From: Candidatus Altimarinota bacterium
GTDB lineage: Bacteria > Patescibacteriota > Gracilibacteria > UBA4473
Direction: 5' to 3'
NCBI GenBank assembly: GCA_965231215.1
Contig: OZ246423.1
Coordinates: forward strand, 352,001 to 416,000
Length of the DNA stretch: 64,000 bases
In this document: in pieces, positions 1-64,000 of the stretch
How positions within the stretch are numbered: the stretch's first letter is position 1
Layout: every line of letters starts with the position of its first letter
The notes under the pieces: generated by a model
What the model saw: the letters and a program-made list of their open reading frames with translations, nothing else
Told to the model about the DNA's origin: nothing
Database searches by the model: none
Position numbers and translations under genes: made by a program

Positions 1-39
1 TAAAAGTATTTTTAAGGGTATATAAAGACGTAAAATAAT

Positions 40-1788
40 ATGCACCATATAAAAATTATTGACTGTCTTGGACCATTCTTTTCTGGTAAAGAAAAAATGC
101 AAAACTGGTCAAAAATACCCTTTGCTCAATTTGAGTCTCGAACCGGTGACTTAGACACCGAATCTCTAGAGTATCAAAAAACTATCCTGGACTTTGAGCA
201 TATCATAAAGTGTGCCCATAGCTATGGTTATAACGCCATTAGCCTGGATGATGCCGTACATTTGAGCACTTTCCCAAGCTATCCAAAAGACTTCCAACAA
301 AAACTCAACCGTTATAAAGCACTCTATGAGAGGTGCTTTAGTATAGCGAAAAAATACAAATTTAAAATATTTATCAACTACGACCTCATATCCCTTCCAA
401 CGCATTTCACCCTTGATGATTCGCCCCAAATTTATGCCCAAAAAGTCATTACCGAAGGACTCAATAACCCCTCAGTAGATGGTCTTATACTCCGTTTTGG
501 AGAAAGTGATGCTAATGATGTTCAGGGCGATTTCAAAAGCCAGCCATTGATAAAAACCAGTCGAGATCTGAATCATCTTCTAGAAGCTATCGCCCCTATA
601 GCTCAAGGCCTAGAAAAGCAATGCATTCTCAGAACTTGGTCCGTAGGAGTGGGGCCTATCGGCGATCTGTCATGGAATTTCAATACGCTGAAAAATAGTA
701 TAAATACCGTGGCTCAAAACCCCTCCTTTGTGCTGAGCCTCAAACCATCAGAAACCGATTTTTATACCACCAAATATATCAATCCTATTTTCAAAGATAT
801 CGCCCAGAATTTTCCAAAACTCAAGTGCATACTAGAAACCCAAAGTGCTCCAGAAAGAGGCGGTTTTGGAGAGCTCCATCCACTCTGTATGGGATGGGAA
901 TATGCCAGCCTTTTCACTCAAGCTAAAAAACAGAACCCAAACTTTATAGGTATTATGGCTTGGGCTCAAACTGGCGGCTGGACACAAACCTACCTTCGTC
1001 CCAGAACCTTTATAGATTCTATTTCTTGGAGTGCACTCAATACCTATCTTCTCAGCAAACTCTGGGATAAAACCACGCCAAAAGATGATAAAGACCTGCA
1101 CGATACATACATTGAAAAACTCATCGGTGCCTGGCTCTCATTAGAAGCCAAAACCCATCATCTTCCTTGGGCTAAAAAAGCGGATCTAAAACTATTAAAG
1201 GAATATTTATATCGATATTATCGAATCTATATCAAAATCCTATATCCCAAGTCTTTTGTAGTGCAAAAAAAATTCTTCAGAAGATTTATGGTACCCCCAT
1301 TAATGTGGATGCACTGGGATCAGATAAAAATAAACCCCCTTGTCATCTCACTCTATCTCTACTTTGGAACCTATAGCCGGAAAGAACGGTTACTACTTCA
1401 GCAAAAAGTAGATCATGTTTGCGCTCTAGCCAAAAAACTCAACCTCCCAAATCATGAATTTCAGGAATCCTGTTTAAGGCTCTTTTTGGCTATTAGAACT
1501 GGCGTTTTAAAAGGATTTATTACCCCAAAATTGCATCTAAGAATTAAAAATTTTAATAGAAAATATCCACAGACTTACGGATTTGATATTAAAGATGATC
1601 CAGTAAACTCCCGGTTTCTGAAACTCGCCTGGAAAATACTGCTCAGAAAAAAACACCGCTATAGAACCATTGATAAGATTTTCATGCTCCCGGTTATTTC
1701 AGATCTTTTGGGCAACCTCATTATTCAACGAATTCCTCCAGAAGACAGAGACCAATGCATGGGAATCATTCATGTTCTGAAAGATTAA
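40..1788 (+). CDS. Hypothetical protein, possibly TIM-barrel/glycoside hydrolase-like
   Basis: 582-aa ORF with alternating beta/alpha pattern (GYNAISLDD, GLILRFGESD, ILRTWSVG, GIMAWAQTGGW); no family recognised with certainty. Confidence 0.55.
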   Translation: MHHIKIIDCLGPFFSGKEKMQNWSKIPFAQFESRTGDLDTESLEYQKTILDFEHIIKCAHSYGYNAISLDDAVHLSTFPSYPKDFQQKLNRYKALYERCFSIAKKYKFKIFINYDLISLPTHFTLDDSPQIYAQKVITEGLNNPSVDGLILRFGESDANDVQGDFKSQPLIKTSRDLNHLLEAIAPIAQGLEKQCILRTWSVGVGPIGDLSWNFNTLKNSINTVAQNPSFVLSLKPSETDFYTTKYINPIFKDIAQNFPKLKCILETQSAPERGGFGELHPLCMGWEYASLFTQAKKQNPNFIGIMAWAQTGGWTQTYLRPRTFIDSISWSALNTYLLSKLWDKTTPKDDKDLHDTYIEKLIGAWLSLEAKTHHLPWAKKADLKLLKEYLYRYYRIYIKILYPKSFVVQKKFFRRFMVPPLMWMHWDQIKINPLVISLYLYFGTYSRKERLLLQQKVDHVCALAKKLNLPNHEFQESCLRLFLAIRTGVLKGFITPKLHLRIKNFNRKYPQTYGFDIKDDPVNSRFLKLAWKILLRKKHRYRTIDKIFMLPVISDLLGNLIIQRIPPEDRDQCMGIIHVLKD

Positions 1789-1823
1789 GTTGCATATTAC
1801 CATTCCCCCCTCAGAATAAGGAC

Positions 1824-2330
1824 ATGATAAAAATTATAGAATCCGACACCAAAAACCTGAAATACGGCATACACAAAACTCCTTTTGGAACCTGTGCTAT
1901 AGCCATTAGCGATGAGGTTATCTGCAAGATGAGTTTTGAGACCGATGAAAATCAATTCTTGACCGAACTTCACACAGAATGGACCGAATGTAAAATTGAA
2001 GAAGACATCATTGCCACAGAAGACATGATACAAAAAATCTTCATAGAAAAGGTAACTCACTTCACCTTAGATGTAAAAGGCACAGATTTTCAACGAAAAG
2101 TCTGGCAAGAGGTCATAAAAATTGAAGAAGGCCAAACCAAAACTTACGGCGAAATTGCCAAAAACATTGAAGACCCACAGGCTGCCCGAGCTGTAGGAAC
2201 CGCTGTAGGCAAAAATCCTGTAGCCTATCTAATTCCCTGCCATCGAGTGATTCGATCTGATGGAGATCTTGGGGGATATCGATGGGGCGAAGCCCTAAAA
2301 GAAAAACTACTCGCTCACGAAACTATCTAA
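1824..2330 (+). CDS. ogt: Methylated-DNA--protein-cysteine S-methyltransferase
   Basis: GTDFQRKVW, AARAVGTAVGKNP and active-site PCHRV motifs; start moved to ATG 1824 to avoid overlapping the upstream ORF. Confidence 0.92.
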   Translation: MIKIIESDTKNLKYGIHKTPFGTCAIAISDEVICKMSFETDENQFLTELHTEWTECKIEEDIIATEDMIQKIFIEKVTHFTLDVKGTDFQRKVWQEVIKIEEGQTKTYGEIAKNIEDPQAARAVGTAVGKNPVAYLIPCHRVIRSDGDLGGYRWGEALKEKLLAHETI

Positions 2331-2983
2331 TCTGGGAGGGTTACCATCACTTCGTTTCTCCGAAGAAAAAACGGTGTCCAAGGCGGATTATAAAAAGCAA
2401 AAGTCACATCAGCCTCATGTTCTATCCCTTCTTTTTCAAGAGCGGCTAAAAGGGCCGCTTCAACCTGCTTTCTCCCCACTGTGTCATTTCCGTTCCAGAT
2501 AATAAAACGCCTTACCGCTTTTTTTTGAGCAGGCCATTCTACAATCTGTATATTCTGGTTATTGGGGATGGGTAAAGTGTCCTTGTCCCACTTTTCAGGG
2601 ATTGTAAAAGTAACTGTTCTTTTATTTTTTCCAGGAGCGTCCAAAACTGGAGTGGTCATAGCAATATTTTGACTCGGCTGATCCAATACTGGAGTAGTCA
2701 TAGCGACAGACTCTTTTGATTTATTGTCCCCAAATATAAATCCAGCTAATTGCATAAACCCCTCATTAATCCCACTTTCTCCTGCGGTGCTAACTTCAAC
2801 CTGAGCGACTAAGATAGGATCGTATTCACGAATTTCATATTCAGAATTTTTTTCCAAAACACGGTAACCAGGAGTCTCTAAAGCCGCTGCATACCACCAA
2901 ATACCAACAGCCCAAACAACAGATACTATCAACAAAACAATCAAAACCCACCCCCAAACCGGAATCATTTTTAAAGAAATCAT
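2327..2983 (-). CDS. SOUL heme-binding family protein
   Basis: ETPGYRVL, YEIREY, GFMQLAGFIFG, IAMTTPV and YNPPWTP..RRNEV motifs; N-terminal TM helix. Confidence 0.88.
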   Translation of the reverse strand: MISLKMIPVWGWVLIVLLIVSVVWAVGIWWYAAALETPGYRVLEKNSEYEIREYDPILVAQVEVSTAGESGINEGFMQLAGFIFGDNKSKESVAMTTPVLDQPSQNIAMTTPVLDAPGKNKRTVTFTIPEKWDKDTLPIPNNQNIQIVEWPAQKKAVRRFIIWNGNDTVGRKQVEAALLAALEKEGIEHEADVTFAFYNPPWTPFFLRRNEVMVTLPD

Positions 2984-3166
2984 TACATCTTCAATTTTAT
3001 ACTAATATAGGTTTCAATGTAATATAAAGCTAAAGGATTATTACCCCCCTCTTGTTTATCATCTGTATTATTTTTTTTGTTTCCCTCACTTTACTAATAC
3101 CAGATTGGTCTAGTCCCAACACTTAATCTCTATGACAAATCTTTGCTCCTGTGTTATAATTGTAAA

Positions 3167-4180
3167 ATGGAATTTTATATTTGGCTCGGAATTGTATTCT
3201 GTGCGCTTAAAGCGGCTACTTTTTCGGGACTCAATTTGGCTATTTTTCGGATTCCTTATCTTCGGCTCAAAGTACTAGCCCAAAAGAAAAATCCAGACGC
3301 TCTAAAAATTCTTAATCTACGGTCACAACCAAACTTTCTTTTAGCCACAATCCTGTGGGCTAACGTGGCCTACAATGTACTCTTAACACTGCTTACAAAT
3401 TCAGTTATGGCTGGCGTGGCCAGTTTCTTTTTTAGTACTATTGTCCTCACGATGGTAGGTGAAATTTTACCCCAATCATTTTTCTCAAGACACGCGTTAA
3501 AGATCGGCGGATTTTTTGTCCCTATGCTCAAGTTTTATCAATTTTTACTCTTCCCTATCGCCAAACCCACGGCCTGGATGATTAATAAACTAGTGGGAAA
3601 AGAACCCCCTCAATACTACAGTGAAGGAGATCTTATTGAATTGATTAAAGAACATATGAAATCTGCCCGAGCTGAGGATATTTCAGCTGCAGAAGCTTTG
3701 GGAGCTATTCATTTTTTAGAGTTGGATGACCGAAAAATTAAGCATGTAGGTAGTAAAGTTTCCCCCTCCTGTTTGGTGGAGATGAGTTTCAAGGGAAACA
3801 AAATCCCAAAGGTGGATTTTTCTATATCGCCAGAAGATCAATTTCTCAAAAAACTTAACAAAACCAAAATGGAACGCTCCGTTTTGGTAGACCCCAAAGG
3901 AAACCCCAAATATGTGTTTGATACCGATGGTTTCTTCCGAGATTTATTTATGAAAAAGCACAAAACCAAATTTGAAAATTTTTGCCACAAGCCGGTAATC
4001 ATCAAAAAAAACGAAGCCTTTGTCGGAGATGTGCTACATGCCTTCACCTTTGAAAAACATAAAACCTCAGAACTATTAGAACATCAAGTAGTACTTCTGT
4101 GGACAGCCAAACACAAAAAAATCCTTACCAGTGATGATTTAGTACATCTACTGATGCAAGAAATTGGCCCCAATTCTTAG
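3167..4180 (+). CDS. CNNM/DUF21 domain membrane protein
   Basis: FSGLNLA, LLATILWANV and GEILPQ motifs; probable start ATG 3167; TATAAT at 3155-3160. Confidence 0.82.
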   Translation: MEFYIWLGIVFCALKAATFSGLNLAIFRIPYLRLKVLAQKKNPDALKILNLRSQPNFLLATILWANVAYNVLLTLLTNSVMAGVASFFFSTIVLTMVGEILPQSFFSRHALKIGGFFVPMLKFYQFLLFPIAKPTAWMINKLVGKEPPQYYSEGDLIELIKEHMKSARAEDISAAEALGAIHFLELDDRKIKHVGSKVSPSCLVEMSFKGNKIPKVDFSISPEDQFLKKLNKTKMERSVLVDPKGNPKYVFDTDGFFRDLFMKKHKTKFENFCHKPVIIKKNEAFVGDVLHAFTFEKHKTSELLEHQVVLLWTAKHKKILTSDDLVHLLMQEIGPNS

Positions 4181-4203
4181 TGTATATTTTCGTGTAAATC
4201 AAT

Positions 4204-4293
4204 TTAAGAAGGACCGTGAAAAATAGGGGCCACATGACATCCAGCTAAAACCAAACACAGAGTCGAAAGCACTATAAGGGGAACAGATTTCAT
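4204..4293 (-). CDS. Putative 29-aa lipopeptide (MKSVPLIVLSTLCLVLAGC-HVAPIFHGPS)
   Basis: Translated by hand, below the ORF-track cutoff; basic N-terminus, hydrophobic core and LAGC lipobox. Confidence 0.5.
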   Translation of the reverse strand: MKSVPLIVLSTLCLVLAGCHVAPIFHGPS

Positions 4294-4315
4294 AAAAATT
4301 TTTAAATATATACTG

Positions 4316-4348
4316 GAGATGGGGCGCAAACACAAAGGCCCCACCTCA
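4316..4348. terminator. GC-rich hairpin between two small ORFs
   Basis: GAGATGGGGC...GCCCCACCTC inverted repeat immediately after the stop of the 38-aa ORF. Confidence 0.4.
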
Positions 4349-4359
4349 TAAATCTTTGG

Positions 4360-4476
4360 CTAAGCAATAACTTTAGCATCAAAGTTCCGAGTTAAATACA
4401 GATAGTCTGTGCGTTCATCTCGGCTCATTTCTTCCCAGTAAGCAGGAAGACCAAAATTGATATTTGAAGCATTCAT
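4360..4476 (-). CDS. Putative 38-aa protein (MNASNINFGLPAYWEEMSRDERTDYLYLTRNFDAKVIA)
   Basis: Hand-translated ATG..TAG ORF preceded by an ECF-like promoter motif and followed by a hairpin. Confidence 0.5.
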   Translation of the reverse strand: MNASNINFGLPAYWEEMSRDERTDYLYLTRNFDAKVIA

Positions 4477-4510
4477 GATTTCAATGATTAAGAAACTAGG
4501 TTCAACTCTA

Positions 4511-4539
4511 TATACGTTTGAGTTTTTTGAAGTGCGACA
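4511..4539 (-). promoter_or_regulatory. Candidate ECF-sigma promoter TGTCGCA-N16-CGTATA
   Basis: Same motif and spacing as TGTCACA-N16-CGTATT at 43112-43140; ~35 bp upstream of the 38-aa ORF. Confidence 0.45.
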
Positions 4540-4611
4540 ACTTTTTTAAAAAATTATTTTTTGCCGCCTTCACACCGTCATACGCAGATAGATTTTTTTT
4601 CTTTCACCAAA

Positions 4612-5199
4612 TCATCGCTCTGTCTGAGTTTTGATAATTTCTAAAGCCTGCATAAACCCCCCTCCAGTAAGCGAAGATCCATTAATAGACCCCTGCAAAT
4701 CCAGATCATCTATGTGCACCCCTTCAATAAGCTTTTTAGCGCCAGTTTCATATCTATCAATATAATACAGGCTAGTGCTGTCAGCTTTAATAGGCCGAAT
4801 AAGTAACGACGACACTTCGTCTTTTTCAAAAACCACAGTGACCTCTATTTCAACTTTACCTCCAGGGCTTAAATAAGCCGTTTTGGCACTAAAATTACCG
4901 TGCTTGTATTTATCTTGTTTATAACTTTTAGTAGGAATGCCTTCAGCCTCGCTCAGATCTAACACATAAGGACTACAGTCTAAAGAAAGTATGGCAGAAA
5001 GTGGAAAGTATCGACTTGCTTTATTACACAAAAGCTGAGTCATAATGAAATCATATCTTTCTGGAGCCGTAGACTTGATAGCTAAAATCTTATGACGTAC
5101 TCGTTCAATCTTTTGTTCTCTAGTTTCAGCAGCGGCATGCACTACTCCAAAAAGGGCAAAAGAAGTAACAAAAAGTCCAAAAAGTTTATGCTTAACCAT
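4612..5199 (-). CDS. Secreted protein with C-terminal FMN-bind-like domain
   Basis: Signal peptide; Y..G.F....Y.SPGG...V and INGSSLTGGGF..AL, paralogous to the C-terminus of the neighbouring gene. Confidence 0.6.
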   Translation of the reverse strand: MVKHKLFGLFVTSFALFGVVHAAAETREQKIERVRHKILAIKSTAPERYDFIMTQLLCNKASRYFPLSAILSLDCSPYVLDLSEAEGIPTKSYKQDKYKHGNFSAKTAYLSPGGKVEIEVTVVFEKDEVSSLLIRPIKADSTSLYYIDRYETGAKKLIEGVHIDDLDLQGSINGSSLTGGGFMQALEIIKTQTER

Positions 5200-6193
5200 T
5201 ATTTTTAGCTTGATCTTTAATGGCTTCTAACGCTCTGGCAAAACCAATCCCAGTCAAAGAAGAACCATTAACTCTGGTTGGCAAATCTATTTCATCTAGA
5301 TCCAGCCCAACAATATCATTCTCCGCTCCGGTTTTGAATAATCGGATATAATTTCTACTCGTATTATCAGCCTGAATAGCACTAATGCTCATAGATTGGA
5401 CATTATCTCCAGCCAGCACTAATGTAACCGCCATTTTGTTTTTCCCCCCTGGACTCATATACTCACTCTCAACCGTAAAAGAACCATCACTGTAGGTTCT
5501 TCGCAGTGCTTCGGGCACCTCTTCTTTCACCTCTGGAAGTTCATTGGGCATATGTCCAGTGAGCGTAAAGAAAGCCGTTGAAGCTCTATCACGGACGCCT
5601 TTATTGAGACGATAAATAAATTCTGCCATTTCACCACGCGTCACATTGTGATCTAATCTTTCAATAGTAGCGGGGATGGCACTTCTCTGAGACAAAGCCA
5701 AAAGAAAAGGTTCATACCAAATATCACTGGTATTGTTTGTAGGTAATTGAAACGATTTCACAATCACTTTAGCCGCTTCAGTGATACGAATATTCCAGGT
5801 TGGTTGGAACGTTCCATCTTCATAGCCTTTTACAATACCTGCCTTTTGAGCCATACAAACATAAGGCGCATACCAAGCACTTTTAGCTACATCTGAAAAA
5901 TTCATTTGTGATTTCTCACACCCTTGAATATCGGCATCTCCAAAATGAGATTCCACTAAAATTTTAGTAAATTCGGCTCTATTTATAGGCCATTGTGGTT
6001 GGAAATTCCCATCTGGATACCCTTTCACAATGCCTTCATTTTTTACATATTCAATGGCCATTTTATAGACATGGTTTTCTGGCACATCTTTAAAAGCCAT
6101 ATCAGGCGTTTGAGCCGTCGGCTCCATTCCCTGAGCTACAGAACCAAGGAAAAATACCGGAAGAAAAAGTAAGCGAAGGACTTTAAGCATCAA
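5192..6193 (-). CDS. S-layer homology (SLH) protein with C-terminal FMN-bind-like domain
   Basis: FKDVP, GIVKGYPDGNFQP..INRAEF and GYEDGTFQP SLH repeats; C-terminal VNGSSLTGIGFARAL. Confidence 0.82.
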   Translation of the reverse strand: MMLKVLRLLFLPVFFLGSVAQGMEPTAQTPDMAFKDVPENHVYKMAIEYVKNEGIVKGYPDGNFQPQWPINRAEFTKILVESHFGDADIQGCEKSQMNFSDVAKSAWYAPYVCMAQKAGIVKGYEDGTFQPTWNIRITEAAKVIVKSFQLPTNNTSDIWYEPFLLALSQRSAIPATIERLDHNVTRGEMAEFIYRLNKGVRDRASTAFFTLTGHMPNELPEVKEEVPEALRRTYSDGSFTVESEYMSPGGKNKMAVTLVLAGDNVQSMSISAIQADNTSRNYIRLFKTGAENDIVGLDLDEIDLPTRVNGSSLTGIGFARALEAIKDQAKNNG

Positions 6194-6313
6194 AAAAAGA
6201 TTAAAAATGTTGAATTTTGGAGCATAAAATGAGTTTTTTCATAAGACACAGTTTTTCTATACGCCCTCGAAAGGTTTTATTTGGGGACGACAAAACGTTC
6301 ATCTTTAGATTTT

Positions 6314-7096
6314 TTAGTGGGTAAGCATTACCTCTGCTGCAAATAGTAACACCTGCAACAGAATCAGGATAATTAAAAGTATAGACAAAAATCGGAACCA
6401 GAAAATCCAACGGTTTTGAAGGAGCCCAAAGATAAATTCCGTATCTTGATTAAGGAATCCAATTTTTTTGACCAGCGCTTCATAACGAGTCTCCAGTTCA
6501 TATTCTTCAATCATATCATTGTAAAAAGCAGTGGAAGTTTTATCTAAGCCTTCAATCTTAGAGGCTTGCAACATTCTTACTTGATGAAGGGCTTGGTGTC
6601 GTACTTCCATAGCTATAGCCGCATCTTTAAGGAGTTTTCTATGCCCATTTCCATAATCACCATGCTTTCGAAGTTTCGAGATAACACTCCCTAAATGCGT
6701 GGTAAATACTTCCAGCATTTCCTCAAAATGACTTAAAGCCGCAGAACATCCAAGCACAACAGACACTAAAGCAATTTTTTTGGGATCTGCATCTTTGAGC
6801 ACAATCCCATCAGTAGCCACAGCATTTACTTTAGCTCCAACACCAACCGCTGTTATTTCCTGATAAGGTTCATCAAAAATGCCTTCAAAATAATTAGCAA
6901 CTTCACCCATCAGCACTTGTTCTTGAGCCGATTCTAAATCCCAAAGCACCAGAACTCCAAAACTCAAAAAGACCAAAAATTTTGTCTCAGAAAGCCGAAT
7001 CACTAACGGTGACTCCAGAACCACCTTTCCTTCAAAGGCTTCTGCAATATTTTTTTGTTTTAATTTTTGCGCAACGACTTTGGCCTTCACCTGCAT
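6314..7096 (-). CDS. RMD1/YagE (DUF155) family protein
   Basis: FLSFGVLVLW, CSAALSHFE, EYELETRY..L..K and C-terminal TM; start probably ATG 7096. Confidence 0.7.
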   Translation of the reverse strand: MQVKAKVVAQKLKQKNIAEAFEGKVVLESPLVIRLSETKFLVFLSFGVLVLWDLESAQEQVLMGEVANYFEGIFDEPYQEITAVGVGAKVNAVATDGIVLKDADPKKIALVSVVLGCSAALSHFEEMLEVFTTHLGSVISKLRKHGDYGNGHRKLLKDAAIAMEVRHQALHQVRMLQASKIEGLDKTSTAFYNDMIEEYELETRYEALVKKIGFLNQDTEFIFGLLQNRWIFWFRFLSILLIILILLQVLLFAAEVMLTH

Positions 7097-7342
7097 CACA
7101 CCAAATTTTAACAGACTCGCCCTAAGACTCAAACCAAATCGGTACTTCTATAAAACCTGGGATTGGTTCTTTTGCTTCAGACACACTCCCTAAGCAAGGC
7201 ATAGGCAAAAATTTTAACGAAGCGTAGGCGTCCCTATCATGAGTGAATTTTTATACCATTAGCAAAGTTTAGATTCATTTTATAAAATCTACACCCCCTT
7301 GTGCGAGGTGATAAAAATTGTGCGACAACCTTTGTTTATTTT

Positions 7343-7768
7343 TTAGGGAAGCCGATTGAACGCGCCTTCCATTTTAGCAAGCAACACGGCTAAAGCTGAA
7401 GCGTCTTTATCCGCTTTTTTATAAGTCTCAATAAGATTTTTAAGACTATCAATTTTGGCTTTAAGGGTAGCTTTTTTACTCGCCAAAATTTCATCTGCCA
7501 CCGTTTTATTTACCTGGTTCACTTTTTGTTCTACTCCTTTGAGTTTTTCTATATCACTCTCGGTTTTGTGTTGCATCAAGTAATCTTGGTTCTTGGCCAG
7601 AGCTTCCATAGCCCATTTCTTTTTTTCTGGATCAATATCAGCAATCTCAATTCGAGCTGAGAATGTTTGCAGTCTCTCAAATTTATTAGTGACCAAATCC
7701 TCATGCTGAGCATGAGCGATACTCATACTTCCGAATCCCAAAACCAAAGCCAATACTAATTTTTTCAT
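7343..7768 (-). CDS. Secreted helical hypothetical protein
   Basis: MKK signal peptide with AHA cleavage site; ATGA overlap with upstream gene. Confidence 0.75.
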   Translation of the reverse strand: MKKLVLALVLGFGSMSIAHAQHEDLVTNKFERLQTFSARIEIADIDPEKKKWAMEALAKNQDYLMQHKTESDIEKLKGVEQKVNQVNKTVADEILASKKATLKAKIDSLKNLIETYKKADKDASALAVLLAKMEGAFNRLP

Positions 7769-8886
7769 GATTGAGCGTATACATTAGGAAATCCCATTCC
7801 CAGTAAACCTTTTTTTAATCGTTTAAACAAAGCTCCCGCTTCTTCAAGCCCAAAAAGTGTTTCTTGGTAAAACGGAATGAAGTCTTGTTGGAGTTCATAA
7901 AACTCAGCCATCTCAGCTTCAAAATCTGTATCAAGTTGCTGAGCCAAGATATTTGGATCGGCTAAATCCTGCACCGGATCATTCACCAATTCATCAACCG
8001 AAGTCACTCTTTTACGAGCTATAAAAGAAGTATCAGCCGCTCCTTCATCCAAAGCCGGAATAACTCGCTGAATTTCTCCGTCTGAAGCGGGAAGGGTTTC
8101 CTCAAGTGCAGGAATAACTCTTTCATCTGCCACTATAGCTTCAGGCGGTGCAATAGATTGAACTGGGAGTTCAGCAAAAGTTGCCGTCGGATCAGCATCA
8201 GAAATTTCCTCTACAGGGACATCTCCTAGATTCGCTCCCACATTTTCAATTTCGGGAAAATTAGCGGCAAATTCAGCCTCGAGTGCGGCTACCTCATCCA
8301 GAGTTTCTGGAACATCAAACACTTCAACTCCTGTGGCACTATCCTCAGAACCGTCAGCTTTTACTTCACTCAATTCAACTAACTCTATAACATCTGGTTC
8401 CAATGACGCCTCTAAAACTTCAACCGCTTGATCTAGTGAGTCCTCTTCAATAGCCAATAAAGGGGAAGTCTCTTCCACTCTTTGTTGCTCTAATTCAGAA
8501 CGGCCACTAACGGCCTGCTTCACATCAGAAATGAGTACTTTTTGCGAATCATTCCAAAAATTAATACCTACTACCGCCACTAAACATAAAGAAAGCGTAG
8601 CCGGAGCCCAGAGTTTCCAGCCGGTAAACCACGTCCCCCATCCTCCAGCAGGGGGTTCATCAACCGTCGTTTGAGTCCCTCCTATAGTCGCCCCATCTAG
8701 GGCCGCTTTAAGTCCGGCTGGATGGGGAGTAACTACCAAGCTTTGCGCTTGCATAAAGGCGTACGTATCGGCCATAGCCATTACTTCCTCGGCCAACTCT
8801 GGATTCTCAGCCGCTAAACTTTCAGCTGAAACTCCAGCTTCTAGCTGGTCAATGATATACTGAACTTGTTCGTCGTTTAAAGTCAT
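7765..8886 (-). CDS. Putative anti-sigma factor (single TM, very acidic extracellular tail)
   Basis: Translationally coupled to the ECF sigma gene; N-terminal helical domain, one TM helix, long D/E-rich region. Confidence 0.6.
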   Translation of the reverse strand: MTLNDEQVQYIIDQLEAGVSAESLAAENPELAEEVMAMADTYAFMQAQSLVVTPHPAGLKAALDGATIGGTQTTVDEPPAGGWGTWFTGWKLWAPATLSLCLVAVVGINFWNDSQKVLISDVKQAVSGRSELEQQRVEETSPLLAIEEDSLDQAVEVLEASLEPDVIELVELSEVKADGSEDSATGVEVFDVPETLDEVAALEAEFAANFPEIENVGANLGDVPVEEISDADPTATFAELPVQSIAPPEAIVADERVIPALEETLPASDGEIQRVIPALDEGAADTSFIARKRVTSVDELVNDPVQDLADPNILAQQLDTDFEAEMAEFYELQQDFIPFYQETLFGLEEAGALFKRLKKGLLGMGFPNVYAQS

Positions 8887-9443
8887 GTGAGGATAAATTC
8901 TCTTACTTTACGAAGGGCCCGTACTTGGATTTGTCTGATATTAGCTTCAGTCTTGCCGGTACGGTCGGCAATTTCTTTATTAGAAAGTTCGTGGAAAAAT
9001 TTTAATTCAAGAATTTCTTGGTATTCGGGCTTGAGTTGACCGATGACTTCTTTGAGTTGCGCTGTTTTTTGCTTCGCCTCCACTTGCTGATCTGGCGTCA
9101 GCTCCTCGCTCGGTTGAGCCTCAAAAAAATCTTGATTATCATCCGAATCTGAAACAATATTTACTTCTTTAGGTTTTCGGTAGTGGTCTGTGAGAAGATT
9201 TCTCGCAATGGTAAAAAAGTAGGCCAGAGGGGCACGAGTATCATCCGAAAAATTTTTACTAGCAGCAAAAGCTTTCATAAACACCGTTTGGGTTAGATCT
9301 TCAGCCAATTGTCTATCTGAAACCTTAGCATAAACAAACCGAAAGATAGGCGTATAAAAATTTTCGTATAAAAGAGCAAAAGCTTCCTTCTCTCCGGCTT
9401 TTGCACGTTGCATTAAATCAATCGCTGCTTCGGTTGTGAGCAT
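8883..9443 (-). CDS. ECF-type RNA polymerase sigma-70 factor
   Basis: AFALLY, AEDLTQTVFMKA, YFFTIARN (region 2); LSNKEIA...NIRQIQVRAL (region 4). Confidence 0.93.
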   Translation of the reverse strand: MLTTEAAIDLMQRAKAGEKEAFALLYENFYTPIFRFVYAKVSDRQLAEDLTQTVFMKAFAASKNFSDDTRAPLAYFFTIARNLLTDHYRKPKEVNIVSDSDDNQDFFEAQPSEELTPDQQVEAKQKTAQLKEVIGQLKPEYQEILELKFFHELSNKEIADRTGKTEANIRQIQVRALRKVREFILT

Positions 9444-9797
9444 TTAGTTTTGTTTTCGCGTCACACCATACACAAAGCCGAACAAAATGCCAAACGCACA
9501 TCTTCAAATTTTGTGACGCCTAAAAGGAATGAAAATTCAAGAATGGAAAATTAGAAATTATTCAAAATATATTTTTAAAACTCCCCCATTAAGAAAAATT
9601 GATGAACCATTCGTTAAAAAAGCCAGGGAGTCAAACCCAAAAATTTTTAGGGAGTTTGGCTTTATTTAGAATGTAAACCATTGTTTTTCTCAAACTTTAT
9701 ATCACGGGGTGGCTTTTTGGGTCCGTTTTTTGTTCACACAAAAAATGGACAAATAAAGGACAAATAAACACGTTTTAATTAAGATAGAGATAAGCAC

Positions 9798-10916
9798 ATG
9801 CAAAATCTAGAATCGATAGAAGCCATTGTTACCAAACTTCAAAGCGAAGGCAAAAGCACTCAAGAAATCATCCAAATGGTCCGAGGCATAGGCCTACCAG
9901 AACCTCTTATAAAAAAGATTTTAAGGAAATTTAAAACGCCTTCCCAAAAAACCGAAGAAGAATTTTGGGATCCGGCAGGGTTAAAAACGCTGCAAGACTC
10001 CCATAATGATCATCGAGAAAAGCTAGAAAAAAAGCTCCAAACTTTTTTAGAAAATCCACGTATTCCACTTAGAAATCTTATGCTTTGTGCCCTGCCAGGA
10101 GTTTTAACACTTGGCCTATTTATCTTATTCCCTCAGACTTTAACCTTACTCCTTACTGGAGACGCCGGACAAGCCCCATTTCAACTAGTTCTTATAGCTT
10201 TTGCCCCCGTTTTTATTTATGGGGCTTATATCAAAACCCTCGAGCGAGACCTGGTTAAAATACTCTTAGCCAAAGAAAAAAACTGGCAGTACAACCCCCA
10301 TCAATCTTCAGTCCACTGGAAAAGGTTTAAATCAATCTTCCCTAAAATTTTTAACAAAGGCAATACAGGACAAAATCTACAAGATGAATTTTGGGGAACA
10401 TTCAAAGGTACGCCCTTCTATCACGGAATCTTTGAATATAAAATAAAAACGCATAGTAAAAAAAATTCACATACCAGAACCTATTATGAAAGCATCTTCG
10501 CTATAAAATTAGAAAAACGTCTTACCCATGATTTTCGAATTGTCCCCTATCATTTTACCAGAAAGCTCCTAAATTTTTTTCGACACAAAGAGATTAATAC
10601 AGAATCCTTTGAATTTAATAAATATTATGACGTGCTCTATGACGGCGAAAAAAGTGTTAAAGCTCTACAAATCATCAAAACCCTCTCCCCGGCCGTAATC
10701 GATAAACTCATCAATCTTCGCAAAAAAAGAGGCCATACCTGGGTTGCCTTTAAAGACGAAATAGTGCTCTTCAAATTTAACGGAAGGTTATTCAAAGAAA
10801 TGCATACCAACTTTTTTAAGTCCATTGAAGTTGATCCTCGAGATACAAAAAAATTAGAACAAGAAATGGAAGATATCCTACATATTGCCAAAGAAATTTC
10901 TAAATATTTGGGTTAA
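9798..10916 (+). CDS. Membrane protein, DUF3137-like
   Basis: Two N-terminal TMs; INTESFEFNKYYDV and LSPAVIDKL segments; upstream of lemA. Confidence 0.6.
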   Translation: MQNLESIEAIVTKLQSEGKSTQEIIQMVRGIGLPEPLIKKILRKFKTPSQKTEEEFWDPAGLKTLQDSHNDHREKLEKKLQTFLENPRIPLRNLMLCALPGVLTLGLFILFPQTLTLLLTGDAGQAPFQLVLIAFAPVFIYGAYIKTLERDLVKILLAKEKNWQYNPHQSSVHWKRFKSIFPKIFNKGNTGQNLQDEFWGTFKGTPFYHGIFEYKIKTHSKKNSHTRTYYESIFAIKLEKRLTHDFRIVPYHFTRKLLNFFRHKEINTESFEFNKYYDVLYDGEKSVKALQIIKTLSPAVIDKLINLRKKRGHTWVAFKDEIVLFKFNGRLFKEMHTNFFKSIEVDPRDTKKLEQEMEDILHIAKEISKYLG

Positions 10917-10927
10917 TGAATCTGGCG

Positions 10928-11001
10928 ATCATGACGAGGCAAAAATAAATTCCTGTTTAGTACGAAGCCATCTATTTGGTAGTAAATTAACTCACAATGA
11001 C
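10928..11001. repeat. Degenerate GTCATTGCGAG...CTCGCAATGAC-type palindromic repeat
   Basis: ATCATGACGAGG...ACGAAGCCATCT...CTCACAATGAC; related half copy at 41175-41220. Confidence 0.35.
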
Positions 11002-11063
11002 ACAATTCTTTTGTCATTTGGAGATTTAAAACTTAAAATTTAAACTGATATATTAAAAAATAG

Positions 11064-11633
11064 ATGGATCTACTCATTTTCATTCTCGTGCCTCTGGCAG
11101 TTATAGGGGTTGTTTACGCCCTTATTTTTAATGGACTAGTACACGCTAGGCAAAAAGTAAAAGAAGCCTGGTCAGGCATAGATGTGCAACTTAAACGACG
11201 GTACAATCTTATTCCAAACCTGGTAAAAACCGTTCAGGGGTACGCCTCACATGAACGTCAAACACTCGAAAGTGTAACTCAGGCAAGGACCGCCGCTATG
11301 GAAGTCCCAGACGGCAATGTTGCTGCACAGGCAAAGGCTGAAAACTTTCTAGCTCAAACACTACGCTCTATTTTTGCTCTGGCTGAAAACTATCCAGACC
11401 TAAAAGCCTCTCAAAACTTTTTACAACTCCAAAACGAACTCTCAGAAACCGAAGATCAAATTGCAGCCGCCCGAAGAATTTACAATGGGAATGTCACTAC
11501 CCTCAATACTAAGGTTCAGAGTTTTCCTTCTAACCTAGTGGCTGGAATCCACCATTTTATGGTAGCTGAGTTTTTTGAACTGGATGAAGATGAAAAAGAA
11601 AAAGTCAAAGAAACTCCAAAAGTAGAATTTTAA
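11064..11633 (+). CDS. lemA: LemA family protein
   Basis: AWSGIDVQLKRRYNLIPNLV, ENYPDLKAS, ARRIYN and FPSN motifs. Confidence 0.95.
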   Translation: MDLLIFILVPLAVIGVVYALIFNGLVHARQKVKEAWSGIDVQLKRRYNLIPNLVKTVQGYASHERQTLESVTQARTAAMEVPDGNVAAQAKAENFLAQTLRSIFALAENYPDLKASQNFLQLQNELSETEDQIAAARRIYNGNVTTLNTKVQSFPSNLVAGIHHFMVAEFFELDEDEKEKVKETPKVEF

Positions 11634-11702
11634 AAACGGAAAAACTTTGCCTAAAACCGACTTTGTGTAGAATTAAGGGGCGAAATAACCAGCATTCACT
11701 AA

Positions 11703-13775
11703 ATGGCTTTTTCTGTTCATACATTTGAAACCAATCCCGAAGGAAACCTAGGATTTGCCTTTCACCAAAGTGTTGGTGAAGGACAAGAGGTCTATTTTTT
11801 AGGTAAATTCACCCCAGGAACTCAAAATCCTCAAGACTTAGCCGAAACCATTTTTGGCACAGTCGTTAACCACCTAGAAAAGTCTAAAATCGCTGACAGC
11901 TACGACCGCTTTGAAGACGCCCTAAAGACCGCGAATCTAGAAGCCAAAAAATTAGCAAATCAATACAGTGAAATCCCAGAAATGGTAATAGCTTACTTTG
12001 ATTTTCATCAGCTTTACCTTTCTCAATCAGGCTCCTCTGAAGCCTATTTAGTAAGAGACGGAGGAGTAAGCCAAATCACAGAAATTCCAGAACAAAGTGA
12101 AGATCTATTCCTCAATATTCTTAGCGGAAACGTAGCCGTTGATGATGTAGTGCTTTTGAGTTCTAATCGAATTCTCAGAACCCTAACTGCTAATGAACTC
12201 ACCGATATCTTTGGACGATCAAACTTTCGTGAAGCGACTAATATGTTCCGACACGAACTTTCTCAAAAATCAGAAGAAGATTTACTCATAACCGTTATTG
12301 GAATTGGCAAAAAAGAATCTACCCCAGCGGCTGGATTTTTAAATCGTGTTATGGGAAGCAGTGAAAGTGAAGCACCCACGGCAAGTAATACCCCAAACAC
12401 CGTAGAAAAAGATAGACCTAGCACTACCAAAACCAAAAGCACAAAAGGAAGTGAGTCTATCCCTAAAAACGAAAGTAATAGTGCTGATAACCCTGAAGAC
12501 TCTGATGTGGCAGAAGCCATTGCCCCACTTCAGGAAGACTTTGCTGAAGAGGCCGAAACTTCGGACTCTGAACCTATCAGCCCTGGATCACGCAGAATTC
12601 TTTCACAAGAAAATATGAACGGCAGTAAAAATAGTTTTGTCATAGTCATCATGAATGTTTTGAGAAACGTTAAAGGATTTAGACCACAAAAGAATCTGGT
12701 AATCTTAGCCGGAGTGGTTCTACTACTCTTTCTGATTGGTATTGGACTTAAATCTATCAACTGGGAATCGGAAGAAGAAGTTCGACTCAGAGAGGAACTG
12801 ACTATTGCCAGAGAGGCCTTACAACAAGCCGATACTTTCCTAATCCAGGGCGAACGGGAATCGGCTAAAGAGTATTTGGCCAAAGCCGATAGCAGCATCC
12901 AAGAAGTATTTAAATCTAAATCAAAACTCTTTCGATCTGATGCTCAGTTTTTATTAGCCGATATCAAATCTAAGCAGCTTCAAGTAGAAAACGCTCGTCA
13001 AGTAACCCCAAATTTAGTGGCTGATCTTGGCGTTAAAAAAGACAATCTTGAAGGGCTCGGTCTCCTAGATCTCAGTGGAAGTTCCTTTGTATTTGACAAC
13101 AAAGATGTACTTAAAGCTGTCAGAAACATCGTCGAAAGTCCAACGGTTATCAGTGAAGGAGGGGGTTCTATCATTGCTGCTGCTAGTCGCCCGGACCAAA
13201 AAATGTTGGTTTTCCTTACCGATGACCCAAGGCTTATTGAATACCGAGAAGGCATTGTCACCCCAATGCAGACTCAAGATGAAAACTGGAAAAAAGGAAT
13301 CGATATCAAAACCTACGGTCGATATGCCTACGTGCTGGCTCCAACCGATAACCAAATCTGGAAATATGAACGAAGGCGATCCAATTATTCTAACAGTGTT
13401 GCCTACAATCAAGGAGCCGACCTGAGTCAAGCTGTAGCCTTTACAATCGATGGGTCTATCTACACCCTTGGCGCTGATGGCGGCATTCAAAAAATCTTCC
13501 GAGGCGTCTCTCAAGAATATGATTTCCGAGACCTCCCTTCAATCCCCTTCTCCGGACCAAACCTAAAAGTATTTACCACAGCTGAGTTAGACTACATCTA
13601 CATTCTAGACCCAGACAACCAAAGAGTACTAATCTTTGTAAAAGGAGATCGATTTGCCACTTACAAAAGACAAATTCTCTACGGTATTGATGATGTACGA
13701 GACTTTAACGTAGATGAAAATGGCCAAAAAGTAAGTATTTTGGCTAAAGATAAAATCTACGAATTCAGTCTGTAA
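11703..13775 (+). CDS. Membrane-anchored protein: degenerate PP2C-like domain, disordered linker, TM, beta-propeller-like C-terminus
   Basis: SGSSEAYLVRDG, S/T/E-rich linker, one TM, then repeated beta segments (AYVLAP..NQIWKY, IYILDPDNQRV). Confidence 0.65.
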   Translation: MAFSVHTFETNPEGNLGFAFHQSVGEGQEVYFLGKFTPGTQNPQDLAETIFGTVVNHLEKSKIADSYDRFEDALKTANLEAKKLANQYSEIPEMVIAYFDFHQLYLSQSGSSEAYLVRDGGVSQITEIPEQSEDLFLNILSGNVAVDDVVLLSSNRILRTLTANELTDIFGRSNFREATNMFRHELSQKSEEDLLITVIGIGKKESTPAAGFLNRVMGSSESEAPTASNTPNTVEKDRPSTTKTKSTKGSESIPKNESNSADNPEDSDVAEAIAPLQEDFAEEAETSDSEPISPGSRRILSQENMNGSKNSFVIVIMNVLRNVKGFRPQKNLVILAGVVLLLFLIGIGLKSINWESEEEVRLREELTIAREALQQADTFLIQGERESAKEYLAKADSSIQEVFKSKSKLFRSDAQFLLADIKSKQLQVENARQVTPNLVADLGVKKDNLEGLGLLDLSGSSFVFDNKDVLKAVRNIVESPTVISEGGGSIIAAASRPDQKMLVFLTDDPRLIEYREGIVTPMQTQDENWKKGIDIKTYGRYAYVLAPTDNQIWKYERRRSNYSNSVAYNQGADLSQAVAFTIDGSIYTLGADGGIQKIFRGVSQEYDFRDLPSIPFSGPNLKVFTTAELDYIYILDPDNQRVLIFVKGDRFATYKRQILYGIDDVRDFNVDENGQKVSILAKDKIYEFSL

Positions 13776-13781
13776 ATAAAA

Positions 13782-14021
13782 ATGAGCACCCACATTAAAG
13801 TGTGCCAAGGCGCTAGCTGTCACAAAAACATGTCGGCTTTTACGCTCGAAAGAGCTGAAAAAGAAGCCTCTAAACGCACAGATATAACCGTTGAGGGTTG
13901 TGGCTGCCAAGGGCATTGCGAAAAAGGTCCGACCGTAATCATCGAAAAAAATGGGGATAAAAAGGTACATCATCATGTTTCAAGTGCCGAAATGGGACAA
14001 CTTATAAAGCAAACAAAATGA
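13782..14021 (+). CDS. Thioredoxin-like [2Fe-2S] ferredoxin
   Basis: VCQGASC ... GCQGHCEKGP cysteine pattern. Confidence 0.85.
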   Translation: MSTHIKVCQGASCHKNMSAFTLERAEKEASKRTDITVEGCGCQGHCEKGPTVIIEKNGDKKVHHHVSSAEMGQLIKQTK

Positions 14022-14758
14022 TACCAATCGTTCAGGGGAAGCTAACACTGATTTCAAAAGAAACGGTAGCTCGAGCAACCTTAAAAATGCATTTTAAAGT
14101 TGAAGCATGGGAAACTTTAAACAAGTCCAAGCAAGGGACAGGCATTTTCAATTTTGCCCCTGGACAATTTATATCTATTGGTTTCACAAAAAAAGCCTGG
14201 AGAGCCTATTCTATAGCCTCTCTTCCCGGTGATCAATACATTGAATTAGTAGTAAGGCTTGTAGAAGGCGGTGTAGGCTCCAAAGCTTTTGATAAAGCTG
14301 TTGTAGGTGATCCATTTGATTTCAAAGCCCCTTTTGGACATTTCCAACTTTCAGAAAATAAACACCCCTTAGTTTTTTGTGCCACAGGCACTGGGATAGC
14401 CCCTATTAGAGCCATGATCTTAGCCGAAAACAAATCTGAAAACCCAAGAGCTATGGTTTGTCTATATGGAGGGCGAGATATTAACGATATTGCGTATCTA
14501 GATGAAATTATGGCCTGGTCTCCAAAGCTAAAAGTATGCTTAGGGTTTTCCCGTAAAAAGCCTGAAAAAATCCCCCCCAAACTTCAAGAGGCTACAATTG
14601 AAAACCATCGGATTACTGAATTTATTAAGCCCCATATCATTCCTGAAAATAGTGAATTCTATATCTGTGGAAATGGAAACATGGTGATCTCAGTAACAGA
14701 AGCCTTAGAAGCCCAAGGCCTACATAAAGATAAAATTTTTATGGAACGGTTTAATTAA
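14018..14758 (+). CDS. FAD/NAD(P)-binding oxidoreductase (FNR-like)
   Basis: FAPGQF, RAYSIAS, GGVGS, ATGTGIAP, FYICGN and C-terminal ERF. Confidence 0.9.
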   Translation: MIPIVQGKLTLISKETVARATLKMHFKVEAWETLNKSKQGTGIFNFAPGQFISIGFTKKAWRAYSIASLPGDQYIELVVRLVEGGVGSKAFDKAVVGDPFDFKAPFGHFQLSENKHPLVFCATGTGIAPIRAMILAENKSENPRAMVCLYGGRDINDIAYLDEIMAWSPKLKVCLGFSRKKPEKIPPKLQEATIENHRITEFIKPHIIPENSEFYICGNGNMVISVTEALEAQGLHKDKIFMERFN

Positions 14759-14910
14759 AAAATGACTCTAAGAATACCTGAAAGGTAATCAAAAATACCA
14801 ACCCAATCTCTACGAGAGCTTGAATCCTTCTTTCAAAAAATCCTAAAAACAATTATTTGCTTTTTTTGTAAATATATTTTATAATGTCAAATCAATTACA
14901 AAAACAAATA

Positions 14911-15519
14911 ATGAAAACTCAAAAAAATACCGTTGTCGCACTCAGCTTTATATTCGGAATACTCTTGAGTGTTCAAACAACTTTTGCCCAATCTACAGAA
15001 GAGGATCTTTTGGGGGATATTTCTGATCTTTTTGGAGATACTTCTACGAGTGAAGACTTTGGATCTGAAATTCCAGCTCCAGACGAAAGTACTGGAGACG
15101 ATTTTTTGGGAGGTTTAGAAGACCTTTTTGAAGATATTACCGAAAGTGAGGAAACCAGCGGCGATACAGAAACCCTAGATGACCAAACAGCCACAAGTGA
15201 TGAACAAAACTACGACCTCTCTGGCATTACGCCTGAAAGACTCTATGGAAGCGCTTTTGAATTTCCTCAAAATGAAACTGATGAGTATTCTTTACTCAAA
15301 AGAGTACCTGGAGCTATTAAACATAGAGGTTCTACTCTACTAGTAATAAGTTCTAAGAAAACACTTTCAAAATACCTGCCATGTAAAGTAGCAGAAACGG
15401 CCAAAATAACGAATGCCCTAGCCAGGCTAAAAATGAGCCAAGGGGCACCACTTGCTTGTAGAGAAGATGTAGGAGCTCGACTTTACATGCCCTACCGGAC
15501 TTTCAGAGGATATCGATAA
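14911..15519 (+). CDS. Secreted acidic hypothetical protein
   Basis: Signal peptide (TFA-Q) and D/E-rich region; TTGCTT-N17-TATAAT promoter at 14857-14885 favours ATG 14911. Confidence 0.65.
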   Translation: MKTQKNTVVALSFIFGILLSVQTTFAQSTEEDLLGDISDLFGDTSTSEDFGSEIPAPDESTGDDFLGGLEDLFEDITESEETSGDTETLDDQTATSDEQNYDLSGITPERLYGSAFEFPQNETDEYSLLKRVPGAIKHRGSTLLVISSKKTLSKYLPCKVAETAKITNALARLKMSQGAPLACREDVGARLYMPYRTFRGYR

Positions 15520-15540
15520 AAACCCAATGATAAATCAGAG

Positions 15541-15568
15541 AAAAACCGTGAGCAATTCACGGTTTTTT
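15541..15568. terminator. Bidirectional intrinsic terminator
   Basis: AAAAACCGTGA-gcaat-TCACGGTTTTT between convergent genes. Confidence 0.8.
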
Positions 15569-17070
15569 TATGATTCAATCCGTTCAATATTAGCCCCTAA
15601 GGTACATAGGTTTTCTACAAAGTTCTCATATCCACGATCTATATAATCAATATTCGTAATTTTGGTAGTTCCCTCCGCGATAAGACCAGCTAAAACCATA
15701 GCCGCCCCAGCCCGAAGATCCCAACTCTGAACCTCTGCCGCTCTGAGCGGAGTGGGGCCGGTAATACGCGCTTGATGTGGATTAAGGGTTTGAATCTTAG
15801 CGCCCATTTTTTCTAACTCCAAAAGGTAAGTAAGACGGTTTTCAAACAACGTTTCAAAAAGCACAGTTTCGCCTTCACACTGAGTCAAAAGGACTCCTAC
15901 AGGACTCTGTAAATCTGTACTAAATCCTGGAAAAATAGCGGTCTGAACCTTGGGGATAGCTTTGAAATGAGCGGTAGGCATAACCTGAAGCTGATTATCT
16001 TTCATTTCAAATTGAGCTCCTAGTCGCTTTAAAATACCGTAAAAAGAAAAAAGTTCTTTATGATCTACATTATCTATCGTCAGATGACCTTTGGTAAGCA
16101 GGGCTGAAATTGCATAGGTTCCAACCAAAAGTCCATCTGAGGGAATTCTAAAATTTCCTCCTTTAAGTTTTTTACTTCCCGTAATAGTGAGATGATGTGT
16201 TCCTATTCCTTCTACTTTTGCTCCCATTTCTTGAAGCATCCGCAGCGTAGCACATACATGAGTTTCAGCCGCAGCAAAGTAAATTTCGGCCGTAGATTCT
16301 TGACCCGCTAAAAACATAGCCAGGTTTTCAGTCCCCGTTACCGAAGCCTCCGAAAGGAGAATTCTATTATTCTCAATCTTTCTTTTTTTAAATTGGGCAC
16401 TAAGTCTTTCCTCTGTTTCTTCAACTTCACATCCCAAAATTTTAAGCCCATCGGTATGAATAAAATTGGGGCGAGCACCAATAACACAGCCCCCCGGACG
16501 AACAATTTCACATTTCCCAAACCGAGTTAAAAGCGGCCCCAGTATAAGGATCGACGCTCGAAATCTTCTCACCTTTTCAGAATGACTCAGCGCTCTTAAA
16601 TCTACCTCTTTGGCCTGGACCTCGACCCTTTTTTGTTCTGGGAAGTATTTCACTTGCACGCCTATTTCTTCAAAAATATCAAGTAAGGCTTGTATATCCG
16701 TAATTTCTGGAACCTCTTCAAAAGTACATTTTTCTGAAGTTAAAAGAGCCGCACAAAGCATTGGCAATGCTGCATTTTTAGCACCACTGACTCGGATATT
16801 ACCATCCAAAACACTTCCTCCTTCTACTTCAAAATAGGCTTTAGGTTTCGCAATTCTCGGCTTTTCATCTCTATTTTCAAACGCAATGAGCTTGTCACCA
16901 CCAAGACGATAAAGTTTTTTTATAACCTCTTCATTCTTTGGCAGACTGGTTCCATCCATCCAATGATGAATTGTCTGACGACTCACTCCTAAAGTTTCAG
17001 CCAGTTCCTTTGGCTTCCAGCGATGGGCTTCCAACCAGTCACGAAAATCCGTTTTAAATGATATCTGCAT
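15568..17070 (-). CDS. murA: UDP-N-acetylglucosamine 1-carboxyvinyltransferase with N-terminal XRE/Cro-type HTH
   Basis: SGAKNAALP, RASIL, PGGCVIGARP (catalytic Cys), PGFSTDLQ, DLRAGAA, IDRGYE; N-terminal ELAETLGVSRQTIHHW..G..LP. Confidence 0.95.
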   Translation of the reverse strand: MQISFKTDFRDWLEAHRWKPKELAETLGVSRQTIHHWMDGTSLPKNEEVIKKLYRLGGDKLIAFENRDEKPRIAKPKAYFEVEGGSVLDGNIRVSGAKNAALPMLCAALLTSEKCTFEEVPEITDIQALLDIFEEIGVQVKYFPEQKRVEVQAKEVDLRALSHSEKVRRFRASILILGPLLTRFGKCEIVRPGGCVIGARPNFIHTDGLKILGCEVEETEERLSAQFKKRKIENNRILLSEASVTGTENLAMFLAGQESTAEIYFAAAETHVCATLRMLQEMGAKVEGIGTHHLTITGSKKLKGGNFRIPSDGLLVGTYAISALLTKGHLTIDNVDHKELFSFYGILKRLGAQFEMKDNQLQVMPTAHFKAIPKVQTAIFPGFSTDLQSPVGVLLTQCEGETVLFETLFENRLTYLLELEKMGAKIQTLNPHQARITGPTPLRAAEVQSWDLRAGAAMVLAGLIAEGTTKITNIDYIDRGYENFVENLCTLGANIERIES

Positions 17071-17252
17071 CTAGAGAAATAAATTACAAAATTAAACTAT
17101 AGAGTCAAATTTTTATAAACTTTTTTGTACTTTAAAAAAACAAAAGTAAAATTACACAAAATTTTTTTGACCCAAATCACATCAAACTAAAGACGAACCT
17201 AAACCTCTAGTAGATCTTGAAAAATTAACCAAAACCCCTTCGAAACTCCAAA

Positions 17253-18272
17253 CTATTTACGGAGAAAGGTAACCAAAAAAGCAATTAAATTCTCTAGGTC
17301 CTTTAAGGCGAGTGTTTCATTAACTGTGTGAGCCTTTTTTACATTCGTTCCTAAAAGAAAAGCTTTTTTCCCTCTCTGATTTAAATCATTAGCATCTGAA
17401 ACCCCCCTACTGGCTTTCAAGAACGGCTCCAATCCAATCTGAGTAAAACTTTCAAATATAACTTTCAAAAAATCATCTTTCTCATTATGTTTGTAGGGTT
17501 CACGCACTAAACCTAAAGACAGACTATCAGTTGTTCCTTTGAATTTTTTAAAGCCCCTTTCAACACACTTCAGACTTGTCTCTGAATCTGAAAAAATCTT
17601 AAAACTACCCATCACCTTTAACTGCGTTTTAGTTTCTTTTCGGCTCTCTTCTCTTATATCTATAAATTCTGATTTATTCCAGTCCTCCCAAATTTGAGCA
17701 AAAATTTGAGCGGTCTGTGCACGGTTTCCCTTAATCTCAAGTTCAAATAGACATTTTCCAGGCGCTTGACTCACTACACCCCCCACTGGCAAAAAAGAGT
17801 CTAAAACCAGACCAAAATTTGATTGCAGATTTTTGAGATCAAACGCTTTGATCCCCGTTCCACCAACCTCTTCTCCCGCCGTAAATAGGACTTCTACCTT
17901 AGGGGTAATGTGAAGTTCTTTAATACAAATTTTTAAAGCCATCAGTATAGCACAAATCCCTACCAAATTATCCGCTCCCAAAATAGTTTTCCCATTAGAG
18001 TGGAAAACTCCATCCTCTAGATGAGGGGCTTTATTTTTGGCCGACTCCACCGTGTCTAAATGAGCGCACAAAAAACAAGACTCCAGTCCCGTCTTATTTA
18101 AAGACCAAACATTATTATGTCTATCTTTTTCCGCCTCCACTCCTAAAGCCTCTAAAAAGCCTAAAACCTCACGCACCATAACGGCTTCTTTCCCAGAAGG
18201 GCTATCAATTTTTCCAAGATGTAAAAACAAATCTATACATTCCTGACTTTGCTTTGAGCTGAGATTAAACAT
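17253..18272 (-). CDS. M20-family (peptidase T-like) metallopeptidase
   Basis: DSPSGKE, AHLDTV, LGADN, GEEVG, GVSDAN and AHTVNE motifs. Confidence 0.85.
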   Translation of the reverse strand: MFNLSSKQSQECIDLFLHLGKIDSPSGKEAVMVREVLGFLEALGVEAEKDRHNNVWSLNKTGLESCFLCAHLDTVESAKNKAPHLEDGVFHSNGKTILGADNLVGICAILMALKICIKELHITPKVEVLFTAGEEVGGTGIKAFDLKNLQSNFGLVLDSFLPVGGVVSQAPGKCLFELEIKGNRAQTAQIFAQIWEDWNKSEFIDIREESRKETKTQLKVMGSFKIFSDSETSLKCVERGFKKFKGTTDSLSLGLVREPYKHNEKDDFLKVIFESFTQIGLEPFLKASRGVSDANDLNQRGKKAFLLGTNVKKAHTVNETLALKDLENLIAFLVTFLRK

Positions 18273-18319
18273 GTGATAAAAGTATACCAACAAGCTCCCC
18301 AAATCATAACAGATAAATA

Positions 18320-19258
18320 ATGAAAACTGTCGCCATCTATTTCTCAGATCCTGAGACCTTAGGGTACCCTCTCAATAAAAAATTCTTTTTTGAGAGCTAC
18401 GCTGAAATAATTGAAAAAATGGCCGAACGAGGTGTAAAAACTGTAATTGTAAGAAACGACAGCTACCAAGGAGCCGGCACGTTTGCAAATCATTTTATTT
18501 GGGACGGAACCACCTATCAAAACGCTCAAGCTCCTATAACGGTAGACCTTATATGGAACCGAGACGCAGCTAATACAATCCCCGAAATACAAGACTGCCC
18601 AATGGTTAATCTCAAAGCATTTGATGCAATCTGCAGAGACAAAATGAAAACCTATCAAACCCTTAAAGATTTTTCTTCTCCAACCTTTTTAGTTCAAAGT
18701 TTCGAAGAAGCCAGAACCAAAGTAGCAAAACTTGAAGGTGAGCGCATAGTGCTGAAACCACAGTTTGGAGAACAATCAGAAGGCGTTTATATAATCAAAA
18801 AAGAAGCCCTAGAAGTCTCTTTATATGAAAACTGGAAAAATATTATTGTCCAAGAATTTATAGATTCTTCTGGAGGCATTCCCAACCTCGCTGAAGGAGT
18901 GCATGAGATTAACATCAATATGGTCAATGGAAATTTTGCCGGAGCTCGAATAAAAAATATGCATGAAGGAGTATTTGTCGCGACCGTAACAGGAGCCAAA
19001 GGCGGGTGTGAAGTGCATGGAATCCCCTTCAAAAAAGTACCTAAAGACCTCTGGGAAATAATTAAAAAACTCGATAAAGAGCTAGAAAGATTTAACCCAA
19101 GAATCTATAGAGCTGACTTTGCCAAAGGCACACAAGGGTACAGACTTATAGAAATTAACTCCAGGCCTGGGGTCACCCACCCGGAAAAGGAAGGCGAATT
19201 ATACTGGGATTTTAATGGTCAAATTATAGAATCTTTGATATCATATTTAGATCAATAA
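18320..19258 (+). CDS. ATP-grasp domain protein (RimK/YheC-like)
   Basis: DKMKTY, VLKPQFG..SEGV, IVQEFID, ADF and LIEINSRPG motifs. Confidence 0.85.
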   Translation: MKTVAIYFSDPETLGYPLNKKFFFESYAEIIEKMAERGVKTVIVRNDSYQGAGTFANHFIWDGTTYQNAQAPITVDLIWNRDAANTIPEIQDCPMVNLKAFDAICRDKMKTYQTLKDFSSPTFLVQSFEEARTKVAKLEGERIVLKPQFGEQSEGVYIIKKEALEVSLYENWKNIIVQEFIDSSGGIPNLAEGVHEININMVNGNFAGARIKNMHEGVFVATVTGAKGGCEVHGIPFKKVPKDLWEIIKKLDKELERFNPRIYRADFAKGTQGYRLIEINSRPGVTHPEKEGELYWDFNGQIIESLISYLDQ

Positions 19259-19259
19259 A

Positions 19260-20186
19260 ATGAGTTTAAAAAGAAGCATAATTACCGGCTTAAAACACCT
19301 AATTGTAGGGAAAACACACTTCCCTTCTAATGTGATCATTACCGCTCCCCATGGAAGCTCCAAAATTCCGTTAGCGATATTTCCTCACCTGCAAAGCCAC
19401 TACCAAGTCTCCCCGAGATTACTTTTGAATTATTCTGATTTTGGAACTAAGTATTTAATAGAAGATATTCCAGCCAAACAAAAAGTTATTGCCCCCTACG
19501 GAAGACTTATCGGAGATCCAAATAGAGCCAGAGACTCTGAAGATATTATCAGGTTAAAAGACTTTGGAGGGTTGCCCATCTTCCGTGAAAAATTTGAAAA
19601 AAGACTCACCAAATCTTGGCTGAGAGCTTTCTGGCTTAGAAAACTACTGCTCTATTCATACGAACCCTTCCACTGTGAAGTATTCAATACTATAGAAAGA
19701 GCGGTAAAAGACCCAGAAAATGAAGGAAAACCCATAATTTTGATTGATGTACATGACACTGGAAACCGGATGCTTGGCCCCAGTTGGAGAGAAGACAAAA
19801 CTCGAAAAGGCCTAAAAATGCCGCCAGTAATTCTAGCTAACGCTATGGAGGAAGAAGTTGAAGAAGGACGATTTGGTACCGCTCCGATGCATTTTGTAGA
19901 AGATTTCAGAGAAAAATTAGCCGACAAAATGGAGTTAGACGAAAAAGATATTGAAATCAATAGCCTCTTCAAAGGCAGTCATGTCATCAAATACTACAGC
20001 AACGTTATGAAAAATCGAAGAGTCCGAAAAGTCCTTAATGGAAAAACCATCATTGCCCTCCAGATAGAGTTTAATCGAGATCTGTATTTAGACGAAGTCA
20101 GCCAAAGACCTATCGGCTGGAAACTAAGATCAGTCAAGAACGCCTTTACTGAAACTATCTGCGAAATGTGTAATGATAATATCTAG
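19260..20186 (+). CDS. N-formylglutamate amidohydrolase family protein
   Basis: TAPHGS, SDFGT, RLIGDPNR, YEPFH, IDVH and ALQIEFNRDLYLDE motifs. Confidence 0.82.
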   Translation: MSLKRSIITGLKHLIVGKTHFPSNVIITAPHGSSKIPLAIFPHLQSHYQVSPRLLLNYSDFGTKYLIEDIPAKQKVIAPYGRLIGDPNRARDSEDIIRLKDFGGLPIFREKFEKRLTKSWLRAFWLRKLLLYSYEPFHCEVFNTIERAVKDPENEGKPIILIDVHDTGNRMLGPSWREDKTRKGLKMPPVILANAMEEEVEEGRFGTAPMHFVEDFREKLADKMELDEKDIEINSLFKGSHVIKYYSNVMKNRRVRKVLNGKTIIALQIEFNRDLYLDEVSQRPIGWKLRSVKNAFTETICEMCNDNI

Positions 20187-20728
20187 ACCTTCAGATCTTC
20201 AGAAAGAAGCTCAAACCGTATAGAATCATAAGCTATACCGTTCTTCACATATTGTTTTCTCAAAAGCCCAACCCGCACAAATCCAACCCGCGTTAATAAT
20301 CCTTCTGAAACTGTATTTTGAGCAAAAATTCCAGCAAAAATTTTTCTAAGTTTTAGTGTTTCAAATCCATACTGACACACCGCCGCAAGCATTTCTTTTC
20401 CATATCCCTTACCTCCAAAATCAGGCGCAATCCAAAAACTTAAAAAACAAGAATTTTTCTCTGAATCCTGCTGCAACCACCGAAAATTCCGCATCGTTAT
20501 ACGCCCAATCAATGTGTCGCCCAAAAACACGCCAAAATTAAGGTCTTCTTCTTCTTTGGTAGAAAGGAACTTTCCATGAGCTTCCGCCAGAGATTTCGGG
20601 GGATTCCAAGTCATATTGTCCGATATCTCAGGATTCTTGGTAATCAACTCATAAAGAGTCGGAATATCATGTGTAGTAAGGATTCTTAAATGTAAACGCT
20701 CTGTATCAATAATGGGTCGAGTCATCAT
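20183..20728 (-). CDS. GNAT N-acetyltransferase, RimJ/RimL family
   Basis: IDTERLHLR, FGGKGYGKE, N..S..LL.RVGF. Confidence 0.88.
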   Translation of the reverse strand: MMTRPIIDTERLHLRILTTHDIPTLYELITKNPEISDNMTWNPPKSLAEAHGKFLSTKEEEDLNFGVFLGDTLIGRITMRNFRWLQQDSEKNSCFLSFWIAPDFGGKGYGKEMLAAVCQYGFETLKLRKIFAGIFAQNTVSEGLLTRVGFVRVGLLRKQYVKNGIAYDSIRFELLSEDLKV

Positions 20729-20790
20729 TTAGGATTGCCCTTAAATTTTAAAGAACCTCCCTCAAACAACAAATCTAAAAATTTAAAAAT

Positions 20791-21339
20791 TTAGTTCGTA
20801 GCCGCCGCATCTAATACATCATCTACAGCCTTATCTGTTTCTTCCACTTCAGTTTCAGCCGAAGCGGCTTGTTGTTCACTAGACCACCCCAGAATATCCC
20901 AAGCCGATTTAGCCGCTTCCCCCTCTGGACGTTTTTTGTTTGATTCACAAACAATTCCATCCTTATCTCTATCAAGGCCGTGAATATCATTTTCTACACC
21001 TCCACATTCTTCAAATAAGGTTTGAGCTTCTTCTTGGTAGGCAAAATTATCACAGTTAAAGTTGGCTTTTTTCTCACATTCACCAATAAGCCAAGTCCCT
21101 TTATCAGTCTTCGTAATCATAGATTCAGAAACCGAACCCGTTTCCACCAATTTTCCTAAATCCACATCTTTCCCAGCCATTTCCATACCAATTCCGGCTA
21201 GAACTAGCGCCATGAGACCTAAAATCCAGATTCTAAATTTTTCAAAGACAAACCAGCATATCGCTAGAATGACCAAAAGAACCGCAAGTAAGATTAGACG
21301 AGCATTACCGCTTCGTCTCATTTCAGACATTTTTTTCAT
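20791..21339 (-). CDS. Membrane protein with Excalibur-like calcium-binding domain
   Basis: Two TMs, then NCDNF..QEEAQ...HGLDRDKDGIVCE. Confidence 0.75.
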   Translation of the reverse strand: MKKMSEMRRSGNARLILLAVLLVILAICWFVFEKFRIWILGLMALVLAGIGMEMAGKDVDLGKLVETGSVSESMITKTDKGTWLIGECEKKANFNCDNFAYQEEAQTLFEECGGVENDIHGLDRDKDGIVCESNKKRPEGEAAKSAWDILGWSSEQQAASAETEVEETDKAVDDVLDAAATN

Positions 21340-21418
21340 TGTAAAAATAATTAAGGGCAATGCTAATCCTATGTTATTTTATAGGTTTGTCAAACATGAG
21401 AGTTAGTACCAAAATTGA

Positions 21419-23212
21419 CTACTTAGCTCGTTTGCGTTCGTGTTCTTTCAGGAATTTTTTCCGAAGGCGAATATTTTCGGGCGTGACCTCTACATATTCA
21501 TCCTCTTTGATGTATTCCAGAGCGGTTTCTAGCGTTACATAGATTGGTGGGATCAGATTGATCGCATCATCAGCCCCGGATGAACGTACGTTTGTAAGTT
21601 GTTTCCCTTTAGTCGCATTTACCGTGAGATCAGAACCCTGGTTGTGTTCTCCGATGATCATGCCCTCATAGATTTTGGTCGCCGGATCGATAAAGATGGG
21701 GCCCCTTTCCTGTAACTTCCACAGGGAATAGGCAATAGCTTCACCGGTTTCCCCAGAAATAAGAGAGCCTACCTGTCGTCTTTCAATAGCCCCCATGTGC
21801 GGAGCAAAGTGTGAAAATGAGGCAAAAAGTGTCCCCTCTCCCTTAGTGTGGATAATAAAATTTGATCGAATTCCGAGTAACCCTCGCGCTGGCATTTCAA
21901 ATTCCAAAAGAGTATTGCCATTCTCTGAAGTCATATTTTTCATCTCTCCTTTTCGTTTTCCCATCATTTCAATGATTCGCCCAGACATTTCATCCGGTAC
22001 ATTAATTACTACGTTTTCAATTGGCTCTTGAGTCACTCCATCTATCTCTTGCATGACTACTTCTGGTTGGGAAACTTGTAGTTCAAATCCTTCACGTCTC
22101 ATAGTTTCAATCAGTACCGCCAAATGCATTTCTCCTCGCCCAAGCACTTTAAATTTGTCTGAATTTTCTGGGAATTCAATCTTGAGCCCTACATTGGTCT
22201 CTAATTCTTTTTCGAGGCGATCCCGGATCTGCCGAGAGGTCACCAATTTTCCTTCTTGCCCAGCAAATGGAGAGTCATTCACCATAAAATACATCGCCAA
22301 ACTTGGCGGATCTACAGTGATAGCCGGCAGGGGTTCTCCTTCGGAGTTTGAAGTAATAGTTTCGCCTACAAAGATATCTTCAATCCCCGCGATAGCCACA
22401 ATGTCTCCAGCGGTCGCTGATTCTGCTTCTACTCGCTGCATTCCCTGGAAGGTGAAAATTTTAGAAATCTTTCCAGATCGTTTGGTTCCGTCAGGTTTGA
22501 GCACGGTTACAGACTGATTTACTTTAGCGGTTCCAGAATGTACTCGTCCCACCGCAATACGCCCAAGGAAGTTATCATACGCGAGCGTCGCCGGCTGCAT
22601 AGCAAAATCTGCATCTAGGTTTTGCTGTGCCGTAGGCACATTATCAATAATAAAGTCTAGAAGTGGTGTAATATCTTTCTTTTCATCGTTGAGCTCTTTC
22701 ACTGCAATTCCATCCCGAGCAATCGCGTACATGTAGGGGAAATCCAGTTGTTCATCTGTCGCCCCAAGCTTCACAAATAGATCAAAAACTTGATCCACTA
22801 CCCAGTCTGGACGAGCGGCTGGTTTATCAATTTTATTAATCACCACCACTACCTGTTTTCCCAATTCTAATGATTTTTTCAACACAAATTTAGTCTGCGG
22901 CATAGGCCCTTCATACGCATCTACGACTAACACCGTGGTTTCTACGGTTCTCAGTACCCGTTCTACTTCCGATCCAAAATCAGCATGTCCAGGAGTATCT
23001 ACAATATTGATCTTTGTCCCTTTGTATTCAATAGCTGCGTTTTTGGCATAGATGGTGATCCCTCGCTCTTTTTCCTGATCGTTTGAATCCATCGCTCGTT
23101 CTTCAATTTGTGAATGCGCATCTTTCTTTTCATCAGCTTTAAGCAGCGCGTCTACAAGTGTGGTTTTCCCGTGATCTACATGAGCAATGATGGCGATGTT
23201 TCTGATATCCAT
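21419..23212 (-). CDS. typA: Translational GTPase TypA/BipA
   Basis: [49 protein letters not shown]. Confidence 0.98.
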
Positions 23213-23307
23213 AAGTTAAGTTTTTTAGCGTCCAGACTTATACGAACCCATTATATAAAAAGAAGATGACTTTGGCTGTTAAATCCTAGAAAAAATTTGG
23301 CATTAAA

Positions 23308-23329
23308 CTCGCCAAGTCCAGACTCAAAA
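23308..23329. repeat. Intergenic copy of the AGTCYGGACT palindromic repeat
   Basis: Reverse complement TTTTGAGTCTGGACTTGGCGAG matches purL 33363-33384 TTTTGAGTCCGGACTTGCCGAG at 20/22; degenerate partner GCGTCCAGACTT at 23228-23239. Confidence 0.65.
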
Positions 23330-23393
23330 AACAGCAAACTAAAATTCTAACAGTTTCTACTAGGATTCCAAGGGAAGTCAAATATGAAGCCTC

Positions 23394-24524
23394 CTAAACT
23401 AAACTCTTTTTAAGATCCGTATAAAGCTGAGTGTGCCCAGAACTTCCGGGTTTATAATTATCCGGAGTGAAGTATTCGTCCCTCTGTTCACATTTATCAA
23501 ATACCTCGGCCAGAAATACATCTGATTCAATTATATCACCATAAGTATAGTGTTCATGTTTTTCGATTAGATAAGGATAAGCCTCTCTAAAAAATTTCAT
23601 GAGCCCTATAAACCCTGTGGATTTATTAAGTATATTCCCTTCTTTATGTTCATCCCAAGCCGACCACCTCCTACGAACCGCATCAAAATAATGCCAAAAA
23701 ATAACAGCAATATCATCATCTTTATCATTTATAAACAATGATCGTAAAAAATATTTATCAATTTTCTTCTTATCAGAATACGCCTCAATTTTTTTACCTC
23801 TTCTCATGAGATCTCTGTCTATAACAGGATTATCAGAGATAAACAACAAGAGGTTCTCAACAAACGTAGCCTGAGTAATAGTTTGTGTTTTTGATTTATT
23901 ACTCGCAACTCCAAGTATCTTAATTTTATCATAAAAAGGACTTTCTTTCATAAAATTCAATTCTCGAACAATCATATGGCAACTCTTCTGCGGACTACGG
24001 GTTCTTGCATAGGCAAACAAGTCATATACTAAAGATTTATTTACTTTCGTTTGAGCCTTGTTAATAGTAGCAAAAGTCATTGCCTGATCTTCAATATCCA
24101 TATCAATAAAAATGGTGACACTTAATTGAAACTTTTTCTTAAACATCTGACCAAAGCCTTCTTTTAGGCCCATTACTCTATGCTGGCCATCTATTATATT
24201 GGCCACATCTTTCCCCTTTCTAATTTTTAAAACCTTAGATTTTTCATCATAAAAAGCATCCTCAGAGCTAATAGCCAATATTATACTTGTAGGAAATGTA
24301 GCATCATCCAAGTTAACGTACTCTGCAATATCCTTAACACGTTTCTGAGAAAGCTTTCTTTGTATCCCTAAATAAGTTTGCATCTCACTCTTTCCTTCGT
24401 CCTTAATTCTTCTAACATCCGCCGAAGCAATTTCCTCAAGAATATCCCAATCAATTATCCCAATATAATACTTTCCTATTGGTTGTTCAAGTTCTAGACA
24501 GTCGCAATCGATAAATGTACTCAT
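23394..24524 (-). CDS. DGQHR (DndB-like) domain protein
   Basis: GIQRKLS..RV..I..Y, FPTSIILA, IIDGQHR, FATINKAQTKV motifs. Confidence 0.92.
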   Translation of the reverse strand: MSTFIDCDCLELEQPIGKYYIGIIDWDILEEIASADVRRIKDEGKSEMQTYLGIQRKLSQKRVKDIAEYVNLDDATFPTSIILAISSEDAFYDEKSKVLKIRKGKDVANIIDGQHRVMGLKEGFGQMFKKKFQLSVTIFIDMDIEDQAMTFATINKAQTKVNKSLVYDLFAYARTRSPQKSCHMIVRELNFMKESPFYDKIKILGVASNKSKTQTITQATFVENLLLFISDNPVIDRDLMRRGKKIEAYSDKKKIDKYFLRSLFINDKDDDIAVIFWHYFDAVRRRWSAWDEHKEGNILNKSTGFIGLMKFFREAYPYLIEKHEHYTYGDIIESDVFLAEVFDKCEQRDEYFTPDNYKPGSSGHTQLYTDLKKSLV

Positions 24525-24536
24525 GTTGTATTAAAA

Positions 24537-25028
24537 CTATTTAGATTTCTGTGTCTTTTTAATTATCGCCTGTTTTAACCTTTTTCTATCTTGTTGTTCT
24601 TCTTCAAGAGGGGAAGTGCTTCTATAAAGCTCTTCTATAAAAGTACAGATAAAACTCAACCCTACACCAACTAGTAAAAAGAAAATAGATAATGTTTGAA
24701 AGTTTTCATGATTAAAACCATCCCCTCTAAATTCCCTTGAATATAAACTATAAAAGGAAGTGGCTCCTACAATTGAGAATAGTATCAGTATATAAAGAAT
24801 GCTCCTTTCAAAAAGCCGAAAATAGGCAAGACTAGCCGAGAGAAGCCCTATAGAATAAAGGAAAAATTGACCATCATTCCAAAGATAATTTAAAGAAATA
24901 TCATCATTAACAAAAACTATTCCCGAAGCAATAAACATGGGAAGCAAGACAAAACCAGTATTAACCAACCACTTAGCAACAAAGCTTCTTAAAATCTCAA
25001 GCGCCTCTCCAACATCAAAACTAAACAT
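24537..25028 (-). CDS. Four-TM membrane protein with charged C-terminal tail
   Basis: Hydrophobic helices; start overlaps the end of the dam gene. Confidence 0.75.
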   Translation of the reverse strand: MFSFDVGEALEILRSFVAKWLVNTGFVLLPMFIASGIVFVNDDISLNYLWNDGQFFLYSIGLLSASLAYFRLFERSILYILILFSIVGATSFYSLYSREFRGDGFNHENFQTLSIFFLLVGVGLSFICTFIEELYRSTSPLEEEQQDRKRLKQAIIKKTQKSK

Positions 25029-25995
25029 AATTCCTAATTAGTAATTCTCCCACTTTTTTTCGTGAAATCCCTTTTGAAGCTACAAATCTACGTCCATAAA
25101 TCTCGTCAAACCTGACTTTTAAACAGTCTTTATAAATGGAACGAATAAAGGGAACATCCGAATTAGACAACATCACAAAACACCCTCTATCAGTTAATTC
25201 CACAAACATATCTCGAACTTTTATATGATCTTCATCATTAAAACAGTCTTTTGTATATTTTGTAAAATTTGCCGTTCTTTTACACATAGGATAGTAAGGA
25301 GAATCCAAATAAACAAAATCTCCTTTAACGGCGTGTTTTAGCACTTTCTCATAACCCCCACAGCGTATAGTTTTCCCTTTTAGGGCTTCATGGGCATTCC
25401 AAATGTTTTCTTCATCACAGATTTTAGGATCTTTGTAATGGGCGTAAGGCACATTAAATTCTCCTTTACGGTTAACCCGGTGAATACCATTAAAACAAGT
25501 CCTATTAAGATAAATAAATCTCGCCGCTTTTTCTACCGCCCCAAGAGCTTTCGTATCGATAGATCGGGTATCATAATAATAGTCTTTTGAGTCCTTAATT
25601 TTGTGCTCCTTCAAAAGTTTAATCAGTTTTTTGGGATTCTTTTGTACAACCTTATAAGTGGCTATTAATTCAGGATTTAGATCTGAAATTACAGCTTTCT
25701 GAGGTTGTAAATCAAAAAAAATAGCCCCGCCCCCAAGAAAAGGTTCAAAGTAAGTATTTTTAGTTGAATCAAACTGTACTCCTTCTTTTGGATAAAAATC
25801 ATGAAATTTTTTAACAAAACGCCCTTTACCTCCAACCCATTTTAAAAACGGTTTTGCTTTATAGGAACCTCGCATCTTGATTACTTCTATCTGTTGTTCA
25901 AGCTCACTTTGATCATATACAGAAAAATCACTTAGCAAGCCCCTAACCGCAATTGGATGACGATCCAAGGAAGCAACTAAAAATTCTAAACTCAT
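25021..25995 (-). CDS. Dam/DpnM-family DNA adenine methyltransferase
   Basis: PFLKWVGGK, EPFLGGGA, YLNRTCFNG..RVN..G.FNVP, YLDSPY, MLSNSD. Confidence 0.93.
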   Translation of the reverse strand: MSLEFLVASLDRHPIAVRGLLSDFSVYDQSELEQQIEVIKMRGSYKAKPFLKWVGGKGRFVKKFHDFYPKEGVQFDSTKNTYFEPFLGGGAIFFDLQPQKAVISDLNPELIATYKVVQKNPKKLIKLLKEHKIKDSKDYYYDTRSIDTKALGAVEKAARFIYLNRTCFNGIHRVNRKGEFNVPYAHYKDPKICDEENIWNAHEALKGKTIRCGGYEKVLKHAVKGDFVYLDSPYYPMCKRTANFTKYTKDCFNDEDHIKVRDMFVELTDRGCFVMLSNSDVPFIRSIYKDCLKVRFDEIYGRRFVASKGISRKKVGELLIRNYV

Positions 25996-26051
25996 TTTTA
26001 TATAACCTAATTCTAAATTTTATAGAGACAAAAACCAAACTTAACTCAAAA

Positions 26052-27395
26052 TTAATTTTTTTTTATATTTCCACCACACCTAAATACAAACTGATCAAAA
26101 ATTTTATTCAATTTTTGCATTTCAAGCCTATTAAATACCTCTTCAACTTCCTCGGTAAGTTCCTGAAAACGTTTATCGGCTTTCATTACCAGTGGATCCA
26201 TCTGCAGAGCCAAATTGTTACAGCCAAGGAGCGTTAGGCCTTCCCAAGATTTGACCCGACTCAAGGCCACATACCCTTGTCCGGGTTCAAAGGTTTTGGA
26301 CAAATCCATCTCGGCACTATCCAGCGTCATTCCCTGAGATTTGTGCACCGTAATCGCCCATGCCAATCTCAAAGGAATTTGAGTATAGGTGGCAATCGGT
26401 TTTCCCTTTTCGTCCATTACATTCCAGTCCATGGCTTTTACTACCAAAGTATTGCCATCAAGAGTCTCCACTACCGGCAGATCTTCTACCGTAAAATCTG
26501 TGACCTGCCCGAGCGTTCCATTCATGTAGCCACACTCAGGATTGTTTTTTACAAACATCACGTGAGCTCCAATTTTGAGGCGCAAGTGTTGCGGAGCCAT
26601 GACCGATTTTTTTAAGGCTTCTATAACCGTACCAGACCCAACCGTATCGGCCTTGTAGTATTGGAGCTTTGCATCAATTCTTTCTAACGCTGCTTCATTC
26701 ACTTCGTCTACATCAAGGTTATGGGTGTAGAGTTTAATAGCGTTTTCATCACGAGTGTGTTGTGCGGCTTCCAGCTTTTCTCTTAGGAGATCTTGCCCAC
26801 TGTCAGAGACTTCCCCTGACCGCATTTCATTGAGAAATTTTAGTAACGAGCCATCCGACTGACGAAAAGACTCGGTGATATAACAGACCTTGAGGTCAGC
26901 TTCTACCCACACAGGCGACATAAACCCAAACTTTAGATGGGAAGGAATTCGTGATTTGCTCACGGGTGGAAGCTGGAAAAAATCTCCAGAAAAAATCACC
27001 TGAATACCCCCAAAAGGGGCTGAATTGACTTTAAAAAACTTTAAGATTTTATCTACGCAGTATAGATTTTGCGCCGATAGCATCGAGATTTCATCAATGA
27101 TGAGGACTTGAGTTTTGGTAATACGGTCGCGCACCGGTTTTTTACGTGCAATTTTTTCCAAATCCGAATCGATAATGTCATCCTTAATCCCTAATCCTGA
27201 CCAAGAGTGAATCGTTTGCCCTCCTAAATGAGTGGCCGCAATCCCCGTACTGGCGGTAATGGCCAAAGGCACTCCCCGTTCACGCAGATATTGAATGTAT
27301 TGATTGAGAAGATACGTTTTCCCGGCTCCTGCAGAACCCGTTAAAAATACATTTTGACCAGATTTTAAAACCTTCAGCGCCGTTTTTTGCAGCAT
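26052..27395 (-). CDS. PIF1-like (SF1B) DNA helicase
   Basis: GSAGAGKT, ASTGIAA, IIDEISM, GDFFQLPPV, QIPLRLAWAITVHKSQG, YVALSR. Confidence 0.93.
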   Translation of the reverse strand: MLQKTALKVLKSGQNVFLTGSAGAGKTYLLNQYIQYLRERGVPLAITASTGIAATHLGGQTIHSWSGLGIKDDIIDSDLEKIARKKPVRDRITKTQVLIIDEISMLSAQNLYCVDKILKFFKVNSAPFGGIQVIFSGDFFQLPPVSKSRIPSHLKFGFMSPVWVEADLKVCYITESFRQSDGSLLKFLNEMRSGEVSDSGQDLLREKLEAAQHTRDENAIKLYTHNLDVDEVNEAALERIDAKLQYYKADTVGSGTVIEALKKSVMAPQHLRLKIGAHVMFVKNNPECGYMNGTLGQVTDFTVEDLPVVETLDGNTLVVKAMDWNVMDEKGKPIATYTQIPLRLAWAITVHKSQGMTLDSAEMDLSKTFEPGQGYVALSRVKSWEGLTLLGCNNLALQMDPLVMKADKRFQELTEEVEEVFNRLEMQKLNKIFDQFVFRCGGNIKKN

Positions 27396-27561
27396 GGAAT
27401 GGAATTATCAACCATCAGCGTTTAATTATCAATCAAATCCCTCCGCTTATTCCCTTGTTGGTGTTTACCAGTGGTTTGATTTGAGCTCCCTTTGATAGAA
27501 CTATCACATTTTGAAAAGGGTTTTGAATAAACCCTCTTGAGCTAAAATAGTTCGTCTATCT

Positions 27562-28158
27562 TTATAGATATTTTTGAGCATATTTAATCCCTCTTTTCTT
27601 GGCTCTGGCCAAGACTTTTGGTTGCTCTTTAACCGGATTTCGAAAGGTCAATTTCCCTTCGTATAAAGCTCCTCCAGATTTGGCATAGTAGTATTTAAAC
27701 GCAACCGACAACCAAAACGGTGGAAAAACAAAAAACAACATCCGCCGATAAAAATTAGGCGTTCCCCCAGTGACAATAAAAAAAGTTCTCAGATGCCCCA
27801 ACTGCCCGGTAGGCTGACCAAGTTTATTAATATTTTTGTAGTCCAAAGCCATGTACCCAATCCGGTCAATAAAGTTTTTGAGCGGCCCTGGAACATTAAA
27901 ATTAAACGTAGGCGTCGCAATAATTAAACCTGAAGCAGACTTTAATTTTTCACCCAAAGCGGCCAATTCTATTTCAGATTCAAGTGGGACTTTCGTTTTG
28001 TGTTCAAACGGAGCACAATCTAAGTCATAGATATAGGTTTTCTCAACTTGCACATCAGGATGTACTTCTTTTACCCCCTCCAGAAAAGATTCCATCAAAC
28101 TATCAGAATTTCCTCCTTTATTAGGCGAACCAGCGAGAGCCATAATGGTTTTAGACAT
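27562..28158 (-). CDS. Flavodoxin-fold NAD(P)H-dependent FMN reductase
   Basis: GSPNKGGNS and ATPTFNFNVPGPLKNFIDR motifs. Confidence 0.85.
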   Translation of the reverse strand: MSKTIMALAGSPNKGGNSDSLMESFLEGVKEVHPDVQVEKTYIYDLDCAPFEHKTKVPLESEIELAALGEKLKSASGLIIATPTFNFNVPGPLKNFIDRIGYMALDYKNINKLGQPTGQLGHLRTFFIVTGGTPNFYRRMLFFVFPPFWLSVAFKYYYAKSGGALYEGKLTFRNPVKEQPKVLARAKKRGIKYAQKYL

Positions 28159-28159
28159 G

Positions 28160-29584
28160 CTAATTTCTGTCATCTAACATTAACACTCTTGGTTCCATCA
28201 TATCTAAGATCGCATATTTAGGGCCTTCCCGCCCAATACCTGAATCTTTGACCCCCCCATAAGGAAGGTGATCGGCTCGGAAAGTGGGCACATCATTTAT
28301 CACGAGCCCTCCAACATCCAAAGTTTTGTAGGCATAATTAATCTTTTTCCAATCGTTCACAAACAGACCAGCCTGCAGACCAAAATCTGAATCATTTACT
28401 CGATTCACCACGGCCTCAAAGTCCGTATACCGATCCAGGGTTACAACCGGCCCAAAGGCTTCTTCGGAGGCGCATTTCATCCCTTTTTGAGTATGGGTTA
28501 TTACGGTTGGTTCTAGAAACGCATCACGTCGATTACCTCCCGTCAGAATTTTAGCCCCAGACTCTACGTCCTCGTCTATCCAAGATTTAAGACGAATGGC
28601 ATTTTTTTCATCAATCATACTCGTTATATCAGTATCTCTGGCTTCTGGTGCTCCAATTTTTAAAGCCTCTACAGCGGCAACAAACTTTTGGGTAAAGGAC
28701 TCAAAGATAGATTCGTGTGCATAAATTCTTTGCGTATGAATACAGCTCTGTCCGTTATTGGCAAAAGCGCCTACAACACATCGAGCCACCGCTAAATCTA
28801 TATCTGTATCCTCAGTCAGAATCACTCCAGCGTTTCCCCCCAGTTCTAAAACTATTTTTTTTGTTCCACATTCGGCTTTCATTGTCCATCCAACACCAGG
28901 AGATCCGGTGAAACTCAGGAGATCAAACCGATCATCTTTCACTAGTAGATTACCAGCAATTCTATCGGTTGGCATGACCGAGAGCGCTCCTTTGGGAAGC
29001 GAAGTTTTATCCAAAATTTCAGCCATTTTGATGGCAGAAAGAGGTGTAGCTGAAGCTGGTTTTAGAATAATCGGACATCCAGCCGCAATCGCTGGAGCCA
29101 CCTTATGCGCTACCAAATTCATCGGAAAATTAAACGGCGCAATTCCGGCAACTATACCTACTGGAAAGTACTGGATCATTGCTTTTTTCCCCGCATTGAA
29201 GGGGGCCCAATCGATAGATTGTAACTCCCCCGGCAAACGCTTAGCTTCTTCAGCCGCAGTTAAAAAAGTCTGAACCGCCCGTTCAATTTCAGCTAAACTA
29301 TATTTAAACGGTTTCCCACATTCCATCGCCAAAATTTCAGCTAGTTCCTCTTGGTTGGCGTCTATTTCATCGGCCACTGTGCGTAAGATTTCATACCGTT
29401 GATAGATAGGCAAGTTAGCCATTTCTTTCTTCACTGATTCTGCTGCTTTAATCGCCACCTCAAACTCATCTAAACCCGCTTGATAAGTAGTAGCGAATGC
29501 TGCTCCATGATAGGGGTTTATAACCGGTAATTCGGTGTCCGTTTCAATAAATTTGCCGCCAACGTAGAGAGGATATTTTTTCAT
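28160..29584 (-). CDS. Aldehyde dehydrogenase family protein
   Basis: PFNFP, LKPA, FTGS, LELGGNA, NGQSC, EEAFGP, PYGGVKDSG. Confidence 0.95.
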   Translation of the reverse strand: MKKYPLYVGGKFIETDTELPVINPYHGAAFATTYQAGLDEFEVAIKAAESVKKEMANLPIYQRYEILRTVADEIDANQEELAEILAMECGKPFKYSLAEIERAVQTFLTAAEEAKRLPGELQSIDWAPFNAGKKAMIQYFPVGIVAGIAPFNFPMNLVAHKVAPAIAAGCPIILKPASATPLSAIKMAEILDKTSLPKGALSVMPTDRIAGNLLVKDDRFDLLSFTGSPGVGWTMKAECGTKKIVLELGGNAGVILTEDTDIDLAVARCVVGAFANNGQSCIHTQRIYAHESIFESFTQKFVAAVEALKIGAPEARDTDITSMIDEKNAIRLKSWIDEDVESGAKILTGGNRRDAFLEPTVITHTQKGMKCASEEAFGPVVTLDRYTDFEAVVNRVNDSDFGLQAGLFVNDWKKINYAYKTLDVGGLVINDVPTFRADHLPYGGVKDSGIGREGPKYAILDMMEPRVLMLDDRN

Positions 29585-29741
29585 ATCAAGAATTTTAAAT
29601 TATAAATTTATACAATCATGAAAACTTCAGGGATAAGACAAAGACAAGGCCACAAGAAAAAATTTTAGTAAAGCGTATTAAACAAGACGCTGAATGAATT
29701 TTTTTGAAGTTAACACAGTATTTTTCCATTTTATGGAGTTT

Positions 29742-31385
29742 TTAAATAAGACAGGTTTTTTCATGTAACTCTTTCGTAAGCACCTCATAGTGTGGTTGGT
29801 CATCCACGGGTAGATCAATTAGATGTACTCCGCCTTCGGCGAAACACGTTTCTAGAAGTGGCTTAAAGTCTTCTGTAGCTTCAACTCTGTGTCCTTTAGC
29901 TCCGTAACTTTCAGCATACTGAACAAAATTTGGATTTCCAAAATCTAGTCCAAAATCTTCAAATCCAGCTTCCTCTTGTTTCCATTTAATCATTTGATAG
30001 TCTTGGTTATTGAGCACTATCACGACCAAATCTAGATTTAACCTTACCGCCGTTTCTAGCTCCTGGCTATTCATCATAAACCCTCCATCTCCGCAGATAG
30101 CTACCACTTTTTGATCTGGTTTAACCATCTTGGCCATCATGGCCGAAGGGAGTCCTGCTCCCATCGTGGCTAGAGCATTATCCAATAATACCGTGTTGGG
30201 GGCTAAGGCACGATAATTTCGGGCAAACCAGAGTTTGTACATACCGTTGTCTAAACAGATAATGTCTTTTCGATCCAATACCCTTCTGATATCAGCGATA
30301 TAACGCTGGGGTTTGACTGGAAATCCATCATCATCGGTGCCTTTTAAAAGATGTGTATCCACTTCAGCTTTAATCTTTTCACTGTAAGAAAAATCCCAAT
30401 TAGCCTTTGATAGATCAATTCGTTCGGCCATTTGCCAGAGGGCATTAGGAATATCTCCTACCACTTCAAATTGAGGGAAGTAGACCTCATCAATTTCCGC
30501 TGGAGAAAAGCTCACATGCACTACTTTCACACCCTTTTCTTTCATAAAGAATGGCGGTTTTTCAATCACGTCATGCCCGACATTAATAATAAGATCCGCT
30601 CTTTCTACCGCACAATGTAAATAATCTCCCGCGGAAAGAGCTGCCGTCCCAATACTCCTTGGGTGATCATCCGGGATAACGCCTTTCCCCATCTGAGTGG
30701 TAAAAAACGGAATATTGGTTTTCTCTATAAACAACGTGAGCATCTTGGTGATTTCTTTTCTATTCGCTCCAGCCCCTACCAAAATCAGTGGATTTTTAGC
30801 TGCCACAATAGCCTCTAACGCTTTATTAACCGCCTTCTCATTGGCATCTGGGCGACGAGTTTTTTCAACCGGTATTGGATTTAAACTGGTTTGTTCTGCA
30901 GCAATATCTTCTGGTAGTTCTAGATGTACCGCTCCTGGACGTTCGCTTTCGGCCTGCCGAAAAGCCTCCCTGACCATAGCCGGAATGCGATCCCCATGTT
31001 TTATCTGTTCGGCGTATTTAGTCACCGGCTTAAACATTCGTACCATATCCACAATTTGAAAGTGGCCTTGCTTACTCCGCAGAATCGGTTTTTGACCGGT
31101 AATCATCATCATAGGCATGGCTCCAAGCTGAGCATAAGCGGCACTAGTAGCAAAATTTGTAGCCCCAGGCCCAAGGGTAGAAAAACAAACACCCGCTTTC
31201 CCCGTAAGTCTTCCGTAGGTTGCCGCCATAAAACCTCCAGCCTGTTCATGACGATTTAAAATAAGTTTTATTTTTGAGTGCCGAAGCGACTCTAAAAAAT
31301 CTAGATTTTCTTCTCCAGGAATACCAAAAATGTACTCTACACCTTCATTTTCTAGAGATGCGACAAGTAAATCTGAAGCCTTCAT
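29742..31385 (-). CDS. Acetolactate synthase large subunit-like ThDP enzyme
   Basis: FGIPGEEN, RHEQ, TLGPGATN and ThDP motif GDGGF...NN. Confidence 0.92.
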   Translation of the reverse strand: MKASDLLVASLENEGVEYIFGIPGEENLDFLESLRHSKIKLILNRHEQAGGFMAATYGRLTGKAGVCFSTLGPGATNFATSAAYAQLGAMPMMMITGQKPILRSKQGHFQIVDMVRMFKPVTKYAEQIKHGDRIPAMVREAFRQAESERPGAVHLELPEDIAAEQTSLNPIPVEKTRRPDANEKAVNKALEAIVAAKNPLILVGAGANRKEITKMLTLFIEKTNIPFFTTQMGKGVIPDDHPRSIGTAALSAGDYLHCAVERADLIINVGHDVIEKPPFFMKEKGVKVVHVSFSPAEIDEVYFPQFEVVGDIPNALWQMAERIDLSKANWDFSYSEKIKAEVDTHLLKGTDDDGFPVKPQRYIADIRRVLDRKDIICLDNGMYKLWFARNYRALAPNTVLLDNALATMGAGLPSAMMAKMVKPDQKVVAICGDGGFMMNSQELETAVRLNLDLVVIVLNNQDYQMIKWKQEEAGFEDFGLDFGNPNFVQYAESYGAKGHRVEATEDFKPLLETCFAEGGVHLIDLPVDDQPHYEVLTKELHEKTCLI

Positions 31386-31507
31386 TATTGTGCGGGATTA
31401 AAAACATTCAAATAGTAGAAAAAACATTTTAAGAGCACAAACACTTTGAGTAGCCAAAACGATAAACCCATTTTGACCGTTAAATTTTTATTAAAAAAAA
31501 TATATAC

Positions 31508-31536
31508 TTGATTTTGTCAAATATTTCATATATAAT
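31508..31536 (+). promoter_or_regulatory. Sigma70-type promoter TTGATT-N17-TATAAT
   Basis: Near-consensus boxes ~35 bp upstream of the ORF at 31571. Confidence 0.6.
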
Positions 31537-31570
31537 AAATCATAAAATTAATTTTTAAAACCCATACAAA

Positions 31571-31807
31571 ATGGCTGATACTGCTCATAAAAACGACCCT
31601 AATTGGACCGAAAAGCTAAAAAAGGGAGGAACCAAGATTAAAGATGGAAGTTCGAAACTCTGGAGCAAAAGTAAAGATGGATGGAAAAAAGTTTCAGAAA
31701 AAAGTAAGGAAATGATGAATAAGAAAGACGAAGAAAAGGGTGAAAATAAAGAAGAAAGTAACCCCCAAGAAGCCGCTAACGCTGAAAACGCAGAGGCGTC
31801 TAAATAA
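31571..31807 (+). CDS. Small lysine/glutamate-rich hypothetical protein
   Basis: 78-aa ORF with promoter upstream and terminator downstream; amphipathic K/W repeats. Confidence 0.7.
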   Translation: MADTAHKNDPNWTEKLKKGGTKIKDGSSKLWSKSKDGWKKVSEKSKEMMNKKDEEKGENKEESNPQEAANAENAEASK

Positions 31808-31840
31808 GCCACATCCGTAAGCATTCGCATAATAAAATCC

Positions 31841-31871
31841 AAAAAACACCTCCTTTGTGGGGTGTTTTTTT
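31841..31871. terminator. Intrinsic terminator
   Basis: AAAAAACACCTC-ctttgt-GGGGTGTTTTTT. Confidence 0.75.
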
Positions 31872-32060
31872 GTTATACTAATGAACTAAAACCTAAATTT
31901 TATAAGCAAATTCGTATAAATCGATTTTACATTCATATCTGTTCCCTTAGACTCTGAGAGCTTAGTGGAAAGCATCAGTTTGAGTTAAGGTCCAACGGCC
32001 CAAATAAAAACTTTAGTTAGTACCCCCAAGCAAGCCAGTATTTCTTAAGTTTTTATTACC

Positions 32061-32318
32061 ATGGCTAAAAAATTATTTATCGGAAACCTCAGCTGGGGCG
32101 TCAAAAATGATGACCTACGAACTGCCTTTGAACCTTTCGGGGAAGTCGAAGACGCTGTAGTTATTACAGAACGAGACAATCCATCTCGATCAAGAGGATT
32201 TGGATTTGTAACCTTCGTAAATGACGAAGACGCAGAAACCGCTATTGCAGAAATGCACGAAACAGAGCTCGATGGAAGACCGCTTCTCGTAAATGAAGCT
32301 CGACCACGAGACGAATAG
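32061..32318 (+). CDS. RNA recognition motif (RRM) RNA-binding protein
   Basis: RNP2 LFIGNL, RNP1 RGFGFVTF, C-terminal VNEARPR. Confidence 0.95.
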   Translation: MAKKLFIGNLSWGVKNDDLRTAFEPFGEVEDAVVITERDNPSRSRGFGFVTFVNDEDAETAIAEMHETELDGRPLLVNEARPRDE

Positions 32319-32340
32319 TTCAATGCTGAAATGTTAAATA

Positions 32341-32367
32341 AAAAAACGGCCAAATGGCCGTTTTTTT
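32341..32367. terminator. Bidirectional intrinsic terminator
   Basis: AAAAAACGGCCA-aa-TGGCCGTTTTTT between the RRM gene and purL. Confidence 0.8.
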
Positions 32368-32432
32368 ATATTCTATTATTCATAGGATAACCTGTTTGGT
32401 GTGTTTTTACCCAGGCAAAAATGAGCCAAAAA

Positions 32433-35400
32433 CTACTGCTTATTCAACCACTCCCTCGCCTTCACAAAAGCCTCAATCCACGGAGAAATTTCATCATTTC
32501 GGTTCTCTGGATAACATCCCCAGTTCCAAGGGCGAATAGAACGTTCAATATGCGGCATAGTAATCGTATGTCGACCGTCGTTTGAAGTCATCATAGCGAT
32601 GCCTTCAGGGGAGCCGTTGGGACAAGCAGGATAAGCCCCACCGTATTGAAAATTGGCCACAACATTGTAGTCTGAAATTTTATTTTTCAGTTCAAACCGA
32701 CCTTCCCCATGAGCCGACCATACGCCTAACTGGCTTCCGGCCAAACTTCCAAACAGAACAGAATTATTTTCCTGAATTTTTACTCCAGCAAAATTACACT
32801 CAAATTTTTCAGAGCTATTGTGTTTCATTCGGATTGATCCCGGAGCATCTGGAGTAAGCACATCTAGTTCTGCCAACAACTGACATCCATTACAGACGCC
32901 AAGGGAGAGCGTATCTGGACGCCCTAGGAAAGCCTCAAGGGTAGCTTTGGCTTTCGAGTTGTAGAGCACCGCTCCGGCCCAGCCTCGAGCCGATCCTAGT
33001 ACATCCGAGTTAGAGAATCCTCCAACCGCTACCAACAGCTGGACATCTTCCAGAGTTTCTCGACCCGCAATCAAATCTGTCATATGTACATCTCGCACCT
33101 CAAATCCAGCCAATGCCATCATATAAGCCATTTCTCTTTCAGAGTTTGATCCTTTGTCTCTAAAGACTGCCGCCATTGGTCTTTTCCCAGAATATGTAGG
33201 AACTTTTCCATCAAAGTTTTGAGGGAATTTAAATTCTATGGGTTGCTGGTCAAAATGAGCATATCGGTCTTTGGCCTGTGGCCGATTTGTTTGTTCTAAT
33301 TCAAACAGATGCGAAGGTTTAGCCCAGATTCTTCGGTAGTGATTTATGTCCAGTGTCAGCGATTTTGAGTCCGGACTTGCCGAGACCGAAGCCCCTTGTA
33401 AAGTTTCAGATGAATCATTTTCCCTAAAAAGTCTGGACTCATAAAGCACGAGTTTTTCACTATCATTCACTTCACCGAGATCATAAAAAGAAATCCCAGC
33501 CATATTCAGCGTAGATCGAACCAGTTCAATATTCTCTCCTGCTACTTCAAATACATATCCCGCATTCTCACTGAAACATTTTTCAATTATATCGCCTCCA
33601 GGGAGTTGGTCTACGTCTACTGTCGCACCAAGATTTCGTGAGGCAAAACACATCTCCAAAAGTGTGGTAATAATACCTCCAGCAGACACATCATGCCCAG
33701 CGAGAATTTTTCCATCTTTGATGAGTCCTTGAAGCGCTTCAAAGGCGGCTCCAAAAAATTGTGTATCTTTAATATCGGGAACCTCTGGGCCAATTTTATT
33801 GAGTATTTGAGCCAAACTAGAACCTCCTAATTTGAAATCATCTTGAGAGAGATTGATGTAATAGATTCTGTTGCCTCTTTGGTTATTAAATACCGGTTTA
33901 ATAATCTTTTTCACGTCTTCACATTCTCCCATTGCGGAGATAATCACCGTTCCTGGTGAAACCACTTTTTGATCTGGATATTTCTGTACCATAGAGAGGG
34001 AGTCTTTCCCTGTTGGAACATTTACCCCTAGTTCAATGGCAAAGGTGGAAACCCCTTCGACCGCTTCATAAATTCGAGCATCTTCTCCGGGATTTTTACA
34101 CGGCCACATCCAGTTAGCACTCAGTGAAATAGATCCTAAACCCTCAGTGATTGGGGCCCCTAGGATATTAGTGAGGCTCTCGGCAATAGCGTTGCGGCTT
34201 CCCGCTGCTGGATCCACCAGTCCCACAATAGGACTGTGTCCAATGGCAGTGGCAACTCCCTTTTCTCCAGTATAATCGAGCGCCATCACACCACAATCGG
34301 CCAATGGCAATTGGAGCGTTCCCACGCATTGTTGTTGGGCTACTTTTCCTGTGACACATCGGTCTACTTTATTGGTAAGCCAATCTTTACACGCTACGCC
34401 TTCCAGTTGGAGTACTTGTTCTAAATAGACTTCTAATTTTTCAGGATCATAATCTAAAGCTTCGAAATTTCGTTCCTCGGTATCTCCCTTGGTAACCGTC
34501 TTTGGTGGATTTCCAAATAACATCTTTAGATCTAAATGCACAGGAGTTTGACCTAAGCGCTCAGATTTAAAGGCTATCGTTCCACTACCGGTAATTTCTC
34601 CCACCACATACATTGGGCTTCTTTCTCTATCGGCAATAGCTTGAAGTAGGTCAATTTTGTCTTGAGCTACCACCAGACCAATTCGTTCTTGTGACTCGTT
34701 CCCGATAATTTCTTTTACCGATAGTGTTGGATCTCCCACCGGCAATTTATCCAGATCAATCACTCCTCCATGCAGTTCCAAAAGTTCCGAAAGACAGTTA
34801 AAGTGTCCCCCAGCTCCATGGTCATGAATAGAAATAATTGGATTTTTTTCCATCTCAGTACAAGCCCGGATCACATTAGCCACTCGTTTCTGCATTTCTG
34901 GGTTAGAACGCTGAATGGCGTTAAGTTCTAAACTCCGATCTAGCTCTCCAGTGTCCACAGAAGACACCGCTCCTCCCCCCATTCCAATTCGGTAGTTATC
35001 TCCCCCCAATACGACTATTTTATCACCTACTTGAGGCTCTTGTTTTTGGGCGTCTTCAGCCCTGGCCCACCCAATGCCTCCCGCTTGCATGATGACTTTA
35101 TCATAACCCAAATTTTGATCATCGCCTTGATGTTCAAAGGTCAAAAGCGAACCACAAATCAGTGGCTGTCCGTATTTGTTCCCAAAGTCAGACGCTCCAT
35201 TTGAAGCTTTTACCAAAATATCTTTTGGAGTTTGATAGAGCCAGGGACGTTCTTTTAAATTCTTTTCCCACGGACGATTCTCCTCTAACCGCGGATAAGA
35301 CGTCATATACACCGCCGTTCCAGCCAGTGGGGCTGATCCTTGCCCGCCTGCCAACCTGTCACGGATTTCTCCGCCAGATCCGGTAGCGGCTCCGTTGAAC

Positions 35401-36167
35401 GGTTCTACCGTGGTTGGGTAATTATGGGTTTCGGCTTTCAGCGACAGCACTGAATCCACTTTCGTTTTTTGGTAGACTCCAGGGGTATCAAAGACTTCAG
35501 GATGATACATTTCAATTTCAGGTCCAGAGGAGAAAGAAACATTATCTTTGTACGCTGAAACTACCTTGTTTGGGTTTTCAGCCGTCGTGTCTTTGATCAG
35601 ACGGAACATTGATTTTTCTTTTGCCTCACCATCAATAATAAATGTTCCTCCAAAGATTTTGTGTCGGCAGTGTTCTGAATTTGCCTGAGCAAAACCAAAC
35701 AATTCACAATCGGTAAAAGGGCGTCCAATTTGGCTGGATACTTTTTCAAGGTATTCAATCTCATCTTCGCTCAGGGCTAATCCCTCAGCCTCGTTATAAG
35801 CGGCAATATCAGTAATATTTTGAACCGGTTCTGGCGCAATATCGAGGGTGAATACGTCTTGCCCAATCTGTGTGTAGAGGCGCTCCAACATTGGATCATG
35901 ATCCTCACTTTGGACTTCCTCAAAGCACTCAATCCTTTGAATTCCTTCAATTCCCATATTTTGGGTAATGTCTACGGCATTCGTGCTCCAAGGCGTGACC
36001 ATTTCGGCTCGTGGCCCTTTAAAAAGCCCTTCCAAAGTTTCCGATTCAATTTTTTCAGCCCCTTCAAAAAGCCATTTAAGCTTTTCAACTACTTCTGTGC
36101 TCAAAACCCCTTCAGTTTCTAAAACATAAATGAGAGTTTCTTCTGAATGAGAAAAAAAGTGAATCAT
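32433..36167 (-). CDS. purL: Phosphoribosylformylglycinamidine synthase, large single-chain type
   Basis: [52 protein letters not shown]. Confidence 0.97.
33363..33441. repeat. Inverted pair of AGTCYGGACT repeats inside purL
   Basis: TGAGTCCGGACTT (33366-33378) and AAGTCTGGACTCA (33429-33441), 12/13 complementary, reading frame kept. Confidence 0.7.
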
Positions 36168-36214
36168 TAAATTTTAGTGGGATTTTTATGAGACACCAGG
36201 AGTTTAGTGAAGTG

Positions 36215-36572
36215 CTATATTTTTACAATATATAAAATTGGAAACTCCCTTCTGCTATTATTTGAGCTGTTAATATAGAGCCCTGTCACTAAGTCCTGCT
36301 GGCGGATTTAGAGTATTATACAGTGCATGGCTTACAAGCAAAAGAACTATTAAAACAATTGACCAAATCATTAAATGCTTCCCCCAGCTTCGAGTTTTTT
36401 TGAACCAAACCAAAGCTTAAAAGAAAAGTAAAATTTCTAATGCATCTGGATGAATTCCCTTAGCTAATTGTATAAAGTCAAAACCTCCAATCATAACCAC
36501 TAACCCAGAAGTGTCAGGACCGCATATATAAATAATTGCACCAGCAACAATAACCTCTTCTATCTTTCTCAT
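36215..36572 (-). pseudogene. Possible frameshifted membrane-protein remnant
   Basis: Hydrophobic fragments in different frames (MRKIEEVIVAGAIIY...EILLFF* and KHLMIWSIVLIVLLLVSH...), separated by homopolymer runs. Confidence 0.25.
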
Positions 36573-36694
36573 GAAAAATAACAAAATGTTTATTATTTTT
36601 TATCAATACTATTGATTCGTAACTCCACTCATTTCATACGATCCTCTCCTCCTCAAAATAGGCTTATACCTTATTTTTAAAATATAAAAATCGT

Positions 36695-36782
36695 GAGCGA
36701 GCTTAGGGTCTTGTGGGTTCCCTAAGCGAGGGAACACAAATTTAGAAGGGGATACTAAAGGGGAAACTGGTTTCCCCTTTAA
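36695..36782. repeat. Multi-hairpin element at the toxin 3' end
   Basis: GCTTAGGG...CCCTAAGC, GTTCCCT...AGGGAAC and TAAAGGGGAAA-ctgg-TTTCCCCTTTA; the last overlaps the toxin stop codon. Confidence 0.5.
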
Positions 36783-37039
36783 CGGTACACATCATGATCC
36801 CCCACCGCCAAACACGTAATCACCAATTCTTTCTCAAATTCGAAAATAATTCGGTACGAAAAATTGACCGAACAACTCCAAAATCCTTTTAATTGACCTT
36901 TCAGTTTGTGGGTTTTTAAATGCGGATTTTTTGGATCTTGAGCCAGCAAATCCAAAGTCCGCTTTACATCATTTTTTAATCCTTCATCTAATTTTTTGTA
37001 CTGACGCACAAAGGACGGTTTATAGCGGATTTCATACAT
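36779..37039 (-). CDS. Type II toxin, RelE/YafQ family
   Basis: F.RQYKKL, LKTHKLKG.L.G.WSCSVNFSYRIIF, VGDHDVY. Confidence 0.92.
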   Translation of the reverse strand: MYEIRYKPSFVRQYKKLDEGLKNDVKRTLDLLAQDPKNPHLKTHKLKGQLKGFWSCSVNFSYRIIFEFEKELVITCLAVGDHDVYR

Positions 37040-37245
37040 TACAATTTTGTAGCTAATTCATCCAGTTCCCCTGAGAGTGAAGGTTCTTTCTGAGCTTTAA
37101 GAACCTGTTCTACCGCTAAATCATCCAGGTATTTATTAATTGCTGTACGACCAATATCAGTAATATTTTTTGCTAAACCTTGAGCGATTAACGCTTGGAT
37201 TTTACGCAGAGTTTCTTCATCAACCGGGATGGAAAGTGTTGCCAT
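37039..37245 (-). CDS. Putative RHH-type antitoxin
   Basis: N-terminal beta strand TLSIPV followed by helices; TAATG overlap with the toxin. Confidence 0.8.
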   Translation of the reverse strand: MATLSIPVDEETLRKIQALIAQGLAKNITDIGRTAINKYLDDLAVEQVLKAQKEPSLSGELDELATKL

Positions 37246-37254
37246 TTTTAATTT

Positions 37255-37292
37255 TATGAAAAATTCATATTAAATTTTATGATAAAATTTAA
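37255..37292. promoter_or_regulatory. Candidate toxin-antitoxin operator palindromes
   Basis: TTAAATTTTAT-g-ATAAAATTTAA (37270-37292, perfect 11-bp arms) and TATGAA-aaa-TTCATA (37255-37269) just upstream of the antitoxin. Confidence 0.55.
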
Positions 37293-37304
37293 ATAAAAGC
37301 AAAC

Positions 37305-37572
37305 AAAAAAAGCCTTAATGTTGGCATCGACGTCGTCGTCCACTATTCCACTCACTACACTTTTGCAAAACAAAAGTTTCATTCATTTCATAGTTTCCTC
37401 CTCTCCCCAAAAAAGCGCGCCCCTAGGTTTACCTCGGATTTATTCCGGAGCTCTCCGCTTTTTCGGGGACCCCAAAGTAGGTCGATGCCGCAAAACTTAT
37501 ATTCAAAAAAGCCCCCACAAGGGGCACTTTTCAGAATAAAAAAAAGCCTTAATGTTGGCATCGACCTACTTT
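37305..37572. repeat. Structured element duplicating the 5S rRNA 3' end
   Basis: 27-bp direct repeat 37305-37331 = 37539-37565; 16-bp inverted copy 37474-37489 of 37557-37572; internal hairpins. Confidence 0.8.
37505..37525 (-). terminator. rRNA operon terminator
   Basis: Minus strand GCCCC-ttgtg-GGGGC followed by TTTTTT, downstream of 5S. Confidence 0.7.
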
Positions 37573-37667
37573 CCCAGGATAACTCCAAGTATCATCGGCG
37601 CTGGAGGACTTAACTGCTGAGTTCGGAATGGGATCAGGTGTACCCCCTCCGCTACAGATACCAACAT
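37552..37667 (-). rRNA. rrf: 5S rRNA
   Basis: Minus strand TACACCTGATCCCATTCCGAACTCAGCAGTTAAG...AAAGTAGGTCGATGCCA; terminal helix TGTTGG/CCAACA; ends approximate. Confidence 0.96.
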
Positions 37668-37924
37668 CAAGACTTCTTTTTAAAAGAAATGTCTTTGGAA
37701 GCGTTACCACCGTTTTACCAGTGGAATTTTTTGTTCATTTCGTTCGATTGAACGATGCGTGCGTTATAAATTTTACTAGCGTGACGTTGTTTTTAGACTT
37801 CGTCTAAGAGAAATAAATTTCTCCATAAATAATTAAGAATTATTTATATAAACTAGTTTCGAACAATTTTCTTAGATTTGCTCACTCTTCGTAAAGAAAA
37901 ACAAGCCTTCATTACCATGAAGAA

Positions 37925-40800
<2,876 letters not shown>

Positions 40801-41083
40801 GTTCTTCATGAGTAAGACTTGCTCCTCTTTAGTACAAGTGAGCAAATCTAAGAAAATTTTTATAGTCTTTTTCAAAGACTTATACGTTCGAAATTCAAAA
40901 TGTTGGGTTTTTAGAAAACCCAAAAAATTAAAAATGAAATTTATTACGCGCTCTATTTTGTAGTACTCAACGTCAGGATCGAATACTACACTCGCACTGC
41001 ACTTAGGAAATTGCAGCACGAAACGCTTCCGACAATTCAAAGATCAGGCTAAAAAGTTGTTAATCAAGCGATTTAGCTGGGCG

Positions 41084-41111
41084 ATCTTAACCACAACGTG
41101 AAAGGTGTCAA
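41084..41111 (-). promoter_or_regulatory. rRNA promoter TTGACA-N16-TAAGAT with downstream boxA-like TGATCTTTGAA (41036-41046)
   Basis: Consensus -35 and the 16-bp spacer typical of rrn promoters, ~280 bp upstream of 23S. Confidence 0.75.
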
Positions 41112-41300
41112 GAAGTTTTTCAGGGTTTTTTGGGGAATCCTCAAAGGGCCTCAAAAATCAGAAAATTAAATACCAGATTGCTTCCTACTAAACAGCCAAT
41201 CACATAAGCTTCGCAATGACAAAAGTAGCGCAAAATTTACCTACTTCAGTTTTGTTACTCCTTTTGTTTGCCCTCCGTTTTTCAAACCTCTACCATTTAA

Positions 41301-43109
41301 TTGATGAAAAAAATATTATTCGGCTTTTTGTTTGTAGCTCTTACTCTTAATACGGCGCTTGCCTATCGCGATATTCCAGAATCTTCACGATTTCGGGAAT
41401 CTATAGACTTCTTCATAGATAAAGGCGTTTTGGATGGAAAGGGATTTTTCCGTCCAGACAGTGATGTTCCACAAATGATGTTCTGGGAAGTTATTATTGG
41501 AGACACTGCCTTTAACGCCGATAAAACTGGGCTCGACGGAGCCATCCCAAAGGGCATAGATCCCAAAAGTCGAGAAGCTGAATTTTTACGAGAAGCAGTA
41601 CGAAGAGGCTTTATAGATCCAGAAAAGCCTTTTGATCCACTCGCCCCAATCAAAAGATCGGAAGCTATTAAACATATAGTCGCTACTAAAGGGATTTTAG
41701 TTTCAGATCAGACCTCTAGCCGATTTAGAAAAATTTCTTCAGGCGTATCTCGATTAGCCAAATACTATCCACACATTGAAGCGGCTTATGCTTCAAAAAT
41801 CGTGACTAACTTTGATATAGATCCCTTCCAACCAAGAGAAAACCTCTCCCGAAGAAATCTTATTACCTGGCTCCACAATTGGCACAAAAACGGCCAACTC
41901 AAAGAAACTGGATTTAATAAACCCTTTACTAGCGAAATCCAATTTCCGTATCAAAAACGAAAAACCCAAGACAAAAAGTCCAAAACCCCAGGGATAAAAG
42001 TAGAAAAAATCAGACCTGGCACTAAAGTCTATGACTTCACCCAAAATATAGATATGGGAGTCTTCAAATCTGTTTATGACCAAATTGAAGCCAAATATCG
42101 ATTTACTGAAAAACTCGACAAAGACACTAAATCTAAAATCATTAATAAAGGCATCGAAGGCATGGTCAAAGCCTTAGAAGACAAATACACCAATTACGTA
42201 GAACCGGAAAAGGCCGATGAATTCTTGGAAAGCCTAGAAGGCGAATTTGAAGGCATTGGCGCCTATGTGGAAATGATTGAAGAAAAATTCACCATTACTT
42301 CTCCTATCAAAGGCAGCCCCGCCGAAGACGCTGGTCTTAGACCCGGAGACATAGTAACCCATGTAGATGATGAAGACGTGGCGGAACTGGGCACTCAAGA
42401 AATTATCAAAAAGGTTCGAGGCAAAGCCGGCACCAAAGTAAAACTCACTATTCAAAGAGAAAACACAGGCAGAAAACACATCACCGTTACTCGAGGGAAA
42501 ATCACTATTCCAGCCTTAACCCTTGAATTTAAAAACGGAATTGCCGTTGTTGGGCTTCATCAATTTTCACGAGACAGCGGCGCTAAACTTTCAAACATGA
42601 TCAAAGACGAAGTAATCCCAGCCAAACCACGTGGCATTATTATTGACGTCCGAAACAATCCTGGAGGCTTCCTCACCGCAGCCGTTTCAGTAGGCGAAGT
42701 CTTCCTGAAAAAAGAACAAGAAGTCTTCCGAGTTGAATACAAAAACCGAGAAACCGTGTACCGATCTAACCGTGATGGAGAACTTGCTAACTATAATAAT
42801 ATTGTCTTCCTCCAAAACAAAGGATCGGCCAGCGCTTCAGAAATTTTAACAGCTATGGCCAAAGATTATAAAATCGGGAAAATTATGGGGCAGCCCTCTG
42901 TAGGTAAAGGGACGGTTCAAGAAATCGTAAACTTCTCAAATGGTGGAACTCTTAAACTTACCGTGGCTAAATGGCTCTCCCCAAACAAAAACTGGATTGA
43001 TGGTACGGGCGTAATTCCTGATGTTGAAATCACCGACCCCACAGACCAAGAAAAACGCCAAGACGTAGATCGTCAATTAGACGCCGCTATTGCGGAGCTT
43101 CTAAGATAA
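41301..43109 (+). CDS. S41 carboxy-terminal processing protease with N-terminal SLH-like region and PDZ domain
   Basis: FEGIGA, GSPAEDAGLRPGD, IDVRNNPGG, SASASEI, GKGTVQ, GVIPDV. Confidence 0.92.
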   Translation: MMKKILFGFLFVALTLNTALAYRDIPESSRFRESIDFFIDKGVLDGKGFFRPDSDVPQMMFWEVIIGDTAFNADKTGLDGAIPKGIDPKSREAEFLREAVRRGFIDPEKPFDPLAPIKRSEAIKHIVATKGILVSDQTSSRFRKISSGVSRLAKYYPHIEAAYASKIVTNFDIDPFQPRENLSRRNLITWLHNWHKNGQLKETGFNKPFTSEIQFPYQKRKTQDKKSKTPGIKVEKIRPGTKVYDFTQNIDMGVFKSVYDQIEAKYRFTEKLDKDTKSKIINKGIEGMVKALEDKYTNYVEPEKADEFLESLEGEFEGIGAYVEMIEEKFTITSPIKGSPAEDAGLRPGDIVTHVDDEDVAELGTQEIIKKVRGKAGTKVKLTIQRENTGRKHITVTRGKITIPALTLEFKNGIAVVGLHQFSRDSGAKLSNMIKDEVIPAKPRGIIIDVRNNPGGFLTAAVSVGEVFLKKEQEVFRVEYKNRETVYRSNRDGELANYNNIVFLQNKGSASASEILTAMAKDYKIGKIMGQPSVGKGTVQEIVNFSNGGTLKLTVAKWLSPNKNWIDGTGVIPDVEITDPTDQEKRQDVDRQLDAAIAELLR

Positions 43110-43111
43110 AC

Positions 43112-43140
43112 TGTCACAACAAAAGGACTCATTTCGTATT
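43112..43140 (+). promoter_or_regulatory. Candidate ECF-sigma promoter TGTCACA-N16-CGTATT
   Basis: Upstream of the amidase gene; same motif as at 4511-4539. Confidence 0.45.
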
Positions 43141-43208
43141 TACAACGAAGTCTATCTTTTGTTGAACAAAAAATTTGACCAATCAAATATCAAAACCTAA
43201 ACTAAATA

Positions 43209-45755
43209 TTGATGTTTAAAGAATTCCTCTTAGGAATTGTCAGCCTCTTTCCTGCTCAAAGTGATCAGCTTTTCTATGCTGAAGAGATCACTATTCCTTC
43301 GGGGCAATCAGTGATAGAAACCCCTTTTGAGTGGAATTCCGTAGTACTACTTGGAAATGAAGGCACCCCCCTTCCAAAGATCTGGCATCAAGTCAGCGAC
43401 ACTATGCACCCCTGGTACAACGCTGAAGATCACATAGGCATGCCAGAATCTCAGCTTTTAGAGTTGCTGTATGTAGGAACCCCCAGAAACAAACTAATCA
43501 TCAAATCAGAAGCCACCGTAAATGTTGTGGCTCACTTTTATAACACTCACATTGAAGGCGAAAATCAAGTGGTCTTTGATAAGTTTGATGACGATTCCAC
43601 TGATGATCCTCGAACCGGCCTTGCCAAACACACCCCCCTGACAAAACGCCCAAAATATATCACCCGAGCCCAATGGCGAGCTGATGAATCTTTACGCGTT
43701 TGGAAACCCTCTAGAGGCTTAAGTCGAGGCTTTAGATCTTCTGTCCCTGAGGCCAAAAATTTGGCTCGTTCACTGCAACCAAAAGTCATTCAAAGAACTA
43801 ATAGCAAAAACCAGCGACTCACCTGGCCCATTGAGGAAAACCAAACCATCAGAAAATTTATTGTCCATCACACCGGTGAGGTGACCGATGAAACCCGTGA
43901 CCCTTATGAACTCATGCGAGCCATTTATTACTACCACACTATTACGCGTGGGTGGGGAGATATTGGATATAACTACGTCATTGATAAACACGGAAATATT
44001 TATGAAGGCCGTGCCGGAGGCGCTACCACTGTTGGCGCTCATACCGCTTATTATAATGCTGGAACTATCGGCATCTCACTTATGGGAAACTTTGAATACG
44101 AACAGCCCACAGAAAAACAACTGCAAGTACTCAAACTCGTACTCGCCGACCACACCAACCGATTCCGTGTAGATCCAACTGCCCAAAGTTACTGGCTGGG
44201 CACTCGTGAATACAATGTAGCCGGTCATAGAGATGTCGCTCGGGTAGGGCATGGAACAGCCTGCCCTGGAAGAAATCTACACGCACTTCTACCAGAGATT
44301 AGAACTGGGGCTAAAGCCTTAGCTCTTAAACTGAAAAAAACAAACCAAAAAAGTGGAGTTGATTTTCTCTACAAATCCAAAGCCGCTCCAAAAATTCAAC
44401 GACGTGTAGACCGAACTAAAAACAAACCAAGCCCCGTAGCTCTAGCCAAACTAATCCAAAAAACTTTCGTACAAAGAGGTAAAAATACCTACCTAGAACT
44501 ACACATCAGAAACAATACTGACAAAGCCTGGAAGCGAGGAGAAAAAATCCTTGTCACTAATGTTCCTGAAGGCATGCGATTAACCAACTTTGTATCGGTT
44601 CAGCCTATTAGCGCTGGAAATACGGGTATATTCAGGTCTAGGTTATCGGTCAAAGACACACCAAACGGGATTTATCAAATCAGTTTGGAACCAAGAATTT
44701 CAACGGTGAGTCGGGATAAAGTACTTCAAAATTTTACCTACCCTATTCAGGTATCCGGAGACCGAAGCCGTCTCACTCAAAAACTCAAGAGCACCAATAC
44801 GATTAAAAAAGGCAGCAGTACCAAAAGTACTTTTAGACCTCCTAGTTTAAAAAATAGTTCTAGGGTGCAACAGCCTTCAAGTAGAACTACCCCCAAAAGC
44901 ATCAATTCAGTCGAAAACTATGGCCCAGATGTAAAAATAAAACTCAGTTTCTTTGATGAAAATTACGCCATTATAACGGCTGACAAAGACCTGCAGGTTT
45001 GGAGTAGAAACAAAATGATCGACACCATCGAGGCCAAAAAAGAAGCTCGAATTTTACCTACCAATAAACCGAGTACTTTCAAAATCGTGACTCATAATCG
45101 TGAGTGGTTGCTGCAAAATCCTCAATTTAAAACGAAAGGAATAATAACCGTAAAAAACTACAACCGAGGCCTTGGGAATATCCCTTACAATCGATTTAGA
45201 GCCCAAATAAATGTTCACAGCAATGTGGGAAAAGACTTTTATCTAGTAAACGAATTACCCCTCGAACAATACCTCTGGGGATTAGCTGAAGAGCCTTCAA
45301 CCGAACCCGATGAAAAGAAGCATGCCATCCATGTTTTGGCTCGAAGTTATGCGCTCGTTTACGCAGGCACTAAACGAAAGTTTGGAACCCCTTTCTATGA
45401 TCTAGAAGATGACCCAGCCAGTTCACAATTCTACCTAGGATATGATTGGGAAGCTTATCACCATGAACAAAAAGCTCTCGTAAACCAAACTAAAGGAGAA
45501 GTCATCATGTATGAAGGACGTCCGGTAATTGGGCCTTATTTTACACAAAGTAGTGGAGAAAGTTCCTCCAAATGGGTCACTCAATACCCTTGGACTACTG
45601 GACGGAAACTCCCATTTGATGAAGGATTAGAACCTCGAGGACACGGCGTAGGCTTATCTGGAAATTCAGCACGAGTTCTAGCAGAATCCGGCAAAACCTA
45701 TAAAGAAATATTAGATTATTTTTATACAGGGATTACCACTGGAAAAGCCTACTAA
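43209..45755 (+). CDS. PGRP/Amidase_2 N-acetylmuramoyl-L-alanine amidase fused to a SpoIID/LytB domain
   Basis: IVHHT, GWGDIGYN, IYEGR, GAHT, GHRD, TACPG; C-terminal VNELPLEQYL, ARSYA, GHGVGLS..A..LA..GK.Y.EIL.YFY. Confidence 0.9.
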   Translation: MMFKEFLLGIVSLFPAQSDQLFYAEEITIPSGQSVIETPFEWNSVVLLGNEGTPLPKIWHQVSDTMHPWYNAEDHIGMPESQLLELLYVGTPRNKLIIKSEATVNVVAHFYNTHIEGENQVVFDKFDDDSTDDPRTGLAKHTPLTKRPKYITRAQWRADESLRVWKPSRGLSRGFRSSVPEAKNLARSLQPKVIQRTNSKNQRLTWPIEENQTIRKFIVHHTGEVTDETRDPYELMRAIYYYHTITRGWGDIGYNYVIDKHGNIYEGRAGGATTVGAHTAYYNAGTIGISLMGNFEYEQPTEKQLQVLKLVLADHTNRFRVDPTAQSYWLGTREYNVAGHRDVARVGHGTACPGRNLHALLPEIRTGAKALALKLKKTNQKSGVDFLYKSKAAPKIQRRVDRTKNKPSPVALAKLIQKTFVQRGKNTYLELHIRNNTDKAWKRGEKILVTNVPEGMRLTNFVSVQPISAGNTGIFRSRLSVKDTPNGIYQISLEPRISTVSRDKVLQNFTYPIQVSGDRSRLTQKLKSTNTIKKGSSTKSTFRPPSLKNSSRVQQPSSRTTPKSINSVENYGPDVKIKLSFFDENYAIITADKDLQVWSRNKMIDTIEAKKEARILPTNKPSTFKIVTHNREWLLQNPQFKTKGIITVKNYNRGLGNIPYNRFRAQINVHSNVGKDFYLVNELPLEQYLWGLAEEPSTEPDEKKHAIHVLARSYALVYAGTKRKFGTPFYDLEDDPASSQFYLGYDWEAYHHEQKALVNQTKGEVIMYEGRPVIGPYFTQSSGESSSKWVTQYPWTTGRKLPFDEGLEPRGHGVGLSGNSARVLAESGKTYKEILDYFYTGITTGKAY

Positions 45756-45775
45756 CTTTAGGCTAAAATAATGGC

Positions 45776-46333
45776 ATGCTCACCACTTACAGAGAAAGCT
45801 ATAAAACCTTAGTAGAAACTGAACGCCATGACGGTATCCCTTTGGGCTACCTCATTGATGTGGTGATAAACCCCGACAACGGCATCTTTGCCGCCATGTG
45901 GATACAGAGTTTAGAAGATAAAGTCCTACTACTTCCCAAAGATATTGTTTTTTGGACTCATGAACACATCATCATCAATGATGAGAATGATTTAGCCACC
46001 CCCGAGAAACTACCAAGACTCAGTAATATGCTCCACAAAGAATGCGCTATTATCAATGCCCCAGTGTATAACCAGACTGAAGGAGGGTTGATTGGAAAAG
46101 TCCATGACTTTACCTTTGATACTATTTCACCAAGACTCCTCAGTATAGAAGTAAAATACGGCTTACTCGGACTCAAACGTCGAATCATTCCCCACCATAA
46201 AATTAAAAAAATTACACCCGAAGGTATTTTTATCACTGAACCTACCACCAAAATAAAAACCGAACCTGAAGAACTTGAAGATCTCAAAGAAGTACCAAAG
46301 ATAGATTACAAACAAAGAATTGACAAAAATTAA
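45776..46333 (+). CDS. PRC-barrel domain protein
   Basis: Two LG...DV.I / IGKV.DF repeats. Confidence 0.7.
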   Translation: MLTTYRESYKTLVETERHDGIPLGYLIDVVINPDNGIFAAMWIQSLEDKVLLLPKDIVFWTHEHIIINDENDLATPEKLPRLSNMLHKECAIINAPVYNQTEGGLIGKVHDFTFDTISPRLLSIEVKYGLLGLKRRIIPHHKIKKITPEGIFITEPTTKIKTEPEELEDLKEVPKIDYKQRIDKN

Positions 46334-46356
46334 AAAAAACAAAATTAGCTGCCGGT

Positions 46357-46629
46357 TTACTGATGGAGCTCTGAAATAAACATAAAGTCTTTTTCGGTCA
46401 CGGAGTAATCTGCTTCGTGAGTTTGTACTTTTACAATGACCTTTCCCCAGGAGAGAAAAATATCTGGATGGTGTTTTTGGGTTTCCGCTACCTCTGCCAC
46501 TTTAATCACAAATTCAACCGCTGTAACGTAATCTGGAAACTCAAACTGAGCTACCAAAAATTTTTCATTCCCATCATATTCCCAATCTGGAAATTCTTTG
46601 AGCCGTTCTTGGATTGCTTCTTCGTTCAT
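46357..46629 (-). CDS. Pterin-4-alpha-carbinolamine dehydratase
   Basis: AETQKHHPDI, THEA..VTEKDF. Confidence 0.9.
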   Translation of the reverse strand: MNEEAIQERLKEFPDWEYDGNEKFLVAQFEFPDYVTAVEFVIKVAEVAETQKHHPDIFLSWGKVIVKVQTHEADYSVTEKDFMFISELHQ

Positions 46630-46643
46630 AACTAAAAAATTAC

Positions 46644-46762
46644 AGGGTGTTCAAAAACAAGGAATTCAAGGAAAAATAAAATACCATAAAAAAGTGTACT
46701 ATATTGTACCCGTTTGAGGCTATTTTTTTTTGACGATGAAGTTCGTAGGTTTTCAACATCCT
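46644..46762. mobile_element. MITE-like 119-bp element
   Basis: Terminal inverted repeats AGGGTGTTCAAAA / TTTTCAACATCCT (11/13) and central GTAC-tatatt-GTAC; right end overlaps the yggT stop. Confidence 0.5.
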
Positions 46763-47072
46763 AAGCCATTAAGCGGGTTAAAAATTCGTGACTAAGAGTT
46801 ACCAAAAAATCTAAAACCAAAATAGCCACAATAGGTGATAAATCCAACATCCCAATACGGGCCCACCGGAAAGGTCTCAGCACCGGTTCTACAATCTGTC
46901 CTAAGGTTTGAAAGAATTTATTTCCTGGCCCAAGAATCCCAAATAACACTAACCAACTACAAATTACCCATCCTAAAATAGAGAAAAAAAGCAGTTGAAA
47001 AAAAATCGCTGAAAAATTCAGCAAAAAATAAATCAACTTGTACACAATGGGATTTTCCATTGGCCACACCAT
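46761..47072 (-). CDS. YggT family membrane protein
   Basis: SWL, IVEPVLRPFR, GMLDLSPIVA. Confidence 0.88.
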   Translation of the reverse strand: MVWPMENPIVYKLIYFLLNFSAIFFQLLFFSILGWVICSWLVLFGILGPGNKFFQTLGQIVEPVLRPFRWARIGMLDLSPIVAILVLDFLVTLSHEFLTRLMA

Positions 47073-47103
47073 AAGGAAATCACCTTAAATTGTAAATTTT
47101 TAC

Positions 47104-47412
47104 TTATCGGAAATCCTGGTTTTGAGAAAACCGTTCAAGAACATCCTTCAGTTCTACAAAATACTGACCAATTAATGGAAAATCCACGAGGTTAGTCAGA
47201 AGCCAAATAAGGAGGGCAAATACCACTGTCATCCCCACAATAATTCCTAAACCTCTAAAAATACCCGCCAAAAAATTATGCCACATAATTCGCCAAGGAG
47301 ACCTCAAGTATTTTATAAATTCACTCACTTGTAACTCCTTAAATGCATCACGGATAGCTTGTGCATCTTTTTCCGCACGTGTTTTTATTGGCTTTTTTGT
47401 ATTTTTCGTCAT
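47104..47412 (-). CDS. DUF5665 family membrane protein
   Basis: SPWRIMWHNFLAGIFRGLG..VG.TV, FPLIG. Confidence 0.8.
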   Translation of the reverse strand: MTKNTKKPIKTRAEKDAQAIRDAFKELQVSEFIKYLRSPWRIMWHNFLAGIFRGLGIIVGMTVVFALLIWLLTNLVDFPLIGQYFVELKDVLERFSQNQDFR

Positions 47413-47480
47413 TTTTCGCTTAATTATAGCATAAAACCCGATTTTTATCAATTATGATCTAAGGTATAATAGAGATAACT

Positions 47481-49751
47481 ATGACTAAAAAAGAAGCCCC
47501 TAAGAAGTTTAAATTTGAACCTAAAAAGATTCCCACCAATAGTGGTTGTTACCTTTATTATGATGCAGAAGACAACCTCCTTTATGTAGGCAAAGCCAAA
47601 AATCTCCGAAAGCGAGTTTCTCAATACTTTCAAAAGACCAAGCAGACCGTTAAAACTTCACTTATGGTCTCTAAAATTACGCGAATAGAGACTCAAGTAG
47701 TCAACTCAGAGATTGAAGCCCTTATCCTCGAAAATAACCTTATTAAAGAGTATAAACCTAAGTTCAATATTCTGCTCAGAGATGATAAAAATTTCACCTA
47801 TCTGAGAGTTACCAACGAAACCGAACCCAAATTAGAGATTGTACGTCGAGTGATAAAAGATGGCAGTACTTATTTTGGTCCCAAGACCTCCGGAAAAGAA
47901 TTCAAAGAAACCGTAAAATTCTGTCAAAAATTCTTTGGAGCCAAAATGGTAAAACCCAATCAAGACTACTACATCAATCAACTCATCGGCAAGGAACTTC
48001 CCCTTGAAGAGTACCAAGCCAATATGCAACGGATGAAAGCCTTCCTCCGTGGTCAGACCAAAGAAGTCATCGCCGAACTCACTGAACGCATGATGGCTTT
48101 TGCCAAAGAATCCAACTTTGAAGCCGCTGCACGTATGCGAGACACCATCCAATCCATTGATAAATCCACTCAAAAACAAACCGTAGAATTTACTGATCTC
48201 ATCGACAGAGACTTTATAAACTATCATCAAGACGGCAAAGATATTTTTTGTGTCCGAATGGCTTTCCGGCAAGGAAAATTTCGAGATCTCAACCATATAA
48301 AATTCAAAGGCGCTGAATTCAACGAGCCCTCAGAAATACTCACACAAATGCTGATGCAGTTTTACGAAAAGGTAACAGACTACCCCAGAGAAATTTTTGT
48401 CCCAGAAGCTCTAGAAAATCATCAAATTCTAGAACAATTCCTGACTGATAATTTCTTTGAAAATCAAAAAACCGAAATCTGCACACCGCAAAAAGGAGAT
48501 AAGAAAAAAATCTTAGAACTCGCCGCCAAAAACGCCAAAAACGAAGCTGAAAAAACAAAGATAGAGGAAATGAGCCAGGCTGAAAACTTTTCAAAAGCTC
48601 TCCCAGAACTTACCAAAGCCTTAAACCTCAAAGAACCTCCAAAGCGTATGGAATGCTACGATATCTCACATTTTTCTGGTACCCATACGGTGGCCTCAAT
48701 GGTGGTATTCATAAATGGGCAACCAAAAACTTCTGAATACCGTAGATTTAATATTAAGAGCCTCCCAAACGGAAAAATCAATGACTTTGCCAGTATGGAA
48801 GAAGTACTCAGTCGCCGCTTCCAGAGAACCGAGTCCGGACTCACCCAAGTCCGGACTCGGGAGGTGGTGATGAAGCCGGTTGAGACTAAAAAAGAGTGGA
48901 CTGAATATCACCGTATCCGCAAGAGTGAGCTCTTTGACCGCTACCAGCCAGAGGTTCAGTACGACCCAGAACAGAAGGATGAATTTAAAAACAAAAATCA
49001 CCCGATGGTGTTTTATCTTGGTAACCAAATTATTGGGACTGTGCGGCTCGATGAGAAACCAAAAAAGCAACTTATTATGCGGCTAATGGCAATTGATGAG
49101 CCACTACAGAGGCAAAACTACGGCTCCCAAGCTCTCAAGCTCATTGAGACCTGGGCACTAGAACAAAAATACAAGCACTTAGTGCTAAATGCCCAACCAG
49201 CAGTGATTGATTTTTATCTGAAAAACGGATTCGAAGCTGACTACTGGAAAGGCGACGCCCATTCAGATTGTGGCTGTGTGCCAATGGGTAAAGAACTCCT
49301 TGTCAAAAAAGAAAAATGGAGCCTCCCAGATCTAGTTGTCATTGATGGAGGAAAAGGACAGCTCAGTAGCACTATGAAAGTATTTAAAGATCTAAAAGTT
49401 GAAGGATTTGATCCACAAAATCAAATCATTTCGTTGGCCAAACGGGACGAACAGATTTTCCGGCCAAGCAGCCGTGAGCCCATAGAGCTAGATTTTGATA
49501 ATCCTGGACTAAAGCTCCTGCAAAGAATCCGTGATGAAGCGCATCGATTTGCCATTAGTGCCAACCGAAATCTTCGGCAAAAATCCCAGACTAAGTCCGT
49601 CCTAGATGAAGTTCCAGGCATCGGCCCAGGAAGTAAAAAGAAGTTGATGAAAGAGTTTGAAACAGTAGGAGGTATCCGTGAAGCCAGCGACCAAGACCTA
49701 CTCAAAATCATAAATAAAAAACAACTAGACAATCTCCGAAAACACCTTTGA
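47481..49751 (+). CDS. uvrC: Excinuclease ABC subunit C with inserted GNAT domain
   Basis: GIY-YIG (GCYLY..LYVGKAKNLRKRVSQYF), UVR (NFEAAARMRD), ECYDISH, LPDLVVIDGGKGQ, RIRDEAHRFA, HhH (VPGIGP). Confidence 0.96.
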   Translation: MTKKEAPKKFKFEPKKIPTNSGCYLYYDAEDNLLYVGKAKNLRKRVSQYFQKTKQTVKTSLMVSKITRIETQVVNSEIEALILENNLIKEYKPKFNILLRDDKNFTYLRVTNETEPKLEIVRRVIKDGSTYFGPKTSGKEFKETVKFCQKFFGAKMVKPNQDYYINQLIGKELPLEEYQANMQRMKAFLRGQTKEVIAELTERMMAFAKESNFEAAARMRDTIQSIDKSTQKQTVEFTDLIDRDFINYHQDGKDIFCVRMAFRQGKFRDLNHIKFKGAEFNEPSEILTQMLMQFYEKVTDYPREIFVPEALENHQILEQFLTDNFFENQKTEICTPQKGDKKKILELAAKNAKNEAEKTKIEEMSQAENFSKALPELTKALNLKEPPKRMECYDISHFSGTHTVASMVVFINGQPKTSEYRRFNIKSLPNGKINDFASMEEVLSRRFQRTESGLTQVRTREVVMKPVETKKEWTEYHRIRKSELFDRYQPEVQYDPEQKDEFKNKNHPMVFYLGNQIIGTVRLDEKPKKQLIMRLMAIDEPLQRQNYGSQALKLIETWALEQKYKHLVLNAQPAVIDFYLKNGFEADYWKGDAHSDCGCVPMGKELLVKKEKWSLPDLVVIDGGKGQLSSTMKVFKDLKVEGFDPQNQIISLAKRDEQIFRPSSREPIELDFDNPGLKLLQRIRDEAHRFAISANRNLRQKSQTKSVLDEVPGIGPGSKKKLMKEFETVGGIREASDQDLLKIINKKQLDNLRKHL
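48829..48860. repeat. Perfect 13-bp hairpin of two AGTCCGGACT units inside uvrC
   Basis: CCGAGTCCGGACT-caccca-AGTCCGGACTCGG at the 5' edge of the GNAT insertion. Confidence 0.8.
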
Positions 49752-49870
49752 AAGTCTCACGCTTAATCTTCGTATAAAAATAATCGAAAGATTAAGATTT
49801 TTTTTCGCATCAAATCTTTTTCTCTTAAATCTAACTTAAATTTTGGTAAAAGTGAGTCTGTGCCACTTAA

Positions 49871-50263
49871 TTACCCTAAATCATCGTAATATTCTACTTC
49901 AAAGGAGAGTGTCCCCCCCCACCAAGTAGTTTTTTTAAGAGGCGTTAACACCATCCCATGAATTTCATATTCTGGCAGTTTAGACATTTTCATTTTACGA
50001 TGAAAAAAATCTACAGCTACCCGCTGCATCCGCCGAATTTTTTGAGGTCCGATAGATTCAATCCCTAACACAAAACCTTGGCTAGTACGCGTTTTCACCT
50101 CTACTAAAATATAAAATTCTTCCTTTTTATCGTACGCTACAATATCTATCTCCCCTCCCTGAGCATACACATTACGATCTATGATTTTGTATGCTTTATT
50201 TTTCATAAGCCACTTAGCCGCAAATATTTCTCCTGCTTTTCCTAAATTTTTATGATCCTCCAT
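49871..50263 (-). CDS. YraN (UPF0102) family PD-(D/E)XK protein
   Basis: LGKAGE..A, GGEIDIVA, VEVKTR. Confidence 0.88.
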   Translation of the reverse strand: MEDHKNLGKAGEIFAAKWLMKNKAYKIIDRNVYAQGGEIDIVAYDKKEEFYILVEVKTRTSQGFVLGIESIGPQKIRRMQRVAVDFFHRKMKMSKLPEYEIHGMVLTPLKKTTWWGGTLSFEVEYYDDLG

Positions 50264-50623
50264 ATAGAAAATTATGAAGACTAAACACCAAAAAACACTT
50301 ATCAAAATTAATAAGTATTTAATGCTTGGTAAGTTTTAGACCAAATTGCCGTGTTCTTCCCGAACTCCTTTCCCCTAATTTTACAAGTGGGTTTTCATAC
50401 TTCCACCCCAAGGGGCGAAATGATCCGAAATCCCGTAAGGAGATGATTGGTAGAAGAAGATACGAGAAAAATCACGTACAGTTCAGTTCTGTCCTCGAAT
50501 TTATTACATCTTTGTAAATGGGTCAACCAGAGCGCGTTGACATGATCTAATTTTGTGTTCATTTAAAAACTTTCATTTTTTTATTTTTTACCTAATATCT
50601 CTCTCAGCAATTCAATTTGCAAC

Positions 50624-50699
50624 GGGCCAGTAGCTCAGAGGTTAGAGCAGGGCGCTCATAACGCCTTGGTCGCTGGTTCAATTCCAGCCTGGCCCACCA
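50624..50699 (+). tRNA. tRNA with CAT anticodon, most likely tRNA-Ile2 (lysidine)
   Basis: Acceptor GGGCCAG/CTGGCCC, loop CT-CAT-AA, GGTTCAATTCC T-arm, encoded CCA; paired 1-72 and no triple G-C anticodon stem argue against initiator. Confidence 0.9.
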
Positions 50700-50728
50700 G
50701 ACCATCATCTCAACTGTTGAAACCCTCC

Positions 50729-51388
50729 TTAGTTCCAATAGAGGAAAGTAAAAAGTAATACCCCAAAGACCTCTCTCAAGGTAAAATAGGCTTCTTTAAG
50801 GTATCGTCCTTTGTGATACTTCGCGACATGCAGATGATAATCTTTGATTCCTAGTTTTTTAGCAATCATATTGATGCGAGCCAGGTGAAAATCATTTGAG
50901 ACAAATACCAAATGCTTTTTAGAAAGTTTTGCAAACTGCAGTGTAGCCAGGGTGTTTTTACCTCCGTAATCGTAAAAAATATCTTGTTCTCTCACTCCCC
51001 TTTCTAGAGCCATATTCTTCATTACACTCACCTCATGCGCTCCATAGGTAGACTCACCACCAGAAAGAATTAAACACGACACTTGATTTTTAGCATACAA
51101 ATCCAAAGCTGATTCTGTTCTGTCGTACAAAGCATGCGAAGGCACATCCCCCCTCCATACCGCGGCTCCAAAAATGACAGCACAGCCATCGGTTTTACCG
51201 GTGAATTGACTATCATAAAAAGACCGAATATAAAAAAACGATCCTCCCAAGGCTATCACCCCTAAAAGCCCTAAAACAAAGATCACTCTCCACCAAGAGA
51301 ACTTTAATTTTTGCTCTTCGTTATAAGCTACATATAAAATCCCTCCTAAAAAGAGACTGAGGACGTAGGCAAGACGTTTAAACTTCAC
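50729..51388 (-). CDS. YdcF/SanA (DUF218) family protein
   Basis: VIFGAAV, L..R, ILSGG, EV..M, GKNT, VSNDFHLAR, RE. Confidence 0.88.
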   Translation of the reverse strand: MKFKRLAYVLSLFLGGILYVAYNEEQKLKFSWWRVIFVLGLLGVIALGGSFFYIRSFYDSQFTGKTDGCAVIFGAAVWRGDVPSHALYDRTESALDLYAKNQVSCLILSGGESTYGAHEVSVMKNMALERGVREQDIFYDYGGKNTLATLQFAKLSKKHLVFVSNDFHLARINMIAKKLGIKDYHLHVAKYHKGRYLKEAYFTLREVFGVLLFTFLYWN

Positions 51389-51487
51389 ATAAACAACATA
51401 AAAAAATTTTACGTGAGGTCAAATACCCAAAAAAAACTCCAGCTCTCCTGGTGTAGAGACTCGTTTCAAAATATCGTTAAACAGATC

Positions 51488-51964
51488 TCACTCGTTAGAT
51501 TTATTCCACACTTCTCCGGTATTAAAGGTAGAAAAATGAAGCTGATATTCTGGAGACCAGTGTTTGAGATTCTTCCAATTAAATCTATCTTCTTGTCCTT
51601 CAAATACCTCTGGAGCTTTTTCTGTATTTTTTGGTGGTGAACTGTAATAAAAAGTATTCTGCTCGGCATACTCTAAGGCTTTCACATAATCCAGTAACAC
51701 CGATTCATCTTCAATCACACAGTTATTAATGTAGTGATTCCATCCCCCCCCGTAGTCGTAACAAAGATTAATTTGTTCTACCAAAGTTAAATTACTTTCC
51801 GGTTCTGGTTTATTGAGAGCCGAATGCCAAGTCCACTTTTCTCCGTCATTAAAGGTAGAGTAATAAAGCTGATCTCCTTGAGTCCAATCTTCATAGGTTT
51901 TATAGCTAAAATAAGCCTGCGTGCTCAGGGGCAAGAAGAGAAGTCCAAATAGAATTTTTTTCAT
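51488..51964 (-). CDS. Secreted hypothetical protein
   Basis: MKK signal peptide; aromatic-rich; weak internal repeat QLYYSTFNDGEKW / QLHFSTFNTGEVW. Confidence 0.65.
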   Translation of the reverse strand: MKKILFGLLFLPLSTQAYFSYKTYEDWTQGDQLYYSTFNDGEKWTWHSALNKPEPESNLTLVEQINLCYDYGGGWNHYINNCVIEDESVLLDYVKALEYAEQNTFYYSSPPKNTEKAPEVFEGQEDRFNWKNLKHWSPEYQLHFSTFNTGEVWNKSNE

Positions 51965-52192
51965 GTATGTTTTTATTCTAAATCAATAATACGAAATAAA
52001 GAACCTTTCTATGACAGTAATTTTTAAAATTTTAAAAAACATTAATCTGACTGAACCTAAAAACATCATAGTCAGCACAAGGGTTTCATAATGTAGTTAC
52101 GCTAGTCTTATTCAAAATAACTTTCCCAACCCAGGCTCCAAAAAACCTGCTAACAAAACCAAAGAGGATAATTGAGCCTATTTCTATGCATA

Positions 52193-54544
52193 TTATTTCT
52201 TCTTAAACCGGCCTTTAGATTTAGCTGCTGGAGCCTCTTTAATAATCTTTTCAATTTCCTCTAAGGTAAGCTTTTCTGGTGCTTTGACCTCTTTTGGGAT
52301 TCGCACATTTTTCTTGCCGTGCTTGATATAAATTCCATACGGTCCTCGAAGGAGTTGGATCTCTTTTTCAGGCCACTCAGCAATATATTTATTTTTATCA
52401 GATTCACGTTTTTCTGAAACCAAAATAATCGCTCGTTCTAGGTCTATTGTAGAGGGATCATCTCCAGGAACTTCGTTTCCTTCTTCATCTATAGATTTTT
52501 TCTTGAGTGAAGCATTCGTCTTTCCACATTTAACATAAGGCCCAAATCTTCCAGTATTAACGAGCACTTCTTCCCCTTCAAATTCTCCCAAATTACGAGG
52601 GAATTCAAACATTTTAAGAGCTTCTTCTAGCGTTACTTCTTCTACGCCTTTTCCTTCAGGCAGCGAGGCAAATTGAGGCTTCTCTTCATCTTCAGAAGTT
52701 CCTATTTGCACCATAGGTCCAAATCGTCCAACTCGGGCGATTACGGGCTTTCCTGTTTTTGGATCTTTGCCGAGTTCTCTTTGGCTTGAGGCTTCTTCAC
52801 GTGAGATGCCTCCAGCGGCTTCAATGGTTTGATGAAATCCTCCGTAAAAATTTTTAATCATCGCATTCCATTTGTTTTTTCCTTCAGCAATACTATCAAA
52901 TTCTTCTTCTACCTTGGCAGTAAATTGATAATCCACAACTTCACTAAAATGTTTTACCAAAAAATCATTTACAACCTTTCCAATATCGGTTGGGAAAAGT
53001 TTATTTTTCTCAGCTCCAAAGTTTTCTTGGACGGCGTCTTCTTTGATTTCATTACTTGGCATGAGAACCGCTAAGCGCACATCTCGTTTTTCGGCCGGGC
53101 GTTCTTTTTTCTCAATGTAACCACGATCCTGGATGGTAGAAATAGTTGGCGCATAGGTTGATGGTCGTCCAATTCCCATTTCCTCTAACGCTTTTACCAA
53201 AGAGGCCTCTGTATAGCGTGGTTTTGGACGGGCAAAGTTTTCTTTGGCTATAATTTGTGTCATATCCAAATCTTGCCCTTCTTTGAGTGGCGGTAGCATT
53301 TTAGCTTCGTGTACCTCTTCTTCATTATCAGTCCCTTCAATGTAGACTTTCAAAAACCCATCAAAGGCAATCATTTCGCCTTGTGCTACAAATTTTTCAG
53401 AACTGGTTGAGGCCAAAACCGTCGCTACAGTTTTCTCTAATTTAGCATCGGTCATCTGTGAGGCGATGGTTCGTTTCCAGATTAGTTCATAGAGGCGTTC
53501 TTCGTTACGCTCTCCACTCACAGAATTCACCCCCAAATCTGTAGGGCGGACAGCTTCATGCGCTTCTTGAGCGCCACTAGATTTGGTCTTGTATTTACGA
53601 ACCTGTACATATTCTTTTCCAAAATTTTTCTCTATCTCACTGGCTGCTTGCGCTACCGCTTGATCTGATAAATTTACCGAATCAGTACGCATATAGGTGA
53701 TTTTCCCAGATTCGTACAATCGCTGCGCCACTACCATGGTTTGTTTTACCGAGAATCCTAATTTCCTTGAGGCTTCTTGTTGCAGTGTTGAGGTAGTAAA
53801 GGGCGCTGATGGAGATCTTTTCCCAGGTTTAGTATCTAAGCTTTCAACGCTAAAGTCAGCCCCCTTGAGAGAGGTCAAAAAGGCGAGTGCTTCTTCATAG
53901 GTTTTAAACTTCGTAGCGGCTTCGGCTTTTAATACTTTTTTGTTTTCCAGGTCAAATTCAGCGGTCACTTTAAAAGTAGAACTCGCGGCAAAATCACGAA
54001 TTTCTCTTTCTCTCTCTACAATAACACGAACGGCCACAGACTGGACTCTTCCGGCAGAAAGCCCCGCTTTGATCTTTTTCCAAAGCACAGGACTTAACTC
54101 ATACCCCACTAATCTATCCAGGACTCTTCGGGCTTGTTGAGCATCTACCAAATTTTGATCTACTACTCGTGGTTTTTCAATAGCGGCGGTTATAGCCGGT
54201 TTTGTAATTTCATGAAATACAATTCGTTTAGTGGTTTTACTATCCAGTCCCAAAGCCTGGGTTAGATGCCAGGCAATGGCCTCTCCTTCACGATCTTCAT
54301 CCGAGGCCAGCCAGACGGTCTTGCCTTTGGCTTCTTTTTTAAGTTCGTTGATAGTTTTCTTTTTGTCATCTGATACTTCATAGGTAGGCATAAAAGTCCC
54401 TCCCTCAATATCAATATTCATATTTTTTTTGGGGAGATCACGCACATGGCCAAAAGAGGACTTAACGGTATAATCTTTCCCTAAGAATTTTTCTATTGTT
54501 TTGGCTTTCGCCGGCGACTCCACAATGACTAAATTTTTCGACAT
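52193..54544 (-). CDS. topA: DNA topoisomerase I
   Basis: IVESPAKAK, DEDREGEAI, SAGRVQS, ITYMRTDS, GIGRPSTYA; C-terminal GRFGP repeats. Confidence 0.98.
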   Translation of the reverse strand: MSKNLVIVESPAKAKTIEKFLGKDYTVKSSFGHVRDLPKKNMNIDIEGGTFMPTYEVSDDKKKTINELKKEAKGKTVWLASDEDREGEAIAWHLTQALGLDSKTTKRIVFHEITKPAITAAIEKPRVVDQNLVDAQQARRVLDRLVGYELSPVLWKKIKAGLSAGRVQSVAVRVIVEREREIRDFAASSTFKVTAEFDLENKKVLKAEAATKFKTYEEALAFLTSLKGADFSVESLDTKPGKRSPSAPFTTSTLQQEASRKLGFSVKQTMVVAQRLYESGKITYMRTDSVNLSDQAVAQAASEIEKNFGKEYVQVRKYKTKSSGAQEAHEAVRPTDLGVNSVSGERNEERLYELIWKRTIASQMTDAKLEKTVATVLASTSSEKFVAQGEMIAFDGFLKVYIEGTDNEEEVHEAKMLPPLKEGQDLDMTQIIAKENFARPKPRYTEASLVKALEEMGIGRPSTYAPTISTIQDRGYIEKKERPAEKRDVRLAVLMPSNEIKEDAVQENFGAEKNKLFPTDIGKVVNDFLVKHFSEVVDYQFTAKVEEEFDSIAEGKNKWNAMIKNFYGGFHQTIEAAGGISREEASSQRELGKDPKTGKPVIARVGRFGPMVQIGTSEDEEKPQFASLPEGKGVEEVTLEEALKMFEFPRNLGEFEGEEVLVNTGRFGPYVKCGKTNASLKKKSIDEEGNEVPGDDPSTIDLERAIILVSEKRESDKNKYIAEWPEKEIQLLRGPYGIYIKHGKKNVRIPKEVKAPEKLTLEEIEKIIKEAPAAKSKGRFKKK

Positions 54545-54737
54545 ATAAACGAAGGATGAATTCTCGGACTAAAAATTTTCTATGAAATTTTTTCTTGAAA
54601 AGGGTACGAAACTTTTAGTTCATTGTCGAGAAATTTCAAATTATAACGTTTTTCTATTTTAAAATTTTTACTTATTAAAATGTTTGCAAAAAAACGTCAA
54701 TCACTTATAAAAATAATAACATTATAAAATAAATTAT

Positions 54738-55889
54738 ATGCGACTCCTTACGGAAGCCACCCTTCATCACAATGAACCTGCTAACTATGATGACCTTCTT
54801 TCTGAATTGGGTTTTGAAGTTGATAAAAACAGAGACTTACTCGCTTCAGACATGGATGGGACGATGTTCAAAGAAGATCTAGGAGTTTTAGTCTTTGTTC
54901 AGAAACTACAAGATCCAACGTTCTGGACGTATGCCCCTGAAAGGTTTGAAAGATTGCTGCTTCCAGCTCACTACCAAAAAATCTTAAAAGAAGGCGTCTC
55001 AGAGATTCCAGTGAAGGACACTGAAAAAATATTCCGACTCACTGAGGAAATTTCCCGTCTTTATGCTCAAATGAAAGTACGGATTAAGGATGGAGTTCAG
55101 TTTACGCCTGAAGAAGCGATTTTAAGTGAATTCATTCTTCGTATGCTGGCCTTTGACGATCTACTCATGACCTACGACAAATACCTCATGCCTCTTTCTG
55201 GAGATATGTTTCTTTCCCGAACTCGTTTTTTTTCGGGTAAAAATGTTTCGGATGTCGAGCGACTTGCTGCCTCAATTACCACCAACAGTAATGGACAAAT
55301 ATTAAATATTGAAGGGATTGAAAAAAACTGGGAAGATCTTGAACTTTCTGAACTATCGGATGATGAAAAAAGCCGAGTCATTCAGCTTTCAACAACTATA
55401 CGAGAAGATGTTTTTTCTATTATTTCAAGACTCATTAGTGAAAAGAAATTCATTCATAGAAATGTAGTAACCGCCAACCTCCTTGCTATTGCTAAGACAG
55501 CGGTTCGAAATAGTCAATATAGATCTCTCTTTAGCCATGATGGAGCGGTTCTCGCTAGCAAGCTCGCCAAAAATGGAGATAAAACCCTTGGTCCCAAAAT
55601 GAAAGAACCCCCTATCTATGGAGGCAAAAAAATTGAAGCCATCAAAAAACATAAGCCAAACGCACGACTTCGGGTAGCTCTTGGAGACACCCGAGGGGAT
55701 ATTCCCATGATTGCAAAATCACTGGAAAATGGAGGCTTAGGATTTTTTATTGCTGATGCTAAAGACCCGCAAAAAGCGGCCCATTATGTAAAATCTTCTA
55801 TTCAAACAACTCTGAATATAGAAAATCTATCAGAAAAACTGGGAGCTGATTGGGAACAAAGAATGATTTATGTTTTGCAGGAGGACTAG
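54738..55889 (+). CDS. HAD superfamily hydrolase
   Basis: Motif I DMDGT, VTAN, K, motif IV GDTRGD. Confidence 0.78.
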   Translation: MRLLTEATLHHNEPANYDDLLSELGFEVDKNRDLLASDMDGTMFKEDLGVLVFVQKLQDPTFWTYAPERFERLLLPAHYQKILKEGVSEIPVKDTEKIFRLTEEISRLYAQMKVRIKDGVQFTPEEAILSEFILRMLAFDDLLMTYDKYLMPLSGDMFLSRTRFFSGKNVSDVERLAASITTNSNGQILNIEGIEKNWEDLELSELSDDEKSRVIQLSTTIREDVFSIISRLISEKKFIHRNVVTANLLAIAKTAVRNSQYRSLFSHDGAVLASKLAKNGDKTLGPKMKEPPIYGGKKIEAIKKHKPNARLRVALGDTRGDIPMIAKSLENGGLGFFIADAKDPQKAAHYVKSSIQTTLNIENLSEKLGADWEQRMIYVLQED

Positions 55890-55955
55890 TTTCTGTTTTA
55901 GAATTTTTAGATGTCTCCTAAAAAAATTTAAAATAAGCGAGAAAATACGGAAGTT

Positions 55956-56237
55956 ATGAAAATCGTTGGCAACGATATTGTTTATGATCTAAGTCACTCT
56001 ATTAATTCTCCCTGGAAAATAAAAGATTACAGTGCTGGTGAAAAACTGGATGACTATACGCTAAAGATAAATTTGTTGAAAGAAGAAGATACGTCAATGA
56101 CCATTACCCTTGAAGGGGCCGCCAAGGCTATAAAACCGTCCAAAGAATTACCTATGAAATGGAAAATGAGGGTTCTTAATTATATTAAAAAAATAAAGAT
56201 TGAAGGGTATAAAATCACCGCCGGCAAAGATTTTTAA
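55956..56237 (+). CDS. Hypothetical protein
   Basis: 93-aa ATG ORF filling an intergenic gap. Confidence 0.55.
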   Translation: MKIVGNDIVYDLSHSINSPWKIKDYSAGEKLDDYTLKINLLKEEDTSMTITLEGAAKAIKPSKELPMKWKMRVLNYIKKIKIEGYKITAGKDF

Positions 56238-56249
56238 AACCGTTAGAGG

Positions 56250-57038
56250 CTAAAACTCCAACATCACCGGACAATGATCTGATCCCATCTGTTCCGTGAG
56301 GTATTGCATATTTTTGACCTGTGGAAAAAAGGATTTGTCCACAAAAAAGTAGTCAATTCTCCATCCTACATTCCGGCTACGAGCTCGGGTAATCAGATGC
56401 CACCAAGAGTACACCTCTTTAACATCAGGATTAGTTTTACGCCATACGTCGATCCAGCCGGCCTGAAGCCATTTATCGAGCCACGCTCTCTCCTCTGGAT
56501 GGAATCCAATAACTCCATCGTTTTCCTCAGGACGTGCTAGGTCTATAGGGTTGTGAGCACAGTTTACATCCCCAGCCCAAATACAGATTCGCCCCTCATC
56601 ACGAATATGATTTACATACTCTAAAAATTTTTTATAAAACACCAATTTTTGCTCCCAGGCCTCGGATGACTTCCCCCCATTTGGGAAATAAATGCCCAAT
56701 ACGCAATAGGCTTCCCCCTTCATATCAAAATCTACCCGAGCCACTCGCCCCTCATTAGAAACAGGATCATTGGGCATACCTTCTATAAATTTTATGTTTG
56801 AAATATTGAGATTACTCTTCACCCAAATAGCCGTTCCTGAATACCCTGGTTTTTCGGCCGATACATAAAACTTTTGATAATTTTCATAAATATTATCCAA
56901 AAATTCTACCTGTTCTGATTTAGATTTAGTTTCCTGAATCAGTAAAATATCTGGACTGTGATCATTGAGAAACGGCTCCAGAAATGCCTTTCTTTCTACA
57001 GCTCTCAATCCATTTACATTCCACGAAATAATCTTCAT
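56250..57038 (-). CDS. xth: Exodeoxyribonuclease III
   Basis: SWNVNGLRA, QETK, GYSGTA, YFPNG, GDVN, GWRIDYF, GSDHCP. Confidence 0.96.
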   Translation of the reverse strand: MKIISWNVNGLRAVERKAFLEPFLNDHSPDILLIQETKSKSEQVEFLDNIYENYQKFYVSAEKPGYSGTAIWVKSNLNISNIKFIEGMPNDPVSNEGRVARVDFDMKGEAYCVLGIYFPNGGKSSEAWEQKLVFYKKFLEYVNHIRDEGRICIWAGDVNCAHNPIDLARPEENDGVIGFHPEERAWLDKWLQAGWIDVWRKTNPDVKEVYSWWHLITRARSRNVGWRIDYFFVDKSFFPQVKNMQYLTEQMGSDHCPVMLEF

Positions 57039-57482
57039 CTATTTCACACCAATAATTCGAGAAGTACACACTAGCACCCGGGCTGAATACACATTCACCA
57101 AATGCAATGGGTGCTCTGTTTTAATCGTGCGAAGGTGGTCAAAATTTCGTTTGTGATACGGCCGTCCATATCTGAGCAAACACCACAAAACATAAGCAAT
57201 CACATCCACAAAAAAGTGAATAATTCCGAGGAAATAACCACTATTAAAATTTCCAAACTCGCAATGCAGTTCTACAAATTCATCAAATTTAACCGCATGC
57301 CAATGAAAAAACCTATGAATGCTTCGCCAATTTTCTTGTTTGTAAAAAAGTGTCTTTGTGGGTTTGAAGAATTTTTTAATCTTCTCAAAATCTTTGAGCG
57401 AAATTACCACATGAGTTTTCCAATCAAAATAAGTATGCAACTTATGTTGATCTAAAAACATCCACATTTCCCTAAAACTCAT
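57039..57482 (-). CDS. Hypothetical protein
   Basis: 147-aa ORF in the minus-strand run between the hydrolase and xth. Confidence 0.55.
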   Translation of the reverse strand: MSFREMWMFLDQHKLHTYFDWKTHVVISLKDFEKIKKFFKPTKTLFYKQENWRSIHRFFHWHAVKFDEFVELHCEFGNFNSGYFLGIIHFFVDVIAYVLWCLLRYGRPYHKRNFDHLRTIKTEHPLHLVNVYSARVLVCTSRIIGVK

Positions 57483-57490
57483 TGTCTTGA

Positions 57491-58072
57491 TTATACCTGC
57501 ATTCCACGAATATTGGAGATTAATTCTGGAAATTTATCCTGGAGGAAATGATTTCGGTCTTCAAAGGTCATTGTTTGAGCTGACTTTAAGGCTTTTTGGT
57601 AACACTCTAACTCCTGATAGGGCACGACAAAGTCATCTTTAGAGTGATAGAGATAAATATTGTCGGTCTTAGTTTCTACTGGTGCTAAAGTCCCCTGAAA
57701 ATCAAATCCTCCAGGAGCGCCAAAAGGAGCCGCTACTAAATGCAGTGAAACCACCTCCAAATCTACATCATTTTTGGCCAAATATTTGGCCAAAAAATTT
57801 GCCCCTAAACTCCACCCCAAAAGCACCGCTTCCCCACTTATATTATCCATTTGTGACTGAAAATATTTTTCCCATAAGACATATTTAGCATCATATTTCC
57901 AAGGCATCTGCATTTTTATTACTTCAAATTCAGGCAAATCTTCTGCCAGATTATCAGCCCATTTTTTGGGTTTAGTCTTAAACGGTTTTTCAAGATAGGC
58001 TAAAGCTGTAGATCGCCACCCTTCAAACAGGGTATCAAAACATTCGCCACCATGAACATAAATCAGTTTCAT
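57491..58072 (-). CDS. Alpha/beta hydrolase, RBBP9/YdeN-like
   Basis: VHGG, GWSLG, HSKDDFVVP, HF. Confidence 0.88.
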   Translation of the reverse strand: MKLIYVHGGECFDTLFEGWRSTALAYLEKPFKTKPKKWADNLAEDLPEFEVIKMQMPWKYDAKYVLWEKYFQSQMDNISGEAVLLGWSLGANFLAKYLAKNDVDLEVVSLHLVAAPFGAPGGFDFQGTLAPVETKTDNIYLYHSKDDFVVPYQELECYQKALKSAQTMTFEDRNHFLQDKFPELISNIRGMQV

Positions 58073-58075
58073 TCC

Positions 58076-59140
58076 TTAGCGGTTACGAATCTCTGCAACA
58101 TAGTGTTCTAAGATTTCACAAAAATCTGAAATATCTTGATCGGTCAAAAATTTGTGCAGACTCATCCGAATCGGATACTGCCAAACTGGATCTTTTTCTA
58201 TATATGATATCACCTCTGTTGGTACCATAATATCAGAAGTACAGGCCGAACCTATAGAGATACAGATATCTTCTTCTTTAGCCAGCAACGCCATAAGCTC
58301 GCCCCCTCGAACCTCTTTAAAAGCTACATTAATAAGCCCTCGAACCTTAGTAGCTTCTGACTCATGGAATTTAAATCCAGGAATATGCTGTGCGATATAT
58401 TGCCGGATCTGATCATCCCAAGTGGCGAGCTTTTCTAGATGTTGTTCTTTTTCTTCGTGCCAGATTTCAAAGGCTTTAGCCGCCCCGGCCACTAAACTGC
58501 AAGATTTAGTATGACTGTCTTTTGAAATTTCTGGAAACAACTCCGGAGACTTCATATACAAAATTCCAATATGTTTGGGTCCGTAAAATTTTTGAGGCGT
58601 AAAAACTCCAAAATCTGCACTTTCTAAATCCGGTTCAAGGCCTTTGGCAAAACTCTGTGAGTAGTCGCGCAAAATCAAGCTCTCTGGAAATTTGGATCGA
58701 ATATCACTTCCTGAATAAACTCGACCCGTTTCAGAATTCGCTCCCATAAGGGCGGCTAATTTACTACTCCCCGGCAGGCCTTGAAGCGTTACTGGATCAA
58801 ACCGATGTGTTGGCAAAATTTCATCTAAAATCGAACTATGTTCCACTGCACTGCAATACAAATTTTCGATTCCAAAGTGTTTTCGACAAGCCCAAAGCAC
58901 TCGACGATTAGCATCTGTACCAGAATAAGTCACACTCAGCTGCTCCCAGTTACATCCTAAAACATCCGCTATAATTTTGAGAGAAGTATCAATCACTTTC
59001 TGAGCCTCATAGCCGCGACCGTGTTTTGAGTTATTGTTCCCAAAAATAGCCGCATGGGCTTCCATGGTTGATTGCACTCGCGGATCAACAGGGGTGCTTG
59101 CCGCCGAATCAAAATACGTTCCATATTTCATCAACTTCAA
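58076..59140 (-). CDS. Class V aminotransferase / cysteine desulfurase-like (compact IscS/NifS)
   Basis: YFDSAASTP, SGTDAN, NSETG, PLP-Lys QKFYGPK, catalytic GSAC. Confidence 0.85.
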   Translation of the reverse strand: MKLMKYGTYFDSAASTPVDPRVQSTMEAHAAIFGNNNSKHGRGYEAQKVIDTSLKIIADVLGCNWEQLSVTYSGTDANRRVLWACRKHFGIENLYCSAVEHSSILDEILPTHRFDPVTLQGLPGSSKLAALMGANSETGRVYSGSDIRSKFPESLILRDYSQSFAKGLEPDLESADFGVFTPQKFYGPKHIGILYMKSPELFPEISKDSHTKSCSLVAGAAKAFEIWHEEKEQHLEKLATWDDQIRQYIAQHIPGFKFHESEATKVRGLINVAFKEVRGGELMALLAKEEDICISIGSACTSDIMVPTEVISYIEKDPVWQYPIRMSLHKFLTDQDISDFCEILEHYVAEIRNR

Positions 59141-59159
59141 AGATAGGGAAGGTCAGAAA

Positions 59160-59789
59160 TTATTTCAATTTTTTTGCTAAGGCAATATAGTTACGCGTTC
59201 CAAACTTTTCAGATTTTATGACTTCAAATCCAGCGGATTTCAGCATTTTGCTCAAATCTTTTTCCGTCACATTTCGGTAGGTTCGAGGATGTTTCTCCGG
59301 TCCAAAAGGAATGATCCAATTTTTGGTAAAAACCCGTCCCTGCCAGAAGTTTTTCCAGAAGTATTTGGGAGGCAATACCCACGTAGTAATAAAGACCCTT
59401 CCTCCTGGTTTTAGGACTCTATAGGTTTCTTTAAAAAATGTTTGTTGTTCTTTTTTCGTCAGTAAATGATGAAATGCCGCAATAGAGAAAACCCAATCAA
59501 AATTATCCGCTCCAAAAGGAAGTCCTTTACCAAAATGACCTTTAAAAAAAGCCTCTTTAGGAAAAGTTTTTCGAGCAATCCCCAAAAGTTTTTCCGATAT
59601 ATCAAACCCAAAATAAGCTCCACGCTGAACTAAATCTTCAGGCAAAAATTTGCGCAACCTCCCGTTACCACAGCCCAAATCTAAAACCCGATCGCCTTTT
59701 TGTATTTGGGGTAAAAATAGTTCAAATTCTGGCCAAGATTTTTGACGCGTTTTGTTCCAGTCTTCTGAAAATTGGTCGTATTCTGACAT
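59160..59789 (-). CDS. Class I SAM-dependent methyltransferase (Trm9/ALKBH8-like motifs)
   Basis: TRQKSWPE, LDLGCGNGR, IAAFHHL, VLKPGG; start ATG 59789. Confidence 0.88.
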   Translation of the reverse strand: MSEYDQFSEDWNKTRQKSWPEFELFLPQIQKGDRVLDLGCGNGRLRKFLPEDLVQRGAYFGFDISEKLLGIARKTFPKEAFFKGHFGKGLPFGADNFDWVFSIAAFHHLLTKKEQQTFFKETYRVLKPGGRVFITTWVLPPKYFWKNFWQGRVFTKNWIIPFGPEKHPRTYRNVTEKDLSKMLKSAGFEVIKSEKFGTRNYIALAKKLK

Positions 59790-59790
59790 A

Positions 59791-61872
59791 TTATTTATGT
59801 AGTTTTTGAGATCGCTCTTGAATCTCACCTTCCAGGTTCTCATAAATTTTTTCAGAAATAAAGCCTTTCTCAAAAAACTTCTTCTCAATGTATTTCATTT
59901 GTTCAAGGCAGGCTTTTTCTGTCACATAGGTTCTATGAGGAATAACAATTTGGGGATATTCTTTTTCTAGCATCTGCATTTTGAATTCAGCATTCTCGTT
60001 CCATTTTTTGTAACGATCAATAATTTTTTGGACTACTGGCGATTTTTTAAAAACAGGATGATCTTCTACCAAAGATTCAAAATTTTTAACCACCTTCCAG
60101 CTAGCAATTCTTCTCGCTCGGTAGTGCTGGAGTCTAGAAATAATCTTTTGATGCTTATGCGATTTACACACCTTCTTTGCCCAAGATTTTAAGCCTAAAA
60201 ATTTGTAAATTCTTGAGACTGAACATTCTTCCGAAACCTCTGGGGCATACTTATGACTTGGTTGTCTTTCATCTGGCAAAGTATCGCGCTCAAGCCTATC
60301 TATCTGTCGGTTAATACTCTCTCTCAAAACCACAAAGCGTTCTTCTGTGATTTCTTCTTGAGCAAAGAGTTTTCTATAGGTCTGCAGCTCAATACCAAGG
60401 GCAAAATGGGTAAACATTTTTTCAAGTTCGCGGGCATTGTTTCCTAAACGTTTTTCTAGACCTTTAAGTTTCTTAATAACCTGCTCATGCTCGGCCATAT
60501 ACTGATGTTTTAGTTTCTTATGAATAGTTTTAGATACATATTTACGCTTAAGCAAGGAGTCTAAATAGTGGCAAACCTCTTCATTGATAACCAGCTCCGC
60601 TTCGGTTTGATGGAACTCTTCTTTTCGGCTAAGTTTGTTTACTTTTAAATACTTCAAAAGCAGTGGCAGCGTCATCGCATTAAGGAAAAATGTAGCGATA
60701 ATAACTCCCGCCGTCATAGCCTGAAGCACCTCGGCGTATTCAAAGCTCTCTGGCAAAAGCAAAACCGCTGCCGCCGCTAAAGCTCCACGAATACCTGCCC
60801 AAATCAGAATGAGTTGCGCATCCACCCCCGTTCGCTGTGGTTTTGCCACAAAGCGATTATTAACCAAAAAAGAAACACAAACCGATAACGGACGAGCCAA
60901 GAAAACCGTTAAAGCTATAGCCAAAACTATAGGCACTAAATTTTCTATAAACCCAATACTTCCGAGTTTTAGACCCAGCAGCATAAATACTAAGGCATTA
61001 GAAACAAACCCTAGAAAAGCCCAAATCTCTTTAAAAGATCTCAGTGATTCTGGTTTGAGTTTTCTTTTTCCAAAATTTCCCACCAAAAGTCCCGCTGTGA
61101 GCGTCGCTAAAATTCCAGAAACAGAAAGTAATCCTTCTGCTACCAAAAAAGTCATATGCGCCAAAACTAAACTCAGAGTTAACTGCACTCCTTTATTTTG
61201 AGAGTGGGCAATAGCATAAGAGAACACTCCTCCCATAAGGGCGCCCACTAGAATTCCTAAACACACAGACTGAATAAGTTTCAAACTCTCAATCGCTACC
61301 AATGTTGGTGAAAATGTCACTAACCCTCCGACCACGGCAAGCCCAAAAAAGTATTGAAATATAACCAGCGCAGTTCCATCGTTAATCAAGCTCTCTCCAT
61401 CCACCATGGTATTGAGCTTTCTCGGCACCTTCATTTCTTTAAAGATCGCTAATACCGCTACCGGATCTGTAGCTGAAATAAGCGACCCAAACAATAAACT
61501 CACCACCCAAGGCAAACCCAAGGCATAGTGAAGCCCGGCTCCAATAATCCAAATAGAGATACAGAGCCCCAAAGTAGCCATAATACTCACCTCACGAAGT
61601 ACCCCTCTAAAATGCCTAAAGTCCAAGTGATACGCCGATTCAAAAATAAGAGTGGGTAAAAATACGTAAAAAATAATTTCTGGCGAAAACGCTATATACT
61701 CAAACCAAGGCCAGTCAAATTTCTCCACAATGAGTGAAAGTCCTAGCCCAGAAAAAAGCAATCCCACCGCAAATGGCACCTTAAATCTTTTACACAAAGC
61801 ATGGATAATGGTTGCCAAAGTCAGCAAACAAAAAACTCCCAGCGCCGCATACAAGAAATGATGGTTTTCCAT
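59791..61872 (-). CDS. CPA1-family Na+/H+ antiporter with long cytoplasmic tail
   Basis: FLPTLIFESA, SATDPVAV, GESLINDG, GIRGAL. Confidence 0.93.
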   Translation of the reverse strand: MENHHFLYAALGVFCLLTLATIIHALCKRFKVPFAVGLLFSGLGLSLIVEKFDWPWFEYIAFSPEIIFYVFLPTLIFESAYHLDFRHFRGVLREVSIMATLGLCISIWIIGAGLHYALGLPWVVSLLFGSLISATDPVAVLAIFKEMKVPRKLNTMVDGESLINDGTALVIFQYFFGLAVVGGLVTFSPTLVAIESLKLIQSVCLGILVGALMGGVFSYAIAHSQNKGVQLTLSLVLAHMTFLVAEGLLSVSGILATLTAGLLVGNFGKRKLKPESLRSFKEIWAFLGFVSNALVFMLLGLKLGSIGFIENLVPIVLAIALTVFLARPLSVCVSFLVNNRFVAKPQRTGVDAQLILIWAGIRGALAAAAVLLLPESFEYAEVLQAMTAGVIIATFFLNAMTLPLLLKYLKVNKLSRKEEFHQTEAELVINEEVCHYLDSLLKRKYVSKTIHKKLKHQYMAEHEQVIKKLKGLEKRLGNNARELEKMFTHFALGIELQTYRKLFAQEEITEERFVVLRESINRQIDRLERDTLPDERQPSHKYAPEVSEECSVSRIYKFLGLKSWAKKVCKSHKHQKIISRLQHYRARRIASWKVVKNFESLVEDHPVFKKSPVVQKIIDRYKKWNENAEFKMQMLEKEYPQIVIPHRTYVTEKACLEQMKYIEKKFFEKGFISEKIYENLEGEIQERSQKLHK

Positions 61873-61974
61873 TTCTATTAACGTTAATGCTCAGGTTTTA
61901 GTGATTAAAAGGCATTTGGCAAATTATTTTAGAGTCATTCTAGTGGGCCCAAAATTTGAAGTGTTTCAGCCTCT

Positions 61975-62721
61975 CTAAGCAAAAATTTCAAGACCCGTTT
62001 TGGTTACCACTCCACAGTGTTCCCACTGACAGGCGTCTTTTCCGTCCGCCGTAACCTCGGTCCATCCATCAGAAAGCGTTCTGCTTTTAGGGTTTCCCAG
62101 GGCCACAATAGGTTCTATACAAATAGTCTGTCCTTCTATAAGCGTGGCTCCAGTTCCTGGGGAACCGTAGTTAAGCACGTAGGGATCTTCATGCATGGCA
62201 TAGCCAACTCCATGCCCAGTAAATTCTTTGATGATAGTATATCCACCTTCGTTCACCGTTTTTTCAATAATATACCCAATATCTCCTAACGTGTTCCCCG
62301 CTACAGCCGCTTCACATCCAGCATCCAGGGCTTTTTTTACAGTCTGGCTAAACCGAGCTCTTTCCGGGTTGGCGGCATCTCCACCTACAATAACCGTAAA
62401 CGCTGCATCAGTAATAAGCCCTTCAAAAATCACTCCACAGTCTACAGAAATCAAGTCTCCATCTTTGAGCGTTCTATTGTCTGGAATTCCATGAACAATC
62501 TCTGAATTAATCATCGTACACAGGGTTCCTGGAAACCCTTTGTATCCCTTAAAAGCCGGAACACCACCATGATTCCTAATAACTGTTTCGGCTATAACAT
62601 CCAGATCTAAAAGAGTTACCCCTTCTTTTATTCCTTCTTTCACAGCTATTTGAGCGGCCTGTAAAATTTTTCCACCACGACGCATAATTGCCAATTCTTG
62701 ATCCGTTTTAGGTTTAAACAT
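61975..62721 (-). CDS. map: Methionine aminopeptidase type I
   Basis: HGIP, SVDCG, TDAA, GHGVG..MHEDP, IEP, EH; start ATG 62721 overlaps the adk stop (TAATG). Confidence 0.95.
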   Translation of the reverse strand: MFKPKTDQELAIMRRGGKILQAAQIAVKEGIKEGVTLLDLDVIAETVIRNHGGVPAFKGYKGFPGTLCTMINSEIVHGIPDNRTLKDGDLISVDCGVIFEGLITDAAFTVIVGGDAANPERARFSQTVKKALDAGCEAAVAGNTLGDIGYIIEKTVNEGGYTIIKEFTGHGVGYAMHEDPYVLNYGSPGTGATLIEGQTICIEPIVALGNPKSRTLSDGWTEVTADGKDACQWEHCGVVTKTGLEIFA

Positions 62722-63293
62722 TATGCAAGGCCTAGTTTTTGTTCCATCTCTTTGGTTACTTCTTCGATTTCTTGTTCTCCATTTACTACAATCATCTGTC
62801 CATTTTCTTCCCAAAAATTAATCACTGGCTGAGTCTGTGATTCAAAATTCTGAAGTCGGTTTTGAATAGCGGTTAGATTATCATCTTCTCGGCCTTCTAA
62901 TTCTCCTCGTTTGATAAGTCTTTTAACGGCTTCATTGTTAGTAATACGAATTTCCAAAGCCATAAAACTTCGCCCTGCTTTTTCTAGTTCTTCCGTAAAA
63001 GATTGGCGTTGTTCTTCTGATCTGGGAATTCCATCAAACAAAATGGGCTTATTTTTTTCTACCATAGATAAAAAGTTTGCCAGAATCTTCATTACAATAC
63101 TAGTAGGAACCAGATCCCCTCGAGCTGTAATTTCGCGTACGGTAGCGCCAAGTTCTGTTGGTTGTTTTGCCATCTCTCGTAACGCCGCTCCAGTTTCAAA
63201 AACAATAAAACCATGATGTTCTGCTAGAATTCGTCCTTGAGTTCCTTTTCCAGAGCCCTGCCTGCCGATAAGTACTAAATCTTTCATACGCAC
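62721..63293 (-). CDS. adk: Adenylate kinase, short LID type
   Basis: GRQGSGKGTQ, GDLVP, FDGIPR, REDD. Confidence 0.93.
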   Translation of the reverse strand: MRMKDLVLIGRQGSGKGTQGRILAEHHGFIVFETGAALREMAKQPTELGATVREITARGDLVPTSIVMKILANFLSMVEKNKPILFDGIPRSEEQRQSFTEELEKAGRSFMALEIRITNNEAVKRLIKRGELEGREDDNLTAIQNRLQNFESQTQPVINFWEENGQMIVVNGEQEIEEVTKEMEQKLGLA

Positions 63294-63382
63294 GGATTCT
63301 ATCTAAAAACAAAAAAAAAGCATGTCTTTTTACTCAAAAAATAATTGGGATATTCCCCTATTTTTCATGTAGTATGTAAAAA

Positions 63383-64000
63383 ATGAAAAAACAAATTGTA
63401 CTATTGTGTTTCACACTTTGTATAACTCACTCAACGAGTTTCGCTCAATTTCCAGCACAAAGTAACACTGAAAACATTAATCCTAAAAACGATATCGACC
63501 AAAATGTTGTAACGGTTAATGAATTTAACCTTATTTTAGGCACTCTCAGAAAAGTCTATAACGTCGTGAAAGACAACTTAGTACAAATCGGAATAAATGA
63601 ACCTCAACCAGCTGAAAATCTTACCTTAGATGTAGGAGGCAGAGTAGGCGCCACAGAATTTTGCGATGAAGACGGATTCAATTGCATCAACCCAAAAGAG
63701 TGGAACATTCAACCCTCTATCAAACTTGAAGAGCCGGCTGGCAACTGCGAAATACGTTATCGAACTAAAGACCAAAGACATGAATCTGATTGGGTTCAGA
63801 CTGGAGGAAACGATGACCCAAATGGACTTTGGGGTATATTTTATAGTGAAAAAAGGAATAACTGTGCCGGAGACGGATGTGGAATCCAAATGGGACTTCG
63901 CTGCAGACCTAACCCCGAAATACTACAACAAAGCGAATGCCGAATACGCTATCGCATCAATTACACTAACCAAGAGAATCAAGAAATTACCTCTGACTGG
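63383..64000 (+). CDS. Secreted cysteine-rich repeat surface protein (partial, runs off the window)
   Basis: Hand-translated open frame MKKQIVLLCFTLC...; IGINEPQP...LDVGGRVGATEFCDEDGFNC and repeated C.IRYR...SDW units. Confidence 0.75.
   Translation, partial: MKKQIVLLCFTLCITHSTSFAQFPAQSNTENINPKNDIDQNVVTVNEFNLILGTLRKVYNVVKDNLVQIGINEPQPAENLTLDVGGRVGATEFCDEDGFNCINPKEWNIQPSIKLEEPAGNCEIRYRTKDQRHESDWVQTGGNDDPNGLWGIFYSEKRNNCAGDGCGIQMGLRCRPNPEILQQSECRIRYRINYTNQENQEITSDW

Follow-up and report, generated by a model that had tools for sequence, protein, structure and literature searches.

The uvrC gene of the window (the whole stretch of 64,000 nucleotides analysed here, from a Candidatus Altimarinota bacterium) is predicted to encode a working UvrC with an old cargo enzyme, a GNAT acetyltransferase, nested inside it. 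Judging by its distribution among relatives, the GNAT appears to have been spliced in before several Gracilibacteria/Peribacteria genera, which form a clade, diverged from their common ancestor, and to have been kept in frame under constraint since then. UvrC is among the most conserved bacterial repair enzymes, and we know of no report of its catalytic domain hosting another enzyme. The listings and abstracts returned by a literature search included no paper describing a UvrC with a nested domain.

The open reading frame (47481..49751, plus strand, 756 aa plus stop) matches the TIGR00194 equivalog in two stretches (509.6 bits, cut-off 285.45) and is the only UvrC match, i.e., the sole uvrC, of this genome (G000). 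Pfam recognizes GIY-YIG (PF01541, 49.4 bits), UVR (PF02151, 24.0 bits), UvrC_RNaseH (PF22920, 89.9 bits), PF08459 (172 bits, divided into two stretches), HHH_5 (24.7 bits, E 3.3e-5, slightly under the cut-off of 27) and Acetyltransf_1 (PF00583). The canonical UvrC set of GIY-YIG nuclease, UVR, RNase H-like endonuclease and C-terminal helix-hairpin-helix is complete. Residues 1-449 (47481..48827, plus strand) contain GIY-YIG, UVR, the PF22920 domain and the first half of the PF08459 RNase H-like endonuclease domain, including ECYDISH (from Pfam and the alignment to 2nrt/2nrr), while the strand LPDLVVIDGGKGQ, EAHRFA and the C-terminal helix-hairpin-helix domain are found in residues 614-756 (49320..49751, plus strand; from Pfam and the structure alignment). 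YDISH, IDGGKGQ and DEAHRFA line up with 2nrt, and D394, S396, H397, D622, G623, G624 and H688 are invariant across 55 UvrC sequences. From the T. maritima work, we take the motifs DxSH, DGG and EAHRF to provide the catalytic Asp/Asp/His triad of the 5'-incision domain. The catalytic motifs of both UvrC nuclease domains are present and invariant, and the partner genes uvrB (965.8 bits) and uvrA (1344 bits) are also in the genome, full-length and above their cut-offs.

Domains, order and conserved motifs are those of canonical UvrC (TIGR00194; T. maritima structures 2NRT/2NRR for the C-terminal half and 1YCZ/1YD6 for the N-terminal GIY-YIG domain). What sets the window protein apart is an additional stretch of ca. 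162 residues, made up of linker and GNAT, at a point where 2NRT lacks a loop altogether: residues 449 and 612 both align to chain residue 81 of the T. maritima protein. In the RNase H-like domain, the insertion site is flanked by RRF on one side and LPDL on the other, and the GNAT immediately precedes the strand bearing a catalytic Asp in the 2nrt alignment. A previous sequence-only reading had placed a GNAT in frame within UvrC, and this is indeed a genuine nested fusion: the translation includes IIGTVRL, MAIDEPLQRQNYGS and LNAQPAVIDFYLKNGF, and the domain, at aa 464-613 (48870..49319, plus strand), is recognized by PF00583 (aa 475-584, 44.6 bits against a cut-off of 20.7, E 2e-11), PF13673 and PF13508, as well as by AlphaFold and Foldseek. 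It is present as a single copy in the genome.

The AlphaFold model of the domain, with a pLDDT of 95.9, has the GNAT fold, and Foldseek found 460 PDB matches at E ≤0.001, the matches listed being GNAT acetyltransferases with probability 1.00. The full-length model has a pLDDT of 86.6, with only the linker disordered, and its pTM of 0.58 means that the docking of the GNAT on the nuclease is not reliably readable from it. In fold and size the domain resembles small free-standing GNATs such as B. subtilis YjcF (1Q2Y), its sole PDB sequence match (E 1e-3), and S. aureus SACOL1063 (5JPH) and L. plantarum 3EFA, its best structural matches (TM 0.73-0.78). The identity to these proteins is only 18-21%, which does not allow transfer of function, and our searches found no substrate for any of the three (the literature on SACOL1063 was unhelpful). 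An NCBIfam match to ArsN2 (19.5 bits against a cut-off of 125, E 5.7e-4) was unusable as a substrate hint.

The GNAT of this subfamily (GNAT_A) is inserted in frame in all eight sampled genomes of one clade comprising four genera, as seven full-length orthologues and one partial, i.e., in 8 of the 43 genomes of the family. In a tree of the UvrC core, built without the insert columns, the seven full-length rows group together as a single clade (SH-aLRT 93), with five insert-free rows as their sister group, and a further 28 public cluster representatives (90% identity) align over the whole insert. The alignment to close relatives thus recovered UvrCs without the insert, and their linker, typically 11 aa, agrees with the earlier statement that it is normally short. 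The GNAT evolves faster than its host, with 50% identity between G000 and its relative G004 against 73% for the UvrC core; even so, 25 columns of the insert are invariant among the seven orthologues. A scan of genome contigs with a single protein as query returned one irrelevant Saccharibacteria GNAT.

The GNAT is preceded by a 14-residue linker, TESGLTQVRTREVV (aa 450-463, 48828..48869, plus strand), mostly encoded by a hairpin and variable in length and sequence among orthologues. It contains the sole internal segment of low confidence in the full-length model, residues 454-457 being under pLDDT 50 and the block 451-460 averaging 53. The hairpin at the start of the insert is perfect, as had been described, with arms of 13 nt at 48829-48841 and 48848-48860 that are 100% complementary and 6 nt apart. 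It consists of two AGTCCGGACT palindromes with CACCCA between them (48829..48860, unstranded), and as RNA the region folds with -33.6 kcal/mol (z -3.3; 1 of 200 shuffles folds as well). A consensus scan called it neither a terminator nor an internal promoter. Putative translated-palindrome signatures of the kind DPGI..IPGS, EPGF..NPGS and KPGL..SSGL also occur in public proteins (P0154, P0158, P0163, P0164, P0166, P0157).

The suggestion that this hairpin is REP-like was also correct. The palindrome AGTCCGGACT is the commonest of its class, with 10 copies in the genome, ranking first of 320 palindromic 10-mers with 6 G+C (the next has 6 copies), and the window holds five matches (allowing one mismatch) against 0.94 expected, a number reached by none of 100 shuffles. 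It also flanks the only putative REP-type tyrosine transposase gene of the genome (one PF01797 match, 35.1 bits against a cut-off of 23), located at G000:C1:605284-605889, with copies at both ends (605315 and 605921). This RAYT-like protein scores 60.7 bits against NF047646, under the cut-off of 80, and matches the E. coli TnpA-REP structure 4ER8 with E 3.5e-4. A 10-bp palindrome lies no more than 250 nt from each of the eight transposase homologues examined, which come from seven genomes. The palindrome is multi-copy for seven of them, the candidate repeat of G018 being single copy, and the transposases of the relatives are flanked by their own variant palindromes.

A second doublet in the window (33368..33439, unstranded), made of AGTCCGGACT, 52 nt and AGTCTGGACT, belongs to the reading frame of purL, where it separates the PurM-like domain from the glutamine amidotransferase domain. 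Of the four doublets of the genome, three are read in frame as part of a gene (uvrC, purL and one of the LysE family), unlike REP/REPIN elements, which are extragenic; in the relatives, an open frame of at least 150 aa crosses 10 of 18 doublets. Rickettsia palindromic elements are palindromic repeats that occur as in-frame insertions of functional genes, in whose products they form surface loops. The elements described here, most of which are likewise in frame, are much shorter (26-74 nt in G000) and tied to a RAYT-type transposase, the likeness being one of description. The likeness to REPIN/RAYT systems (Bertels and Rainey, 2011, PMC3116915; PMC3337134; PDB 4ER8 for the E. coli TnpA-REP) includes a short palindromic repeat in inverted doublets with a spacer, a Y1 transposase gene that is present once and bordered by the repeat, and a repeat sequence that changes between genomes along with the transposase. 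The system of this genome differs in having a unit that is merely a 10-bp perfect palindrome, a low copy number (10) and three of its four doublets intragenic and in frame instead of intergenic.

The UvrC loop hosts a variety of enzymes. An insert of at least 115 aa is found at this same place in 21 of the 35 full-length UvrCs of the class sample, of type GNAT_A in 7, GNAT_B in 1, GNAT_C in 7, a GNAT-like domain without Pfam match in 1, a nucleotidyltransferase (NTase) in 3, a P-loop kinase in 1 and a Ser hydrolase in 1. Three further UvrCs have DUF559 in the same loop. A phmmer search with the window GNAT did not match the GNAT_B and GNAT_C inserts even at E up to 10. From these comparisons, one loop appears to have recruited GNATs of no fewer than three unrelated subfamilies, as well as three or four other folds. 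Both junctions of the 22 insert-bearing loci were examined for hairpins and shared 10-mers. None of the loci had a GC-rich 10-mer repeat at both, direct or inverted, and we have discarded the idea of a cargo bounded by repeats; the words that both junctions share are exclusively AT-rich and occur in 2 of the 22 loci. When metagenomes were scanned with peptide patterns, it was the conserved UvrC flank that matched, and most of the 80 loci returned were insert-free UvrCs.

The closest relatives of the window GNAT are found in another host, the isoleucyl-tRNA synthetase (IleRS) of this bacterial family. It groups (SH-aLRT 99) with two free-standing GNATs and five nested in IleRS, four of them from sister genera (L140-L143) and one a public representative (P0026). 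These are again GNATs nested in an essential housekeeping enzyme, although the host protein is a different one and has in addition a histidine phosphatase domain. The IleRS-GNATs score 291.8 and 225 bits for NCBIfam NF040702 ([quoted passage not shown]), far short of its cut-off of 1999, and fall outside that curated family. The same subfamily is also nested in an rRNA dimethylase.

How the hairpin and the GNAT came together had been explained by the sequence-only reading as the capture of an independent GNAT gene along with a REP-like element, the GGAGG-ATG still giving a separate product. The motif is there (48860..48872, plus strand: GGAGG at 48860-48864, 5 nt, then the ATG at 48870), the hairpin is a true REP-type repeat, GC3 is raised locally over codons 436-495 and free-standing homologues of ca. 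150 aa exist. However, the insert is common to four genera and the hairpin is found in G000 only: of the seven orthologues that could be read across the linker, five lack a palindrome altogether and that of G001 differs, matching the repeat of its own transposase. The hairpin is therefore, as far as the comparison of orthologues goes, younger than the GNAT and probably a doublet of the genome's own REP, which speaks against a joint capture. Nor is an internal start at 48870 supported. A good GGAGG precedes the GNAT Met in one of the seven orthologues (G000 itself), this Met is replaced by Leu in 2 of 28 relatives and, where it aligns to free-standing homologues, it falls at their residues 7-10, so that it is not their start codon. 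Besides, the GGAGG pairs with upstream sequence in the MFE fold, a consensus scan found no promoter-like site upstream of the GGAGG-ATG, and a product from 48870 would hold just the second half of the RNase H fold. We regard the motif as a Shine-Dalgarno look-alike derived from the 3' flank of the hairpin, with a start that is probably unused. The start of the GNAT had also been described as rich in GAG, AAG and CAG, and the bias does exist, with G-ending to A-ending Lys/Glu/Gln codons at 10:6 in the first 40 GNAT codons against 43:140 in the rest of the gene (14-codon linker left out; Fisher p = 0.0018, for a region picked after looking). But it is local and absent in the orthologues L003-L005; as the GC3 rise is similarly local, specific to G000 and absent in orthologues, foreign composition was rejected as a sign of recent capture. 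All in all, a joint capture with a surviving internal product seems to us very improbable. As for an artefact of assembly or a frameshift joining uvrC to a GNAT gene, one contig of run X3 does end within the hairpin (at 48855). On the other side, a 9921-nt contig of run X1 covers 48500-49600 with 0 differences (although this run may be the source sample, and so is not independent), and the same in-frame architecture is found in seven other independently assembled genomes and in the 28 public cluster representatives, by which the artefact is effectively refuted.

The other two alternatives concern what the domain does. GNATs bind the pyrophosphate of acetyl-CoA with a Q/R-x-x-G-x-G/A loop. Among 60 GNATs, G83 reaches a conservation of at least 90% and G85 is invariant. 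In the window protein the loop reads QRQNYG, with Asn at the first Gly, a position kept in 26 of the 28 relatives and lost in two, the window protein among them; catalysis could be weakened. Together with the faster divergence of the GNAT, this might indicate a degenerate, non-catalytic domain acting in this genome as a structural spacer or ligand sensor. However, since the loop binds through backbone amides, binding could survive a single substitution. The prediction of the fold is of very high confidence, and the domain retains the tyrosine of the FY motif (Y116, invariant in 60 GNATs) along with the other invariant residues. We think that degeneration is quite improbable. A GNAT coupled to repair deserves somewhat more credit, while still being an unlikely solution. 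Such an enzyme would act within the incision complex, with UvrB, UvrC itself, a nucleoid protein or a molecule bound at the lesion as its target, and the acetylation would control or promote excision; a parallel exists in eukaryotes, whose excision repair is helped by the acetylation of histones. Its position directly ahead of the catalytic-Asp strand, its retention in frame through four genera, the recruitment of three different GNAT subfamilies to one loop and the presence of GCN5/PCAF protein acetyltransferases among the best structural matches (TM about 0.7) would all fit. Yet small bacterial GNATs match at least as well as GCN5 does, two other hosts of the same subfamily, IleRS and an rRNA dimethylase, are unrelated to repair, and in the sister lineages the UvrC loop is either empty or occupied by an NTase, a kinase or a hydrolase.

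The explanation that we favor, and consider probable though far from secure, is that of an old nested GNAT and a later REP doublet, with the GNAT as a cargo enzyme independent of its host and UvrC still doing repair. The point of insertion would be a surface loop of the 5'-incision domain, between the helix ending in RRF and the strand LPDLVVIDGG, and the GNAT may be nested there because this loop tolerates inserts. The domain would bind acetyl-CoA and acetylate its own substrate, most probably a small molecule or else a protein with no part in excision repair, and nesting might provide a small accessory enzyme with expression and stability in a genome of 1.3 Mb. UvrC, meanwhile, would continue nucleotide excision repair with UvrA and UvrB. 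The hairpin doublet, presumably mobilised by the single REP-associated tyrosine transposase, would have landed in the unconstrained 14-aa linker, where it would be translated as a disordered peptide (ESGL...VRT), the GGAGG-ATG being a by-product of its flank. The long retention of the GNAT in UvrC counts against a cargo unlinked to repair, since it would then be unexplained.

The compact REP/transposase system, in which a 10-bp recognition palindrome shifts with the transposase between close genomes, might be a handy model of specificity. The loop inserts, in turn, amount to swap experiments done by nature, from which the tolerance of essential enzymes to nested domains could be learned. A cargo that did act on repair would add a new level of regulation to excision repair in bacteria. 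A more speculative idea, which we hold to be doubtful, is that the UvrC loop preceding DGG and comparable loops of IleRS and KsgA are cargo slots for exchanged enzyme modules (GNAT, ANT(2'')-like nucleotidyltransferase, zeta/CPT-like kinase, serine hydrolase and DUF559 nuclease), the UvrC cargo modifying a target at the lesion site, e.g., a DNA-bound genotoxin or a repair partner. Were this true, Gracilibacteria would have an excision repair with interchangeable chemistry. Nested cargo of this type may also show how ultra-small genomes package their accessory enzymes.

The uvrC gene of the window (47481..49751, + strand) encodes 756 residues in which Pfam recognises GIY-YIG, UVR, the PF22920 domain, PF08459, HHH_5 and a GNAT domain. 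The PF08459 endonuclease domain is split into two stretches with the GNAT (PF00583, aa 475-584, E 2e-11) between them, and the whole protein is identified as UvrC by NCBIfam (509.6 bits against a cut-off of 285.45), so that the nesting claimed by the sequence-only reading holds. It is the sole UvrC match in the source genome, G000 (1.33 Mb, single contig, 99.3% complete), which also encodes full-length uvrB and uvrA. Across 55 aligned relatives, YDISH, DGGKGQ and EAHRFA do not vary, every UvrC test run was passed and, judged on its sequence, the insert-bearing protein should function as a UvrC. The neighbouring genes lie on the opposite strand (DUF5665 and YGGT upstream, UPF0102 downstream); no separate GNAT gene was found among them, and the nested GNAT is single copy in G000.

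Residues 449 and 612 both pair with chain residue 81 of Thermotoga maritima UvrC (2nrt), and thus ca. 162 extra residues, directly preceding the strand PDLVVIDGG, occupy a loop that has zero length in that protein. Modelled alone, the nested domain takes the expected GNAT fold (pLDDT 95.9), with structural matches (TM about 0.7) to the small bacterial GNATs 5jph, 3efa and 1q2y, to glyphosate acetyltransferase and to GCN5/PCAF. At the level of the model, these matches confirm the fold and point to no substrate. The full-length model (pLDDT 86.6, pTM 0.58) has a sole weak internal segment, residues 454-457, within the hairpin-coded linker. Twenty-five columns of the GNAT are invariant across seven orthologues, and 26 of 28 sequences keep the first Gly of Q-x-x-G-x-G; the window's protein, with Asn, is one of the two that do not. 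Its GNAT passed the fold test, with one cofactor-loop residue ambiguous. Between G000 and its relative G004, the GNAT is 50% identical and the UvrC core 73%: the GNAT diverges faster than its host.

Both junctions are continuous in one contig of sequencing run X1 (possibly from the source sample), which spans 48500-49600 with 0 differences. An assembly artefact is excluded, as the same in-frame architecture is found in seven other assemblies besides this contig. A second X1 record, a low-depth (2.6) 590-nt contig at 48806-49341, replaces a 534-nt stretch of the window by 60 different nucleotides and is probably the insert-free uvrC of a co-occurring relative, with short matching flanks (26 and 20 nt).

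The insert starts, as had been noticed, at a perfect hairpin with 13-nt arms (48829-48841 and 48848-48860) and a 6-nt loop, whose region folds at -33.6 kcal/mol (z -3.3). The complete hairpin is unique in G000; its palindrome AGTCCGGACT occurs in 10 copies and is the commonest of 320 palindromic 10-mers with 6 G+C (the runner-up has 6). Besides uvrC (6-nt spacer), doublets are present in purL (33368-33439, 52-nt spacer, second copy AGTCTGGACT with one mismatch), in a LysE-family gene (L044, G000:C1:218760-218833, 54-nt spacer) and outside any open frame >100 aa (53-nt spacer). The purL doublet is translated in frame between the PurM-like and glutamine amidotransferase domains; that of the LysE-family transporter lies in frame in the central loop and reads ESGL...KVRT, the same translation as in uvrC. 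Two copies also bracket the only Y1 transposase match in G000 (G000:C1:605284-605889), which bears out the REP-like nature proposed for the hairpin. This ORF scores above the cut-off for PF01797 (35.1 bits) and below it for the NCBIfam REP-associated tyrosine transposase (60.7 against 80), and matches Escherichia coli TnpA-REP (4er8) at E 3.5e-4.

In the relatives, each homologue of this transposase is surrounded by its own palindrome: AGTCCGGACT in G033, AGTTCGAACT and AGGTCGACCT at the first and second copies in G001, AACCCGGGTT in G005, AGACCGGTCT in G003, ATCCCGGGAT in G002 and AATCCGGATT (one copy) in G018. REP-type tyrosine transposase genes of seven genomes (L159-L167 in relatives) each have their own 10-bp palindrome alongside, palindrome and transposase varying together between genomes, and in 6 of 8 homologues it is also found inside the gene, in frame and mid-gene. 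Six of the 41 genomes contain AGTCCGGACT in pairs, against none for the reversed control pattern.

Two histories can be envisaged for the uvrC hairpin. One, put forward from the sequence alone, is that the GNAT was captured together with a REP element, the hairpin marking the start of the insert. Against this, the GNAT type of the window (GNAT_A) forms a clade of seven UvrCs, yet five of the seven orthologous linkers carry no hairpin. In the G001 linker there is a triple GTTCGAAC palindrome of the same form as those next to the transposase of that genome, and this repeat has 23 doublet matches in G001 (control 0). These observations point to the other history: the hairpin is a REP doublet whose arrival is recent and lineage-specific, in a linker that accepts any sequence, and it is no scar of the capture. 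It behaves like a REPIN as defined in PMC3337134 and PMC3116915, although, unlike the REPINs described there, the repeat is often intragenic; an open frame of at least 150 aa crosses 10 of 18 doublets in relatives. The GAG/AAG/CAG-rich first codons, also noticed from the sequence alone, are a real bias (Fisher p 0.0018, post hoc comparison), but a local one, absent from orthologues L003-L005.

An internal start at 48870 had likewise been suggested, and GGAGG (48860-48864) does precede that ATG by 5 nt. However, strong GGAGG stands before the Met in only 1 of 7 orthologues, Leu replaces this Met in 2 of 28 relatives, and its position pairs with residues 7-10 of free-standing homologues. GGAGG is base-paired with upstream sequence in the MFE fold, no promoter-like site was found upstream of 48870, and the product would hold just half of the nuclease fold. 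A separate product is therefore unlikely.

We searched 41 genomes (G000 and 40 same-class relatives) and recovered 35 full-length UvrCs. Insert-free versions exist: the linker is short (11-33 aa) in 14 of them, and the other 21 carry an insert of at least 115 aa, always at exactly the loop position of the window's GNAT. The inserts are GNAT_A (7), a different GNAT, GNAT_B (1), a third type, GNAT_C (7), a GNAT-like domain without Pfam match (1), ANT(2'')-like/NTP_transf_5 nucleotidyltransferases (3), a P-loop kinase (AAA_18, weak Zeta_toxin and CPT matches) with unassigned sequence (1) and a Ser_hydrolase (PF06821; 1). With the window's GNAT as query, phmmer (E up to 10) matched no GNAT_B or GNAT_C insert, so that the three types are either separate recruitments or diverged beyond recognition. 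DUF559 (Vsr-like endonuclease) occupies the same loop in the public representatives P0175, P0216 and P0240; in P0238 it lies elsewhere, between GIY-YIG and UVR. Peptides preceding DUF559 (PQPPLSRG, PLLLGEGGGEV), judged on their own, look like translated GC-rich repeats. P0002, a 970-aa UvrC, has a tandem pair of GNATs in the loop. The UvrC match of another class member (G034:C35:6624-7851) is in two pieces with two in-frame TGA codons each, which fits a lineage reading TGA as a residue.

In a UvrC core tree built after removing the insert, the GNAT_A rows (G000, G004, G002, G001, G018, G011 and G024) form one clade (SH-aLRT 93), sister to five rows without insert; G003 also has GNAT_A, at a contig end. 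Over the whole family it occurs in 8 of 43 genomes and 4 of 25 genera. Among the best 120 public cluster representatives, 33 have GNAT Pfam domains, 28 of them aligning over the full insert. Searched against 1.84 billion representatives, the insert gave 507 matches (E <= 0.001); only two of the best 150 are UvrC-length, most being free-standing (ca. 150 aa). The phylogeny of 159 GNAT segments places the UvrC-nested copies (7) in a 14-row clade (SH-aLRT 99) with four nested in IleRS of sister genera (L140-L143), a public IleRS (P0026) and two free-standing GNATs (P0003, P0134). These IleRSs (G055, G047, G044, G042 and P0026), and P0024, carry a histidine phosphatase domain besides the GNAT; in one of them the open frame further includes a Y1 transposase-like stretch, and in another a MuF_C-like one. 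A GNAT belonging to the same broad group also lies nested between the halves of the rRNA adenine dimethylase P0079 (RrnaAD/KsgA family).

The original observation is thus confirmed and its interpretation partly supported. UvrC-GNAT and its hairpin belong to known kinds, nested-domain proteins and REP/RAYT elements, and no description of a UvrC hosting another domain turned up in a literature search of titles and abstracts outside subscription journals. Architecture and history are well supported, and the role of the GNAT is one that we infer. From these comparisons, the UvrC loop appears to be a slot and the GNAT a travelling module. Since the same module is found in unrelated housekeeping hosts (UvrC, IleRS, rRNA adenine dimethylase), we favour a GNAT function that would be independent of the host.
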